The translations under genes were made by a program, and so were the position numbers. From Eledone cirrhosa (Eukaryota), in the NCBI GenBank assembly GCA_964016885.1, contig OZ024743.1, positions 333,932,001 to 333,996,000 of the forward strand: 64,000 bases of DNA, written 5' to 3'. The notes beneath the pieces are model-generated. The model had not been told where the DNA came from and ran no database searches. It saw nothing but the letters and a program-made list of their open reading frames with translations. Of this stretch, positions 1 to 64,000 are shown one piece after another (position 1 is the first letter of the stretch; each line of letters begins with the position of its first letter).

Positions 1-1
1 C

Positions 2-240
2 GAAACCCGGTCCGGCGACATGCCACTACACTTTCAGGCCACATCTGGGACCTCCGAGATAATAATATAACCTACAATCTCACTTGGAGCTTACTGTCCA
101 GAGCTAACTCTTACACGGGAGGACGCCGTCCGTGTAACTTATGCTCGGAGGAAACATTACAAATGTTGTTTTCGTAGGACCAAATCCTAAACAAGAAAGA
201 CGAACTGGTAACCGCATGCAAACACAGATTGCGTAGGACT
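2..240 (+). pseudogene. C-terminal GIY-YIG endonuclease remnant of a Penelope-like element (resembles Hydra-clade PLE EN C-terminus)
   Basis: Frame from nt 2 reads ...TTLSGHIWDLRDNNITYNLTWSLLSRANSYTGGRRPCNLCSEE...*DQILNKKDELVTACKH. It has CxLCxEE, LNK(R/K)xE and CxH motifs and one internal stop. A pyrimidine-rich 3'UTR follows to ~1020. Confidence 0.7.
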
Positions 241-1358
241 TACCTCGCCCTCAAACCCCATAACGACCCGGTTGGGTAGACAAGGGCTGATACCCCCCCC
301 ACTTGCCGAATAAGTTAGGGGAAACCCCAGCTTACATAGGTAGATGTATCTCTTTTCTCTTCTTTTCCTCATTGTCTTCTTTTTCCCCCTGTCTCATCGT
401 ATCACTTCCTTCCACCCCCTATTTTTTTCCTCGTCTGATTTTCCCCTTTCGCCTACCCCGATGCAGCCCATCGGGCCTCTGTAGCATCAGTTCCCCCACC
501 CCTGTAATTTTAAGATAGTATTGGCCGAATACGTTTTACTAACTACTTATAGCAGACGTGTTAAACCCCTTTAATTTTGTATCAGTTTTGGTACTACTCA
601 ATTTCTACAAGTTTTTTCTATTCTCAACTTATTAATCTGTAATTGTAAGATAGCATTGTGATTTTTTAAATTCATTTCTCACTATCTAATTTTATATATA
701 TTTTTTATTTTTTTCTATTATCTTTTATTGTCTCCTACTCTCATTCGATTTACCTATTCTATAACCTCCCACCCCTACTTCATACACTATCCTTAGAATC
801 TGCTGTATACATATCACTTTCAACGCTTGACCGCTCCACTCACTCCCCTATTGTTCTACAGGCAAGTTCAGCCACCCTACCTCCCACCAAATGCCATGAT
901 AGACTTATTTGTGTTTACAACAAATTTTAACCAATCCTTTTGACAACTACAATCTTCCCATATAAGGAAGTACCCCTTGAAAAGTTCGGCTATTTATTCA
1001 CCAGGCTAAACATTTTAATTTAATCCAGAAATAGCCGTCGAAACGGCTTGAGCTCTGCCGTCGGGGTCATACTTTTTTCTATTTCCCACTCTACTACCCT
1101 AAGTATTGAGTACTCTGGTGCGTTATGGTCCATCTGGTTCCTTACCACAATTCCTTTGTTATATATATATATATATATATATATAAATATAAATTCAGCG
1201 AGAATCGCATTTCGGCGAGTAGAAAAAGCGAAACGAAACGCAAAATCAGATTTATATATATATGAGTCACACAACGCCGTACGCTTAAACTATCCATGAT
1301 AAGTAGTTTTCACAACCTCTTATCGGATTACCTTTAACGATATGTTGTTATCCCCCCC

Positions 1359-1409
<51 letters not shown>

Positions 1410-1455
1410 AGGGAGAGAATTGGGAGTGTGTAACACTCCACTTATCAATATATAT

Positions 1456-1527
<72 letters not shown>

Positions 1528-1988
1528 ATATAAAGAGTAAAGAGAAATAACAAAGCAAACGACACAGTAGATGGAAAAATTATATTAATTTAACGCTTAA
1601 ACTAACTGGAAAAGAGTCCTCACAACACGAAATATGAACAGACCTTCAACACTTAATTTTTGATTTTTCCACAATACTTCAAACAAACTACACTTTATTA
1701 ATATTTAATATTTGATAAGATGAATTACATCAATACCAGTAATATTCTATATATTTTATAAAACCACTTTAAAAAAAAATGTTTTTTCCTTTTTTCAAAA
1801 ATAACCCTGTCGGAAAGGAAAGAAGAAAAAAAAGATTTTTAATATATATATTAGAAAAGGAAAGTGAGGTTCTATACAAAACAGTGGATATAGAGAAAAG
1901 GTGAATTTGGAAATAGCACGGAAAATATATTTAAGGACCTGTTTTTCATTTTTTATCCTTTCTTTGATTCGTCAAAGTGACATAATTT

Positions 1989-2135
1989 AGGGAACAAAGA
2001 ATCGGTGTTGCATCATATACATATTTAATTTCATATTACATATGTTTCACTGTCGATCAGCTCGAGGAACGATCAATTATGAACGTAATATGTAATTAAA
2101 TATGTATATGATGCAACACTGATTCTTTGTTCCCT
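1989..2135. repeat. Fold-back inverted repeat with a degenerate half-HHR on the minus strand
   Basis: Arms AGGGAACAAAGAATCGGTGTTGCATCATATACATATTTAATT and AATTAAATATGTATATGATGCAACACTGATTCTTTGTTCCCT. The minus strand carries GCTG-ATCGA-CAGT-GAAAC-ATAT-GTA. Confidence 0.75.
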
Positions 2136-2158
2136 TATATATTAATATTATTGAAATG

Positions 2159-2340
2159 GTGGATTTGCAGTATTGGTAGAGGGTCGGACACCATGCTTTG
2201 TAGCATAGAGTTACCTCCCTTTATGATCTGAGTTCAAATCCCGCCGAGGTTAACTTTACCTTTCATCCTTACGGGGTCGATAAAATAAAGTACCAGTAAT
2301 GCACTGGGTAATTTATGGCCTTGTGCCAAAAGTAGAAACA
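2159..2340 (+). mobile_element. tRNA-derived SINE (octopus OK-like family) with 12-bp TSD
   Basis: A-box-like TTGCAGTATTGG and B-box GAGTTCAAATCC. Body is shared with several other copies in the window. ATTATTGAAATG is duplicated at 2147-2158 and 2341-2352. Confidence 0.8.
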
Positions 2341-2653
2341 ATTATTGAAATGCTCATTCGGCATACCACCTACGGACGCATTTAAATTGCATCTTTAAAT
2401 ACCTATATATAAATACATATATATATATATACTGATCGACAAACAAATGTTTGACAAGCGCACCTCAGCATGAAAAGTCTTTCTAAAAACGAAACAATAC
2501 CTCCTACGTTAACCAAGAACTCCTAAGACCTAACCAACAACCAACAACTTAATTTATAAAATCATTTTTTTAAAGAAAAATTCTTTTTGGATTTTGTGAA
2601 GAAAATAAATTTGTTGAAAGCACAAGTGAAGCCATTTTTTCTTCCCCCCTGTC

Positions 2654-2728
<75 letters not shown>

Positions 2729-2984
2729 TCATAAAAAAGGAATTCCAACTTTGTCTGATTTACTCGTTTTATTTACAATCCTTTAAAATTATAATGGTAT
2801 TAGAATGAAATAGTATAGTAGAATATTAAATGTTAAGTGTTAATTGAACAAGTACTTTCATGCTTTCGCAATCTTGAGGTTCATATTCTGTGGTGACAGT
2901 CAAGTTTGCAATTTTCATATATATCTATATCTATATATATATATATATACACACACGTACACACACACACACACACATATATAT

Positions 2985-3173
2985 AATTGTTTCTATTTTA
3001 GGCACAAGGCCAGCAATTACCCAGTACATTACTGGTACTTTATTTTATCGACCCCGTAAGGATGAAAGGCAAAGTTAACCTCGGCGGGATTTGAACTTAG
3101 ATCATATAGGGACGTAACTCAATTCTTCAAAGCATGGTGTCGGACTCTCTACCGATACTGCCAAATCACCACC
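2985..3173 (-). mobile_element. tRNA-derived SINE copy, same family as 2159
   Basis: Reverse complement matches the 2159 and 61867 copies (GGATTTGAAC B box; CGACCCCGTAAGGATGAAAGGC). Confidence 0.8.
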
Positions 3174-3193
3174 ACATATATATATATAATATA

Positions 3194-3326
3194 TGTGACA
3201 CCATGAATAATATATTATATAATATATATATATATATATATAATATATTATATAATATATATATATATATATATATAATATTATATAATATATATATATA
3301 TATAATATATTATTCATGGTGTCACA
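3194..3326. repeat. Fold-back repeat with AT-rich spacer
   Basis: TGTGACACCATGAATAATATATTATAT ... ATATAATATATTATTCATGGTGTCACA. Confidence 0.7.
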
Positions 3327-3759
3327 CTTTTTTTAACTTTGTGTTCATTCTGGACGAAAATGTATTACCTTTTCGTACCATGGATTGGTATCTGCTTTAC
3401 TGCGACTACAACTACGATTTATACCTATTATATATAATATTTGTTCATATATCAAATTGGGCAACTGCTAGTATTGTGTACATATGTATATAGAAACAAA
3501 TAATAGATTTTTTCACTTAAAAATAGAATCAGACAAAATCACCTGAAGTCAACCTATTGTATAGATTAAGCCTAAAGTATGTATGTGTGAGTGTATGTGT
3601 GAGTGTATGTGCGTGTATGTGCGTGTATGTATATATACACACACACACATACACACACACACACACACACGCACACACATATATATATACAGTGCAGATT
3701 CCCGAGTTCACAGTTGAAAAGCTATTCAATTCATGAGTAGAATACAAGAATCTTTATTA

Positions 3760-3880
3760 TATATAGAAAAGACTTCTACAGGACTAGAACTGTTTCATTC
3801 GTATGAAATCACCAGGAAATTCCTGATGATTTGATACAAATGAAACAGTTCTAGACCCGTAGAAGTCATTCCTATATATA
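3760..3880. repeat. Fold-back repeat centred just 5' of a degenerate HHR core
   Basis: Arms meet at GGAAATTCC (~3815-3823). The right arm reads CTGATGA-TTTG-ATA-CAAAT-GAAAC. Confidence 0.7.
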
Positions 3881-4223
3881 ATACGCACACACACGCACAC
3901 ACACGCACACACAAACACATACACACACACATTAGAAGATAAATTAAAAAAAACAAGCAATCAAATGAATTCAGAGAGAAAGAAATGCTGTTTATATTAA
4001 CTTGGATTAAAAAACAAAACGACTTAATTCTTTTCCTCTCCATATTTATGTTTTCTTCACTTTTATGTGAAATGTTGGCAACTTCAGACAATCAGTACAG
4101 AATTTATAGAATATTTCTTCCTCAGTTATGGAAAACACAGAGTGAAAGAATGGAATTTAATCTTACGATGTGTATGTCCATGTAAAGCAGTATATAGATC
4201 ATGTGTGTATATATGTATGTATG

Positions 4224-4420
4224 TTCTTCTGGTTTTATAGTTTCACAAATTTTTGCCAATAGAGAGAGAGTCGGTTCCTAAGATAGACACAAGACTCTCT
4301 CATTGGAATTTACACAACATCAACTAGGTAGATATGTCTGCATGTCTGCATGCATGCATGTGTGTATGCAGGTATGGATGTTATTGTATGTATGCATGTA
4401 TATATGTATGTATATCTGGT
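4224..4420 (-). mobile_element. 3' fragment of the R4/Dong-like family seen at 35890-39975, ending in (CATA)n
   Basis: Reverse complement aligns by eye with 39860-39975 (ACCTAGTTGATGTTGTGTAAATTCCAATGAGA...TATAAAACCAGA). It abuts (TATG)n. Confidence 0.75.
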
Positions 4421-4588
4421 CCTGTAACCCCTGATAGAGTGGTAGGGGTGCTGTATTGACAGACGGTGTTTCTTTGCTATTTTAAGCCTGACGGAGCCCA
4501 TCCTTCTCCAGGTCTGAGTACAGCAGATTTCTTCCAGAGAAAGATAGAAAGTAAGTGAAAGGAAATGAGAAAGAAATATAGAGGAAGA

Positions 4589-4748
4589 ATCGACCCCAGT
4601 ACTAGACTGGTACTTTTTTTATCGATCTCGAAAGGATGAACAGGCAAAATTCACCCCGGCAGGATTTGAACACCGAGAGCAGAGAGCCGGAACAAATACC
4701 ACAAAGCATTCTATCCGACGCTCTAACGACTCTGCCAATTCGCCGCCT
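4589..4748 (-). mobile_element. tRNA-derived SINE copy (related subfamily)
   Basis: Minus strand begins GGCGGCGAATTGGCAGAGTCGTTAGAGC, has B box GTTCAAATCC and a TTCATCCTTTCG..TCGATAAAA..GTACCAG tail. Confidence 0.75.
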
Positions 4749-5548
4749 TATAGATCGTGTATGTCTATAAAAACCAGTCTCAAGTCCGGAGGCTCCTCAG
4801 GTCTGTGTTTGTCCTGGATTCCGTGGCGTTAAGTGACTGAGATTACAAGACTCCCCACCCCCACTACACAGGACGCCAGTCCATCGCAGTAAACCACTTG
4901 GCTGCAGTAGAAATTTGAAATGAAATTCAAGAGATGTATACCGTTATGTAGAGGAGCCGAAGATATCAAAATACTGGGACATGACCGCTCGCTTCCTTTC
5001 CGTGCTAGTTGCTGTCCAGATTCTTCTATACCCTTTAATTTTTTATGCCCGATTTTCCTCATTATATACCCACTCACAACTCATGACTTAACGTTGGCTT
5101 TTACTCACCAATTTACCAACCATAATACCAGTAATGCTAACCTTTTTATTCACAATCAACTGCTATACCCACGAATTTACCCACCATCCACTATTTTACC
5201 CACGACTTTAACCACGATTTAACCCATAATTTTATTTTGCATACTGCTTGACTTTTGATTGTAAGCAAACATTATCCACCGTTTGACCTATAAGTTGCTT
5301 AACTAAATACCCACCACATTACCGACGAATCAACTCATTACTCACCATTTTACCCACAATCCACTATTTATCTCCATTTTTACCCAATAATTCACCTAAA
5401 AATAGACTCATCAGTCACTATTTTATTCAAATTTTAATCACGCCTTTATTGTACTGACACTGTACTATTATAACCTCTACTTTACCTCATACTCTAACCG
5501 TTTATCTAACAATTTACTCATGGATTTACCCCCTTTTGTAAATCTCAG

Positions 5549-6044
5549 TCAAGTACAAGGCAACAGACGTCGACATTCAGGATCAGTAGTGTTGGACTTC
5601 AGTCCTCTGTGACCAATGAGGCACCAGATAACAGACACCTCAAAACCAGAAGCCTTGAACTTATGCTCTGCAATAGCATTTACTTTTACCATGCTCCTTA
5701 CCAGGTGTATTAGTAGATAGAAAAATAAAATGTCTTCCTTTGTGATATCATTCGTAGTAGTAAACTGATAACATCTAAGCGAGGCAGTTGCTATATGTTT
5801 GCAGAAGATATGATGCAAACATAGAAATGTTTGGACTTAACTGCTGAAGCATAACGGACTCCACGAGAAAATGCGTATGCGCACGATGATATAAAGATCG
5901 TAATTTAGAGTATTCGTAATTCGCATTGATCGTACCTTGAGGAATGTATGTATGAGGGGCGCCATATTGACATACAGCATTTCTAGGGTATTTTAAAACC
6001 TGGTGGAGCTCATCTCCTTTCCAGGTCTGAATACATACATACAT
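5549..6044 (-). pseudogene. Degenerate RNase H domain of an I-group (I/Nimb/Ingi-like) LINE
   Basis: Translated fragment ...HLVRSM...FEVSVIWCLIGHRGLKSNTTD resembles the W(V/I)PGHxGIxGNExAD RNase H motif. It is heavily frameshifted. Confidence 0.4.
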
Positions 6045-6073
6045 TCTCAGCGCTTCAAAAGCCGAAAATTCGC

Positions 6074-6138
<65 letters not shown>

Positions 6139-6354
6139 GGAAAGTTATATTTAAATTGTTGGGTTACAACTAGTAAATATTTATAACTGATATAAAAGCA
6201 CTCGACAAGTATTTGGAGTATATTTACGATATTAAATAAATGGAAACTATATGTTTTCTGTTTACAATTTTTTCACTGCCAATTCAACTTTTCAAATACA
6301 AGTCGATGTTGTACGGTATGTCAAATCTATTTATCTATAAAACTGTTTATATTG

Positions 6355-6420
6355 TATTTTGTCTGAGGAAGGCATAGCATATTGTTAATATGATATCCCT
6401 GAAATATATATAATGAAATA
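6355..6420 (+). ncRNA. Type I hammerhead ribozyme in a (TA)n-flanked PLE pLTR-like remnant (~6135-6430)
   Basis: Stem I TATTTTGT/ATGAAATA (8 bp, 2 GU). Core CTGAGGA. Long stem II AGG..CATATT-GTT-AATATG..CCT. Then GAAA-T-ATAT-A-T-A, with cleavage predicted after 6412. Confidence 0.65.
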
Positions 6421-6467
6421 AATATGGTTTTATAAATATAGTTTCCATTTATTTAATATCGTATATA

Positions 6468-6548
<81 letters not shown>

Positions 6549-6751
6549 TATGTATACGTACATACATATATGTATACAGACGTACAGTAGTATGTATATA
6601 TATATACATACATGCACACATATATATATGTACGTATGGATTCACCGAACATTTATTATAATGCTCGGTGTGTTTGTAAACAAACATCCCGAATTAAGCC
6701 GTACAGTGTCTAGCAACCATCGTTGCTCATTTGTCCAACACTGACAAAGGA

Positions 6752-6794
6752 ACGCTGTACTAGTTTCAAGCTTATTAGTTCTCGTCAGCAACGT
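6752..6794 (-). ncRNA. Minimal type I hammerhead ribozyme
   Basis: ACGTTG-CTGACGA-GAACTAATAAGCTT-GAAAC-TA-GTA-CAGCGT, with palindromic stem III ACTAGT. Confidence 0.7.
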
Positions 6795-7214
6795 ATACCT
6801 TCCTGCCAGATGGTTGAACGTCTGAAAATATATACTTTCCTTATGCATATTAACGGCTGAGCAGCCTAATTTGCATATCGAGTGAGTTAATCGGCCGGGG
6901 TACCGAAAACGATAAACGGAAAAAATGCAACGAAATTTCATTTCTCACTCTTATAACGGCTGTTACTTAAATATAAGTATGTATACGTACATACATATAT
7001 GTATACAGACGTACAGTAGTACGTATACATACTTATATTTAAGTAAGAGCCGTACTAAGAGTGTGAAATGAAATTTCATTTCATTTTTTCCGTTTATCGT
7101 TTTCGGTACCCCGGCCGATTAACTCACTCGATATGCAAATTAGGCTGCTCAACAGTTAATATGCATAAGGAAAGTATATACTTTCAGACGTTCAACCATC
7201 TGGCAGGAAGGTAT

Positions 7215-7257
7215 ACGTTGCTGACGATAGCTAATAAGCTTGAAACTAGTACAGTGT
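7215..7257 (+). ncRNA. Minimal type I hammerhead ribozyme
   Basis: ACGTTG-CTGACGA-T-AGCT-AATA-AGCT-T-GAAAC-TA-GTA-CAGTGT. Cleavage is predicted after A7251. Confidence 0.75.
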
Positions 7258-7686
7258 TCCTTTGTCAGTGTTGAACAAATGAGCAACAATGGTTGCTAGA
7301 CACTGTACGGCTTAATTCGGGATGTTTGTTTACAAACACACCGAGCATTATAATAAATGTTCGGTGAATCCATACGTACATATATATATATGTGTGCATG
7401 TATGTATATATATATATATACTTACTACTGTACGTCTGTATACATATATGTATGTACGTATACATACTTATATTTAAGTAACAGCCGTACTAAGTGTGAG
7501 AAATGAAATCTCGTTTCATTTTTTCCGTTTATATATATATATATATGGATAAAAGGCCATGGGCGCGCTACGGATCGATGTTCTGTTTTAAGCGCCGTAG
7601 TAAACAACTGACGATGGGAAACTTATCTTCTCTTGTTTACCTTCTAACACTTCGTTTTCAGTAAACACACAGCCTCGCCTTTTTAC

Positions 7687-7734
<48 letters not shown>

Positions 7735-7939
7735 ATATTTGGGGAGGGTCATATTTGCGTAATATTGCCAGAATTAATAACAGAACACACTCACTGTTTG
7801 GTTGGTTTTCGCTTCTCGCTGTCTTTTATATATATATATCTGCGATCTAACTTACTCGGTCCTCAATGTTGCCATTGACTGACCGGCGGTCAAAAATAAT
7901 ACAGATACAATATAGACAAACACATATATATATAGTTTA

Positions 7940-7978
7940 CATAAATCTTTCGTTGCACATCTGCAACATCGTCAGTGG
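7940..7978 (-). ncRNA. PLE pLTR hammerhead motif (inverted copy)
   Basis: Mirror copy of 13598-13636. Confidence 0.6.
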
Positions 7979-8255
7979 TGTTATATTCATTGTTCCTCCT
8001 GTTGTGTTGTATGTCTACGCCATTTTTTTTTTTGTTCAGTCTGTCTATATATTTATTTATTTATTTGCTTGTTTGTTTATCTTATTTTATTTTGTCTTCT
8101 TTGCGCATGCGTTTGCGTGTGTGTATAGTGTTATGTGTGATGTGTGATGTGTGACTAGTGTGTATAGTGTTGTCTGCTGGGTGACTAGTGTGTGTTTATG
8201 TGCTTGTGTATGTATTTATTTATCTTATTTTATTTAATTTAATTTACTTATTTAT

Positions 8256-9485
8256 TTATACTTCTCTTAGGTCAGTGTTGTTTGTTTGGGTGTTGTTGTT
8301 GTTCCACTCATTCTTTCTGTTTAGCTTTGGTCTTCTAATTTCTATTTCACTGGCCTCTCTGATTTGCCTATCTGCTGGGTCATTCCTATGTTTAGATATT
8401 ATTCTAATTTCTATGTTGTCTATGTTACCGTCATGATGTTGTCTAGCATGTTCGTATAGTACTGACCCGTTTTTTCGTCCTTTTAGTTCCCCCCAGTGTT
8501 GGTCTATCCTTTCACCTATGCTACGAGCTGTCTCACCTATGTATGTTGTTGTCGTGTTTCTACAAGTACCCTCTGTACATCTTATGCTATAGACTACGTT
8601 TCTAGTTTTACAGTTTATCCGGGGGTTCACCTTACATATGATACATTTCCTATTGGTACAGTGGGTTTTCTTAAAAGGGTAGGTTTTGCTGATCAGGGAT
8701 TTTATGGTGGTTCCTGGCTTTTCTACCACCTTTATTTTTAAGTGGGTCTTTCTCAGGGCCTTTCTACACTGGTTAGCTAATTTCCCTCCAGGGGTGGCGT
8801 CCACAAACATGACACTCTGATATCTCTGGTTGTCGTACCATGATGTGGTCTTCCCTATCTTATGTCTAGCCCTATCTAAGCTATTCCATGATTTGCTCCT
8901 GTATAGTGGGCAAATTCCTTTCATGTCCAGTTCTATGAGGGTCTTATACTTTTCCATGGCTCCTTCGTATACTCTGACTCTGTCTCTTTGGTTGTAGCCA
9001 GAGAACTGCATGCGGTTGATGAAGTGTTGGATGTGTCCTTCCATTTCTGTTGGGTCGCACATGCTGGACACATTCTTCATCACTCGTACCAAATCTGCGA
9101 TCAGAATATTAAACTTAGCACTACTGGACATTGCTGAGTTTTTGAGTATCAGGTATTTGGAGGCCATGGGTTTAGCATAGTGTGAGTGGAGAATTTGGGC
9201 TCTCTCGTCTATAGTGTTAATCCAGAGTTCTGTGTCTAATACAGGTAGTCTATTGTTAGGGTGTTTGGAAGGGAAGTCTATAGTTACAGTTATACTCTGG
9301 TGTATGGAATTAGCTATCTGCTGGATGCTTTCCATCGTGCTACGTTCTAAATCAAACTTGTTAGTGCTCTCTAGTGGGGGTGTTCTTATAACTATATTGA
9401 TATCGTCTACATAACGAGAGTACATGATGAGGTCTATGGAGCTTTCATTAAGGAGATCTTTAAGTCTCCTTTCCCACCATACCAT
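8256..9485 (-). CDS. 5'-truncated PLE ORF (RT C-terminal part + GIY-YIG), identical to the C-terminal 409 aa of the full ORF
   Basis: YSRYVDD, CTNRKCIIC linker and VVYSIRC...YIGET GIY-YIG motif. Confidence 0.9.
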   Translation of the reverse strand: MVWWERRLKDLLNESSIDLIMYSRYVDDINIVIRTPPLESTNKFDLERSTMESIQQIANSIHQSITVTIDFPSKHPNNRLPVLDTELWINTIDERAQILHSHYAKPMASKYLILKNSAMSSSAKFNILIADLVRVMKNVSSMCDPTEMEGHIQHFINRMQFSGYNQRDRVRVYEGAMEKYKTLIELDMKGICPLYRSKSWNSLDRARHKIGKTTSWYDNQRYQSVMFVDATPGGKLANQCRKALRKTHLKIKVVEKPGTTIKSLISKTYPFKKTHCTNRKCIICKVNPRINCKTRNVVYSIRCTEGTCRNTTTTYIGETARSIGERIDQHWGELKGRKNGSVLYEHARQHHDGNIDNIEIRIISKHRNDPADRQIREASEIEIRRPKLNRKNEWNNNNTQTNNTDLREV

Positions 9486-9690
9486 GAAAAGTATGATATT
9501 ATGTAAACTATATATATATGTGTTTGTCTATATTGTATCTGTATTATTTTTGACCGCCGGTCAGTCAATGGCAACATTGAGGACCGAGTAAGTTAGATCG
9601 CAGATATATATATATAAAAGACAGCGAGAAGCGAAAACCAACCAAACAGTGAGTGTGTTCTGTTATTAATTCTGGCAATATTACGCAAAT

Positions 9691-12600
9691 ATGACCCTCC
9701 CCAAATATAACAATATCTGTTTCGACACACGATTTCATATAAAAAACCTCGCAAAACTAATTCATCGCCGCTATGGCATTAGCTTGTGCCAAGCTGAAAG
9801 GTTATTGAAAGACACTGTTTTCTGTTATATAAAAACTACAATAACAACAGAACAAATCCGCTTCTTAAAACACTGTGTTTCCTCCAAAACATACACAACA
9901 AACATATCAAAACAAGTAAATAATTTATTATTGAACAAAACACAAGCTGAACGGCTAAAACACACAATAACAGTTAATATGAAAAGAACAACATACACAA
10001 AAGTCAACGCACTCTACAGACAAAAACGCATCAACGGTAAGGAAATCCGAAATCTCATCACAGCAAACGAGAGAGATGACTTCATGAGCGTCATCCGACG
10101 CGAAACGAAATATGCTCAAAACGAATGCTGTAGGCATTTCAAGAAGAAATTAGAATGGATGAATAAGAAAAAACTACAAGAAAGGAAAATCGAATATTCT
10201 CAAAAATACCCAGATAACATCGACAACATCCGTATGAGTGATGTAAAACTACCGGAAGAATTTACCAATGACCACACAGTAAATATCTATGGGAACACTT
10301 TAATCAGTGAACAAGAACAACAAATCCTAAAGTTACCACCAAAATTTGCCATCTACAAAAAGATTAATCCTATGGAATGCAAAACGGAGCTGGAAAAGTG
10401 TTTCACAAAAATACGTTGGAATGCAAAGGTAAACAACAACAACAATAATAACGGTAGTAGTAATATAAACAATAACTCTGGGTATAGAAATAACAGCCAT
10501 AACCATAACAATGGCAGGAAAGTGAGAAATAGTGGTAATGGTAATAATACTAGCGATAGACAGAACAACAACAACCACAATAATAATAATAATAGAAACG
10601 TTAACCACAGACACAGCAACAGTGACCACAGTAGTAATAACGGTAACAATACGAACAACAACAACAACAATAACCACAGTGGTAATAATGGAAATAGTAC
10701 ATGTAGCAACATCAACAAAAACAAGAAACATAATAATAGTAACAACCACAGTGGTAGAAATAGCAGTAACAACAACAATAACGGTGAAGTAAACAACAAT
10801 ACATCTAGCAATCATAACAATAATAATATTAATGCTAAGGATAGAAACAACAACAACCACCATGATAACAATAATAGCAACACACACAACTATGACGATA
10901 GAAATAACGACAACCCCTTAGAGAAACTATTTTTCAACCCAGCTGACAAAACATATAAGATGGGTAATATCTATCCTACGAGGTTACCCTTTAATAAAAG
11001 AGTTTGCATACCACAACAAATAGATGACGAGACGGAGGCACAGTTCACCATAGCTAGAAATAAGATTAGACAAGTAGTAGACAGGTACACTATGAGACAG
11101 AGCAGACCAGAGGCCCAACAACTTGGGATAAAACCTGTAGAAGGCTTGGTTAGCCTCAAGCAGCGCACAAGGGATGGTGAGGTAGTGTGTCTACCCACAG
11201 ATAAGTCTGGTAGGATGTCAATAGATAGCATGCCGAACTACATCGAGGCAATGCAACCCCACATCACCAACACGAGCGAAGTTGCACAACTAACACACGA
11301 TGGGAGAGAAAAAATCCTCAACGCTCACATGATGATGTGGACTGACATCCTAAAGCCAAGCAGACGCACTGCCAACAACTTCCAGGCGTCTAACAATGGC
11401 ATACCACCCTTGTATGGGCTCCGCAAAGACCACAAGACAGTCGACGACCCGACAATAGGACCACCAACAAGACCTGTATGCGGAGCTAATATAGCTAGCA
11501 ACTACAGGATCTCCTACTTCCTCTCAATGGTTATACGCCCCATAATCAAGATGTCCCCAGATGTATGTGAAAGTACAGAGGACCTCCTCAGCAGAATCAG
11601 TGAGTGCAACAAAAACAGGAGCCTATCCAACTGCATAATAGGCAGCATGGATGTGGTGTCACTGTACCCATCCATTAACATTGATTTTGCTGTGAAAAGA
11701 TGTGTGGAGATGATCATTGAGAGTGAGGTGGAGTTCTGCGACGTCGACACAGACGAACTGGGCCTCCTACTTAGACTTACCTACGACACTGACTACCTAG
11801 ACAGCCATGACCTTAGATGTTTCTGCCCTAGTAGACCTATAAGAGGTAGACCCCCCACCATAACCTCAATGGCTAAAAAGACTCCCATAGGAAGGTGGAT
11901 TGGGTGGACCAAAGCTATACAGACCCCCCAAAACACTGATCAGGTAAGAAAAATGGTCGCACATGCAATAGGGGCTAGTATCAAAACTACCCTAAAGGGC
12001 CACATATTTAAGTTCAATGAGAAAATCTACACCCAAAATGAGGGAGCAGCCATCGGCGTCAGCATAGCTGGCGATGTTGCCAACCTTTTCATGGTATGGT
12101 GGGAAAGGAGACTTAAAGATCTCCTTAATGAAAGCTCCATAGACCTCATCATGTACTCTCGTTATGTAGACGATATCAATATAGTTATAAGAACACCCCC
12201 ACTAGAGAGCACTAACAAGTTTGATTTAGAACGTAGCACGATGGAAAGCATCCAGCAGATAGCTAATTCCATACACCAGAGTATAACTGTAACTATAGAC
12301 TTCCCTTCCAAACACCCTAACAATAGACTACCTGTATTAGACACAGAACTCTGGATTAACACTATAGACGAGAGAGCCCAAATTCTCCACTCACACTATG
12401 CTAAACCCATGGCCTCCAAATACCTGATACTCAAAAACTCAGCAATGTCCAGTAGTGCTAAGTTTAATATTCTGATCGCAGATTTGGTACGAGTGATGAA
12501 GAATGTGTCCAGCATGTGCGACCCAACAGAAATGGAAGGACACATCCAACACTTCATCAACCGCATGCAGTTCTCTGGCTACAACCAAAGAGACAGAGTC

Positions 12601-13320
12601 AGAGTATACGAAGGAGCCATGGAAAAGTATAAGACCCTCATAGAACTGGACATGAAAGGAATTTGCCCACTATACAGGAGCAAATCATGGAATAGCTTAG
12701 ATAGGGCTAGACATAAGATAGGGAAGACCACATCATGGTACGACAACCAGAGATATCAGAGTGTCATGTTTGTGGACGCCACCCCTGGAGGGAAATTAGC
12801 TAACCAGTGTAGAAAGGCCCTGAGAAAGACCCACTTAAAAATAAAGGTGGTAGAAAAGCCAGGAACCACCATAAAATCCCTGATCAGCAAAACCTACCCT
12901 TTTAAGAAAACCCACTGTACCAATAGGAAATGTATCATATGTAAGGTGAACCCCCGGATAAACTGTAAAACTAGAAACGTAGTCTATAGCATAAGATGTA
13001 CAGAGGGTACTTGTAGAAACACGACAACAACATACATAGGTGAGACAGCTCGTAGCATAGGTGAAAGGATAGACCAACACTGGGGGGAACTAAAAGGACG
13101 AAAAAACGGGTCAGTACTATACGAACATGCTAGACAACATCATGACGGTAACATAGACAACATAGAAATTAGAATAATATCTAAACATAGGAATGACCCA
13201 GCAGATAGGCAAATCAGAGAGGCCAGTGAAATAGAAATTAGAAGACCAAAGCTAAACAGAAAGAATGAGTGGAACAACAACAACACCCAAACAAACAACA
13301 CTGACCTAAGAGAAGTATAA
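9691..13320 (+). CDS. PLE reverse transcriptase + C-terminal GIY-YIG endonuclease, 1209 aa, intact (Neptune/Nematis-like)
   Basis: DKS (DKG motif), LYGLRKDHK, RPVC, SMDVVSLYPSI, QNEGAAIG, YSRYVDD and LPVLD. CxxxxCxxC linker and VVY..C..C..YIGET..R..H..H GIY-YIG/CCHH. Asn-rich tract at about aa 247-410. Confidence 0.95.
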   Translation: MTLPKYNNICFDTRFHIKNLAKLIHRRYGISLCQAERLLKDTVFCYIKTTITTEQIRFLKHCVSSKTYTTNISKQVNNLLLNKTQAERLKHTITVNMKRTTYTKVNALYRQKRINGKEIRNLITANERDDFMSVIRRETKYAQNECCRHFKKKLEWMNKKKLQERKIEYSQKYPDNIDNIRMSDVKLPEEFTNDHTVNIYGNTLISEQEQQILKLPPKFAIYKKINPMECKTELEKCFTKIRWNAKVNNNNNNNGSSNINNNSGYRNNSHNHNNGRKVRNSGNGNNTSDRQNNNNHNNNNNRNVNHRHSNSDHSSNNGNNTNNNNNNNHSGNNGNSTCSNINKNKKHNNSNNHSGRNSSNNNNNGEVNNNTSSNHNNNNINAKDRNNNNHHDNNNSNTHNYDDRNNDNPLEKLFFNPADKTYKMGNIYPTRLPFNKRVCIPQQIDDETEAQFTIARNKIRQVVDRYTMRQSRPEAQQLGIKPVEGLVSLKQRTRDGEVVCLPTDKSGRMSIDSMPNYIEAMQPHITNTSEVAQLTHDGREKILNAHMMMWTDILKPSRRTANNFQASNNGIPPLYGLRKDHKTVDDPTIGPPTRPVCGANIASNYRISYFLSMVIRPIIKMSPDVCESTEDLLSRISECNKNRSLSNCIIGSMDVVSLYPSINIDFAVKRCVEMIIESEVEFCDVDTDELGLLLRLTYDTDYLDSHDLRCFCPSRPIRGRPPTITSMAKKTPIGRWIGWTKAIQTPQNTDQVRKMVAHAIGASIKTTLKGHIFKFNEKIYTQNEGAAIGVSIAGDVANLFMVWWERRLKDLLNESSIDLIMYSRYVDDINIVIRTPPLESTNKFDLERSTMESIQQIANSIHQSITVTIDFPSKHPNNRLPVLDTELWINTIDERAQILHSHYAKPMASKYLILKNSAMSSSAKFNILIADLVRVMKNVSSMCDPTEMEGHIQHFINRMQFSGYNQRDRVRVYEGAMEKYKTLIELDMKGICPLYRSKSWNSLDRARHKIGKTTSWYDNQRYQSVMFVDATPGGKLANQCRKALRKTHLKIKVVEKPGTTIKSLISKTYPFKKTHCTNRKCIICKVNPRINCKTRNVVYSIRCTEGTCRNTTTTYIGETARSIGERIDQHWGELKGRKNGSVLYEHARQHHDGNIDNIEIRIISKHRNDPADRQIREASEIEIRRPKLNRKNEWNNNNTQTNNTDLREV

Positions 13321-13597
13321 ATAAATAAGTAAATTAAATTAAATAAAATAAGATAAATAAATACATACACAAGCACATAAACACACACTAGTCACCCAGC
13401 AGACAACACTATACACACTAGTCACACATCACACATCACACATAACACTATACACACACGCAAACGCATGCGCAAAGAAGACAAAATAAAATAAGATAAA
13501 CAAACAAGCAAATAAATAAATAAATATATAGACAGACTGAACAAAAAAAAAAATGGCGTAGACATACAACACAACAGGAGGAACAATGAATATAACA

Positions 13598-13636
13598 CCA
13601 CTGACGATGTTGCAGATGTGCAACGAAAGATTTATG
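13598..13636 (+). ncRNA. PLE pLTR minimal hammerhead ribozyme
   Basis: CA-CTGACGA-T-GTTGCA-GATG-TGCAAC-GAAA-GAT-TTA-TG. Stem II is a perfect 6 bp. Stem III is quasi-palindromic AGATTT (dimeric type). Stem I is short. Confidence 0.6.
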
Positions 13637-13823
13637 TAAACTATATATATATGTGTTTGTCTATATTGTATCTGTATTATTTTTGACCGCCGGTCAGTCA
13701 ATGGCAACATTGAGGACCGAGTAAGTTAGATCGCAGATATATATATATAAAAGACAGCGAGAAGCGAAAACCAACCAAACAGTGAGTGTGTTCTGTTATT
13801 AATTCTGGCAATATTACGCAAAT

Positions 13824-16800
13824 ATGACCCTCCCCAAATATAACAATATCTGTTTCGACACACGATTTCATATAAAAAACCTCGCAAAACTAATTCATCG
13901 CCGCTATGGCATTAGCTTGTGCCAAGCTGAAAGGTTATTGAAAGACACTGTTTTCTGTTATATAAAAACTACAATAACAACAGAACAAATCCGCTTCTTA
14001 AAACACTGTGTTTCCTCCAAAACATACACAACAAACATATCAAAACAAGTAAATAATTTATTATTGAACAAAACACAAGCTGAACGGCTAAAACACACAA
14101 TAACAGTTAATATGAAAAGAACAACATACACAAAAGTCAACGCACTCTACAGACAAAAACGCATCAACGGTAAGGAAATCCGAAATCTCATCACAGCAAA
14201 CGAGAGAGATGACTTCATGAGCGTCATCCGACGCGAAACGAAATATGCTCAAAACGAATGCTGTAGGCATTTCAAGAAGAAATTAGAATGGATGAATAAG
14301 AAAAAACTACAAGAAAGGAAAATCGAATATTCTCAAAAATACCCAGATAACATCGACAACATCCGTATGAGTGATGTAAAACTACCGGAAGAATTTACCA
14401 ATGACCACACAGTAAATATCTATGGGAACACTTTAATCAGTGAACAAGAACAACAAATCCTAAAGTTACCACCAAAATTTGCCATCTACAAAAAGATTAA
14501 TCCTATGGAATGCAAAACGGAGCTGGAAAAGTGTTTCACAAAAATACGTTGGAATGCAAAGGTAAACAACAACAACAATAATAACGGTAGTAGTAATATA
14601 AACAATAACTCTGGGTATAGAAATAACAGCCATAACCATAACAATGGCAGGAAAGTGAGAAATAGTGGTAATGGTAATAATACTAGCGATAGACAGAACA
14701 ACAACAACCACAATAATAATAATAATAGAAACGTTAACCACAGACACAGCAACAGTGACCACAGTAGTAATAACGGTAACAATACGAACAACAACAACAA
14801 CAATAACCACAGTGGTAATAATGGAAATAGTACATGTAGCAACATCAACAAAAACAAGAAACATAATAATAGTAACAACCACAGTGGTAGAAATAGCAGT
14901 AACAACAACAATAACGGTGAAGTAAACAACAATACATCTAGCAATCATAACAATAATAATATTAATGCTAAGGATAGAAACAACAACAACCACCATGATA
15001 ACAATAATAGCAACACACACAACTATGACGATAGAAATAACGACAACCCCTTAGAGAAACTATTTTTCAACCCAGCTGACAAAACATATAAGATGGGTAA
15101 TATCTATCCTACGAGGTTACCCTTTAATAAAAGAGTTTGCATACCACAACAAATAGATGACGAGACGGAGGCACAGTTCACCATAGCTAGAAATAAGATT
15201 AGACAAGTAGTAGACAGGTACACTATGAGACAGAGCAGACCAGAGGCCCAACAACTTGGGATAAAACCTGTAGAAGGCTTGGTTAGCCTCAAGCAGCGCA
15301 CAAGGGATGGTGAGGTAGTGTGTCTACCCACAGATAAGTCTGGTAGGATGTCAATAGATAGCATGCCGAACTACATCGAGGCAATGCAACCCCACATCAC
15401 CAACACGAGCGAAGTTGCACAACTAACACACGATGGGAGAGAAAAAATCCTCAACGCTCACATGATGATGTGGACTGACATCCTAAAGCCAAGCAGACGC
15501 ACTGCCAACAACTTCCAGGCGTCTAACAATGGCATACCACCCTTGTATGGGCTCTGCAAAGACCACAAGACAGTCGACGACCCGACAATAGGACCACCAA
15601 CAAGACCTGTATGCGGAGCTAATATAGCTAGCAACTACAGGATCTCCTACTTCCTCTCAATGGTTATACGCCCCATAATCAAGATGTCCCCAGATGTATG
15701 TGAAAGTACAGAGGACCTCCTCAGCAGAATCAGTGAGTGCAACAAAAACAGGAGCCTATCCAACTGCATAATAGGCAGCATGGATGTGGTGTCACTGTAC
15801 CCATCCATTAACATTGATTTTGCTGTGAAAAGATGTGTGGAGATGATCATTGAGAGTGAGGTGGAGTTCTGCGACGTCGACACAGACGAACTGGGCCTCC
15901 TACTTAGACTTACCTACGACACTGACTACCTAGACAGCCATGACCTTAGATGTTTCTGCCCTAGTAGACCTATAAGAGGTAGACCCCCCACCATAACCTC
16001 AATGGCTAAAAAGACTCCCATAGGAAGGTGGATTGGGTGGACCAAAGCTATACGGACCCCCCAAAACACTGATCAGGTAAGAAAAATGGTCGCACATGCA
16101 ATAGGGGCTAGTATCAAAACTACCCTAAAGGGCCACATATTTAAGTTCAATGAGAAAATCTACACCCAAAATGAGGGAGCAGCCATCGGCGTCAGCATAG
16201 CTGGCGATGTTGCCAACCTTTTCATGGTATGGTGGGAAAGGAGACTTAAAGATCTCCTTAATGAAAGCTCCATAGACCTCATCATGTACTCTCGTTATGT
16301 AGACGATATCAATATAGTTATAAGAACACCCCCACTAGAGAGCACTAACAAGTTTGATTTAGAACGTAGCACGATGGAAAGCATCCAGCAGATAGCTAAT
16401 TCCATACACCAGAGTATAACTGTAACTATAGACTTCCCTTCCAAACACCCTAACAATAGACTACCTGTATTAGACACAGAACTCTGGATTAACACTATAG
16501 ACGAGAGAGCCCAAATTCTCCACTCACACTATGCTAAACCCATGGCCTCCAAATACCTGATACTCAAAAACTCAGCAATGTCCAGTAGTGCTAAGTTTAA
16601 TATTCTGATCGCAGATTTGGTACGAGTGATGAAGAATGTGTCCAGCATGTGCGACCCAACAGAAATGGAAGGACACATCCAACACTTCATCAACCGCATG
16701 CAGTTCTCTGGCTACAACCAAAGAGACAGAGTCAGAGTATACGAAGGAGCCATGGAAAAGTATAAGACCCTCATAGAACTGGACATGAAAGGAATTTGCC

Positions 16801-17453
16801 CACTATACAGGAGCAAATCATGGAATAGCTTAGATAGGGCTAGACATAAGATAGGGAAGACCACATCATGGTACGACAACCAGAGATATCAGAGTGTCAT
16901 GTTTGTGGACGCCACCCCTGGAGGGAAATTAGCTAACCAGTGTAGAAAGGCCCTGAGAAAGACCCACTTAAAAATAAAGGTGGTAGAAAAGCCAGGAACC
17001 ACCATAAAATCCCTGATCAGCAAAACCTACCCTTTTAAGAAAACCCACTGTACCAATAGGAAATGTATCATATGTAAGGTGAACCCCCGGATAAACTGTA
17101 AAACTAGAAACGTAGTCTATAGCATAAGATGTACAGAGGGTACTTGTAGAAACACGACAACAACATACATAGGTGAGACAGCTCGTAGCATAGGTGAAAG
17201 GATAGACCAACACTGGGGGGAACTAAAAGGACGAAAAAACGGGTCAGTACTATACGAACATGCTAGACAACATCATGACGGTAACATAGACAACATAGAA
17301 ATTAGAATAATATCTAAACATAGGAATGACCCAGCAGATAGGCAAATCAGAGAGGCCAGTGAAATAGAAATTAGAAGACCAAAGCTAAACAGAAAGAATG
17401 AGTGGAACAACAACAACACCCAAACAAACAACACTGACCTAAGAGAAGTATAA
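13824..17453 (+). CDS. Second intact PLE RT + GIY-YIG ORF, 1209 aa
   Basis: Matches copy 1 except for two amino-acid changes found: R>C (C11422/T15555) and Q>R (A11921/G16054). Confidence 0.95.
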   Translation: MTLPKYNNICFDTRFHIKNLAKLIHRRYGISLCQAERLLKDTVFCYIKTTITTEQIRFLKHCVSSKTYTTNISKQVNNLLLNKTQAERLKHTITVNMKRTTYTKVNALYRQKRINGKEIRNLITANERDDFMSVIRRETKYAQNECCRHFKKKLEWMNKKKLQERKIEYSQKYPDNIDNIRMSDVKLPEEFTNDHTVNIYGNTLISEQEQQILKLPPKFAIYKKINPMECKTELEKCFTKIRWNAKVNNNNNNNGSSNINNNSGYRNNSHNHNNGRKVRNSGNGNNTSDRQNNNNHNNNNNRNVNHRHSNSDHSSNNGNNTNNNNNNNHSGNNGNSTCSNINKNKKHNNSNNHSGRNSSNNNNNGEVNNNTSSNHNNNNINAKDRNNNNHHDNNNSNTHNYDDRNNDNPLEKLFFNPADKTYKMGNIYPTRLPFNKRVCIPQQIDDETEAQFTIARNKIRQVVDRYTMRQSRPEAQQLGIKPVEGLVSLKQRTRDGEVVCLPTDKSGRMSIDSMPNYIEAMQPHITNTSEVAQLTHDGREKILNAHMMMWTDILKPSRRTANNFQASNNGIPPLYGLCKDHKTVDDPTIGPPTRPVCGANIASNYRISYFLSMVIRPIIKMSPDVCESTEDLLSRISECNKNRSLSNCIIGSMDVVSLYPSINIDFAVKRCVEMIIESEVEFCDVDTDELGLLLRLTYDTDYLDSHDLRCFCPSRPIRGRPPTITSMAKKTPIGRWIGWTKAIRTPQNTDQVRKMVAHAIGASIKTTLKGHIFKFNEKIYTQNEGAAIGVSIAGDVANLFMVWWERRLKDLLNESSIDLIMYSRYVDDINIVIRTPPLESTNKFDLERSTMESIQQIANSIHQSITVTIDFPSKHPNNRLPVLDTELWINTIDERAQILHSHYAKPMASKYLILKNSAMSSSAKFNILIADLVRVMKNVSSMCDPTEMEGHIQHFINRMQFSGYNQRDRVRVYEGAMEKYKTLIELDMKGICPLYRSKSWNSLDRARHKIGKTTSWYDNQRYQSVMFVDATPGGKLANQCRKALRKTHLKIKVVEKPGTTIKSLISKTYPFKKTHCTNRKCIICKVNPRINCKTRNVVYSIRCTEGTCRNTTTTYIGETARSIGERIDQHWGELKGRKNGSVLYEHARQHHDGNIDNIEIRIISKHRNDPADRQIREASEIEIRRPKLNRKNEWNNNNTQTNNTDLREV

Positions 17454-17730
17454 ATAAATAAGTAAATTAAATTAAATAAAATAAGATAAATAAATACATA
17501 CACAAGCACATAAACACACACTAGTCACCCAGCAGACAACACTATACACACTAGTCACACATCACACATCACACATAACACTATACACACACGCAAACGC
17601 ATGCGCAAAGAAGACAAAATAAAATAAGATAAACAAACAAGCAAATAAATAAATAAATATATAGACAGACTGAACAAAAAAAAAAATGGCGTAGACATAC
17701 AACACAACAGGAGGAACAATGAATATAACA

Positions 17731-17769
17731 CCACTGACGATGTTGCAGATGTGCAACGAAAGATTTATG
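17731..17769 (+). ncRNA. PLE pLTR hammerhead motif (second unit)
   Basis: Identical to 13598-13636 shifted by +4133. Confidence 0.6.
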
Positions 17770-18140
17770 TAAACTATATATATATGTGTTTGTCTATATT
17801 GTATCTGTATTATTTTTGACCGCCGGTCAGTCAATGGCAACATTGAGGACCGAGTAAGTTAGATCGCAGATATATATATATAAAAGACAGCGAGAAGCGA
17901 AAACCAACCAAACAGTGAGTGTGTTCTGTTATTAATTCTGGCAATATTACGCAAATATGACCCTCCCCAAATATAACAATATCTGTTTCGACACACGATT
18001 TCATATAAAAAACCTCGCAAAACTAATATATATATATATATATATATATATAATGAAAAATTTGAACAGGGACAGAACAGAGAGGCAGTACAATAAATGT
18101 TTATTAAATTCACGCTCAGGAGAGTGGGGGGTAGGTGGGG

Positions 18141-18174
18141 GACGACGTTTCGGGCATAAGCCCTTCCTCAGGTG
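18141..18174 (-). ncRNA. Minimal HHR in PLE pLTR
   Basis: CAC-CTGAGGA-A-GGGC-TTAT-GCCC-GAAAC-GTC-GTC. Stem I is weak. Confidence 0.65.
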
Positions 18175-18453
18175 AGAAGTGTGTGGGAACAGAGTTCAAA
18201 AGGTGTGTAGGGGAGTGGTGGAGAGACATATAGCGAAAGGAAACGGTGCGAATGAAAAATTAACAAATGAAGACAAAAAATATAATATATATAGTTAAAA
18301 GAATAGAGGTGTAACACACAAGTTATTATATATTGGTAAACGGAATAGAAAATGCTGACAAATTGTTCACAGTTGAAAAATGGTTTAATTAGGAATAAAA
18401 GAGTATTAGTGATTGTATGGGTTAGTATTCAGTTGTGGTTTTAAGTTTTAAGT

Positions 18454-18491
18454 TTTTACCGGTTGCGCATTTCTAAATGCTTTTCAAAAAT
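18454..18491 (-). ncRNA. HHR-like motif with U3-A8 core (A13C defect); inverted copy at ~20235-20271 (+)
   Basis: TTT-TTGAAAA-GCATT-TAGA-AATGC-GCAAC-CG-GTA-AAA. Confidence 0.45.
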
Positions 18492-18794
18492 AATTTTGAG
18501 ATAGAGTGTCCGTGCTGTTTGCTCTGATCTGATTAGTTTTGGGAATTCTACCTGTTTTTATGTTAAAAAAGTGGCTCCAATTTGCAAAAATTCTTGTGGT
18601 CAAAACAATTTTGATTGGTCGGTAGAGTTCATGTGAATGTAAAAAATTGATTTTGCGCCAAGACTGTTTTTATGTTAAAAAAGTGGCTCCAGCAAAAATT
18701 CTTGTGGTCAAAAACAATTTTGATTGTCGGTAGAGGTCATGTGAATAAAAAATTGGTTTTGCGCCAAGATGGAGAAATGACTCTTTCACAACAA

Positions 18795-18842
<48 letters not shown>

Positions 18843-19036
18843 TAGTAGTAGTAAGGTGTTCGATGTTGTGATAATGGTTAGCAGCGATGTGTGTCAAATG
18901 GCTATTAAGATAAGTGTGTGTGTGTGTGTGTGTGTGTATAGCAGAGTAATTTGTGGTGGCAGGGATGGTCAGTAAGAATGTGTCTGAAAGCATGTCAAAA
19001 GATATTTTTCAGCTTTTGTCTTATACGGAGAAGTGC

Positions 19037-19067
<31 letters not shown>

Positions 19068-19305
19068 TGTGTGTGTGTATATATAAGTCTCTTTGTATGT
19101 TGATGTACGCGTGTGTATGTGTGTGTGTATATATGTGTGTGTGTGTGTGTGTGTGGGTGGACCAGTATTTTTTTCCCCCTGGTAAAATGGTGTACATTAT
19201 TCGATTTTTTCAGTAAAATTGGTTCTCTTAATAGAACATCAACAATCTTAACAAAAAAAGGTGTTAAATGATATTCACTATATATATATATACACACACA
19301 TATAT

Positions 19306-19361
<56 letters not shown>

Positions 19362-19483
19362 TATATTTTTTTGTGTTGCACCATAGAGCATGTGTGTTTA
19401 CGTATGTCATTGTGTTTATATGTGGGTAGAGATGTGTGCTGATGTAGGTATGTATGTTGACGTGTGTATGTTGTGGGTTCGTC

Positions 19484-20248
19484 TTAGGGAGAAGTGTTTA
19501 GACGGGGTCCGTATTTGTTAATGAAGTAAGATTCCTTGCTGATGCGCTGGATGTGGGTGGCATTATCTTTAAATTCGTAGAGGGGAAAGATTCTGAAGTT
19601 GGGATGATTTTGGGCGGCACAGGTATCAATGTGTTCACTCAGTGGTATTTTCCTGTATTCCCGTATTTTGATTTGGGATCTATGGACAGTCATGCGTTGG
19701 CGGAGGCTGTTTTTGGTCTGGCCTATGTATTGTTCTCGACAACCTGAACAAGTTAATACATATATTAGATTTTCCGATGCACATGTGAAATTGTGTTTTA
19801 CTATAAAACGTTGTCCATCTTTGAAATAGAATTCCGAACCCTCTATTAGGTTGATGCAAATGCCACAGTTGGGTCTATCGCATTTTTTTACTGTGGGTTT
19901 CGTTGTTGTGGTTGGCAGTACTTTGGCATGTGTTAAGATGTTTTTCATTGACTTGGATTGTCTTTTGCTCTTTATGATATCGTGTGTTCGTAGAATTTGG
20001 TTCATTCTATGGTCCTTTTTCAATACAGGGATGTTCTGGAGGATGGTGTCAAAGGCCTCATTGTTGAGGGGGTTGTGTGTGGAGATGTATGGAAGAGCTT
20101 TTAGTTTTGGTTGATTTACTTTAGGGTGTCTAAGGTCCTGGGTACTGAGTTTTAGGGCACGTTGGATTCCATTGTCAATTAGTGATGCAGGGTAGTCCCT
20201 GCCTATGAGTGTGTCCTTTAGTTCTTGTAGCCGATTTTTGAAAAGCAT
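19484..20248 (-). CDS. PLE RT-thumb/linker + GIY-YIG endonuclease fragment (Neptune-like)
   Basis: RDYP...CDRPNCGIC...FTCASENLIYVLTCSGCREQYIGQT...RMTVHRSQI...SEH...E...LN. Confidence 0.85.
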   Translation of the reverse strand: MLFKNRLQELKDTLIGRDYPASLIDNGIQRALKLSTQDLRHPKVNQPKLKALPYISTHNPLNNEAFDTILQNIPVLKKDHRMNQILRTHDIIKSKRQSKSMKNILTHAKVLPTTTTKPTVKKCDRPNCGICINLIEGSEFYFKDGQRFIVKHNFTCASENLIYVLTCSGCREQYIGQTKNSLRQRMTVHRSQIKIREYRKIPLSEHIDTCAAQNHPNFRIFPLYEFKDNATHIQRISKESYFINKYGPRLNTSP

Positions 20249-20389
20249 TTAGAAATGCGCAACCGGTAAAAACTTAAAAACTTAAAACCACAACTGAATA
20301 CTAACCCATACAATCACTAATACTCTTTTATTCCTAATTAAACCATTTTTCAACTGTGAACAATTTGTCAGCATTTTCTATTCCGTTTA

Positions 20390-20437
<48 letters not shown>

Positions 20438-20456
20438 CACACATAATCATACATAC

Positions 20457-20522
<66 letters not shown>

Positions 20523-22038
20523 GCACATGTATAATACACAATTGCATTTTCGATTTCATTTATTTACAATTTCCTCTTTTTCTAATGAATCCTTTCGGTG
20601 GGTGGTGGTGATGTTGGTGAAGGAGTATTATATTTTACCTTTATTATTTGTTTGAATATGAAAATTTCCCTATTGCGTTGAGCCTTCGACATTTCTAAAT
20701 CCCTACTAATACCTAGATAATAAATTCCTATTGCATTGTTAAATTTTGACCGTATCGGTCAGAAATTTGTAATCTCAGAAATACCCAATAGGAGCAAAAT
20801 ATGTAAATTACTAACTCTGTTATTTTCAAACAACACTAACACGGTCCTGTCACTCTAAATCCCATAATACTGACATTACGGCTAAGAAGATGAAAAAACA
20901 AACCAACAAAAAAAAAAGAAACGCTATTGTTGCTAGGGACATATAAATATTAATATTTATAACACTATATAATGGCAAAAATATGAATACGCGTTGTAAA
21001 GTTTTTTTTAAAACGACTTGGTATTCATTCCGGATCTCTGTGTTCCAAGTTCAAATTTCAGCGAGGTCTATATTGCCTTTCATCTTTTCGGGGTAAATAA
21101 AGAATATATCATACTAGTACTGGTGCAATCTTCTTTACTTCCTGCTGTCATATCCTGAATGTTCTGTTGGATCATGGAAGAGAAAATCAGGAGGTGTCTG
21201 TGTCCAGACCTGTCAAGTCTCTCTGTCCGACGGGGAGATTTCCCATCCACTTTGGGATGGGTGAGTGATGTCTTCTCTTGAAGAAAATGGGTATAGCTTT
21301 CATTACGTAATATCTCCCCGTTTCGGCTCATTTTTCTCCGTTTTGGAACACTTTTTTTCATGGTAGTCCCCGTTTGGGTTTTTAGAGGTTGGCAGGTATG
21401 CTGTGTTTGCTCACGCCTAGATGAGCATCTAAAACACTTAACAAAAGCATAGTGAATACTACCAAATCATACTCAATTGTGAATTTGGCCGTAGTAGTAG
21501 TTACTGAGACACGGCTTTCGTGGGATTTAGTTGATCAAACATGGACAACACTCAGATATTACAAAAAAAAAATGTTTTGTTTTTGCTTTCAGTACTATAT
21601 AATTTCTTTAAAATATTTAGTTTACTGCCTCATTATTATGATTTCATATCCTGCTAGAGTTGCGTCCAGCCATTTGGCATCAATAAAATGCATGTATTGA
21701 ATCCATGAAATAATTTTATAAAATGTCTTAACTAACAAAACAAATTCCCTACTGAAATGTGAAACGATGAAATATAAACGAAGAAATTCAACGAAATTAT
21801 ACAAAAACATAAAATGTTTCTGGGAGACTCTAAGTTATGTCCATTCACGTTTTGATTCCAAATCTCACCATATTGGACTTTGCCTTTCATATTCCTATGG
21901 GAATGTGTGATAAAGTTGAACTGCTGGCCATACCAGATCAAGCAGACATTTCGGCACCTTACATTCAAAGTAAAAAAATTATAACCACCACCGTCTCCCC
22001 CCCCCCCACATATTGCCGGGGAATCGGCGGCGTTTGTC

Positions 22039-22072
<34 letters not shown>

Positions 22073-22246
22073 TCTCTCTCTCTCTCTGTGTTACACGCCG
22101 CCGAAAAAAGAATCAAGTTTTCCTTAAACATATCTTCATTCTACATATGTTTACTCGTATATAGATGTCAACATGAATGGACCTGTTATTTTTATCTAAA
22201 GACATATTTTCCAATTCCAACCCGCCCGTCCCCTCAATCTATCTTT

Positions 22247-22280
22247 CTTCTGATGAAGGACTAGCGTCCGAAACGTTAAG
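22247..22280 (+). ncRNA. Minimal type I HHR in a short pLTR-like remnant ending in (CA)n
   Basis: CTT-CTGATGA-A-GGAC-TAGC-GTCC-GAAAC-GTT-AAG, with palindrome AACGTT. Confidence 0.8.
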
Positions 22281-22361
22281 GCCCTCTTCCTGCTATATCA
22301 AGCGTTAACCTAATATATCCCTTCCATATACTGTACCGATTGTGTTGTTATTTCTGTTTAC

Positions 22362-22421
<60 letters not shown>

Positions 22422-22648
22422 ATATATATATATATATATCAAAGGCATGTATTGAGTTGGAAACTCAAAATAGTCTCATTACAATAAATTAGCTTCAGGA
22501 AAGAGGCTTTTCCGAGCCGTATAGTATAACTGAACAAAAAAGAAAAACGAACACAGACATATACATATATGTGTTCAAATCGTATTATTTCTGAGTCCAG
22601 AAATAGCCGTCGAAACGGCTTGAGCTCTGCCGTCGGGGTCAAACATTT

Positions 22649-22693
<45 letters not shown>

Positions 22694-24091
22694 TCAGGTG
22701 TGGTTTTGAAGAGAGTGGCGATTGCAATTTGAAAATGGAATTAAACTGACAGCTTTCACCGTATTTTTTACTACAGAGAATAGTCCAATAACGTGAGTAG
22801 ATAGACATTTATGTTATGGAGCTTACGTAGACCATTATTAAACTGATTCCTGTAGGTAACACACTTTACACACTCATACACAGGCATACACACACACACA
22901 CATTCACAGACAGACACACACGCACGCGCACAATCACGCGCACACGCACACATAGACACACACACACGCACACACAGACACACACACGCACACACACGCA
23001 CACACCCACACGCACGCAAACACGGACACATATATATATATGTATTACACACGCATAGACACACACACACACACGCACACGCACACACACACACACACAG
23101 ACACACATACATATATATTATACCCCCTCCACATATATATATACATATATATTATACCCCCTCCACATACATATATACATATATATTCGTTGAGCAACTG
23201 TTTGTTATTCCCCGTTTATTTCCTTGTTCTTTCTCATCTTCTAAGATATTTTCTTATCGATAATCGTTAGTTAGATCTGTTTCTGTTATTGTTTGTATTC
23301 TAATGCTTTGTCACCTGACTTAAATTGTTTTCTCTTCTATCATTTCTTCAATTAGAATATATACTTTGATTCTGATATTCCCAGTATTCCTATCCTTGGC
23401 TTCGATGGTAGCTGCCATATCCTTGTTTGTGTTCTTCCACTTATCTACAAGGCTGAAAGTTGTTAGCTTTAAGGGTATCGCGGAAGAGTAGAGCTGTTAC
23501 CTTTACCGCTGCAATAAGTGTGTAAAACTGAGAGGAAACAAGTGTTAGAATGTTGAATAAAATCAGCTGACCTTCCTGTATTCTCTTTTACCCAGCAACC
23601 TCTCGTATATATCTCTCGTATAAGGACGTGTCTGTTGAGCTCTTCTTTCACACAGATGTGTATTGGACGGTTCATGCTGCCGACATAAAGTTCCCCACAT
23701 TTGGTGCATTAGATACGATATACCACGTATATCTGTTGTATACCGTATCTGCACATATTCGTGTTGCAGTGCAGCAGTTAGCCAGATTTTTGTCATCTTC
23801 AGACCATTTTCGCTGTGAATAGATCAAAGGGGACAAACTGTATATCTAACTCCTCCTTGCAACTAACTCTGTAGAAAGTCATGTTTATAGTGTCATTGAG
23901 GTGGATATTGGATATCTGTTGGTCTATAGTTTAACAAGATGTGTAGTATGTATGATCCGGTGCTGGGTAGCTACTTTCTACACTTCTTCCACCACCTGGG
24001 ACACTTTACTTGATTTTCGCAACTATTACTTATAGTGATCAATGGATATTTTGGTCATACGCAAACACATACACACACACATATATACAAG

Positions 24092-24123
<32 letters not shown>

Positions 24124-24488
24124 TGTATGTATGTATGTATGTATGTATGTATGTATGTATGTATGTATGTATGTATGTATGCAGATTTCAACCCCAACAT
24201 CTACAACAACAACACCGGCACTAATGTTTACAGCAACAACAGCTTCAGAATGAACTGAAATGAACATTTACAACAACAACAACAGCGGCATCAAAAGATT
24301 AAATAAAAAAAGAAAAAGAAGGGCAAAAAAAAACAAAAACAACTCAAAATAACAAAACACACACACACACACACACACGCACACAACACAACAACAACAT
24401 CAACTGCCACCACCACCACTACCGCCGCCGCCATCACCATCACCAGCGAAAACAACTTTAATAATAATTTTTCTGCTTTTGGCATGGA

Positions 24489-24617
24489 TCCAGCGACTGG
24501 CCCAGCGCATCACTGGTACTCTCTTTTGTTGACTCCGTGGGGATGAAAGGCAAGGTTGACCTCGGCGGGATTTGAGCTCAGAGCGTGGAGGGCCGTGACT
24601 CTATGCTGTAAAGCAAT
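24489..24617 (-). mobile_element. Partial tRNA-SINE copy
   Basis: GGATGAAAGGCAAGGTTGACCTCGGCGGGATTTGAGCTC matches the family core. Confidence 0.7.
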
Positions 24618-25180
24618 TATAATAATACTGGATTGTAGTACGATCGGCTTCAACTATACAAACTCTTGAAAGTCAACAGCTGACATAATCTTGTAATCTT
24701 GTATCAGTAATGGCGGTAATATATATATATATATATGTGTGTGTGTAAGTGAGTAGAGTAGCGTGTGTGTGTTTGTTTGTATGTATGAGTGTTGCTGTGT
24801 GCGCGCATATGTATGTGCGTGTGTGTATGTCGTACGTATAAGTGTCAATAAGTGATTTTTTTTTTTTTTTTTTTTGCGCGGGGACATAGAAATAATCGGG
24901 CTGGATGCCCGATCGCGCAGTTAAACCACTGGGAGTGAAGAACCCCTAGCCCTTGTCAGGGCATTCTTCTAGGAGAAGGCATCTCAGGAAACTGGGTTAA
25001 CTCCGACATAAAACCTGCGGCTCAGTAGTTACTGATGATGTTGATCTTTTCTTCTTTTCGGGTTATAGCTACTGTCGCTCAGAGAGTGGGATTGGCTCAG
25101 TGCACAGTCTTTCCTCACTTTAAAAATATTCGTCACGCACAGGCATTGCACGAGTGCATTAATAATTATTAATAGTGTAC

Positions 25181-25212
<32 letters not shown>

Positions 25213-25213
<1 letters not shown>

Positions 25214-26034
25214 AGTTGTATTTATCTTGCTTTATGTTCATACGAGTTATCACCAAGTCACAACCAGTGACCTCAAGAGACAACAAGGTCCGCCATGTTC
25301 AAGAAAGAACATACATATTCACACATGCATATTTAGTGTTTAGACTTGTGATGTACTTATATTGACAGAATCTTCCTTAGTATATGGGCAGTTCCCATTA
25401 GTACTATCTTTTGTATTTCTCCTATACGCGGGTTTCCTGGGATTTGCGATAAGTAGTCATTAGACCCCTTAGGTATCATTCCCAGAGCGCCTACAACCAC
25501 TGGTATTGTTTTAGTTCTCAATTTCCACATTTTTCCAATTTCTATCTCCAGGTCCTTATACTTGTTCAATTTTTCAAATGTTTTTATAGATACATTCTTG
25601 TCTATTGGAACAGACATATCAATTAGCAGGCATACCCTCTTTTGAAAGTCATTCAATATTATATCAGGTCTATTTGCATCTATTTTTCGGTCTGTTTGGA
25701 TGCTAAAGTTCCACAAGATTGAGATGTGATCTTTTTCAAGTATGGGAGGTGGTTGATGCTCCCACCAATTCTGTTGATGGGGCAGGTCAAAATGCTTACA
25801 CATTATCCAATGTATGTATTGTGCAGCTCTGTCATGCCTGTTTAGGTATTCGGTTGGAGCTATAGGACTGCACATTGAAATTATATGGTCAATGGTCTCT
25901 GGTTGTTTTTTGCATACACGGCATAATGGGCTGCACCCATTTTTTTATTATGTTGGCTTGGTAATTTTTTGTTGGCAGACACTGATCTTGTGCCGATATA
26001 ATCAGTCCTTCAGTCTCCGATTTCAGTCCAGAGG
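25213..26034 (-). mobile_element. 5'-truncated R4/Dong-like non-LTR retrotransposon (CCHC knuckle + restriction-like endonuclease) between (TTA)n arrays
   Basis: GLKSETEGLIISAQDQ...CRVCK..ETIDHIISMC...YLNRHD...NRPDII...LIDMSVP...KYKDL. ORF 25357-25875, followed by an (AAT)n tail. Confidence 0.85.
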
Positions 26035-26561
26035 ATTATTATTATTATTATTATTATTATTATTGGCGACCTACGTAGTAAATCGTATCATCGTGAGCTC
26101 CGCAAAGGTTTGTTATTTCCGTTTGTTAAAAATTGCCATTTATGGAAAATTTTATTGTTAACTGTTTATAAGCACACATACATTGTTTTCCGAAAAGGAC
26201 ACCCAAAAAGATTGGGGCCTTGTGCCCAAAATTTTAACTTTTATTATTATCCAAAAATTTCTTTGAAAAAAAATGGCTAATTCCCCTCTGCACGAAGCAG
26301 CTGAAAGCCTTCCTCACAAAATAACACCTCACACCGACACCACCATTGTAAATGTTACTACGTTTGCCAACACAAAAAAAATATAAGCAGTAGCAATATT
26401 TTAAATTTGTCTCAGGCAGACATTCATTTCCCACCATTACCAATGACTGCAGGTGTTAAAGCCTCCACCACCACCACCACCACCGCGACAACCACCACCC
26501 CCACCACCACCGCGACAACAGAAACAAAAGAAGAAAAAATAAATTAACTCGTGATGTCGAA

Positions 26562-28238
26562 ATGAAATCAAGCAAAATGGACTCTTCCGCACCAAAGACG
26601 ACTGACGTCACCACCACCACAACTGAAACTAAAATTAAGATTAACACAAATAACGATAGCAACAACAACAACAATGACATTATAAAACCGACCCTCAGTT
26701 TCGCCATCGTAGCAAAACAATTCGAAGCGTTCACGGTAACTCAAGAGGATTTAGAAAATGCCAAACAAATGGTAAAGAAAGATGGGTACAGGGTCAGCCT
26801 CACCCCCCACCTAATAAAATGGAGCATCGGCGCCTATGCACCGTGTCGTATAGAACAATAAATGTAAAATCGCGCCGAGTGGAACGGGCATCCGAGTCCC
26901 AAATCCAAAAAGCTTTAGGACATGTGTGGGCAAGAAAAACCCACATCAGACGTGGGCCAAAGTATGGAACCGTGGATGTGTTCTTTGAAACACCAGAGGA
27001 GGCTAGAGAACACTCCATGGCCCCATTAAAAAATGACGACTTCACACCCATCCCAAGCTATTGTGGCCAGAGAATCGTAAAGATCAGGGTGACCCACGTT
27101 CCACCGGCCATCGAAATTCCCTGGCTAATAGCGGCTGTCCTCGCCGGCATCGAAGCCAACACGAAAATAATAGCAATAGCAAAGGAAAATCAGGAAAACT
27201 GGTCCGGATCTGGGATGGAGCTCCTAATCCAAGCGGACCAAAAAAGCATTGAGGAGATCCCAGAGGTAATAGACCTCACTGACGGCAGCCACCTCACGGT
27301 AATTGTCGAGGGCAGAAGACCTAGGTGTGTCGTTTGTGGTGAAGGAACCCACCTAAGGGCTTTCTGCCCTCAGGCTAAAAGGTTGAGGCCACCTCTCCTA
27401 CCCACCCCAGTGACACAACCATCAACACCACCAGTAGCAGAGATGACAGCAACAACTGTAGCAGCAACAACAGAAGCAACTATAACAGCAACAACCCCAG
27501 CAACAGTAGCAAAACCAACACCACCCCCACCCAACGCTTCAGAACTAGCACCGGCGCCTACACCATCCACCACACCACAACCAAAACTAACGGCTGTGGA
27601 GGATTTTCCACTCCCCGGCCTATCACAACTGGAGACAGATTGTGACGACGAGGAGTGGGAAACGATATCCGGAAAAAAAAAGAAACCAAAAAAGAAAAAA
27701 TTATCTTCCTTCCCCCTCCAAAAACAAAATACAGAGGGAAACAAATAAACTAAGAAACAAAAAAGTTAGGACAGATATGCCACCATCCACACCAGCATCA
27801 CCAACCCCATCAACCCAAACACCAACACCATCACCATCATTAACTCCAACACCACCATCACCTACACCACAAAAGTCACCAAAATGCGAAACAGAAACAA
27901 ACCCACAACAAACGCAAACAAAACAAAACAACCAAAACGATACACACTACACAGCATTAAATTTGAACAACAAGCAATTATTACACTACATCCAACACAA
28001 CACCAGCATCACAGAAAAAGACTACACAACAACCCCAAAATTCACACCACCTCCACACATACAAATCACTCGCATCACACAGAAAACGTACATGACACTA
28101 AAACAAAAATTCCTCAAAGACATCGGAGACTTCCGACAAGCACTCTCCAGGAGGATTTATAAGGACATCCTTCCTGAGGAGGCCACAAGCAGTGAAAAGG
28201 ATGGAAAAACCGTCCTTCCCCTACGAGAAGTAAGGTAA
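26562..28238 (+). pseudogene. Tx1 ORF1 (gag-like, frameshifted)
   Basis: Overlapping ORFs at 26562, 26819 and 27642. CVVCGEGTHLRAFC (CX2CX4HX4C) knuckle and Pro/Thr-rich linker. Confidence 0.75.
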
Positions 28239-28272
28239 GTGGTCTTTCCCATCTTTTCCACTCCTTTTCAAC

Positions 28273-31200
28273 ATGACCTCACTCAGAATAGGCAGCATAA
28301 ATGCGCGTGGCTTGGGGTCGTCATGGAAGCAGGGCCACCTGCTCAACGACCTCAGGTCACTAAACATAGATGTAGTGGCCATCAGCGAGACCAGAATCTC
28401 CGAAGCACAGGCTTTCGCACCGATCTTCGGCGGCTACGATGTGTACGGGATCGGGGGGAGGAGTTGCTGTGCTTTTTCGGAGAGGTTTGGATCTTGCCAT
28501 ACGGGCCATCTTCCTGGACCCAGAAGGTAAGTTGGTGGTGCTGGACGTGACCAGCGGAGACGGGCAAGCTTTCAGGTTAGTGGCCGTCTATGCCCCGACA
28601 GGAGCAGGGCGGCCTGATTTCTTCCGGCGTTTGGAGACCTTTCTTGGAACGTCCCGCTCTTTAGTGTTAGTGGGCGACTGGAACGGGATCTTAGATGCAC
28701 GCTGGGATTGTGTGGGATTAGTGGATAGGGAAGGAGGGTGCAAGAGTCTCACCAACCTGCTCAGACGTTTTGAACTGTCTGACAGGTACCGAATGGATTT
28801 CCCGAATGTACCAATGTGGACTTGGACAAATTGCATAGGGTCATCCAGATCATATCTAGATAGAGTATTTTGTAGGGAAATAGATAGGTCTAGCATAGGC
28901 TGTCCACAATTCAAGATAGTCAGCTACACGGACCACAAATTCGTGATCTGTGTGCTTGACTTAGATAGGCTTCATAGACAAGGACCCGGCTACTGGAAGC
29001 TAAACGCGTCCTTACCAGCGCGCAAGGCCTACAGAGACCGGATTAGCGAACTAGTTAAGCGGACGTTGACGGGGGCCATCGTCAACAACAAGTGGTGGTT
29101 TGCTCTGAAAAGAGCAATTAGAATAGAGTCCATTAGGTTTAGTAAGACTTTAGCAATAGAGAAAAATAGAGCAGAGGGAGAATTAGTTAGAAAATTAGAT
29201 GAGGCGCTTAGCAAAGGCATCGCGACCGACGTACTTGCGGCGAAATTGGCCCTTGACCAATTCTTCAATGCAAAGCACGAAGGCTGCGTTGTCAGAGCTA
29301 GGGTGCGTGCTCTCAGACACGAGGGGACGAAAGCCGTTCAATGGGCCCGAGTGGCGGAGGCGCGTCGTGGCAACAAAGCCACGATCCGGTCTTTGGTGGA
29401 CCACGACGGGCGCATGCTACTCGATCCCGGGCAAATGTGTGAAGCTTTTCAGCGACACTTCGCTCAACTGTTCGGGGGCAGTGGCGGGCCGGATCGAGGG
29501 ATGGACTTTAGTGTCTACATCGACGGACTGCCGCGGCTTTCGGCCACTGAGGCGGAGTGTTGCGAAAAGCCGATAACAACCGCTGAAGTACGGGATGCAA
29601 TGACTAGTTGCACAAGGGGTAAATCGCCTGGTTTGGATGGTCTGCCCTATGAACTTTACGTACAAATGTCAAACTTGTTCGGAGGCCTCTTGGCGGACGT
29701 CTACTGCAACTGGCAACAGAACGGGAGAATTCCCAGCTCTGTGAGCCGAGGAGCGGTGGCGCTGCTGAGAAAGGATCCGAACAAGGGGGATAACATAGAT
29801 AATTTTAGGCCCATAACTCTGCTAAACACAGAGTTCAAGATTTTGGCCAAGGTGCTAGCAAAGAGGTTGGCGCTTGTCGTTGGTGGTCTGGTGGGAGAGG
29901 CACAGACATGCGCCATTCCCGACAGATCCATCCACGACAACCTCCACCTCATGCGATACATCGTAGAGAGGTTAGCTAGGGAACCTGGCACGGGTGGGTC
30001 TTTGATCAATTTAGATCAGTCGAAAGCCTTCGATAGGGTCGACCATAGTTACCTAGCGGCAGTCCTGAGGGCGGCTGGCTTTGGGCCCGTCTTCAGAGGC
30101 TGGATCGCTGCCATGCACAGCGACATCTGCTCTGTAGTGAGAGTGAACGGTCACCTTTCGGAACCGCTCAACATCATGCGCTCGGTCCGCCAAGGATGTC
30201 CCCTCTCGTCCCTATTGTACGTATTGACTCTCGAGCCATTACTGCACAAACTGGAGACGTTGAGGGGGGTCCCGCGCGAACTAGGATGCGGAAGATCCGT
30301 GTCAGCACATGCCGACGATGTCACCGTAGTGGTGTCGAACGCCAAACACATCGAGGCGATCGGCACTACACTAAGAGAATACGAAGCGGTGACAGGAGCA
30401 ATGATCAACCAGGAAAAGTCAGTGGGCCTGCAGCTCGGCACCTGGAGAGGCAGGTCCATGCCGTCCAACAGCGTCGTCGGGCGCTGGACGGACGGACCGG
30501 TTAAATTGCTAGGGGTCTGGTTCGGTCCAGACCTCCAGACGGACAAAAACTGGGACGAGGTGACCAGCAGGGTGGCTTCTCTCACCCAGAAATGGGCCGA
30601 GAGGAAGCTATCCCTGAAAGGTCGAGCGGAGGTGGCGAATGCGTACATCGCATCCGTCATCTACTACCGCCTGACCGTCGTACCTTGTCCTAAGCCCCGC
30701 CTGACTGCGCTGGAGCGTTTGCTCTTTCGCTTCTTGTGGAAGGGACGCGCTCCGATGGTCAGGCGGTCCATCTGCTGTCAACACCCGCTACGTGGAGGGC
30801 TGGGCATGCCGTGGCTGATGATGCGCAGATACGCGCTCAGGCTACGACATCTCCACCTCTTCCTCGACGGTGATCAGGTGTGGTCGCCTTTTGCTAGACA
30901 CGTTTTTCCCCAGCTCGTCTCCTTGACGGAGCTGCAGTCCTGGGTCAAGCGAAGACCGAGAGGGAGCGCTTGGAGACTGGAATGTCTTCAGGCGCTCACA
31001 GCCCTCGACCAATCGGGCAATGCGATCGGTGGAAAATCCACCTTGGCGTTCTATAGGGGATTAGTGGAGGGGAAGAGCGACGACGTACTTGGAGAAACTC
31101 TAGGCGTCGACGAAAATCAACTAGCCAATCTCTTCGGAAGGACTTTCGGGCCGGGGCCTATGGACAACTTCCAGAAATCCCTGGCCTGGCAGTGCTACCG

Positions 31201-31675
31201 AGGAGCTTTGCCAGTTCGGGATAAACTCTACAGGCATGGAGGTGCCGTCAGCCGGGCATGTCCGAGATGCGCGCAGGGCGACGAAACCGTCCTGCACGCA
31301 CTCGTCCAGTGTCCGAGCATTGCTGACTTGTGGGTTTATGTCGAACACCTGCTGTCACGTGTAGGACGGATCCAGCTATCAGCTGAGTCCATCGTGAGGA
31401 TTACCCCGCTCCCTTCCTTTAGCCTGGAAGGGCAGGCAGTTTTTATCTGTCTGGTGGCCATGGCGAAAGAGATAGTATGGTGGACACGTTTGAAAGGGCT
31501 GAAGACGAGCACTTACCTCTTCGGTGATGCCCTGATTAACTTTTTCAAATTTCATTTGAAAAGGAAAATCAGGGTAGAGAGGGAAGTGCTCTCTTCCCAG
31601 CATTTTGTTGAAAGATGGGTGAGAGAAGCAAGTATGGCCCGAATGAATGGGCCTTCTCTGAGTATGTGTCTGTAA
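28273..31675 (+). pseudogene. Tx1 ORF2: APE endonuclease + RT + C-terminal Zn motif, one frameshift near 28450
   Basis: MTSLRIGSINARGL..SET, VYAP, GDWN, YLDR, TDHK, WKLN, KSPGLDG, FRPITLLN, LDQSKAFDRV, VRQGCPLS, HADD and CPRC..ETVLHALVQC. Confidence 0.9.
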
Positions 31676-31918
31676 ATTAAAGGTGGAAAACTGGGAGAGG
31701 GCACTTGCCCTGGTGGTCAGGGCCACTGTGGTCTTTTAATGGGCTTTCTCCACAAATGTCCCTCGGAAGTCTCCCCCCTATTGGGGAATTTTTCTTTGTT
31801 ATTTTATTTCAACCTCTGTTTTTTTTACACGCAGAAATGCCCATTTGTACCGTCCTGTATTGTCCTGTACTGTCCTTAATGTCTACTTTATGCAAACCCT
31901 TGTGGTTAATAAAGAAAA

Positions 31919-31955
<37 letters not shown>

Positions 31956-31980
31956 ACTTTTTTTTTTTTTTTTTTTTTTC

Positions 31981-34900
31981 CAATTCAATGATGTTCCAGA
32001 ACAATATAAAAGAGATAATTGGTAATTTAGGTTCTGGAACAAAAAAGATCATTGGCAATAAGGGCAGGGGCCCCAGGTTATCACAGCCTGGGCCCGCTCG
32101 TCATCGTGCCATTGTAATAGAGCCAAACAGGGCATTTAGTCTTGGCTGCTGGAACGTACGGACGCTGCTTGACAGGGATTCCTTGGGGCGTCCTGAACGA
32201 AGGACCGCTCTTGTTGCAAAGGAGCTTCGACGTTACGATCTTGACATCGTGGCTTTATCTGAGACGAGGCTAGCTGGAGATGGTCATCTTACGGAATTTT
32301 GTGGAGAATATACATTCTTCTGGAAAGGAAGAGACGAAGGAACCAGAAGAGAGGCTGGGGTAGGATTTGCTGTTAAGACTGTGCTTGTGAACAAATTAGA
32401 GGAATTCCCAGTAGGGATTAGTGAGCGTCTTATGTCCATAAGAGTTCCGCTGGACAAGGGAAGATATGCTACCCTGGTGAGTATGCTACCTGGATCTGTG
32501 TGTTACCAACACCATGTTCCAACAAAAGAACAAATTCAAGACCACATGGATACATCCTGCATCTAAGGAATGGCATCTTTTGGACTACGTCCTAGTCAGG
32601 ATGCGTGACAGACAGGATGTGCAGTGTGTTCGTGTTCTTCGTGGAGCTGAGTGCTGGACGGACCACGGCCTGGTACGCGCAAAAGTGAAACTAATCACTA
32701 AACGTAAAATCAGGGCTCCTGGTGCTGCCCTGCCCAAAAGATTGAATGCTGCTCGTCTTAACGATAAAAATGTGAAGAGGACATTGGAAGAAGAGATGCA
32801 GGCTGCAGATCTTGGTGAGGATTGGCCGACCCTTAAAAAGTCGGTTTATGATGTAGGTAGGCGTGTTCTGGGATTGGCGCAGAGGAAACATCAGGACTGG
32901 TTTGATGAGAATGATGTACATATAGAAGACTTGTTGGCTGATAAGAGGCGTGCTCTGTCACGCTACTTGACGGAAAAACCACAGGAGAGGAATACGTTGC
33001 ATGAGGAACTCAGGGATATAAAATCACGTGTTAGGCGGAGTCTTTCTCAGATGAAGGATCAGTGGTGGAGTGAGAAGGCTGGTGAGATACAAACTGCGTC
33101 TGATTCCAATAACACAAAGCTGTTGTACAGTCTCTTGCGTGAGGTTTATGGACCGTCTTCTTCTCTGGTGACACCGCTTCGCAGCAAGGATGGCAAAGAA
33201 CTTCTTCGTGACTCACAAGAAATTCTACGAAGGTGGCGAGAGCACTTTGATGATCTTTTGAATCAGCCGTCTGTCGTCAGTGAAGATTTCCTCAATCTCA
33301 TTCCAGAAAGTCCTGTGAAAGTAGCTCTCGCAGAACCTCCAACGCTTGTGGAGGTTGCAGTGGCTATTTCGAAGCTGAACAGTGGAAGATCTCCAGGTAT
33401 GGATGGCATACATGCTGAGCTCCTACAATATGGTGGTGAGAGACTCCTGCAACATCTTCATTCTTTGTTTGGCAGGATATGGGCTAATGAATCCGTACCT
33501 GAGGACTGGAGAGATGCAGTAATGGTGGTCTTGTACAAGGGAAAGGGTAACAGGAACGATTGTGGGAACTACAGAGGTATATCATTGATTTCTGTCGTAG
33601 GGAAAGTTTTATGTAGGGTGCTTCTGGACCGTCTGCTGACACACATTGCAGATTGTGTTCTTCCTGAAAGTCAATCTGGTTTTCGTGCTGGACGCGGCAC
33701 TACTGATATGATCTTCTCAGCTAGACAGCTCCAGGAGAAGTGCATGGAACAAGGCTTGGATCTGTATCAGGTTTTTGTCGATCTGACAAAAGCTTTCGAT
33801 ACTGTTAACAGAGATGCATTATGGAAGGTTCTCCAGAAACTTGGTTGCCCTGATAAGTTCCTTGCTTTAGTTAGGTATTTCCATGACGACATGAAGGCTT
33901 GGGTTAATGTCGGGGGTAACATGTCGGAGCCTATCTCAGTAAAAAATGGAGTGAAACGGGGATATTCCAGCACCGACCCTGTTTGCCATATACTTTGCAA
34001 TGGTTTTCTGTATTGCATTCAGGAATTGCGAGCATGGTGTTTACATCCGATATCGAACCTCAGGCAGCATATTTAACATCAGGCGCTTTGCTGGGAAGAC
34101 AAAAGTATTTACATCAATCATAAGAGACCTCTTGTATGCAGATGATTGCGATATTGTAGCGCACACAGAGAGAGATATGCAGCACATTTTGAATGCATTT
34201 TCTGACGCTTGCACTGCCCTAATTCTGACTGTCAGTCTTAAGAAAACCGTCGTCATGTACCAACTTGCCCCTGGTAAGCAGTACACTGAACCAAACATCT
34301 ATGTGTATGGCAAACGACTTGGAGTGGTTGATCAGTTTGTCTACCTGGGAAGCACTGTCAATCGATACAGCAACCTTGACAGTGAAATCTCACTTAGGAT
34401 TAGGAAAGCAAGTGATGCTTTCGGAAAGCTAGAAAGGCGACTCTGGGGTCGGCGAGACATATGCAGGAGGACAAAGGTAAAGGTGTACAGGGCATGTGTG
34501 CTCTCTTGTCTTCTTTATGCCTGCGAGACCTGGGTCACATATCGACACCACCTTAAGCAATTGGAGCGTTTCCATCAGATGTGTCTCAGACGGATCCAGG
34601 GCGTTCACTGGAGGGACCACATCAGTGATGTCGAGATTTTTGAAAGCTCTATGTGTGACAGTATAGAAGCTCTTATGCTTAAGCAACGACTCCGTTGGAG
34701 TGGTCACCTTGCCAGGATGAAGGATTCTAGAATACCAAAACAACTCTTTTATGGAGAGTTGGTTAAAGGAAAACGACCGCCACATAAACCAAAAAAGAGG
34801 TATAAGGATTCCTTGAAAGCCTCTCTGAAAGACGCTAACATCTCTGCTGATACATGGGAGAATATTGCTGCTGATCGTAATAAATGGAGAAAGACTGTAT

Positions 34901-35535
34901 ATGAGGGAAAAGTTGCCTTTGAGGCATCTCGAATCGCATACGAGAAAGTAAAGCGGGATGTGAGGAAGGGCATTGCTGTTGCACTTCCAGACGGCGAGGG
35001 TCCTCCTATCGTGCTGACATGCAGCGTATGTGCGAGACTCTGTCTAAGCAAAGCTGGACTCGAAAGTCATCTTCGCAGTCATAAAGTAAGACTAGTGGTT
35101 GACTACCAGGCTGCTGTTGGAGATGCTACTCATCATGCTTGCCAAACATGTGGTAGAGAATGTAAATCAGCAGGAGGGCTCAAGCGACATGCAAAAGTAC
35201 ATGAACTCCAACCACAGCCGACTATTCCCAGTGAATGTTTTGGTTGCCGACTCTGTGCAAGACATTTTAGATCATTGGCTGGGCTAAAAAGCCACATTCG
35301 ATCGCAGCGCTGTTAGTTGCTATCGTGTGTGTGTGTGTGCGTGTGTAGATATGCTTATGTGTGTGCGTGGGTGTGTATATATATATGTATATGTATATCA
35401 TTATTGTTGTTGTCGTTATTATTATTGGTGTTATTGTTATTATTATTATTATTGTTATTAATGTATGTGTGTGTGTATATATGTGTGTGAGTGTGTGAGT
35501 GTGTGAGTGTGTGTGTGTGTGTGTGTATGTGTATG

Positions 35536-35568
<33 letters not shown>

Positions 35569-35681
35569 TTCTTTTTTTTTTAAATTTTTCTTTTCTTTTT
35601 ATTTATTTATTATTATTATTATTTTTTTTTCTTTCTCCTCGTGCAATGGCCATACTCGATAACGAGGGGGCAGCCATCATG
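31981..35681 (+). mobile_element. RTE-clade (BovB-like) LINE, disrupted, ending in (TATG)n
   Basis: WNVRTLLD..RPERRTALVAKELRRYDLDIVALSETR. The 3' end GGCCATACTCGATAACGAGGGGGCAGCCATCAT is followed by microsatellite. Confidence 0.9.
31988..35316 (+). pseudogene. RTE APE-RT polyprotein with internal EN deletion (~32488), frameshift (~33958) and three C-terminal C2H2-like fingers
   Basis: NYRGISL, LPESQSGFR, FVDLTKAFD, GVK(Q)G, LLYADD and YLGS. Fingers CSVC..H...H, CQTC..H...H and CRLC..H... Confidence 0.88.
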
Positions 35682-35715
<34 letters not shown>

Positions 35716-35740
35716 TGTATGTATGTATGTATGTATGTAT

Positions 35741-35846
35741 GTGTGTTTACTCAATACTTGGTGTAGTAGAGTGGGTCCTGAATCTTTTCATATATATATA
35801 AAGATTCAGAACCCACTCTACTACCCCCAAGTATTGAGTACACACA
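35741..35846. repeat. Fold-back of a recurrent short motif (also at ~1084, ~40330, ~46320)
   Basis: TACTCAATACTTGGTGTAGTAGAGTGGGTCCTGAATCTT / AAGATTCAGAACCCACTCTACTACCCCCAAGTATTGAGTA, with a (TA) spacer. Confidence 0.7.
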
Positions 35847-35889
35847 CATACATACATACACACACACATAATACATACATACATACATA

Positions 35890-38800
35890 GATATATAGTC
35901 AACGCGATCAGTCGCATAATTTGGCGTGGGAGACTATTTACTAAATTTAAGATGAATACTATCTCCGACAGTAATGCCACAACTACAGTCATGTTGAATA
36001 ACTGGTTATTCTTCTAACTATATCTTCTGAAGACACCTTTTATTCGAATTCGTAGAGATATCCGACTAAATAGATAATTCATTTTACAAGGATTTGCTAC
36101 AAACAGCATGGCTGAACACAACATTAACAACAAAATTAAGGAAGTATCGAAGACAAACAACGAGAAAGGTAAACAAACTTTATTCAGTTGTAGCTACAGA
36201 AGAAACCGAAATTATAAATCGCATTTCTCTTGGAGTTGCTAACTTAATGATGATTTATTTAATTGTTATAAAATGGCAAAAAACAATCCCTCCATTGGCT
36301 ATATGAACAGAATGAAGCTACACTGGGACAAAATGCACCCAGAGCTAAATTATTTCACAGCGAAACAATTACGCCAACAAGTGACGTTTGTTGAACGTAA
36401 ACATAAGATAAATATTACTAATTGTAAGTCCCCCACAACAAACATGGAATCAACAACACGTGCTACAGATCGCCATGCTACTAGACTTCCTAGCAGTCAG
36501 GTGGAACAGCGCCTTGAAACAACTATGCCTGTAAGAAACTTGACACCACCTGTACCATCTAAGTCTACCTCGAATGCTGTGGAAAACACTATCGATAATA
36601 ATAATAATCGAAGAAATAATAATAATAATCGAAGAAATTTGACACCACGTATACCATCCGAGTCTACCTCGACTGTTGTGGAAAATACTATCGATAATGA
36701 TAATCAAAAGTATAAACAATTGAAAATTTCCCTCAACGAAATCTTCCAGAGAGAAATTAACTCATGTATAAATATCTCTCTTGCTGAACGTATTAAAACG
36801 ACAATATTTAATAAAAAAAAACAAATAATGAAATATTACGTGTTATTGACGAAATAGGGGATGAATATTTACGACGGATAAAACCCCCAACATTTTGGCA
36901 AATCAACGCCTGTTTATATGCCTTAGCAACGACAGTGAAGCATTATCTTGGTGATAGCAGAGATATTAACAAGAACAAAACACCACCAAAAATACCATCA
37001 TATATAACTAAAATAGAAATAAAGATGTCTGACCTACGAAAAACCATAGGATATGTGACAATGCTCCTTACATGCAAACAAACACAAAAAACCCTCACTC
37101 CTCACCAACAAATAGTGAAAAATAAAATAAAGACAATGTTTGGTAACAGTAGAACCAGAACTCTTCAATATAAGCTGATCACCCTCAAACAAGAATTGGG
37201 AGCTGTTAGCAAAAAACGCCGATACCTGAAGAAGGTAGATGAGAGAAAAATGCTTAATAAAAGATTCAGACGAAACCAAATATCAGTCTATAGAGATATG
37301 AAGAACAAAATAAGTGTCACTGAGGCCCCATCCCAGAAAGACATAGATTCCTTTTGGAGCAAAATATGGGGTGAAAAGAAGAATTTCAACCAAGATGCAG
37401 TGTGGCTAAAAGAAATCCGAAAGAACTATTGCTCCTACACTGCAACAAAAACATACGAAATAAGTGAGACTGTGATAGGAAAACTCCAAGATAAGAAAAC
37501 ACCAGGAAGAGACATGATTGTCGGCTACTGGTACAAAAAACTGATATTCTATCGGAGGTTTCTTACTGACCTCTACCAACAAGTTCCTAAGGGAGATACA
37601 CTTATACCAGAATGGTTGACATTAGCACAAACATTACTGGTCCCCAAGAACAAAGACACCCACTTGGCAAAAAACTACCGACCCATTGTATGCCAGAAGC
37701 TTATAAGATGTATACAGCCTGCCTGAACCTATTCCGCCAAGATCACTGTGAAAATAATAACATCATCCCAGATGAACAAGCAGCTGGAAAGAAAGGGGTT
37801 TGGGGATGTGCTGAACAACTCCTAATCATCAAAACTGCGATGTCGGAGGTGCGACAACTTAGGAGGAATATGGCTACAGTCTGGCTAGACTACAGGAAAG
37901 CTTTCGATTCTGTTCCCCACTCTTGGATGATAGAGGCCCTCCAACTTGCTAAAGTCCCAGGCATTATTGTCAGAGCCATAGAGAAGCTGTCTACTTCTTG
38001 GGATACTATCCTAAGATTAAAGACAGAGAGGGAGGACTCTATTTTCACAGATAAATTAAAATATTGCAGAGGTATATTTCAGGGAGACAGTCTATCTGTG
38101 ATATTATTCATCTTGTCATAACCCCCACCGTCCTTTCTGCTCAAGAAATGAGAAGGATAGATCATTGGCTCACAGGAGGACAGAAATACGAACCTAACCC
38201 ATAATTCCTTTGTGGATGATCTGAAACTCTATGCCAAGAACATGGATGGGATGAAGAAAAATCTAGATCTGGTTACAACGTTCTCAAAGGATATAGGAAT
38301 GGAGTTTGGCCAAGATAAATGCTCATACATGACTGTAAAGCGGGGAAAAACAACAACCCAATCTAGCAACATTGTCATCAATGGTCTAACTGTTTCACCG
38401 ATATCTGATGAGGACTGCTACAGATACCTGGGGATAGATGAGAACATATCCTATAATGGTATCTGTAATAAAGAACGCGTAACCAGGGAATACTACACCC
38501 GATTAAGAAAGAATTGGTCATCGGAACTCTCTGCGCAAAACAAAACAGTGGCTCACAATGTGTTTGCTGTGCCTGTCCTAACACCAACATTTGGAATACT
38601 CAATTGGACGATAGATGAAATCCTAGTAGTTGATGTTGGAACTCGAAAAATACTAAACAACACCGGAAACTTCCACATCAACAGTGACATAGACCGCCTT
38701 TACTTGAAACGTAAGCAGGGAGGCAGAGGCCTAACATCAGTCCAGACAACATTTGAATGTCGCATCATATCCCTCCGACAACATCTACGAACCTCGAAGC

Positions 38801-39975
38801 GTAGGAGCCCGTCTCTCGAGCAAATCTAGCTGCATGATAAGATCAAGAGAGTTGGGAAGGAACTCCTCGAGATATATTCCCTGTGATAATCAAAAACTGA
38901 CACCCAGGGAAGTCACTCAGCAGTATCGCAGTGAATCCATGGATGAAAAACTGCATGCTTATCAGCAAAAAATCATGCATGGATATGTTGCCAGGAAGCT
39001 CCAGAGTAAGAGTAATATAGATAAGGAAAGTAGTCTATCTTGGTCCAACAACCAGTATATTGGCTCTCACTTTGTAGGATACGCTTTTGCAATCGAAGAA
39101 CAGGAAATTAACACGAAATACCTGATTCACAAAAGAGATAGGGTGCAGGCAAAACACCTAGATGTGATAACAAGTGCAGACTCTGCAGAACTAACATCGA
39201 GGATATCACCCATGTCATCAGCAGCTGTCCAAAGATGTCATCGCGGTACTATCTACCTATGAGGCATGATGTAGTGGCCAAAACACTGTACAATGCAATC
39301 CGTAAAAATGATAGTCCCGATAATAAACACATTAAAAGCTACAACAATGTGGACGACATCCACGTGGACGACATCCACGTACATACGTACTGGTGGAATG
39401 TTCCAGTAAAAACCCCAGTAAAATGCAGGCATAACAGACCAGATATTATTATATGGGACAGGGAGAAGAAAGCATGCACAACAGATGCCAATATAATATC
39501 AAAGATTAGCGAAAAGGAGAATATTTATGCAGAACTGATGAGAAATTTGCAGATACTTCACCCTGATTACACCTTCAGATTTATGCCTACTATTATTGGA
39601 GCACTGGGATATGTTAGTAACTGCCTCAATACAAATCTTGAGAAACTAGGCTTCACAGGAACAGAAAGAACACAACTAGTTAGGAAATTACAAGTACAAT
39701 CCATTAATGGAACAGTAAAAATATGTAAAACATTCCAAAAATTTTGCATCTAATAACTGCATATACATATGTCCAGATACAAAGCATATACACATGCACA
39801 CATACAACTCAAAACATCCACATCCACACATACAATAACATCTATATCTACACATGCATGCAGACATATTACCTAGTTGATGTTGTGTAAATTCCAATGA
39901 GATAGTCTTGTGTCTATGTTAGAAACCGTCTCTCTCTCTATTGGGAAAAAGTTTGTGAAATTATAAAACCAGACC
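35890..39975 (+). mobile_element. Near full-length, decayed R4/Dong-like RLE retrotransposon flanked by (CATA)n
   Basis: Frameshifted ORF pieces include GYMNRMKLHW, PGRDMIVGYWYKKL, NYRPI, WLDYRKAFDSVPHSW, RGIFQGDSLS, FVDDLKLY, RLYLKRKQGGRGL, CRLC..HVISSC..RHD and NRPDI. Confidence 0.88.
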
Positions 39976-40415
39976 ATACATACATACATATATATACTTC
40001 TGTTCTAGTCTGTTAATGACAGACTAGAACTGAACAACCAATTTTTAACATGATAGAGCACCTAGCCCACACTTACACCTCCACGTATTCTCTCTCTCAC
40101 ACACACACACACGCACGATTACACATTCACTTGTTCTCTCACACACACACAGACACACACACGCACAAAGACCAGTTTTAACATGATACAGCATCTAGGC
40201 CCCACATTTACATATAAACATATCCTCTTACACCCCCCCCCCCCTACACACACACATGCTTACACCTTCACGTATTCTCCCACACACACTTAGACGTACA
40301 TGTCCAAACCCTTCTATATATATATATATGAAAAGATTAAGGACCCACTCTACTACTCCAAGTATCGAGTACTCTGGTGGATTATGGTCCACCTGTTTTT
40401 TTTTACCACACCCTA

Positions 40416-40482
<67 letters not shown>

Positions 40483-40544
40483 TGTATATATCTATCTATA
40501 TGTATATATATGTATAAGTATATATGCATATATATATATAAAGA

Positions 40545-40812
40545 AAAATAGATGAAATCGAAAATGCAACTGGAGTCTTATTTTAAAAAATATATATATA
40601 TTTATTTGGTTCCTTTACCGGTTTCGCAGTTCTTCTGCTTTTCAAAAGTAGAGTTGAGATGGAGGGTCTGTGGTTTTTCACAAAAACCACAGACCCTCCA
40701 TCTCAACTCTACTTTTGAAAAGCAGAACTGCGACACCGGTAAAGGAACCAAATAAATATATATATTTAAAAAAAAATAAGACTCCAGTTGCATTTTCGAT
40801 TTCATCTTTTTT
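40545..40812. repeat. Fold-back element with a U3-A8 hammerhead in each arm, flanked by (TA)n
   Basis: Near-perfect ~130-bp arms centred at ~40680. The tail 40780-40880 is shared with 46480-46545. Confidence 0.85.
40613..40648 (-). ncRNA. Type I HHR, U3-A8 core variant
   Basis: CTT-TTGAAAA-GCAG-AAGAA-CTGC-GAAAC-CG-GTA-AAG, with palindromic stem III ACCGGT. The mirror copy at 40712-40744 (+) has GACAC. Confidence 0.65.
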
Positions 40813-40875
40813 TCTTTATACTTTCACTCGTGTAGGACACCTCGGTTATTTTTCATTTTGTAAAAAAAAACCCAC

Positions 40876-40916
<41 letters not shown>

Positions 40917-41017
40917 TTTCTAAATATTTATGTATTTATTGAAAAAATCCGTTATTGACTCAAACAAATTTCGATCCCAGAAGTTATTTTCTAAATGTCC
41001 ATTTCAACGTTATGAAG

Positions 41018-41277
41018 TCATTGAACAAAAGGGCAACGATGGTTGCTAAACATTGTACGGCTTAATTCGGGTTGTTTGTTTACAAACAAACCGAGCATTA
41101 TAATAAATGTTCGGTAAATCCATACGTACATATATATGTGTGCATGTATGTATATATATATATACATACTACTGTACGTCTGTACACATATATGTGTGCA
41201 TGTATGTATATATATATATATACATACTACTGTACGTCTGTACACATTTATGTATGTACGTGTACATACTTATATTT

Positions 41278-41278
<1 letters not shown>
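41018..41278 (+). mobile_element. Third, partial copy of the 6542-7532 retrozyme-like monomer
   Basis: Matches 7265-7478 (GGTTGCTA..TGTACGGCTTAATTCGGG..ACCGAGCATTATAATAAATGTTCGGT..TACTTATATTTA) with an internal duplication. It ends in (TA)n. Confidence 0.8.
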
Positions 41279-41355
<77 letters not shown>

Positions 41356-41363
<8 letters not shown>

Positions 41364-41711
41364 CGTAAGATAAGAAAATTATAAAATTATAAAAAGATTA
41401 TAAAATTGACTTACTTACTAAAATATCACTTTCAACTAATTAGTTTCTGGAATGGAGTAAATATATTTTCCGAAGATCATATAGAAAAGCATTCCGTCGT
41501 CAGGAAAGTCTCTTTTCGTGTAAGTTTCCAGGCATAGCGAGGACTCTGGAAACTTATTAAAAAAAACGACGGAATGCTTTTCTATATGATCTTCGGAAAA
41601 TATATTTACTCCATTCCAGAAACTAATTAGTTGAAAGTGATATTTTAGTAAGTAAGTCAATTTTATAATCTTTTTATAATTTTATAATTTTCTTATCTTA
41701 CGTCTCTCATA
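41356..41711. repeat. Fold-back repeat with ~145-bp perfect arms
   Basis: ATGAGAGACGTAAGATAAG...ATTCCGTCGT / ACGACGGAAT...CTTATCTTACGTCTCTCAT, adjacent to (TA)n. Confidence 0.9.
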
Positions 41712-41823
41712 TTATTGTTCTGCAACCCCATGCATTGAACCACAACGTTACTAAGACAAAACCTATATATTTGCTAGCATTGATATGCATCTGTATGTAT
41801 ATAAATGTTACTAGATATAAATT

Positions 41824-41881
<58 letters not shown>

Positions 41882-42133
41882 GGAGGAGAGAGAGGGAGGA
41901 GAGAGAGGGAGAGAGAGAGAGCATACTTAGAATGGAAGTCAGTGTTGCAGAACACTATCAACTATAATAATAGCGAATGTGTGTATATGTATGTGTGTAT
42001 TTGTTCGTCACGCACTGAAAGGGAGATGACTGAGGAAGGGAGGGGGTGGTAACAAACTATAGAAAACAGCGATCAGCTTTCTAAGATACGTTACACTTGC
42101 GTGTGTATATGTAGCGAATTGGCTGTTACTATT

Positions 42134-42316
42134 GGTGGTGGATTGGCAGTATCGGTAGAGCGTCAGACACCGTGCTTTTCGGCATAGAGTTATGGCCCTT
42201 TCTTTATGGGCTGAGGTTACCTTTGCATTTCATCCTTACGGGGTCAATAAAATAAAGTACCAGTAATGCACTGTGATAATTACTGACCTTGCGCCAAAAG
42301 AAGAAACAATTATTAT
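42134..42316 (+). mobile_element. tRNA-SINE copy (B-box region deleted)
   Basis: GGTGGATTGGCAGTATCGGTAGAGCGTCAGAC...CATCCTTACGGGGTC..GTACCAGTAATGCACTG. Confidence 0.8.
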
Positions 42317-42332
42317 TGTGTGAATGTGAGTT

Positions 42333-42390
<58 letters not shown>

Positions 42391-42426
42391 AGCAGGGTAA
42401 AGCGGACGTAAAATGATGATGATGAT

Positions 42427-42457
<31 letters not shown>

Positions 42458-42460
42458 GTG

Positions 42461-42539
42461 TAGGGTGTCTCCCTAAAATGTATACACACCTCAACAGCAT
42501 TCTAATAAATATGTGTATACATTTTTTGGGACACCCTGT
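42461..42539. mobile_element. ~80-bp Tc1/mariner-type mini-MITE
   Basis: TIRs (C/T)AGGGTGTC..AAAATGTATACAC / GTGTATACATTTTTTGGGACACCCTG in TA-rich context. Confidence 0.65.
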
Positions 42540-42541
42540 CT

Positions 42542-42596
<55 letters not shown>

Positions 42597-43402
42597 TGAA
42601 AGGTTTAGTTCCATTGAAATCGGGCAGAAATTAATAAAACAGCCACCATAAATCAGGAACGTTACAAATTACCATTTGGTAATTGATTATGTATACAAGC
42701 GGCCTTTTGAGTGATCAACCGTTCAGAATATGTAAAGCCTTCCAATAATGACTGGATTGATAGACAGCAGAATGGCTGGTGTCAAAGGCTATGTGTAGAG
42801 TGTTGAGGGGTTCTTCATCTGTAATAGATGTCCGGCATAGCAGCACAATCGGGGAGCGAAACAAGAGGAAATGAAGCATTATCAAATATTTAAAACTTCA
42901 GTAAATATTATTTGTTTAATACTTTCGGGTCTCAAATAATCGTCCCCACTCGCTTATTAAGTTTTCAGATTTTTTTCTTACCACCTTTCTCTTATTTCCA
43001 CTCCCCAGCTCTTATTACAACCCCTCCTTATTGAATTTTGCTAATCTACCCCCGGCGAAATTTTATTTTAGGTGGTAGCATTCCTGCGACAATTAATTTT
43101 CTTTATACATTAAATAAAACATCATACATGACAAAAAAAAAGTAAATTACTAGAAATCCCATACGTTATAAAATAAATAGGATGGGTTGGGGTCTCAATA
43201 TGTAAATTAAACGATTAATTCTGGTGTTTTAAAATATCAACGGAGGCAACCTGGAAAAATTACTGATTTTCCAACCCCGCTTATCCCACTCTATTATTTG
43301 GGGTCCGAGAGTACTTATTTTTTCGACCCTGAAAGGATGACAGGCCAAATAATCTATGGCAGGATTTGAAAATAGAGCAACAGATTCGTTTCTAAATAAT
43401 CC

Positions 43403-43591
43403 AGATTATTTGGCAGTATCCGTAGAGGGTTGGATTATGCTTTCCAGCATAGTTACGTCCCTTTACGATCTGAGTTCAATTCCCGCCGAGGTTAACTTTG
43501 CCTTTCATCCTTACGGGGTCGATAAAATAAAGCACCAGTAATGTACTGGCATAATTGCTGGCCTTGTGCCAAAAAGTAGAAACAATTATTA
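43403..43591 (+). mobile_element. tRNA-SINE copy
   Basis: B box GAGTTCAATTCC. The body is near-identical to the 61867 copy. Confidence 0.8.
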
Positions 43592-44322
43592 TGTAAGTTA
43601 TTCTATCAATTCTGTAACAGCAACACACTCTTCTTTACATTATATACGGAAAAAATAAAATTATATACTCAATAAAATAATAGAAAAGAGAACATGGTGA
43701 GTCAATTAAAAGACGTCTCTGGAAATATGCCAAATAAACAAATTAAATTTCGACAATTAAATTGTCAGAAATATATTGAAATCATGCACGCAATAAGCAG
43801 AATGTATGGGTAGGTTGCTGAGAGAAATATTCTTCGTGTATAATAAAATTACCCCCCAAAACGTATTGGATTTTTCTTTTACAATGTTACATCTGATATT
43901 CAAATAAAGTTTATACATTTAGTTTAATGTATTGTAATAATTGATATTAAAATAGAAGTGAAATATCAACAATCTCTCGGACTTTTACGAAGCGCCTAAG
44001 GGGGGTAAAGTTAATATAGAGAATGAAGTGTTCATGCACAGCGATGCTATAGAATAACTTATAAGCTATTTTATAGCATCTCCGAGCACGAGAAATCCAT
44101 TCTATATAGAAGTAAGATAGATTAAATGATGAGGTACTGCCTACCGAAGAGTTGGCTGATCATATGACACAGTAAGAGAGCTAATTAGATTTGTGGTGCT
44201 GAGAATTTTTGTAAGTAAATTCATAGCGTAAGTGAATTCAAATATAAATATGGGAAACTCATGTATTCGCGAAATTATCCCCACTCACACACACGTATAT
44301 ATATATATATATATATATACAC

Positions 44323-44400
44323 ACAGGGTTATTAAAAAAGAATGAACCGATTTCATTGCAATGCGTCATGAAATCGGTTCATTATTTTTGAATAACCCTG
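44323..44400. mobile_element. ~78-bp Tc1/mariner-type mini-MITE
   Basis: CAGGGTTATTAAAAAAGAATGAACCGATTTCAT / ATGAAATCGGTTCATTATTTTTGAATAACCCTG followed by TA. Confidence 0.7.
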
Positions 44401-44618
44401 TATATATATGAATATATGTATAGTATATTTGGTATACCGTATGTTTAATTAAAAACATTTAGAAGACCATTCGCTATCGTTTCTTGTAATTATATATATA
44501 TATAATTACAAGAAACGAAGCAGGCTGTGTGGTTACTGTAAACAAAGTTTAAGATGGTAATATGGACCAAACAAGAGAAGAAACCCTTCATCAGCTGTGC
44601 AGATCATAGATGTTTCGG

Positions 44619-44661
<43 letters not shown>

Positions 44662-45123
44662 CAAGAAAGTAAGTGTTGATAAAATCCAGTACTTCAGTAT
44701 GCGGATAGGGAGCACTCAACGAAGATATAAGTTCTGGAGTTATAATAGTGACAATTTGTAAATTTTCTACTCTAATCATAATTTTCAGTAGCACCACTCC
44801 ACATAAATTCCTCAATTAAGAATGACCTGTAGTATCTATTTCATACTATTAACCTTAATTGAATATATATCTGACCAGGAATGCTTTTTGTGAAAATCAG
44901 TCATATGGAACTATTGTCATCTTGCCTGACGGTTTGAACTTTACAACACCACCTGCCTCTTTGAGGTCAAATACCAACCCTACTAGCATCTACAAACTGA
45001 CCAATGAGAATTAAGACTATTCCTGCTGACAACATAAAATTATTCCTAACAAGCTCATATGTCCCAAGGCTCTGATACCATCAACACTATAAACACAGAG
45101 CTGGCATATCTAAGAACTGACTA

Positions 45124-45179
45124 ACTGCCTGATGAGGTTATAGCCATTCAATGGCTATCATCGAAATATATATAGCAGT
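45124..45179 (+). ncRNA. Type I hammerhead ribozyme
   Basis: ACTGC-CTGATGA-GGTTATAGCCAT-TCA-ATGGCTATCATC-GAAA-TATATA-TA-GCAGT. Confidence 0.85.
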
Positions 45180-45224
45180 AAATAAAGGATTATGAGTTCA
45201 TGCAATTGACTTATGTTTCGTCAC

Positions 45225-45260
<36 letters not shown>

Positions 45261-45311
45261 AAATAAAATAAAATAAATAAGTCAAATGTTTAAAATTTAG
45301 CTTCGTTTATT

Positions 45312-45366
45312 ACTGCTATATATATTTCGGTGACAGCCATCTTTGGCTGTGACCTCTTCAGGCAGT
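45312..45366 (-). ncRNA. Type I hammerhead ribozyme
   Basis: Reverse complement of 45486-45540. Confidence 0.85.
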
Positions 45367-45485
45367 CCGAAATATTGTGGTATAGACAAGTACATATGTT
45401 GTTGAGGTGTATAACCTTGTCAAGAGTATTGACAAGGTTATACACCTAAACAACATGTGTACTCGTCTCTACCACACTAATTCGG

Positions 45486-45540
45486 ACTGCCTGAAGAGGT
45501 CACAGCCAAAGATGGCTGTCACCGAAATATATATAGCAGT
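45486..45540 (+). ncRNA. Type I hammerhead ribozyme
   Basis: ACTGC-CTGAAGA-GGTCACAGCCA-AAGA-TGGCTGTCACC-GAAA-TATATA-TA-GCAGT. Confidence 0.85.
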
Positions 45541-45683
45541 AATAAACGAAGCTAAATTTTAAACATTTGACTTATTTATTTTATTTTATTTTACATTACT
45601 CCGGAGTAACCAAACCAACCTGCGCACTTCGTTGAGTGCTCCATTCTGCATACTGAGTTGTTGGTATACAACCAACATATACT

Positions 45684-45733
<50 letters not shown>

Positions 45734-46246
45734 GTAGAACACTAGTGGGTTATATCCGTAGTAGTAGAGCACTCACTCCATGGGACGTGTTTGGTAGAAG
45801 TAGTTCCACAACAGTTAGTTCACCGTAACGAGAACAAATGTTTCACCTTATTCGGATCCTATTTGTATATATATATATATATAGGTATATATATGAAAAA
45901 AAGGGATGAATGACTTCACTGGTGATTGATGTTGTTTAATAATTCAAATCTTTATAATAAGTCGTTATTGATATTAGTTCTAATTATTAAAGAACCTCAA
46001 CCACCAGTAAAGTCATTCTACCTTTTTTTCAAATTTATCTTACTATACCAAGGAATTCTTTTGATTTTCTACTATAAACATATGTATGTATATATATATT
46101 TTGAAGATTTGGACGTGAACAACAATTATCATTGAGTGGCTGCTATTTGCAGTATAGCAATATAAGGTTGCACTTACCAATGAAACGGTCGTAAATACCT
46201 GGATAAAATCCTTCTCTTAATGCTTACCTGTGTTTTATCTTTTCTA

Positions 46247-46320
<74 letters not shown>

Positions 46321-46402
46321 AGATTCAGGACCCCGACGGTTGAGCTACGGCCGTTTTGACAGCTAGATCGGATCTAGCCGTCGGAGCTCAGCCGTTTATT
46401 TA

Positions 46403-46446
46403 TTTACTTTACCGGTTTCACAGTTCTTATGATTTTCAAAAGTAAA
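46403..46446 (-). ncRNA. U3-A8 HHR variant, decayed stem II
   Basis: TTTACTT-TTGAAAA-TCATAAGAACTGT-GAAAC-CG-GTA-AAGTAAA, with a 7-bp stem I. Confidence 0.5.
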
Positions 46447-46804
46447 ATTGAGAAGTAAAGTAATAAATAAATATTCTTAAAATACTCCAGTTGCATTTTT
46501 AATTTCTTTTCCTTATACTTTCACCCGTGTGGGACATCTTTAAAAAACTTCATTTTCACGTATATAAATATTTGTCATTACAAAATAGTGAATGACATAT
46601 CTACATACATATAAATCATGATTTCTGAAGGATACGTATACAGGAAAATATATATATTTTAAATTTTTGTTAAATTTTATTATGATGCCGCAATGAACCA
46701 TGTGTCCTTACATACAATACAGATTATCTTCTGTTAAAGTTTGATATGTTCTATTGTACGTATATATCATTAGATATATATGTATGAATATATGTCATTC
46801 GTCG

Positions 46805-47085
46805 AGGCACGTGACCTAGTGGTAAGGGTGTTGGACTTACGTTCATAAAGTCGTGGGTTCGATTCCTGGGTTGCGTGTTGTGTTCTTGAGCAAAACACTT
46901 CATTTCACGTTGCTCCAGTATACTCAGTTGAAAATGAGTACCAACAATAGCTGGGGATTTAACCCCGCAATGGACTGGCGTCCTGTCTAGGGGCGAGTCT
47001 TGTACTCTCAGTCGCTTCATGCTATGAAACCGGGATAAGCACCGGCCAAATGCGCCTTCTGGCTTAAGACAGACTTTAGACTTTT
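46805..47085 (+). mobile_element. tRNA-derived SINE of a second family (Meta-SINE-like central domain)
   Basis: A box TGACCTAGTGG and B box GGTTCGATTCC. Core CTTGAGCAAAACACTT..TTGCTCCAGT..ACTCAG..AAATGAGTACC. A related fragment lies at ~4850-4890 (-). Confidence 0.7.
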
Positions 47086-47334
47086 ATATATATGTCATTC
47101 ACTAATTTGTAATGATTAAATGCCCAGATTTATTCCTTGAATTTTTCTTTGAGCTTATTCTTGTGTGATAAGGAGCATGTTCGAGATTATCTCAAACATG
47201 ACATATATAATTTTAAATGTAATTTGAGTGTGTATGTATAATGTAGTCACGAAAATGAATTGAGCAGCAATGTTTAGCTTTGAAATCAGTATAATTATAT
47301 TATAGCAATATTTAATGTTGCTTAGGGGACAGTT

Positions 47335-47388
<54 letters not shown>

Positions 47389-47560
47389 GTCTGTGCGTGG
47401 AAATCGAGTTGAAACCGAGTTTGGATTCTACCCTTTCACTATATATTCCTAAATATTCCTTTTAAGTATTTTTGTACAAGTGAATAAATCTAAAAATATG
47501 ACAAAGAATTTTATTCTGGAATTTATAAAAGCAACAGGTATCAGTACACACACACACACA

Positions 47561-47660
<100 letters not shown>

Positions 47661-47678
47661 GATAGATAGATAGATATG

Positions 47679-50600
47679 TTTCTTTATTAGCCACAGGGCC
47701 ACAAAAGAAGGGGACAAATACAAAGGGGGAAGTTTACATACAATAAAAACGTGTAAAATATTATCACAAATGCAATTTAAAAATGAGTCGATTTTCCCCA
47801 ATAGGGGGAGAAAGTTCATATGGGTAACACATACCCCCGAAAAAATGTGCAGCCCTCATCTCCAGGAGTACGAAGAGTTTGTACTCCTTTCCTCTCCTCC
47901 TCCTTTTCCTCAACCTACAGGCTGATATAGAGAGAAGGCCCATTCACTCGAGCCATTCTCGCCACTTTCACCCACCTTTCATAAAACTTGCTGGGGTACA
48001 GCACATCTCTCTCCATCCTGATTCTTCTTCCAAAGTGGTATTTGAAAAAAAGAATCAGTTGTTAGCCGGAGAGAAAGGTGTCTGACCTCAGCCCTTTCAA
48101 CCTTGTCCACCATACAACCTCTTTCGCCATAGCTATCACACAAAGGAAAACCGCCTCTCCTTCGTTTTTGAAGGAGAGTGGCTGTTTGATCATGACAATG
48201 GACTCGGTGGTCAACCGGATTGGTCCCACCCGCGACAATAGTCGTTCTACATAGCCCGACAGATCGGTGACGCCCGGGCAGTGTATGAATGCGTGCGCGA
48301 CGGTTTCTTCGTCTGGCACGCACCTCGGACAGATCATTTTTGCAGGGTCTCTGCCCGGGCGCCCATGTCTGTAGAGCTTGTCTCGAACTGGTAGAGCTCC
48401 TCGGTAGTACTGCCAGGCCAGGGACTTTTGGAAGTTGTCCATCGGTCCCCGGCGGAAGGTCCGACCGAACAGACTGGCCAGTTCATCTTCCTCTACGCCT
48501 AGAGTTTCACCGAGCGCGTCGTCGCACTTGCTGCGGATCAACCCTCTATAGAATGACGAAGTGGAGTCTCCACTGATCGCTGGGTCAGCCTGCCGGAGGG
48601 CTGTGGGCGCCTGAGCACATTCCATGTGCCAGTCGCCCATTTTCCTCGGTCTTTGCTTGACCCAGGACTGCAGCTCGGTCAGCGAGACAAGTCGTGGGGA
48701 GGCTCGCCTCACGAACGGAGCCCACACCGGTTGTCCGGTGTGGAATACGTAGAGATGTCGCAGCCTGAGCGCGTGTTTGCGCATCGTCAGCCACGGCATC
48801 CCCAGCCCTCCGTTGGAGGGGTGTTGGCAGCAGATGGATCTTCTCACCAAAGGAGCCCGCCTCTTCCAAAGGAATTGGAAAAGCGCACGCTCCATTTTGG
48901 TGAGCGTTTTGGATGGACAAGGCACGACGGTCAAGCGGTAGTAGATGGCGGACGCTATAAAAGTGTTCACCATCTCCGCTCGACCTTTCAAGGATAGTTT
49001 GCACTCGGCCCACTTCTGGGTGAGTGCAAACATCTTGGTCATCACCTCGTTTCAGTTCTTCTCCACCTGGAGGTCCGGACCAAACCAGACCCCGAGCAGC
49101 TTTACCGGTCCTTCCGTCCAGCGTCCGAGGACGTCATCGGAAGGCATCGGTTTGCCTCTCCACGATCCGAGTTGCAAACCGATGGACTTGTCCCGGTTCA
49201 GCTTCGCTCCTGTGAAACTTTCGTATTCCTTCAGTAAGGTATCGACTTCCTCGATTTGCGAGGCGCTCGACACCATTAGTGTTACGTCGTCGGCGTAGGC
49301 CGACGCCGCTTTCCGCAGTCCCGGTTCCAGAGGGATGCCCTGCAATAGCTCCAACTTCCGCAGGAGTGGCTCGAGAGTCAGTACGTACAGAAGGGAGGAG
49401 AGAGGGCATCCCTGTCGAATGGATCGCGTGATATGGAACGGCTCCGAGAGGTAGCCGTTCACCTTGACCCCTGAGCAGATGTTGCTGTTGTGCATTGCAG
49501 CAATCCAGCCCCTGAACACGGGTCCGAAGCCTACCGCCTCGAGCACCGCATCCAGGTAACGATGGTCAACCCTATCGAAAGCCTTAGACTGATCCAAGTT
49601 GATCAGGGCCCCACCGAAGCCGGGTTTACACCCTACCCTCTCTATCGCATGAGGTGGAGGTTGTGTATGTACCTGGTCGGGATTGCGCATGTCTACGCTT
49701 CTCCCACCAGGTTCTCGACGACAACCGCCAGCCTCTTTGCCAACACCTTGGCCAAAATCTGTAACTCTGTGTTTAGCAGAGTTATGGGCCGCAAGTTGCC
49801 TATGTCATCCCCCTTATTCTCGTCCTTCCTGACTAGTGTGACTAAGTCCCCGGTCACAGAACTGGGAATTCTCCAGTTCTGTTACCAGTTGCAGTAGACC
49901 GCTTCTAGGAGACCGGAGAATAAGTCCGGCATTGCTACGTAAAATTCGTAGAGTAGACCGCCGAGACCTGGAGATTTGCGTTTGCCGCATTGGCTCAGCG
50001 CGTCTCCTATCTCAGCGGCTGAAATCGGCTTTTCGCAGAACTTTGGCTCGCTGTCCGAGAGTCGCGGTAGGCCGTCGAGGTATGGACCGAAATCTATAGC
50101 CTCTCCCGGCGCGCCGCCCTGCCCGAGCAGTTGAGCAAAGTGCCGCTGAAAGGCCGTACACATCTGCTTCGGCTCACGTATCACGCGTCCGTTTTGGTCC
50201 CTCAAAGACCGAATCGTGGACTTGTTGCTACTTCTTACCTCCGTCTCTCGGGCCCAGCTAACAGCTTTGGCTCCCTCGTTTCCCAGAGCACGTATTTTGC
50301 TTCTGACAACGCAGCCCTCGTTCTTTGCGTCGAAGAACTGGTCCAAGGCCGCTCTCGTTGCTAGCATGCTGACTCCGTTGCCACTTCTAATTGCCTATTC
50401 TACTTTATCTACCAGTTCCTTCTCGGTTCTATTTCTATCTAACGCTAATTCTTTACTAAAAACTAACGAGTCTAATCTAACTGCCCTCTTGAGAGAGTAC
50501 CACCATCTGTTGTTGACAATGGCCCCTGTCAAGTGCTGTTTAACTAAAGTGCTAATCCGTCTACTGTAGGCTTTGCATGTCGGTAACGACAAGTTCAGCT

Positions 50601-53512
50601 TCCAGTAGCCGGGTCCTTGTCTATGGGTTCTATCAAGGTTGGCAATGCAGGTCACTAGTTTGTGATCTGAATAGGCAACCATGAACATTTGTGGACAGAT
50701 TAACATGTCCCTATCCTTATTTCTAACTAGAACCATATCTCGGTACGATCTAGATGTTCCGCTACGATTAGTCCACGTCCACAGTAGCACAGTCGGAAAA
50801 TCTATCGGCCAGGTCAAATCGGTCGATTAACTGCTTGAGGCTGTTACACCCCCCTTTATGGGGACATGCTCCCACATAGTCCCAACGTGCATCTAGGATT
50901 CCATTCCAGTCCCCACTAAAAGCAAGGAGCGGGATGTTCCCAGAAAAGTCTCTAGACGTTTGAAGAAGTCTGGCCGCGGTGTACCGGATGGGACATATGC
51001 AGCCACCAGCCTGAAGGCTCCACCTTCACTACCGTCAACGTCTAGGACCACCAGTCGTCCCTCCGGGTCCAGATGTACCGTCTGTGTTACGAGGTGTTTC
51101 CGCAGCAAAACGGCAACCCCGCCCCCACCCCCCGTCCGACAGAGAGATGCGTAGATCCCAAAGTCATCGAAGATGGGGGCTAGCTGTCGCTCGCCGTGGA
51201 TCCTGGACTCGCAAATGGCTACTACATCCATACTGTGCGACCTGAGGTCGTTTAAGAGTTTGCCCTGTTTCTAGGGCATCCCCAGGCCGCGTACGTTCAC
51301 ACATCTAACTCTTATATTGGCCATGTTGGTGCTGAAAAGTTAAAATAGGAAAATAAATCACTCACCCTTCGTCTCCTGGGGACCAGGCTGCACGATTTCC
51401 ATGGGGGTGTTGGAGGGGTTGTCTGGGTGGGTGGTGATTTCCGGCGGGGTGGGGACGGAGATGTTTGGTGGGGTGGGGGACGGAGATGTTTGGTGGGGTG
51501 GGGTCTGGTGGGATGGGGGTGTCTGGGGTGGGGAGACATTTGAGAAGGACGCGGTTAAGTGGTTTCGCGCAGGAATTCCCCACATCCTTTTCAAATGTTT
51601 CTTTTAGGGACCTATAAGTTTTTATAGGGACCCTAATCAGTTTTAGGTTCAGTTTTTTGTTATTTTTAATAGAGTGGGCGAAAGTTTTACCTTCGGTTTT
51701 CACCGAAGGGTCGTTCGTCATGGTCTCCATTAGTGTTTTGTTTTCAGTGTTTATGTATGTGTAAGTGTAATTTTCTTGTGTTGTGTTTGTTTTTGTCTGT
51801 AGTTCTTGTGTGTGCTTTCGTTTTGTTGTAGGTATTTTGTTTTCAGGAGGTGGGAGTTTGGTTTGTGATGTTTTTGTTGTTTGTGTTGGTGGTTGTATGT
51901 TTGTGGTAGTGTTTGCTGGTTTTTTGCTTTTGTGATGTCTTTTCTTTCTTTTCGAGCGATGGGGTTCTCCCTCGTCTTCACTGGGTGATGGCGAGACAGC
52001 CTCATCTGTTATATCGTCTGTGTGATTGGGGAGGGGTATATCTTGGGGAGCTGTTGTGTCTGTATGTGATTTTGCAGTGGTTTTAGGTGGAGTGGGGTTG
52101 GGTGGGACTGTGTTTGTTGTGGTTATTTTTGTGTGTTGATGTTGTTGTTGTGGTGGTGTTGGTGGTTGTGTCATTTTGATGGGTGTCGGCAGAAGAGTCT
52201 TTTTTTTACTCATTAATTTAGGACAGGAAGCCCTCAGGTGACCCCTGCTAAAGCAGTGGTAACATGAAGGCCGCCTACCCTCAACCGAAAAGTTTATGTA
52301 GGTGAGTCCGTCCAGGAGTACACGTTGTGGGATCATAGCTATTTGCTCTGGGCTCATTTACACCAGAACTCCAATGCTAGTCCCATTAAATACATCTCTG
52401 GGGGACTTTCCTACTGAAAGTATTTTGTCTTCATCAAAATTGATGAAGCCGCACAGTATCCACCACAACTTTGGTGTGACACTCGTGATTCTAATCTTTT
52501 GTGTCCTTTTTCCCATGTATGTAGGGAAAAAGATATACAGGTTGGATACAATTGGCGACACAGTAATTTTGGGCCGTCAATTGATACTTCATGAGTACCG
52601 AAATACTCCCAAAGAGTTTGCTTCTTTGAATTAATGAAATATCATTCATTGAATTTTTGAAACCCAGTTCAATTTCTTTCTGTGACAATTGGACTGGTTT
52701 TCGGGTAGAATTGGAAACTGTCCTAAAAACTATCGTTTTGAGAGCAGCTTCCTTGCGAATTTCTACCGGAGAATTGATGCTGAAAGCACCATTCTTTTCG
52801 AAAGTAACATATCTCTAGCGTCCTTTAAAAGTTGTTCGGCATTTGTTATGTCGAGATATGTTAGTTCCTCCTTTTTCTGAACTGTCTGTGCAAAGGAGTT
52901 TTCGGTTTCTTTGTGGAATTATCCGTGTTGGTGGTGTTGTCATTATTGTTGTTATTGTTCTTGTTGTTCTTGTTGTCACTGATGTTGATATTGTTCGTAT
53001 TTTCCTTGGTGTTGGTGTTGTTGTTGTCTTTGATGCTGGTATTATTGGTGTTGTCTTTATTTTTTTCTTTGTTGTTGTTGTCATTGTTGTTTTTATCATC
53101 ATTGTTGTTGTTGTTATTTTTGTTGTCATTGTACTGTTTGGTGTCATTTGTGTTGTTTGAATATAAATTTGTTTTTACAACTTCATTTCGTCTTTCCATC
53201 TCCATAGTATCTATGGAGAAGGAAAGGGAAGAAGACGATGTTGACTGCGAGCTATGTAGTCTTACCGACTCTCCACCACCATTATCGTCGAACGCAGCGT
53301 TCATAACGTAATCAAACTACTTACGATATTTTTTCAAAAATTTGATGGAGAAAACCCTCTAGGGGCGAAAATGAATTGACCCACCAGCTGCGGGTCCAGA
53401 CGGGGGGTGGGGGGTCAAGTTACACAATAATATAAAATTTAACTGAATACTCACGTTTTTTTCTTACATAAATTAACGGAAACTTCTCCGCGAAGTTACA
53501 TACGTCTGGTAG
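47679..53512 (-). mobile_element. Decayed near full-length Tx1-like LINE between (GATA)n arrays
   Basis: ORF1 pieces at ~51360-53300 (CYHCFSRGHLRASC). ORF2 at 47915-51324 starts MANIRVRCVNVRGL and contains LDQSKAFDRV and YADD. The 3' end is AATAAAGAAA + (ATCT)n. Confidence 0.9.
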
Positions 53513-53543
53513 AGTGAGATAGATAGATAGATAGATAGATAGA

Positions 53544-56500
53544 TTTCTTTATTTGCCACAAGGGCGCACACGAAAAGGGGTCAATACAAAGACATGCCGG
53601 GGATTTTACAAACAGTCGTGTAAAAAATATAAAAACAAACAATTACAACAATGGAAATCCCCAATAGGGGTAGGCGCCACAAATGGGCTGTTAAATACCC
53701 CGTCGATAGAACAACCCTCAACTCCAGGAGCGTGTTGTGCAAGTGCTCCTTTTTTCCTTTTGCTCTCTTCAGAGAAGGCCCAATCACTCGGGCCACTTTT
53801 GCTTCATTCACCCACCTTTCAGTAAATTTACTGGGGTGCAGTGCCTCTCTCTTCACCTTGATTCTCCTTCTAAAGTGATACTTAAAGATGGGCATCAATT
53901 GTTGTTCGGAGAGAAAGGCATCTGTCCTCAGTCCTCTCAACCTCGTCCACATATAACTTCTTTTACCATAGCCACCGTACAGAGGAAAACCGCCTCTCTT
54001 TCGTTTTTGAAAGAGGTTGGCGGTTTGATCCTTACTATGGACTCGGCAGTCAACTGGATTTGTCCCATACGCGACAGCAGTTGTTGTGCATAGTTTCACA
54101 GGTCGGTTACGCCCGGGCAGTGTACAATTGCGTGCAGGACTGTTTAAATGTCCTGCGCGCATCTTGGACACGTCCTCTTGGAAGGATCCCTGCCGGTGCG
54201 TCCGTGCCTGTAGATCTTGTCCCGTACCAGTAGAGCTCCTCGGTAGCACTGCCAGGCCAGGGATCTCTGAAAGTTGTCCATAGGTCCCGGGCGGAAAATC
54301 CTACCAAATTGACTGGTGAGCTCATCGTCTTCGACGCCCAGAGTCTCTCCGAGCACGTCGTCGCCCTTGTAACGTACAATCCCTCTATAGAATGTCGAAG
54401 TGCAGTTTCCACCGATTGCTGCGCCCGCTTGCCAGAGGACTGTGAGCACCTGAGCGCATTCAATGTGCCAGGCGCCCATCGTTTTCGGTCTTTTCTTCAC
54501 CCAGGACTGCAGCTCCGTCAGCGAGACGAGCTGTGGGAAAGCCTGTCTCACAAACGGTGCCCACACCGGTTGGGGATCGGTGAGGAATTCCTGGAGATGC
54601 CGCAGCCTCAGCGCATGTTTGCGCATCATCAGCCACGGCATCCCCAGCCCTCCGTTGGAAGGGTGCTGACAGCAGACGGATCTCCTCACCAGCGGAGCCT
54701 GCTTCTTCCACAGAAACTGGAAGAGCATGCGTTCCATCTTGGCGAGGTGTTCACGGGGACAAGGCACGACAGTCAAGCGGTAGTAGATGACGGACGCTAT
54801 GAGAGAGTGTTCGCCACCTCCGCTCGACCTTTCAAGGAGAGTTTGCACTCTGCCCACTTCTGAGTGAGTGCAAACACCTTGGCCGTGATGTCGTTCCAAT
54901 TTTTCTCCACCTGGAGGTCTGGACCGAACCAGACCCCGAGCAATTTCACCGTCCGTCCGTCCATCGTCCAACGACGCTGTCGGACGTCATCGGTTTGCCT
55001 CTCCACGTACCGAGTTGCAAACCGACAGACTTGACCGGGTTTAGTTTTGCTCCCGTCAGCGTTTCGTATTCTTTCAGTAAGTTGCCGATGACCCCGATTT
55101 CCGAGGTGCTCGACACCATTACCGTCACGTCGTCGACATAAGCCGACGCCGCTTTGCGCAGTCCCGGTTCTAGAGGGATGTCCTAAAACAGCTCCAATTT
55201 CCACAGTAGTGGCTCTAGAGTCAATGCATACAGAATGGAGGAGAGAGGGCACCCCTGTCGAACGGAAGGCGTGATTGCGAACGGTTCCGATAGGTAGCCG
55301 TTCACCTTGACCCTCGAGCAGATGCTGGTATGCATCGCCTCGATCCAGCCTCTGAACAGGGGACCGAAACCGGCCGCCTTGAGAACCTCTTCCAAGTATC
55401 GATGGTCGACCCTATCGAATGCCTTAGACTGATCCAAGTTGATCAGAGCCCCACCGAAGCCGGGTTTACTACCCACCCTCTCTATGATGTATCGCATGAG
55501 GTAGAGGTTGTCGTGTATGGACCTGGTCGGGATTGCACACGTTTGCGCTTTCCCGACCAGGTTCTCGACGACAAGCACCAACCTCGTCGCTAGCACTTTG
55601 GCCAAAATCTTTAACTCTGTGTTGAGCAGAGTTATGGGCCTGAAGTTGTTAATTTCGTCCCCTTTGTTCTCATCTTTCCTGATCAGTGTTTTTACGCCCT
55701 TGCCTGCAGAACTGGGAATTCTCCCGTTCTGCTGCCAATTCCAGTAGAATGCTTCGAGGACGCCAGAGAACAAGTCCGGCATGCCTATGTAAAATTCGTA
55801 GGGTAGACCATCTAGACCGAGTGACTTGCGTTTCCCGCAGCGGCCCAGAGCGTCCCGTATCTCAGTGTCCGTGATCGGTCTTTCGCAGAATTCGGCGCCC
55901 GTGTTCGTGAGACGAGGCAGGCCGTCGAGGTATGAACTAAAGTCCATTGCCCCGTTCGGCTCACCGTCGTTCTGCTCAAACAGTCGCGCAAAGTGCCGCT
56001 GAAAGGCCGCGCACATTTGCTTGGGGTCAGGTAGCAAGCGTCCGTTTTGGTCTTTCAAAGACCGAATCATGGACCTGTTGCCACTTTTTGCCTCCGCCAC
56101 TCGGGCCCAGCTGACAGCTTTCGCTCCTTTGTTTCCTAGAGCACGTGTTTTGCTTCTGACCACGCAGCCTTCGTGTTTCGCATCGAAGAACTGGTCCAGT
56201 GCCGTTCTCGACGCTAACACTCTAGCCGCGTGGCCACTTTAAGTGCCTCCTCTACCTTGGCTACTAGTTCTCTTTCTATTCTGTTTTTCTCTAAGGCTAA
56301 CTCTCTGCTAAACTCTATCGATTCTATTCTAATTGCTTTCTTGAGGGAGTACCACCATCTATTGTTGACGATGGCTCCCGTTAACTGTTGCTTGACTAGT
56401 CTACTTATCCGTTCACTGTAAGCTTTACGGCAACGACACGTTCAGCTTCCAGTATCGGGACCCTGTCTATGTATTCTATCACGGTTGACTAAGCAGACGA

Positions 56501-59130
56501 CTAACTTGTGATCTGAATAGGCAACCATGTGTATTCGTGGACAGCTTAACATCTCCTTGTCCATTTCTTTAATGAAGAATCTATCTAAATACGATCTAGA
56601 TGTCCCACTGCGGTTTGCCCACGTCCACTGTGGTGCAGTCGGGAAATCCAGTCGATACCTATCGGCCATTTGGAATTGACCGATTAAAGTTTTGAGGCTA
56701 TTGCACCCCGCTCTACTGGGACATGCTCCCACATAGTCCCATCGTGCATCTAGGATACCATTCCAGTTCCCCACTAAAAGTAAGGAGCGAGACGTTCCCA
56801 GAAAAGACTAGACGCTTAAAGAAGTCTGGCCGTGATTGCGATTGCCCGGTCGGGGCATAAACGGCCACAAGTCTGAAGGCTCCACCTCCGATACTGTTCA
56901 CGTCTAGGACTACCAGTCTACCCTCCGGGTCCAAGTGTACTTGCTGTGCTTCGACGTCCAGGTTCTTCCGAAACATGACAGCCACTCCACCTCCACCTCC
57001 TGACTGACAGAGAGATGCGTAGATCTCAAAGTCGTCGAAGATGGGGGTTAGTTGCTGCCTGTTGTGGATCCTGGACTCGGTGATGGCTATCACATCCATA
57101 CTGTGTGACCTAAGGTCGTTTAAAAGTTGGCCCTCTTTCTAGGGCATCCTAAGGCCACGCACATTCACGGTTCCAACTCGTAAACTAGCCATGTTGGTGA
57201 AGAAAAGTTGGAGAAAAAGGACGAAAGGTGCACTTAACTTTTCGTTTCCTGGAGATCGGGTTGTTCAATCTGCATTTGGGTGGTGGATGGGGTGTTGGGT
57301 GGGGTGGGGAAACATTTTAACAGAACGCGGTTGATGGGTTTGTGGCAGGGGTTGCCCACGTCCTGTGAAAATTTAATTTTTAGGTCTTTATATGTTTCCA
57401 TAGAAACCCTTATAAGTTTACGGTGTGGAGACGATTCTGCCTTGACGAAAGTTTTGCCCTCCGTCTCCACCTTGGGGTTCTGGGAGATGACCTCCATCAA
57501 ACTCTTGTTGTTTGTGTTGATGTATGCGTATTGTTGTTTGTGTTTTTGTTGTGTTGTTTTAGTTTGTTGTTCGTCCGGGAGTTTTCTTTTTATGGTGGGT
57601 GCTTGTGTTTGGGGTGGTGTTGGTGCTGGTTTTGCTGATAGGGGGATGTTTGACTGTGGTGTTGTTTGTGTTGTTGTTTGTGTCTGTGGTTGTGTGTTGG
57701 TGTTGGTGATTGGAGTTTTGGGGGTTTTGTGGTGTCTCTTTTTTGTTTTTTTAGATTTCCGCGGTTCTCCCTCTTCTTCACTTAAAGAAGGAGAAGCAGC
57801 TTCATCCGTCGATGAATAATCATCGTCAGCTGTGTGGGGTAAGGGTATGTTGTGTGGTGGTGGTGTTTCGGTATGTGTGTTTGTGGTAGTGTTTGATTGA
57901 GTGGGATGGAGTGGGGATGTGTTCTTCAGGGGTGTTGTCTCTGTTTTTTATGTTGTTGTCGGTTGAGTGTTTGTTTTGGTGTGGTTGCTCGTTTCGTCTG
58001 TCGTTGTACTTGTGGTGGTGGTGGTTGTTTTGTTGTTGGTGTTGGTAATAGCGTTTTTTTAATGATGTTGTTGTTGTGTTTGTGGACAAGAGGCTTTTAG
58101 GTGAGCTGTGCTACCACAGCGAAAGCAATGACATGTTCGTCCTTCTACCGAAATGTTTATTTTAACGACTCTTTCGGGTATTTTGGAGATTCTCTCCGGT
58201 TTCATTTGCAACAGAATCTCCAAATCTGTGCCCGCCCACCTTTGTCGAATAGATTTTCGTATCGAAAGTATTATGTCTGTTTCTGGCTCTACGAAGCCAG
58301 CCAAGATCCACCAGATGTTAATGCTTGGAGGTATGTTTTTTATTTTTATTTTTTGTGTCCTTTTCCCCATGTATGTAGGGAAAAAGGTGTATGCTTTTGA
58401 CACTATTGGTGTCACAGAGATTTTTTGGGCGAGTGCCTCGCTTTTAAACAGTACGGAAACACTTCCGTACTGTTTTCCTCGCTGGAGAAAATCGACATTT
58501 GCTAGAATTTCCTTGAAAGAATCTTCTATATCTTCTTGATTAACAAATGTCGGCTTTCTTGACGAATTTGACACAGTCCTAAAAGTGACTGATCTGCGGT
58601 TTGTGTCTTCCTTTATTTCAAGGGGTGAGTTAATTCTAAACCCACCTGTTTTTTCGAAAGTTACAAATTTTCTCCCTTGCTGGAGCACATCTCTTGCGTT
58701 GGAGATATCAAGATTTATAAAATCTTGTTTTTTTATCACTATTTCAGCGAAAGACATTTTCTTTTTTTGTGTGGTGTTGCTGTTGATGATGTTGTTATCG
58801 TTGTTGGAAATCTCAGTTCCTTGTCGAGGTGAAACTTTATGTGTAGATGTATCTGTAGAGTTGTTGATGTCTTTTTCATATGTATGTATGTCAATGGGTT
58901 TTTTTGCTGTGTTTTCCTGTGTGTTATTGTTATTTTTCTCCGCTTCGGCGGTAGAAATTGTAAAATTTTCAAATGTTAATATATTTTTTCTTTTGTGACA
59001 GTTGTATCTATGGCGACGTCCATAGTAGCAGAAGCAGATATAAAGTGTTGTGTTTTTTCAAACAATTAGATCGGTTTTTTGCATAGAAATTAACAAAAAA
59101 CTTACCGGCGATGTTCCACACGTCAGACAG
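53544..59130 (-). mobile_element. Second decayed Tx1-like LINE in tandem, between (GATA)n arrays
   Basis: ORF1 pieces at ~57234-58970 (CFRCGSTAHLKASC). ORF2 starts at 57192 (MASLRVGTVNVRGL) and has RT motifs at 55183-56220 and YVDD. The 3' end is AATAAAGAAA + (ATCT)n. Confidence 0.9.
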
Positions 59131-59403
59131 AAAGAGAGATAGATAGATAGATAGATAGGTAGATAGGTAGATAGGTATAGATAGATATAGATATATACAC
59201 ACACAAAAAATGTTGATACTTCGTACATTTCAAAATGAAGAGCCTTTTAGATTATTCACTTGCCAAAAATCTGCAGTAGGAAATACTAAAAAAAGAAAAA
59301 CAAAGAAAAAACAAAAGGCACACGAACGTCTGCAATCATACAAATTCACACAGGCATTTAGATTCATACATATACATATATAATGGAAAATATTATGCAT
59401 ACA

Positions 59404-59468
<65 letters not shown>

Positions 59469-59512
59469 TATAATAAATGTAATAAATGTAAATTCATAAC
59501 CTTGAATCGTTC

Positions 59513-59637
<125 letters not shown>

Positions 59638-60006
59638 CACATATATATGTATATATATATATACACACATATATATATAGATATATAGATATATATACTT
59701 ACATACATATATATATCTTAAACGTTAGATCATGCTTCAAAGAATATGTATATATACCATTACCATTTCAAACTGGGGAATAACACACTGAGGCACACAT
59801 TTAGACTATAGCAATGGGATAATGTTTATAATATATAATGTCAAACTGATGGATCCATCGTATAAAAGAAATAAGACTTCAATAAGTGAAATATATTGTA
59901 TGAATAATATTTTTCTCATGTTGTATTGTATTGGAATTGAGCTAAAAAGCTTAAGCTGCAAAGAACTTTACAAATATATATATATATATAACACCTGCAC
60001 TTAGTT

Positions 60007-60093
<87 letters not shown>

Positions 60094-60131
60094 AGGAAGT
60101 TATAGTTCACTTGAAGCATTGTGTAATGAGG

Positions 60132-60273
60132 TATAAATGTTTGCATATGTATAATAAAGCCAAAACAATGCAGGTATGGACATAGAATAAAGAATGCAAA
60201 AGCATTTGCATTCTTTATTCTATATCCATACCTACATTGTTTTGGCTTTATTATACATATGCAAACGTTTATA
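60132..60273. repeat. Fold-back repeat in (TA)n
   Basis: TATAAATGTTTGCATATG...GAATAAAGAATGCAAA / TTTGCATTCTTTATTC...CATATGCAAACGTTTATA. Confidence 0.85.
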
Positions 60274-60841
60274 TATATATATATATATGTGATGTGTATG
60301 TATGTATATATATGTATGTGTATATGTGTATACGTGTGTGTATGATATGTATATATGTGTGTATGTATGTATATTTTTTCTGTAGGAGTCTTCTCTATAT
60401 GTGGTGTTTGGCATGAATTCCTCCTATAATACTCTTCTTTGAGAGGAGCACGATATGTACAGTAACACATATGTATTGTCGCAGTTGAAACTGAGAACCA
60501 CCACCCCTCCTGCTGACCCAAATGTTTACTGAGGACCAGAACACCATTCTCCACAATATAAGAGAGGAATGCGCTTGCCGGACTATTGATGACCAAAACA
60601 TCACATTCCAAGGTAATGGCAAAATACAGTGAATGGTAAACACGACCAGAACACCACAACATGCACATCGGAGCAACAGAGATATAATATCAATAAGCGA
60701 ATCAATTGAATTTTTTGAGTTGAAATACATATAAATATGTGTCTGTGTGTATCGGACACACGTACACATGAAGAAACTGCTGACCTAAATGTACCTGTCA
60801 TGCCTGTCTGAATTCCTAAGAGAATTTTCGGTCGGTTACTA

Positions 60842-60937
60842 TCTAGCAGTCACGTGCAAGAACCGCTACGTAGTAATTGTGAGGGTAATCGTACCCTCAC
60901 AATTACTACGTAGCGGTTCTTGCACGTGACTGCTAGA
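60842..60937. repeat. Perfect 46-bp-arm palindrome, 4-nt loop
   Basis: Arms 60842-60887 and 60892-60937, loop ATCG. Confidence 0.95.
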
Positions 60938-61722
60938 CCCGGATGAAACGAAGACGAAGAATCTCCTTGCGTACCGTTTTGTACCACAGACGCGATCTCA
61001 CTCTGCCTCGTTAATGTTCAATCAACACCAAAGTTCTACGTTCTGGGCAATAGAATTGAATCCAACCACCGACAACATAGTTGGATGACCGATAATCACA
61101 CCAAACCGGAGTACTGTGATCCTTGTGATTTCGAGATATACAACCACTGATAGTGTTACGAAGACCAGAAAACCATACTCCATAATATTGAACCAAGTGA
61201 TTGATTTGTGCGACCAAAATAACACCACACACATATTGAACTAGGAATATTGGATCCTCCGTCAATGTCTGGGTGAGCAAAAATAGATTTCTATCTGCAT
61301 TGGAATTTACGAACTTGTGCATCTGCTGTGGTGTCAAAAACAAACGCACACGACCGCACAGATGAACAATGGACTATGCCACGTGGATTGAACCTGCAAG
61401 TGAATTGAAGGATGTGTAACTCTGATATACAGATTATTTATTATTAAGATGTATAAACTTGACATAACTATTATCATCGTATACTCTCTCAACTAATCAC
61501 ATTTGATTATATTTCTCTATCCCGTTTTCTCCCCCCCCCCCATATTTATAATATTTTTATTTGAAAAAATCGGTTTTTTTACATTGTGTTTTTCCCTTTC
61601 TAATACTTGCTTATATTTCTTTATATATTCTCTATATATTTTTTATATATATATTTTTATCTTTATTCTTATTTTCACTTTTATTCTCCTTTATATTTTA
61701 CCTTATTCTTACTTTTATACCT

Positions 61723-61866
61723 TATTATAGTGTAATCTTCCCCATGCCTTATTATACATTATTATAGTGTAATCTTCCCCATGCCTTATTATACATTATT
61801 AATTATAGATTATTATAGTGTAATCTTCCCCATGCCTTATTATACATTATTAATTATAGATTATTA
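61723..61866 (+). repeat. Short tandem minisatellite (3 copies, 37-51-bp unit)
   Basis: TTATAGTGTAATCTTCCCCATGCCTTATTATACA x3. Confidence 0.9.
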
Positions 61867-62048
61867 CGGTGGATTGGCAGTATCGGTAGAGGGTCGGACG
61901 CCATGCTTTCCAGCATAGTTACGTCCCTTTACAATCTGAGTTCAAATCCCGCCGAGGTTGACTTTGCCTTTCATCCTTACGGGGTCGATAAAATAAAGTA
62001 CCAGTAATGCACTGGGTAATTGCTGGCCTTGTGCCTAAAGTAGAAACA
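61867..62048 (+). mobile_element. tRNA-SINE copy with 18-bp TSD
   Basis: A box TTGGCAGTATCGG and B box GAGTTCAAATCC. ATTAATTATAGATTATTA occurs at 61849-61866 and 62049-62066. Confidence 0.85.
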
Positions 62049-62469
62049 ATTAATTATAGATTATTATTATTACTCTTATTCCATTTCTAATTACCTCATG
62101 TACTTTCTCCTCCGTTATATATATATTGTATGCCCTTTGTGTGTGTGTAGCCTCTGCACACCCTCTGCACCCTACTATCGACGCCACCCCATCTATGGCT
62201 CCACTAACCACTCGACTCCCGGGAATGAATATGACCACAGCTAGTAAACAAGGACCCACACCCCACCCTCCCGCACCAAAATTAGACTTATCGTCCCCTG
62301 CTTTTGCTCTTTACTCTCTTTACTCTTTGTTCTTGAATGTTTGGTTGGTAGAGTCCATAACACCAATCAAACCCCTTTTATAGCTCTGACGAATCCTACG
62401 GTTACGTAAGGAAGAAACATTGTAAGCCAATAAAAATCTTTTGATGTTGTAGACGCTCTTGTGTTCTTT

Positions 62470-62533
<64 letters not shown>

Positions 62534-62561
62534 AATACATACATATATATATATATATATA

Positions 62562-62592
62562 TACTAGCAGAGGTGCCCGGCGTTGCTCGGAT
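62562..62592 (+). mobile_element. Possible non-autonomous Helitron/Helentron terminus
   Basis: TACTAGCAGAGGTGCCCGGCGTTGCTCGG immediately follows (TA)n, with a short GC-rich hairpin. Confidence 0.4.
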
Positions 62593-62951
62593 ATTAAATA
62601 GCAGTTGTGTATACCATTTATGTCAATACTTCAGTGCTGCTTCGAAAACTATACTTTTACAAAATCATCGGCTTTTTCCAAAAGAGGGTTCCTGCCCCCA
62701 GGGGTCACCTACCCAATATGTGCCAATTCAACCAATCATTGATTGATTACAAAACAAAATATTTACACAGTATTCTAGATAGTCCAAGGCTCTTGAGAAG
62801 GAATATAAGAATTCTTCGATGCTCTGCACATCACTATCATAATTTAGATAAATATCCGAAAAATAAACGAAACATTCGACATTGTCATGATAATTTTTTC
62901 AATATTGGAAAATTATGGAACGATAAACAGGCACACACACATACATACACA

Positions 62952-62983
<32 letters not shown>

Positions 62984-63068
62984 TACACACACATACTTGC
63001 ACATACACATAAACGTACATACGCGCATACACATATTGTTAAGGGTGTGTGTATTTAATGCCGTACAC

Positions 63069-64000
63069 CAGTAGTCGCCAACCTTTCTAAAACCGAGGAA
63101 CCCTCTAAATATTTTGAATTCTTCACGGAACCTATACAATACAAAACTTTTCAAAAAAAATAATAAAGTGTTAATTTATTTTAGTGTTTCATGCGTGTGT
63201 ATGTAATCGAACACAATGGCTTTTCTGCTGCTGCGCCTCATCAGTGAGTTTAGAAAATCGAGGTTCAACACTAGTTAATGCCAGTCTCATACACTCGTCA
63301 AATGCTGACAGTTTATTCCTCTTCTTTGTGCAGATTTCCACCAACTGTGAAAACCCTTTTTCGCACAAATAGCTAGATGGGAATAAAGTCAAATACTTCA
63401 ATGCAAGTTGGCTGATTTCATTAAACTCCCCAATCAAGAATAAGTCGATCCATAGTTCTTTCTTTCTGCTTTCGAATATCACTTTCAGGTCTTCGTTTGA
63501 ATTCAAATCCATCAACTGATGTAAGCATTGAGCAGGTAGTAAATTTTTACAATTTCCAGCGTCATTTTCTGACACTAACTGCTCGATCTCGGTGAACGGG
63601 TTTTTTATCCATAAATTTCCGCTAACAATATCTTTTTCCATCAAGTCAAAATAATCTGAAAAGCCTGTGGAAAGCACATTTAAATGAGAAAGAATAATCT
63701 TCTTTAGATTGCTGGAGTCAAAATTTTCTCTCTTTTTAAGCTCTATTTCAAGGTTTGAAAGTAATTGTCCGATTCAATTCTTTTTATAAAGATGTTTAAT
63801 TTTGATTGAAAATATGTAATAAAATTGATTGAAGTAAAAATATCTGCATTGTTACCCTGAAGACACTTATTTAGTTTGTTCAGTTCACCAAAAATGTCTA
63901 CTAAATAAGCGAGTTGCACATTCCATTCATTGGTTTTTAATACACTTGCTCTTTCATCATTCTGTTTTTTTAGAAAAACTATTATTTCTTCTCTCAGTTC
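63069..64000 (-). mobile_element. hAT (Charlie/Buster-like) DNA transposon, 3' end; runs off the window
   Basis: TIR-like CAGTAGTCGCCAACCT at 63069. Transposase motifs include WNVQLAYLVDIFGELNKLNKCLQG upstream and an hATC dimerisation domain. Confidence 0.85.
63189..63677 (-). pseudogene. Charlie/Buster transposase C-terminus (hATC dimerisation domain), frameshifted upstream
   Basis: WIKNPF...ALKYLTLFPSSYLCEKGFS...TKKRNKL...MRLALTSVEPRFSKL...QKSH. Confidence 0.85.

Follow-up and report, generated by a model that had tools for sequence, protein, structure and literature searches.

Genomic 5' junctions of an abundant Penelope-like element family suggest a minor, subfamily-specific hammerhead footprint, with a capped start further upstream

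The window analysed here, a 64,000-nt stretch of Eledone cirrhosa DNA (contig OZ024743.1), contains, head to head in a (TA)n tract, a young insertion from a highly abundant Penelope-like element (PLE) family. Positions relative to its ribozyme are given as r, the offset from A13634, with the predicted cut lying between r0 and +1. The left target microsatellite (7690..7729) is followed by an inverted, 5'-truncated arm on the minus strand (7727..9491), which is 100% complementary to 12085-13849; its outer (3') end is at r+215 and its inner (5') end at r-1549, inside the RT coding region. Beyond a 7-nt filler at the head-to-head junction (9492..9498), two plus-strand forward units (9499..13631 and 13632..17764) lead into a terminal pLTR with the 'tail' (17765..18027, plus strand, 3' end r+260) and the right (TA)n microsatellite (18027..18052). 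Direct comparison of the units confirmed an earlier, sequence-only reading in which the forward unit begins at 9499, equivalent to 13632, after a 7-nt non-matching linker: identity with a period of 4133 begins exactly there. The units have 2 mismatches in all (11422 and 11921), and since the alleles at both are each private among the fetched loci, they do not identify the source array. The pLTRs formed by partial tandem, the inverted 5'-truncated copy and the tail at one end are the structural features of EN+ PLEs, an element type that is already known.

Unit 1 contains a plus-strand open frame of 1216 aa from stop to stop (9670..13320, first Met at 9691), and unit 2 a second one (13803-17453). 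The 1216-aa frame comprises an Asn-rich insert, a DKS motif, an RT (YVDD at aa 832), a Cys linker and, at the C terminus, a GIY-YIG-like part (VVYSI...YIG plus CCHH-like residues). In Pfam, RVT_1 matched the frame with E=6.6e-5, under the curated cut-off, and the EN piece had no match; the whole protein had no match in Pfam, PDB or phage tblastn. Its Atlas neighbours carried RVT_1/HTH_animal/GIY-YIG domains (score 0.97) and, together with the motifs, indicate the EN+ PLE arrangement of a single ORF with RT followed by a GIY-YIG endonuclease. A C-x4-C-x2-C linker at aa 1083 fits the RT-EN linker motif CX2-5CXXC that the accessible text of PMC8557442 gives for the Neptune/Nematis clade. Judged by these motifs, the element is an EN+ PLE with a linker of Neptune/Nematis type.

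The pLTR contains a minimal type I hammerhead (13590..13646, plus strand), and the first Met follows it at a distance of ~190 nt. Its parts lie where they had been placed before: CUGACGA at 13601, a 6-bp stem II (GTTGCA/TGCAAC, 13609-13624) preceded by an extra U, and GAAA at 13625, followed by the helix III palindrome AGATTT (13628-13633). H17 is A13634, and therefore the cut is predicted after 13634. The CUGANGA...GAAA core, NUH triplet, stem II and palindromic helix III of minimal type I hammerheads are all present; Rfam models detected no hammerhead here, and this minimal variant was identified by its anatomy. Stem I of the window type has a proximal part of 2 bp plus distal AUAUA/UAUAU, and a proximal stem I of 4 bp (ACCA/UGGU) was found only in one rare variant. 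The stem I of minimal type I hammerheads has 4-5 bp. A constrained fold gave -4.9 kcal/mol, and the helix III self-duplex is very weak (-1.8 kcal/mol). Lunse et al. reportedly described dimer cleavage of PLE hammerheads. Among 111 cores, a count in which overlapping loci were retained, U16.1 is invariant, H17 is A, U or C but never G, and position 16.2 is U or C, facing G15.2; as far as sequence can tell, core variation across the family is ribozyme-like. Both NUH and the G15.2 pairing are preserved across subfamilies.

Unit 1 starts at r-2 and lacks the upstream ribozyme core, so that its start does lie about 3 nt from the predicted cut, as had been noticed. However, these 3 nt lie on the side of the cut that a cleaved template would have lost: the TTA that is kept corresponds to U16.2, U16.1 and H17 and belongs to the 5' cleavage product. 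If a 1-nt insertion is allowed, the match reaches 5 nt upstream of H17 (GAT-A-TTA in the window, GAT-TTA in the family). The inverted arm has an intact hammerhead of its own (core start 7975, minus strand), and two further intact ones were read through by the forward arm, the second with its core at 17734..17767 (plus strand). The proposal that reverse transcription ran to the end of a cleaved transcript gains support from the subfamily to which this copy belongs, but it is weak for the window copy alone because of the 3 nt kept and the two hammerheads passed, and we rather doubt that this particular junction is a cut-derived run-off.

The family has thousands of young copies, and its 5' junctions can therefore serve as a proxy for template ends. 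In a search of the genome by exact patterns, a pLTR 23-mer occurred 3,334 times; listed junctions were tallied by eye, and a script cross-check covered the first 30 loci of four sets. In the window subfamily, 22/53 junctions fell in -2..+1, ~5 times the flanks (4 of 37 positions, P=9e-9), as did 16/46 among independent insertions (P=1.4e-5). A window-type set that included the downstream side and overlaps the first had 16/45 junctions in the same interval, and in the overlapping window-type set there were 4.0 ends per position at the cut versus 0.8 upstream and 1.2 downstream. Apparent window-type ends numbered 2 at +1, 7 at 0, 10 at -1 and 3 at -2, with the mode at -1/0 rather than +1; microhomology, either palindromic or of TA, could account for most of them, though not all. 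At several window-type loci both arms stop at the cut. Stem II is the strongest hairpin, and stalling of RT at its foot was considered but rejected, as ends did not pile up there (r-9/-10) in the window-type set.

Other subfamilies behaved differently. In a sister subfamily, which carries a duplication of 9 nt at the cut and accounted for 50/100 sampled copies, 9/80 junctions lay near the cut and there was no peak (Fisher P=1e-4 versus window-type), yet its downstream sequence is the same and its TA|TGTAAAC context identical. No peak was present at either of its UUAs (12/78 and 10/78), and a shift of the cut to the second UUA by the duplication was rejected (10/78 at r+7..+10, P=0.30). Older TGAT/ACTT subfamilies had a weak peak, with 10/63 junctions in -2..+1 (P=0.14) and 17/63 in -4..+1 (P=0.02). 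The helices of these older subfamilies seem no worse, and many of their copies retain 3-5 nt upstream of the cut. A search of sequencing runs listed no RNA run with the element; subfamily variants were also present in contigs of four runs (kind unrecorded) compared with the pLTR, although such contigs do not reveal RNA ends. Thus, applied to the sets listed, the junction mapping that the sequence-only reading had suggested as a check gave non-random junctions and a peak at the predicted cut in the window subfamily, and none in the duplication subfamily. Our literature searches, which covered main texts and few subscription papers, listed no mapping of PLE 5' junctions to a hammerhead cut or to a cap G.

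We infer that the peak at -2..+1 reflects run-off at a cleaved 5' end. It might instead contain no ribozyme trace at all, the ends being due to pausing of RT, or to a protein footprint, on a hammerhead that is folded but uncut, or to TA or palindromic microhomology at TA|TG, with the window junction an ordinary truncation. The modal end at -1 (TA) is indeed the target dinucleotide, the window copy retains TTA, nucleotides upstream of the cut are kept in the older subfamilies, and the accessible text of PMC11167929 reports unprocessed RNA as the dominant substrate and found that no RNA read began or finished at the hammerhead cut. Against this, the identical junction context of the duplication subfamily has no peak, and no window-type ends accumulate at the far more stable stem II foot; in addition, the window-type set includes junctions at which two arms, each ending at +1, are joined bluntly. 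We consider this alternative unlikely, albeit one to be taken seriously.

Another accumulation of 5' ends was found at r-100 (13534, plus strand), the A of AGACTGAAC, which is followed by an A-tract of variable length and AAAATGGCG (13543..13558, plus strand), the latter a candidate YY1-like site. Among the junctions listed, 18/100 ends within a 21-nt zone were at r-100 (P=1e-6), and 32/43 ends at r-100 had an extra G (P=4e-8 against 1/3). In an unbiased set of 100 copies, 11 ended at r-90..-125 versus 1.9 expected. By these counts r-100 is a stronger fixed 5' end of the family than the predicted cut, and it is likely a capped transcription start, at which the extra G would be a copied cap; the accessible text of PMC11702581 likewise interprets an additional G, at the junctions of full-length L1 copies, as the cap. 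The zone at r-97..-114 is broad, so that stalling on the A-tract, or 3' processing close to AATAAA motifs, may contribute.

The outer ends of head-to-head copies were strictly paired. All 34/34 pairs with both outer ends resolved combine an end at +208-219 with one at +258-274, and the window pair (+215/+260) fits this pattern; in 6/34 pairs the two arms end <=20 nt apart. Across the family +215, the outer end of the inverted arm, is an initiation site. A second priming from the other target strand is therefore favoured, and these data point to an inverted arm made separately from the forward arm; the template switch that had been proposed to make the inverted copy was not upheld. In vitro, a PLE used two internal start sites and extended both strands, a dimer was predicted, and hammerhead cleavage was not required for insertion (PMC11167929, accessible text).

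For ribozyme-defined templates of the R2/L1Tc kind, most complete insertions are expected at the cleavage site. This expectation is backed in outline by the accessible part of PMC6765202. In contrast, 94/100 sampled copies of the present family read through the cut site and only ~2% of window-type passes end there; in the unbiased 100 copies, 1 ends strictly in -2..+1 and 5 in r-6..+10. The idea that the hammerhead cut sets the template's 5' end, where RT would switch template and yield the inverted arm, does account for a window junction 3 nt from the cut and for the subfamily peak. It is largely refuted by the read-through, and the two intact cores passed by the window's forward arm, the stronger cap-marked start 100 nt upstream and the heterotypic start pairs likewise argue against it, making it very improbable. 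Read-through would be seamless if cleavage at successive hammerheads, and ligation, gave a unit-length RNA circle that was copied repeatedly, as the accessible text of PMC4209133 proposes for PLE hammerheads; the end of the window copy would then mark the re-opening of the circle at its ribozyme. There are arrays of 3-4 units, and the near identity of the tandem units, with alleles private among fetched loci at their 2 differences, also fits. However, the cap-like G at r-100 indicates linear capped templates, the duplication subfamily is equally widespread without a cut peak, and multi-unit arms are explicable by tandem source loci; we regard a circle as improbable.

We consider it fairly probable that an endonuclease-bearing PLE inserted into (TA)n, where both target strands would have been cut and each would have primed one reverse transcription, presumably on one RNA through a dimeric protein, and that end joining of the two cDNA arms produced the head-to-head copy. 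The main fixed 5' end would be the capped start, and ribozyme cleavage probably contributes a small part of the template ends, ~2% in the window subfamily. The anatomy, read-through, junction distributions, extra G and paired start sites were observed directly. A bolder version, to which we give slightly less than even weight, is that the junction peak, lost in the natural 9-nt duplication variant, is a genomic trace of hammerhead cleavage of the PLE template in vivo, that a dimer primes both strands on one capped RNA from an obligate start pair, and that cutting is a side exit which may limit rather than drive copying. The junctions thus point to a small cleavage footprint specific to a subfamily, to a capped start that precedes the hammerhead and to strict start-site pairing, and fall short of showing that the ribozyme defines the template, as the sequence-only reading had it. 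Window-type and 9-nt duplication sequences provide defined RNA variants for bench comparison.

As far as the accessible texts of the papers cited here go, the element has no structural difference from described EN+ PLEs (PMC8557442, PMC3846280), with which it shares a single frame with RT and, at its C terminus, a GIY-YIG-like part, the Neptune/Nematis-type cysteine linker, partial-tandem pLTRs, a 5'-truncated copy in inverted orientation at the 5' end, a one-end 'tail', (TA)n targets, an Asn-rich insert and palindromic junctions; what is new are the counts, with tail/no-tail pairing in 34/34 pairs and 5' junction peaks placed on the map. For the head-to-head form, PMC3846280 puts forward self-priming on an antisense template, whereas the paired start sites favour two primings on sense RNA. 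The function of PLE hammerheads is called unclear in PMC8557442. Those in PMC4209133 share the CUGANGA/GAAA core, the unpaired base between A9 and G10.1, G10.1-C11.1, a long stem II, the pLTR location and a palindromic helix III predicted to be dimer-dependent, but the window subfamily differs in a proximal stem I of only 2 bp, and its genomic peak at the predicted cut contrasts with a lack of in vivo evidence in the accessible part of that paper. Anolis Poseidon PAc (PMC11167929) likewise has two internal RT starts bounding the tail, cutting and extension of both target strands, AT-rich targets and a hammerhead dispensable for insertion. However, the PAc hammerhead overlaps the ORF start, unlike that of the window, and the minor junction peak of the window subfamily contrasts with the absence of reads at the PAc cut. 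L1 twin priming (PMC11702581) also involves a second RT primed at the reciprocal target end, end-joined arms and, at the 5' junctions of full-length copies, an extra G; in L1 the stretches of RNA copied by the two arms do not overlap, whereas the arms of the present family begin 45-60 nt from each other and share copied sequence.

The window's Penelope-like insertion begins with an inverted arm (7727-9491, - strand), which abuts a left (TA)n tract and is 100% identical to 12085-13849. A 7-nt filler separates it from two forward units (9499-13631 and 13632-17764, + strand), followed by a partial pseudo-LTR-like repeat (pLTR, + strand) that ends at 18027 and then (TA)n. The units are identical except at 2 of 4133 positions. 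Each carries a 1216-aa open frame that includes YVDD, a C-x4-C-x2-C linker and GIY-YIG-like residues; its sole Pfam match was a sub-threshold RVT_1, and its Atlas neighbours have RVT_1 and GIY-YIG. A long in-frame Asn-rich insert (10420-10910) lies upstream of the RT. Multi-unit tandems are not rare in this subfamily (window-type). At G000:C1:14381837-14395621 (contig C1 of the surveyed genome, G000), four hammerheads spaced about 4.15 kb apart form an array that also has an inverted arm.

We numbered positions from H17 (r = 0, window 13634), so that r+1 is the first base 3' of the predicted cut; the coordinates of the sequence-only reading were correct. Among subfamilies, U16.1 is invariant, H17 varies among A, U and C, and position 16.2, facing G15.2, takes either U or C, a pattern which fixes the hammerhead register and is compatible with selection on the ribozyme. 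A pLTR 23-mer had 3,334 exact matches in the genome, and the first 100 (contig C1, 10-108 Mb) were traced upstream as an unbiased sample. Background truncation, estimated from 72 events, was 0.00063 per base and per copy. Sequence continued upstream past the cut in 94 copies. On inspection of the sequences, five ended in r-6..+10, where about 1 was expected (P~0.004-0.008), only one in r-2..+1, and 11, from 7 insertions, in r-90..-125 (1.9 expected).

Junction-enriched sets were obtained with search patterns that excluded intact upstream sequence and were tallied by eye; script checks of the first 30 loci in the window-type, duplication-type, TGAT/ACTT and r-97..-117 sets agreed except for a few SNP/indel miscalls. 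From all 78 window-type rows we removed 25: 18 were duplication-type, 4 had internal indels, 2 had local duplications and 1 was ambiguous. Of the remaining junctions (r-35..+1), 22/53 lay in r-2..+1 (2 at +1, 7 at 0, 10 at -1 and 3 at -2), against 0.94 per position elsewhere (P=9e-9); counting independent insertions, the figure was 16/46 (P=1.4e-5). An overlapping set that included downstream sequence (100 of 101 rows, 45 junctions) had 4.0 ends per position at the cut, compared with 0.8 on its upstream side and 1.2 on its downstream side. Both arms terminate at the cut in several loci, including blunt palindromes and one locus with both arms exactly at +1. Locus L215 (G000:C1:330423987-330424194) is a four-arm fold-back insertion with every arm end ≤3 nt from the predicted cut.

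The sister subfamily with a 9-nt duplication at the cut (50/100 sampled copies; loci L001-L030 and L181-L210) had 9/80 junctions there (P=0.50; 100 of 170 rows, 20 dropped), and a second set (100 of 119 rows) peaked at neither UUA (12/78 and 10/78). Since its downstream sequence is identical yet peakless, local TA microhomology alone is insufficient for the window-type peak. This may be a ribozyme-weakened lineage that has spread equally with the intact one. Older TGAT/ACTT subfamilies (100 of 290 rows) had 10/63 ends in r-2..+1 (P=0.14) and 17/63 in r-4..+1 (P=0.02); many retained 3-5 bases on the 5' side of the cut, evidence against simple run-off. The expected 5'-junction peak is real, but small and subfamily-specific, and hammerhead cleavage in vivo is a likely reading of these genomic junctions. 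Relative to 1,376 window-type copies that run unbroken through the cut, cut-site ends represent about 2% of passes; with this and the read-through in the sample, the proposal that the cut defines the retrotransposition template is not supported.

The window's own unit had been read as starting within ~3 nt of the predicted cut. It starts at r-2 and retains three bases that would be absent from a cleaved 3' product. The forward arm traversed intact hammerhead cores at 17734 and 13601, and an alignment with a one-base insertion extends the match to r-5, which would require an uncut template. If excess ends truly lie at +1, TTA matches arising by chance would place 0.4-0.7 ends apparently at r-2, where background contributes 0.94, and on this rough estimate a cut-derived junction is possible, at somewhat less than an even chance.

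A stronger fixed end than the predicted cut is r-100. Among 220 junction rows in r-97..-117, r-100 accounted for 18 of the 100 listed (P=1e-6), and in a dedicated search with all 43 captured r-100 ends listed, G replaced the family C in 32/43 (P=4e-8); some of these G's double as microhomology with the partner arm. In PMC11702581, an extra G at L1 full-length junctions is interpreted as a copied cap, and PMC2377424 places the Penelope transcription start within the upstream pLTR. We infer a capped transcription start at window 13534, with the ribozyme core beginning 67 nt further downstream. The motif 16 nt downstream of 13534 is presumably YY1-like. A possible second capped start lies at r-104, where one locus has an extra G in both arms (L331-L360, r-97..-117 rows). 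AATAAA occurs at r-149, -123, -119 and -115, upstream of a variable A-tract at r-91 (window 13485-13553). Speculatively, if this were the poly(A) site, the 9 nt from the inferred cap (r-100) to the A-tract would form a terminal redundancy comparable to the R region of an LTR, and tandems could then be built by cDNA jumping from the 5' end of an mRNA to the 3' end.

The inverted arm had been attributed to a template switch. In head-to-head pairs compiled by hand from the 100-copy sample with both outer ends resolved (n=34), an arm start at +208-219 was paired with one at +258-274 in 34/34, and ends of paired arms were ≤20 nt apart in 6/34. The window's arms, starting at +215 and +260, conform. 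Had the inverted arm arisen by a template switch from the forward arm, there would be no reason to expect its end at a family initiation site, so the +215 outer end, with heterotypic starts in every pair, counts against a switch. According to PMC11167929, RT starts at two internal sites, both strands are extended, a dimer is predicted, and hammerhead cleavage is dispensable for insertion. In the mechanism we propose, the endonuclease would cut both strands within (TA)n, each target 3' end would prime RT at one of the two start sites, likely on one shared RNA, and the two cDNAs would be joined head to head via filler or microhomology. The cDNA ends would be random, or the cap (about 11% in zone), or less often the ribozyme-cut end (about 2%).

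Further hammerhead-like cores in the window (22250 (+), 18171 (-), 45129/45361/45491, 41503 (-), 62386 and 7221/6788) are probably relics of other PLE families; several sit in short inverted-repeat elements (45256-45596, 41354-41712 and 6591-7418). Two LINE-type frames were also found, one with APE endonuclease, RVT_1 and zf-RVT (28376-31675) and one with a split RT and C2H2 fingers (32481-35316), and have diverged inverted relatives at 48-56 kb.

Judged by its sequence, the locus has the standard anatomy of an EN+ Penelope-like element, a type already known: the same overall anatomy is described in PMC8557442 and PMC3846280, the latter also reporting an Asn-rich insert in Adineta Penelope elements, and the window hammerhead agrees with the minimal type presented in PMC4209133.
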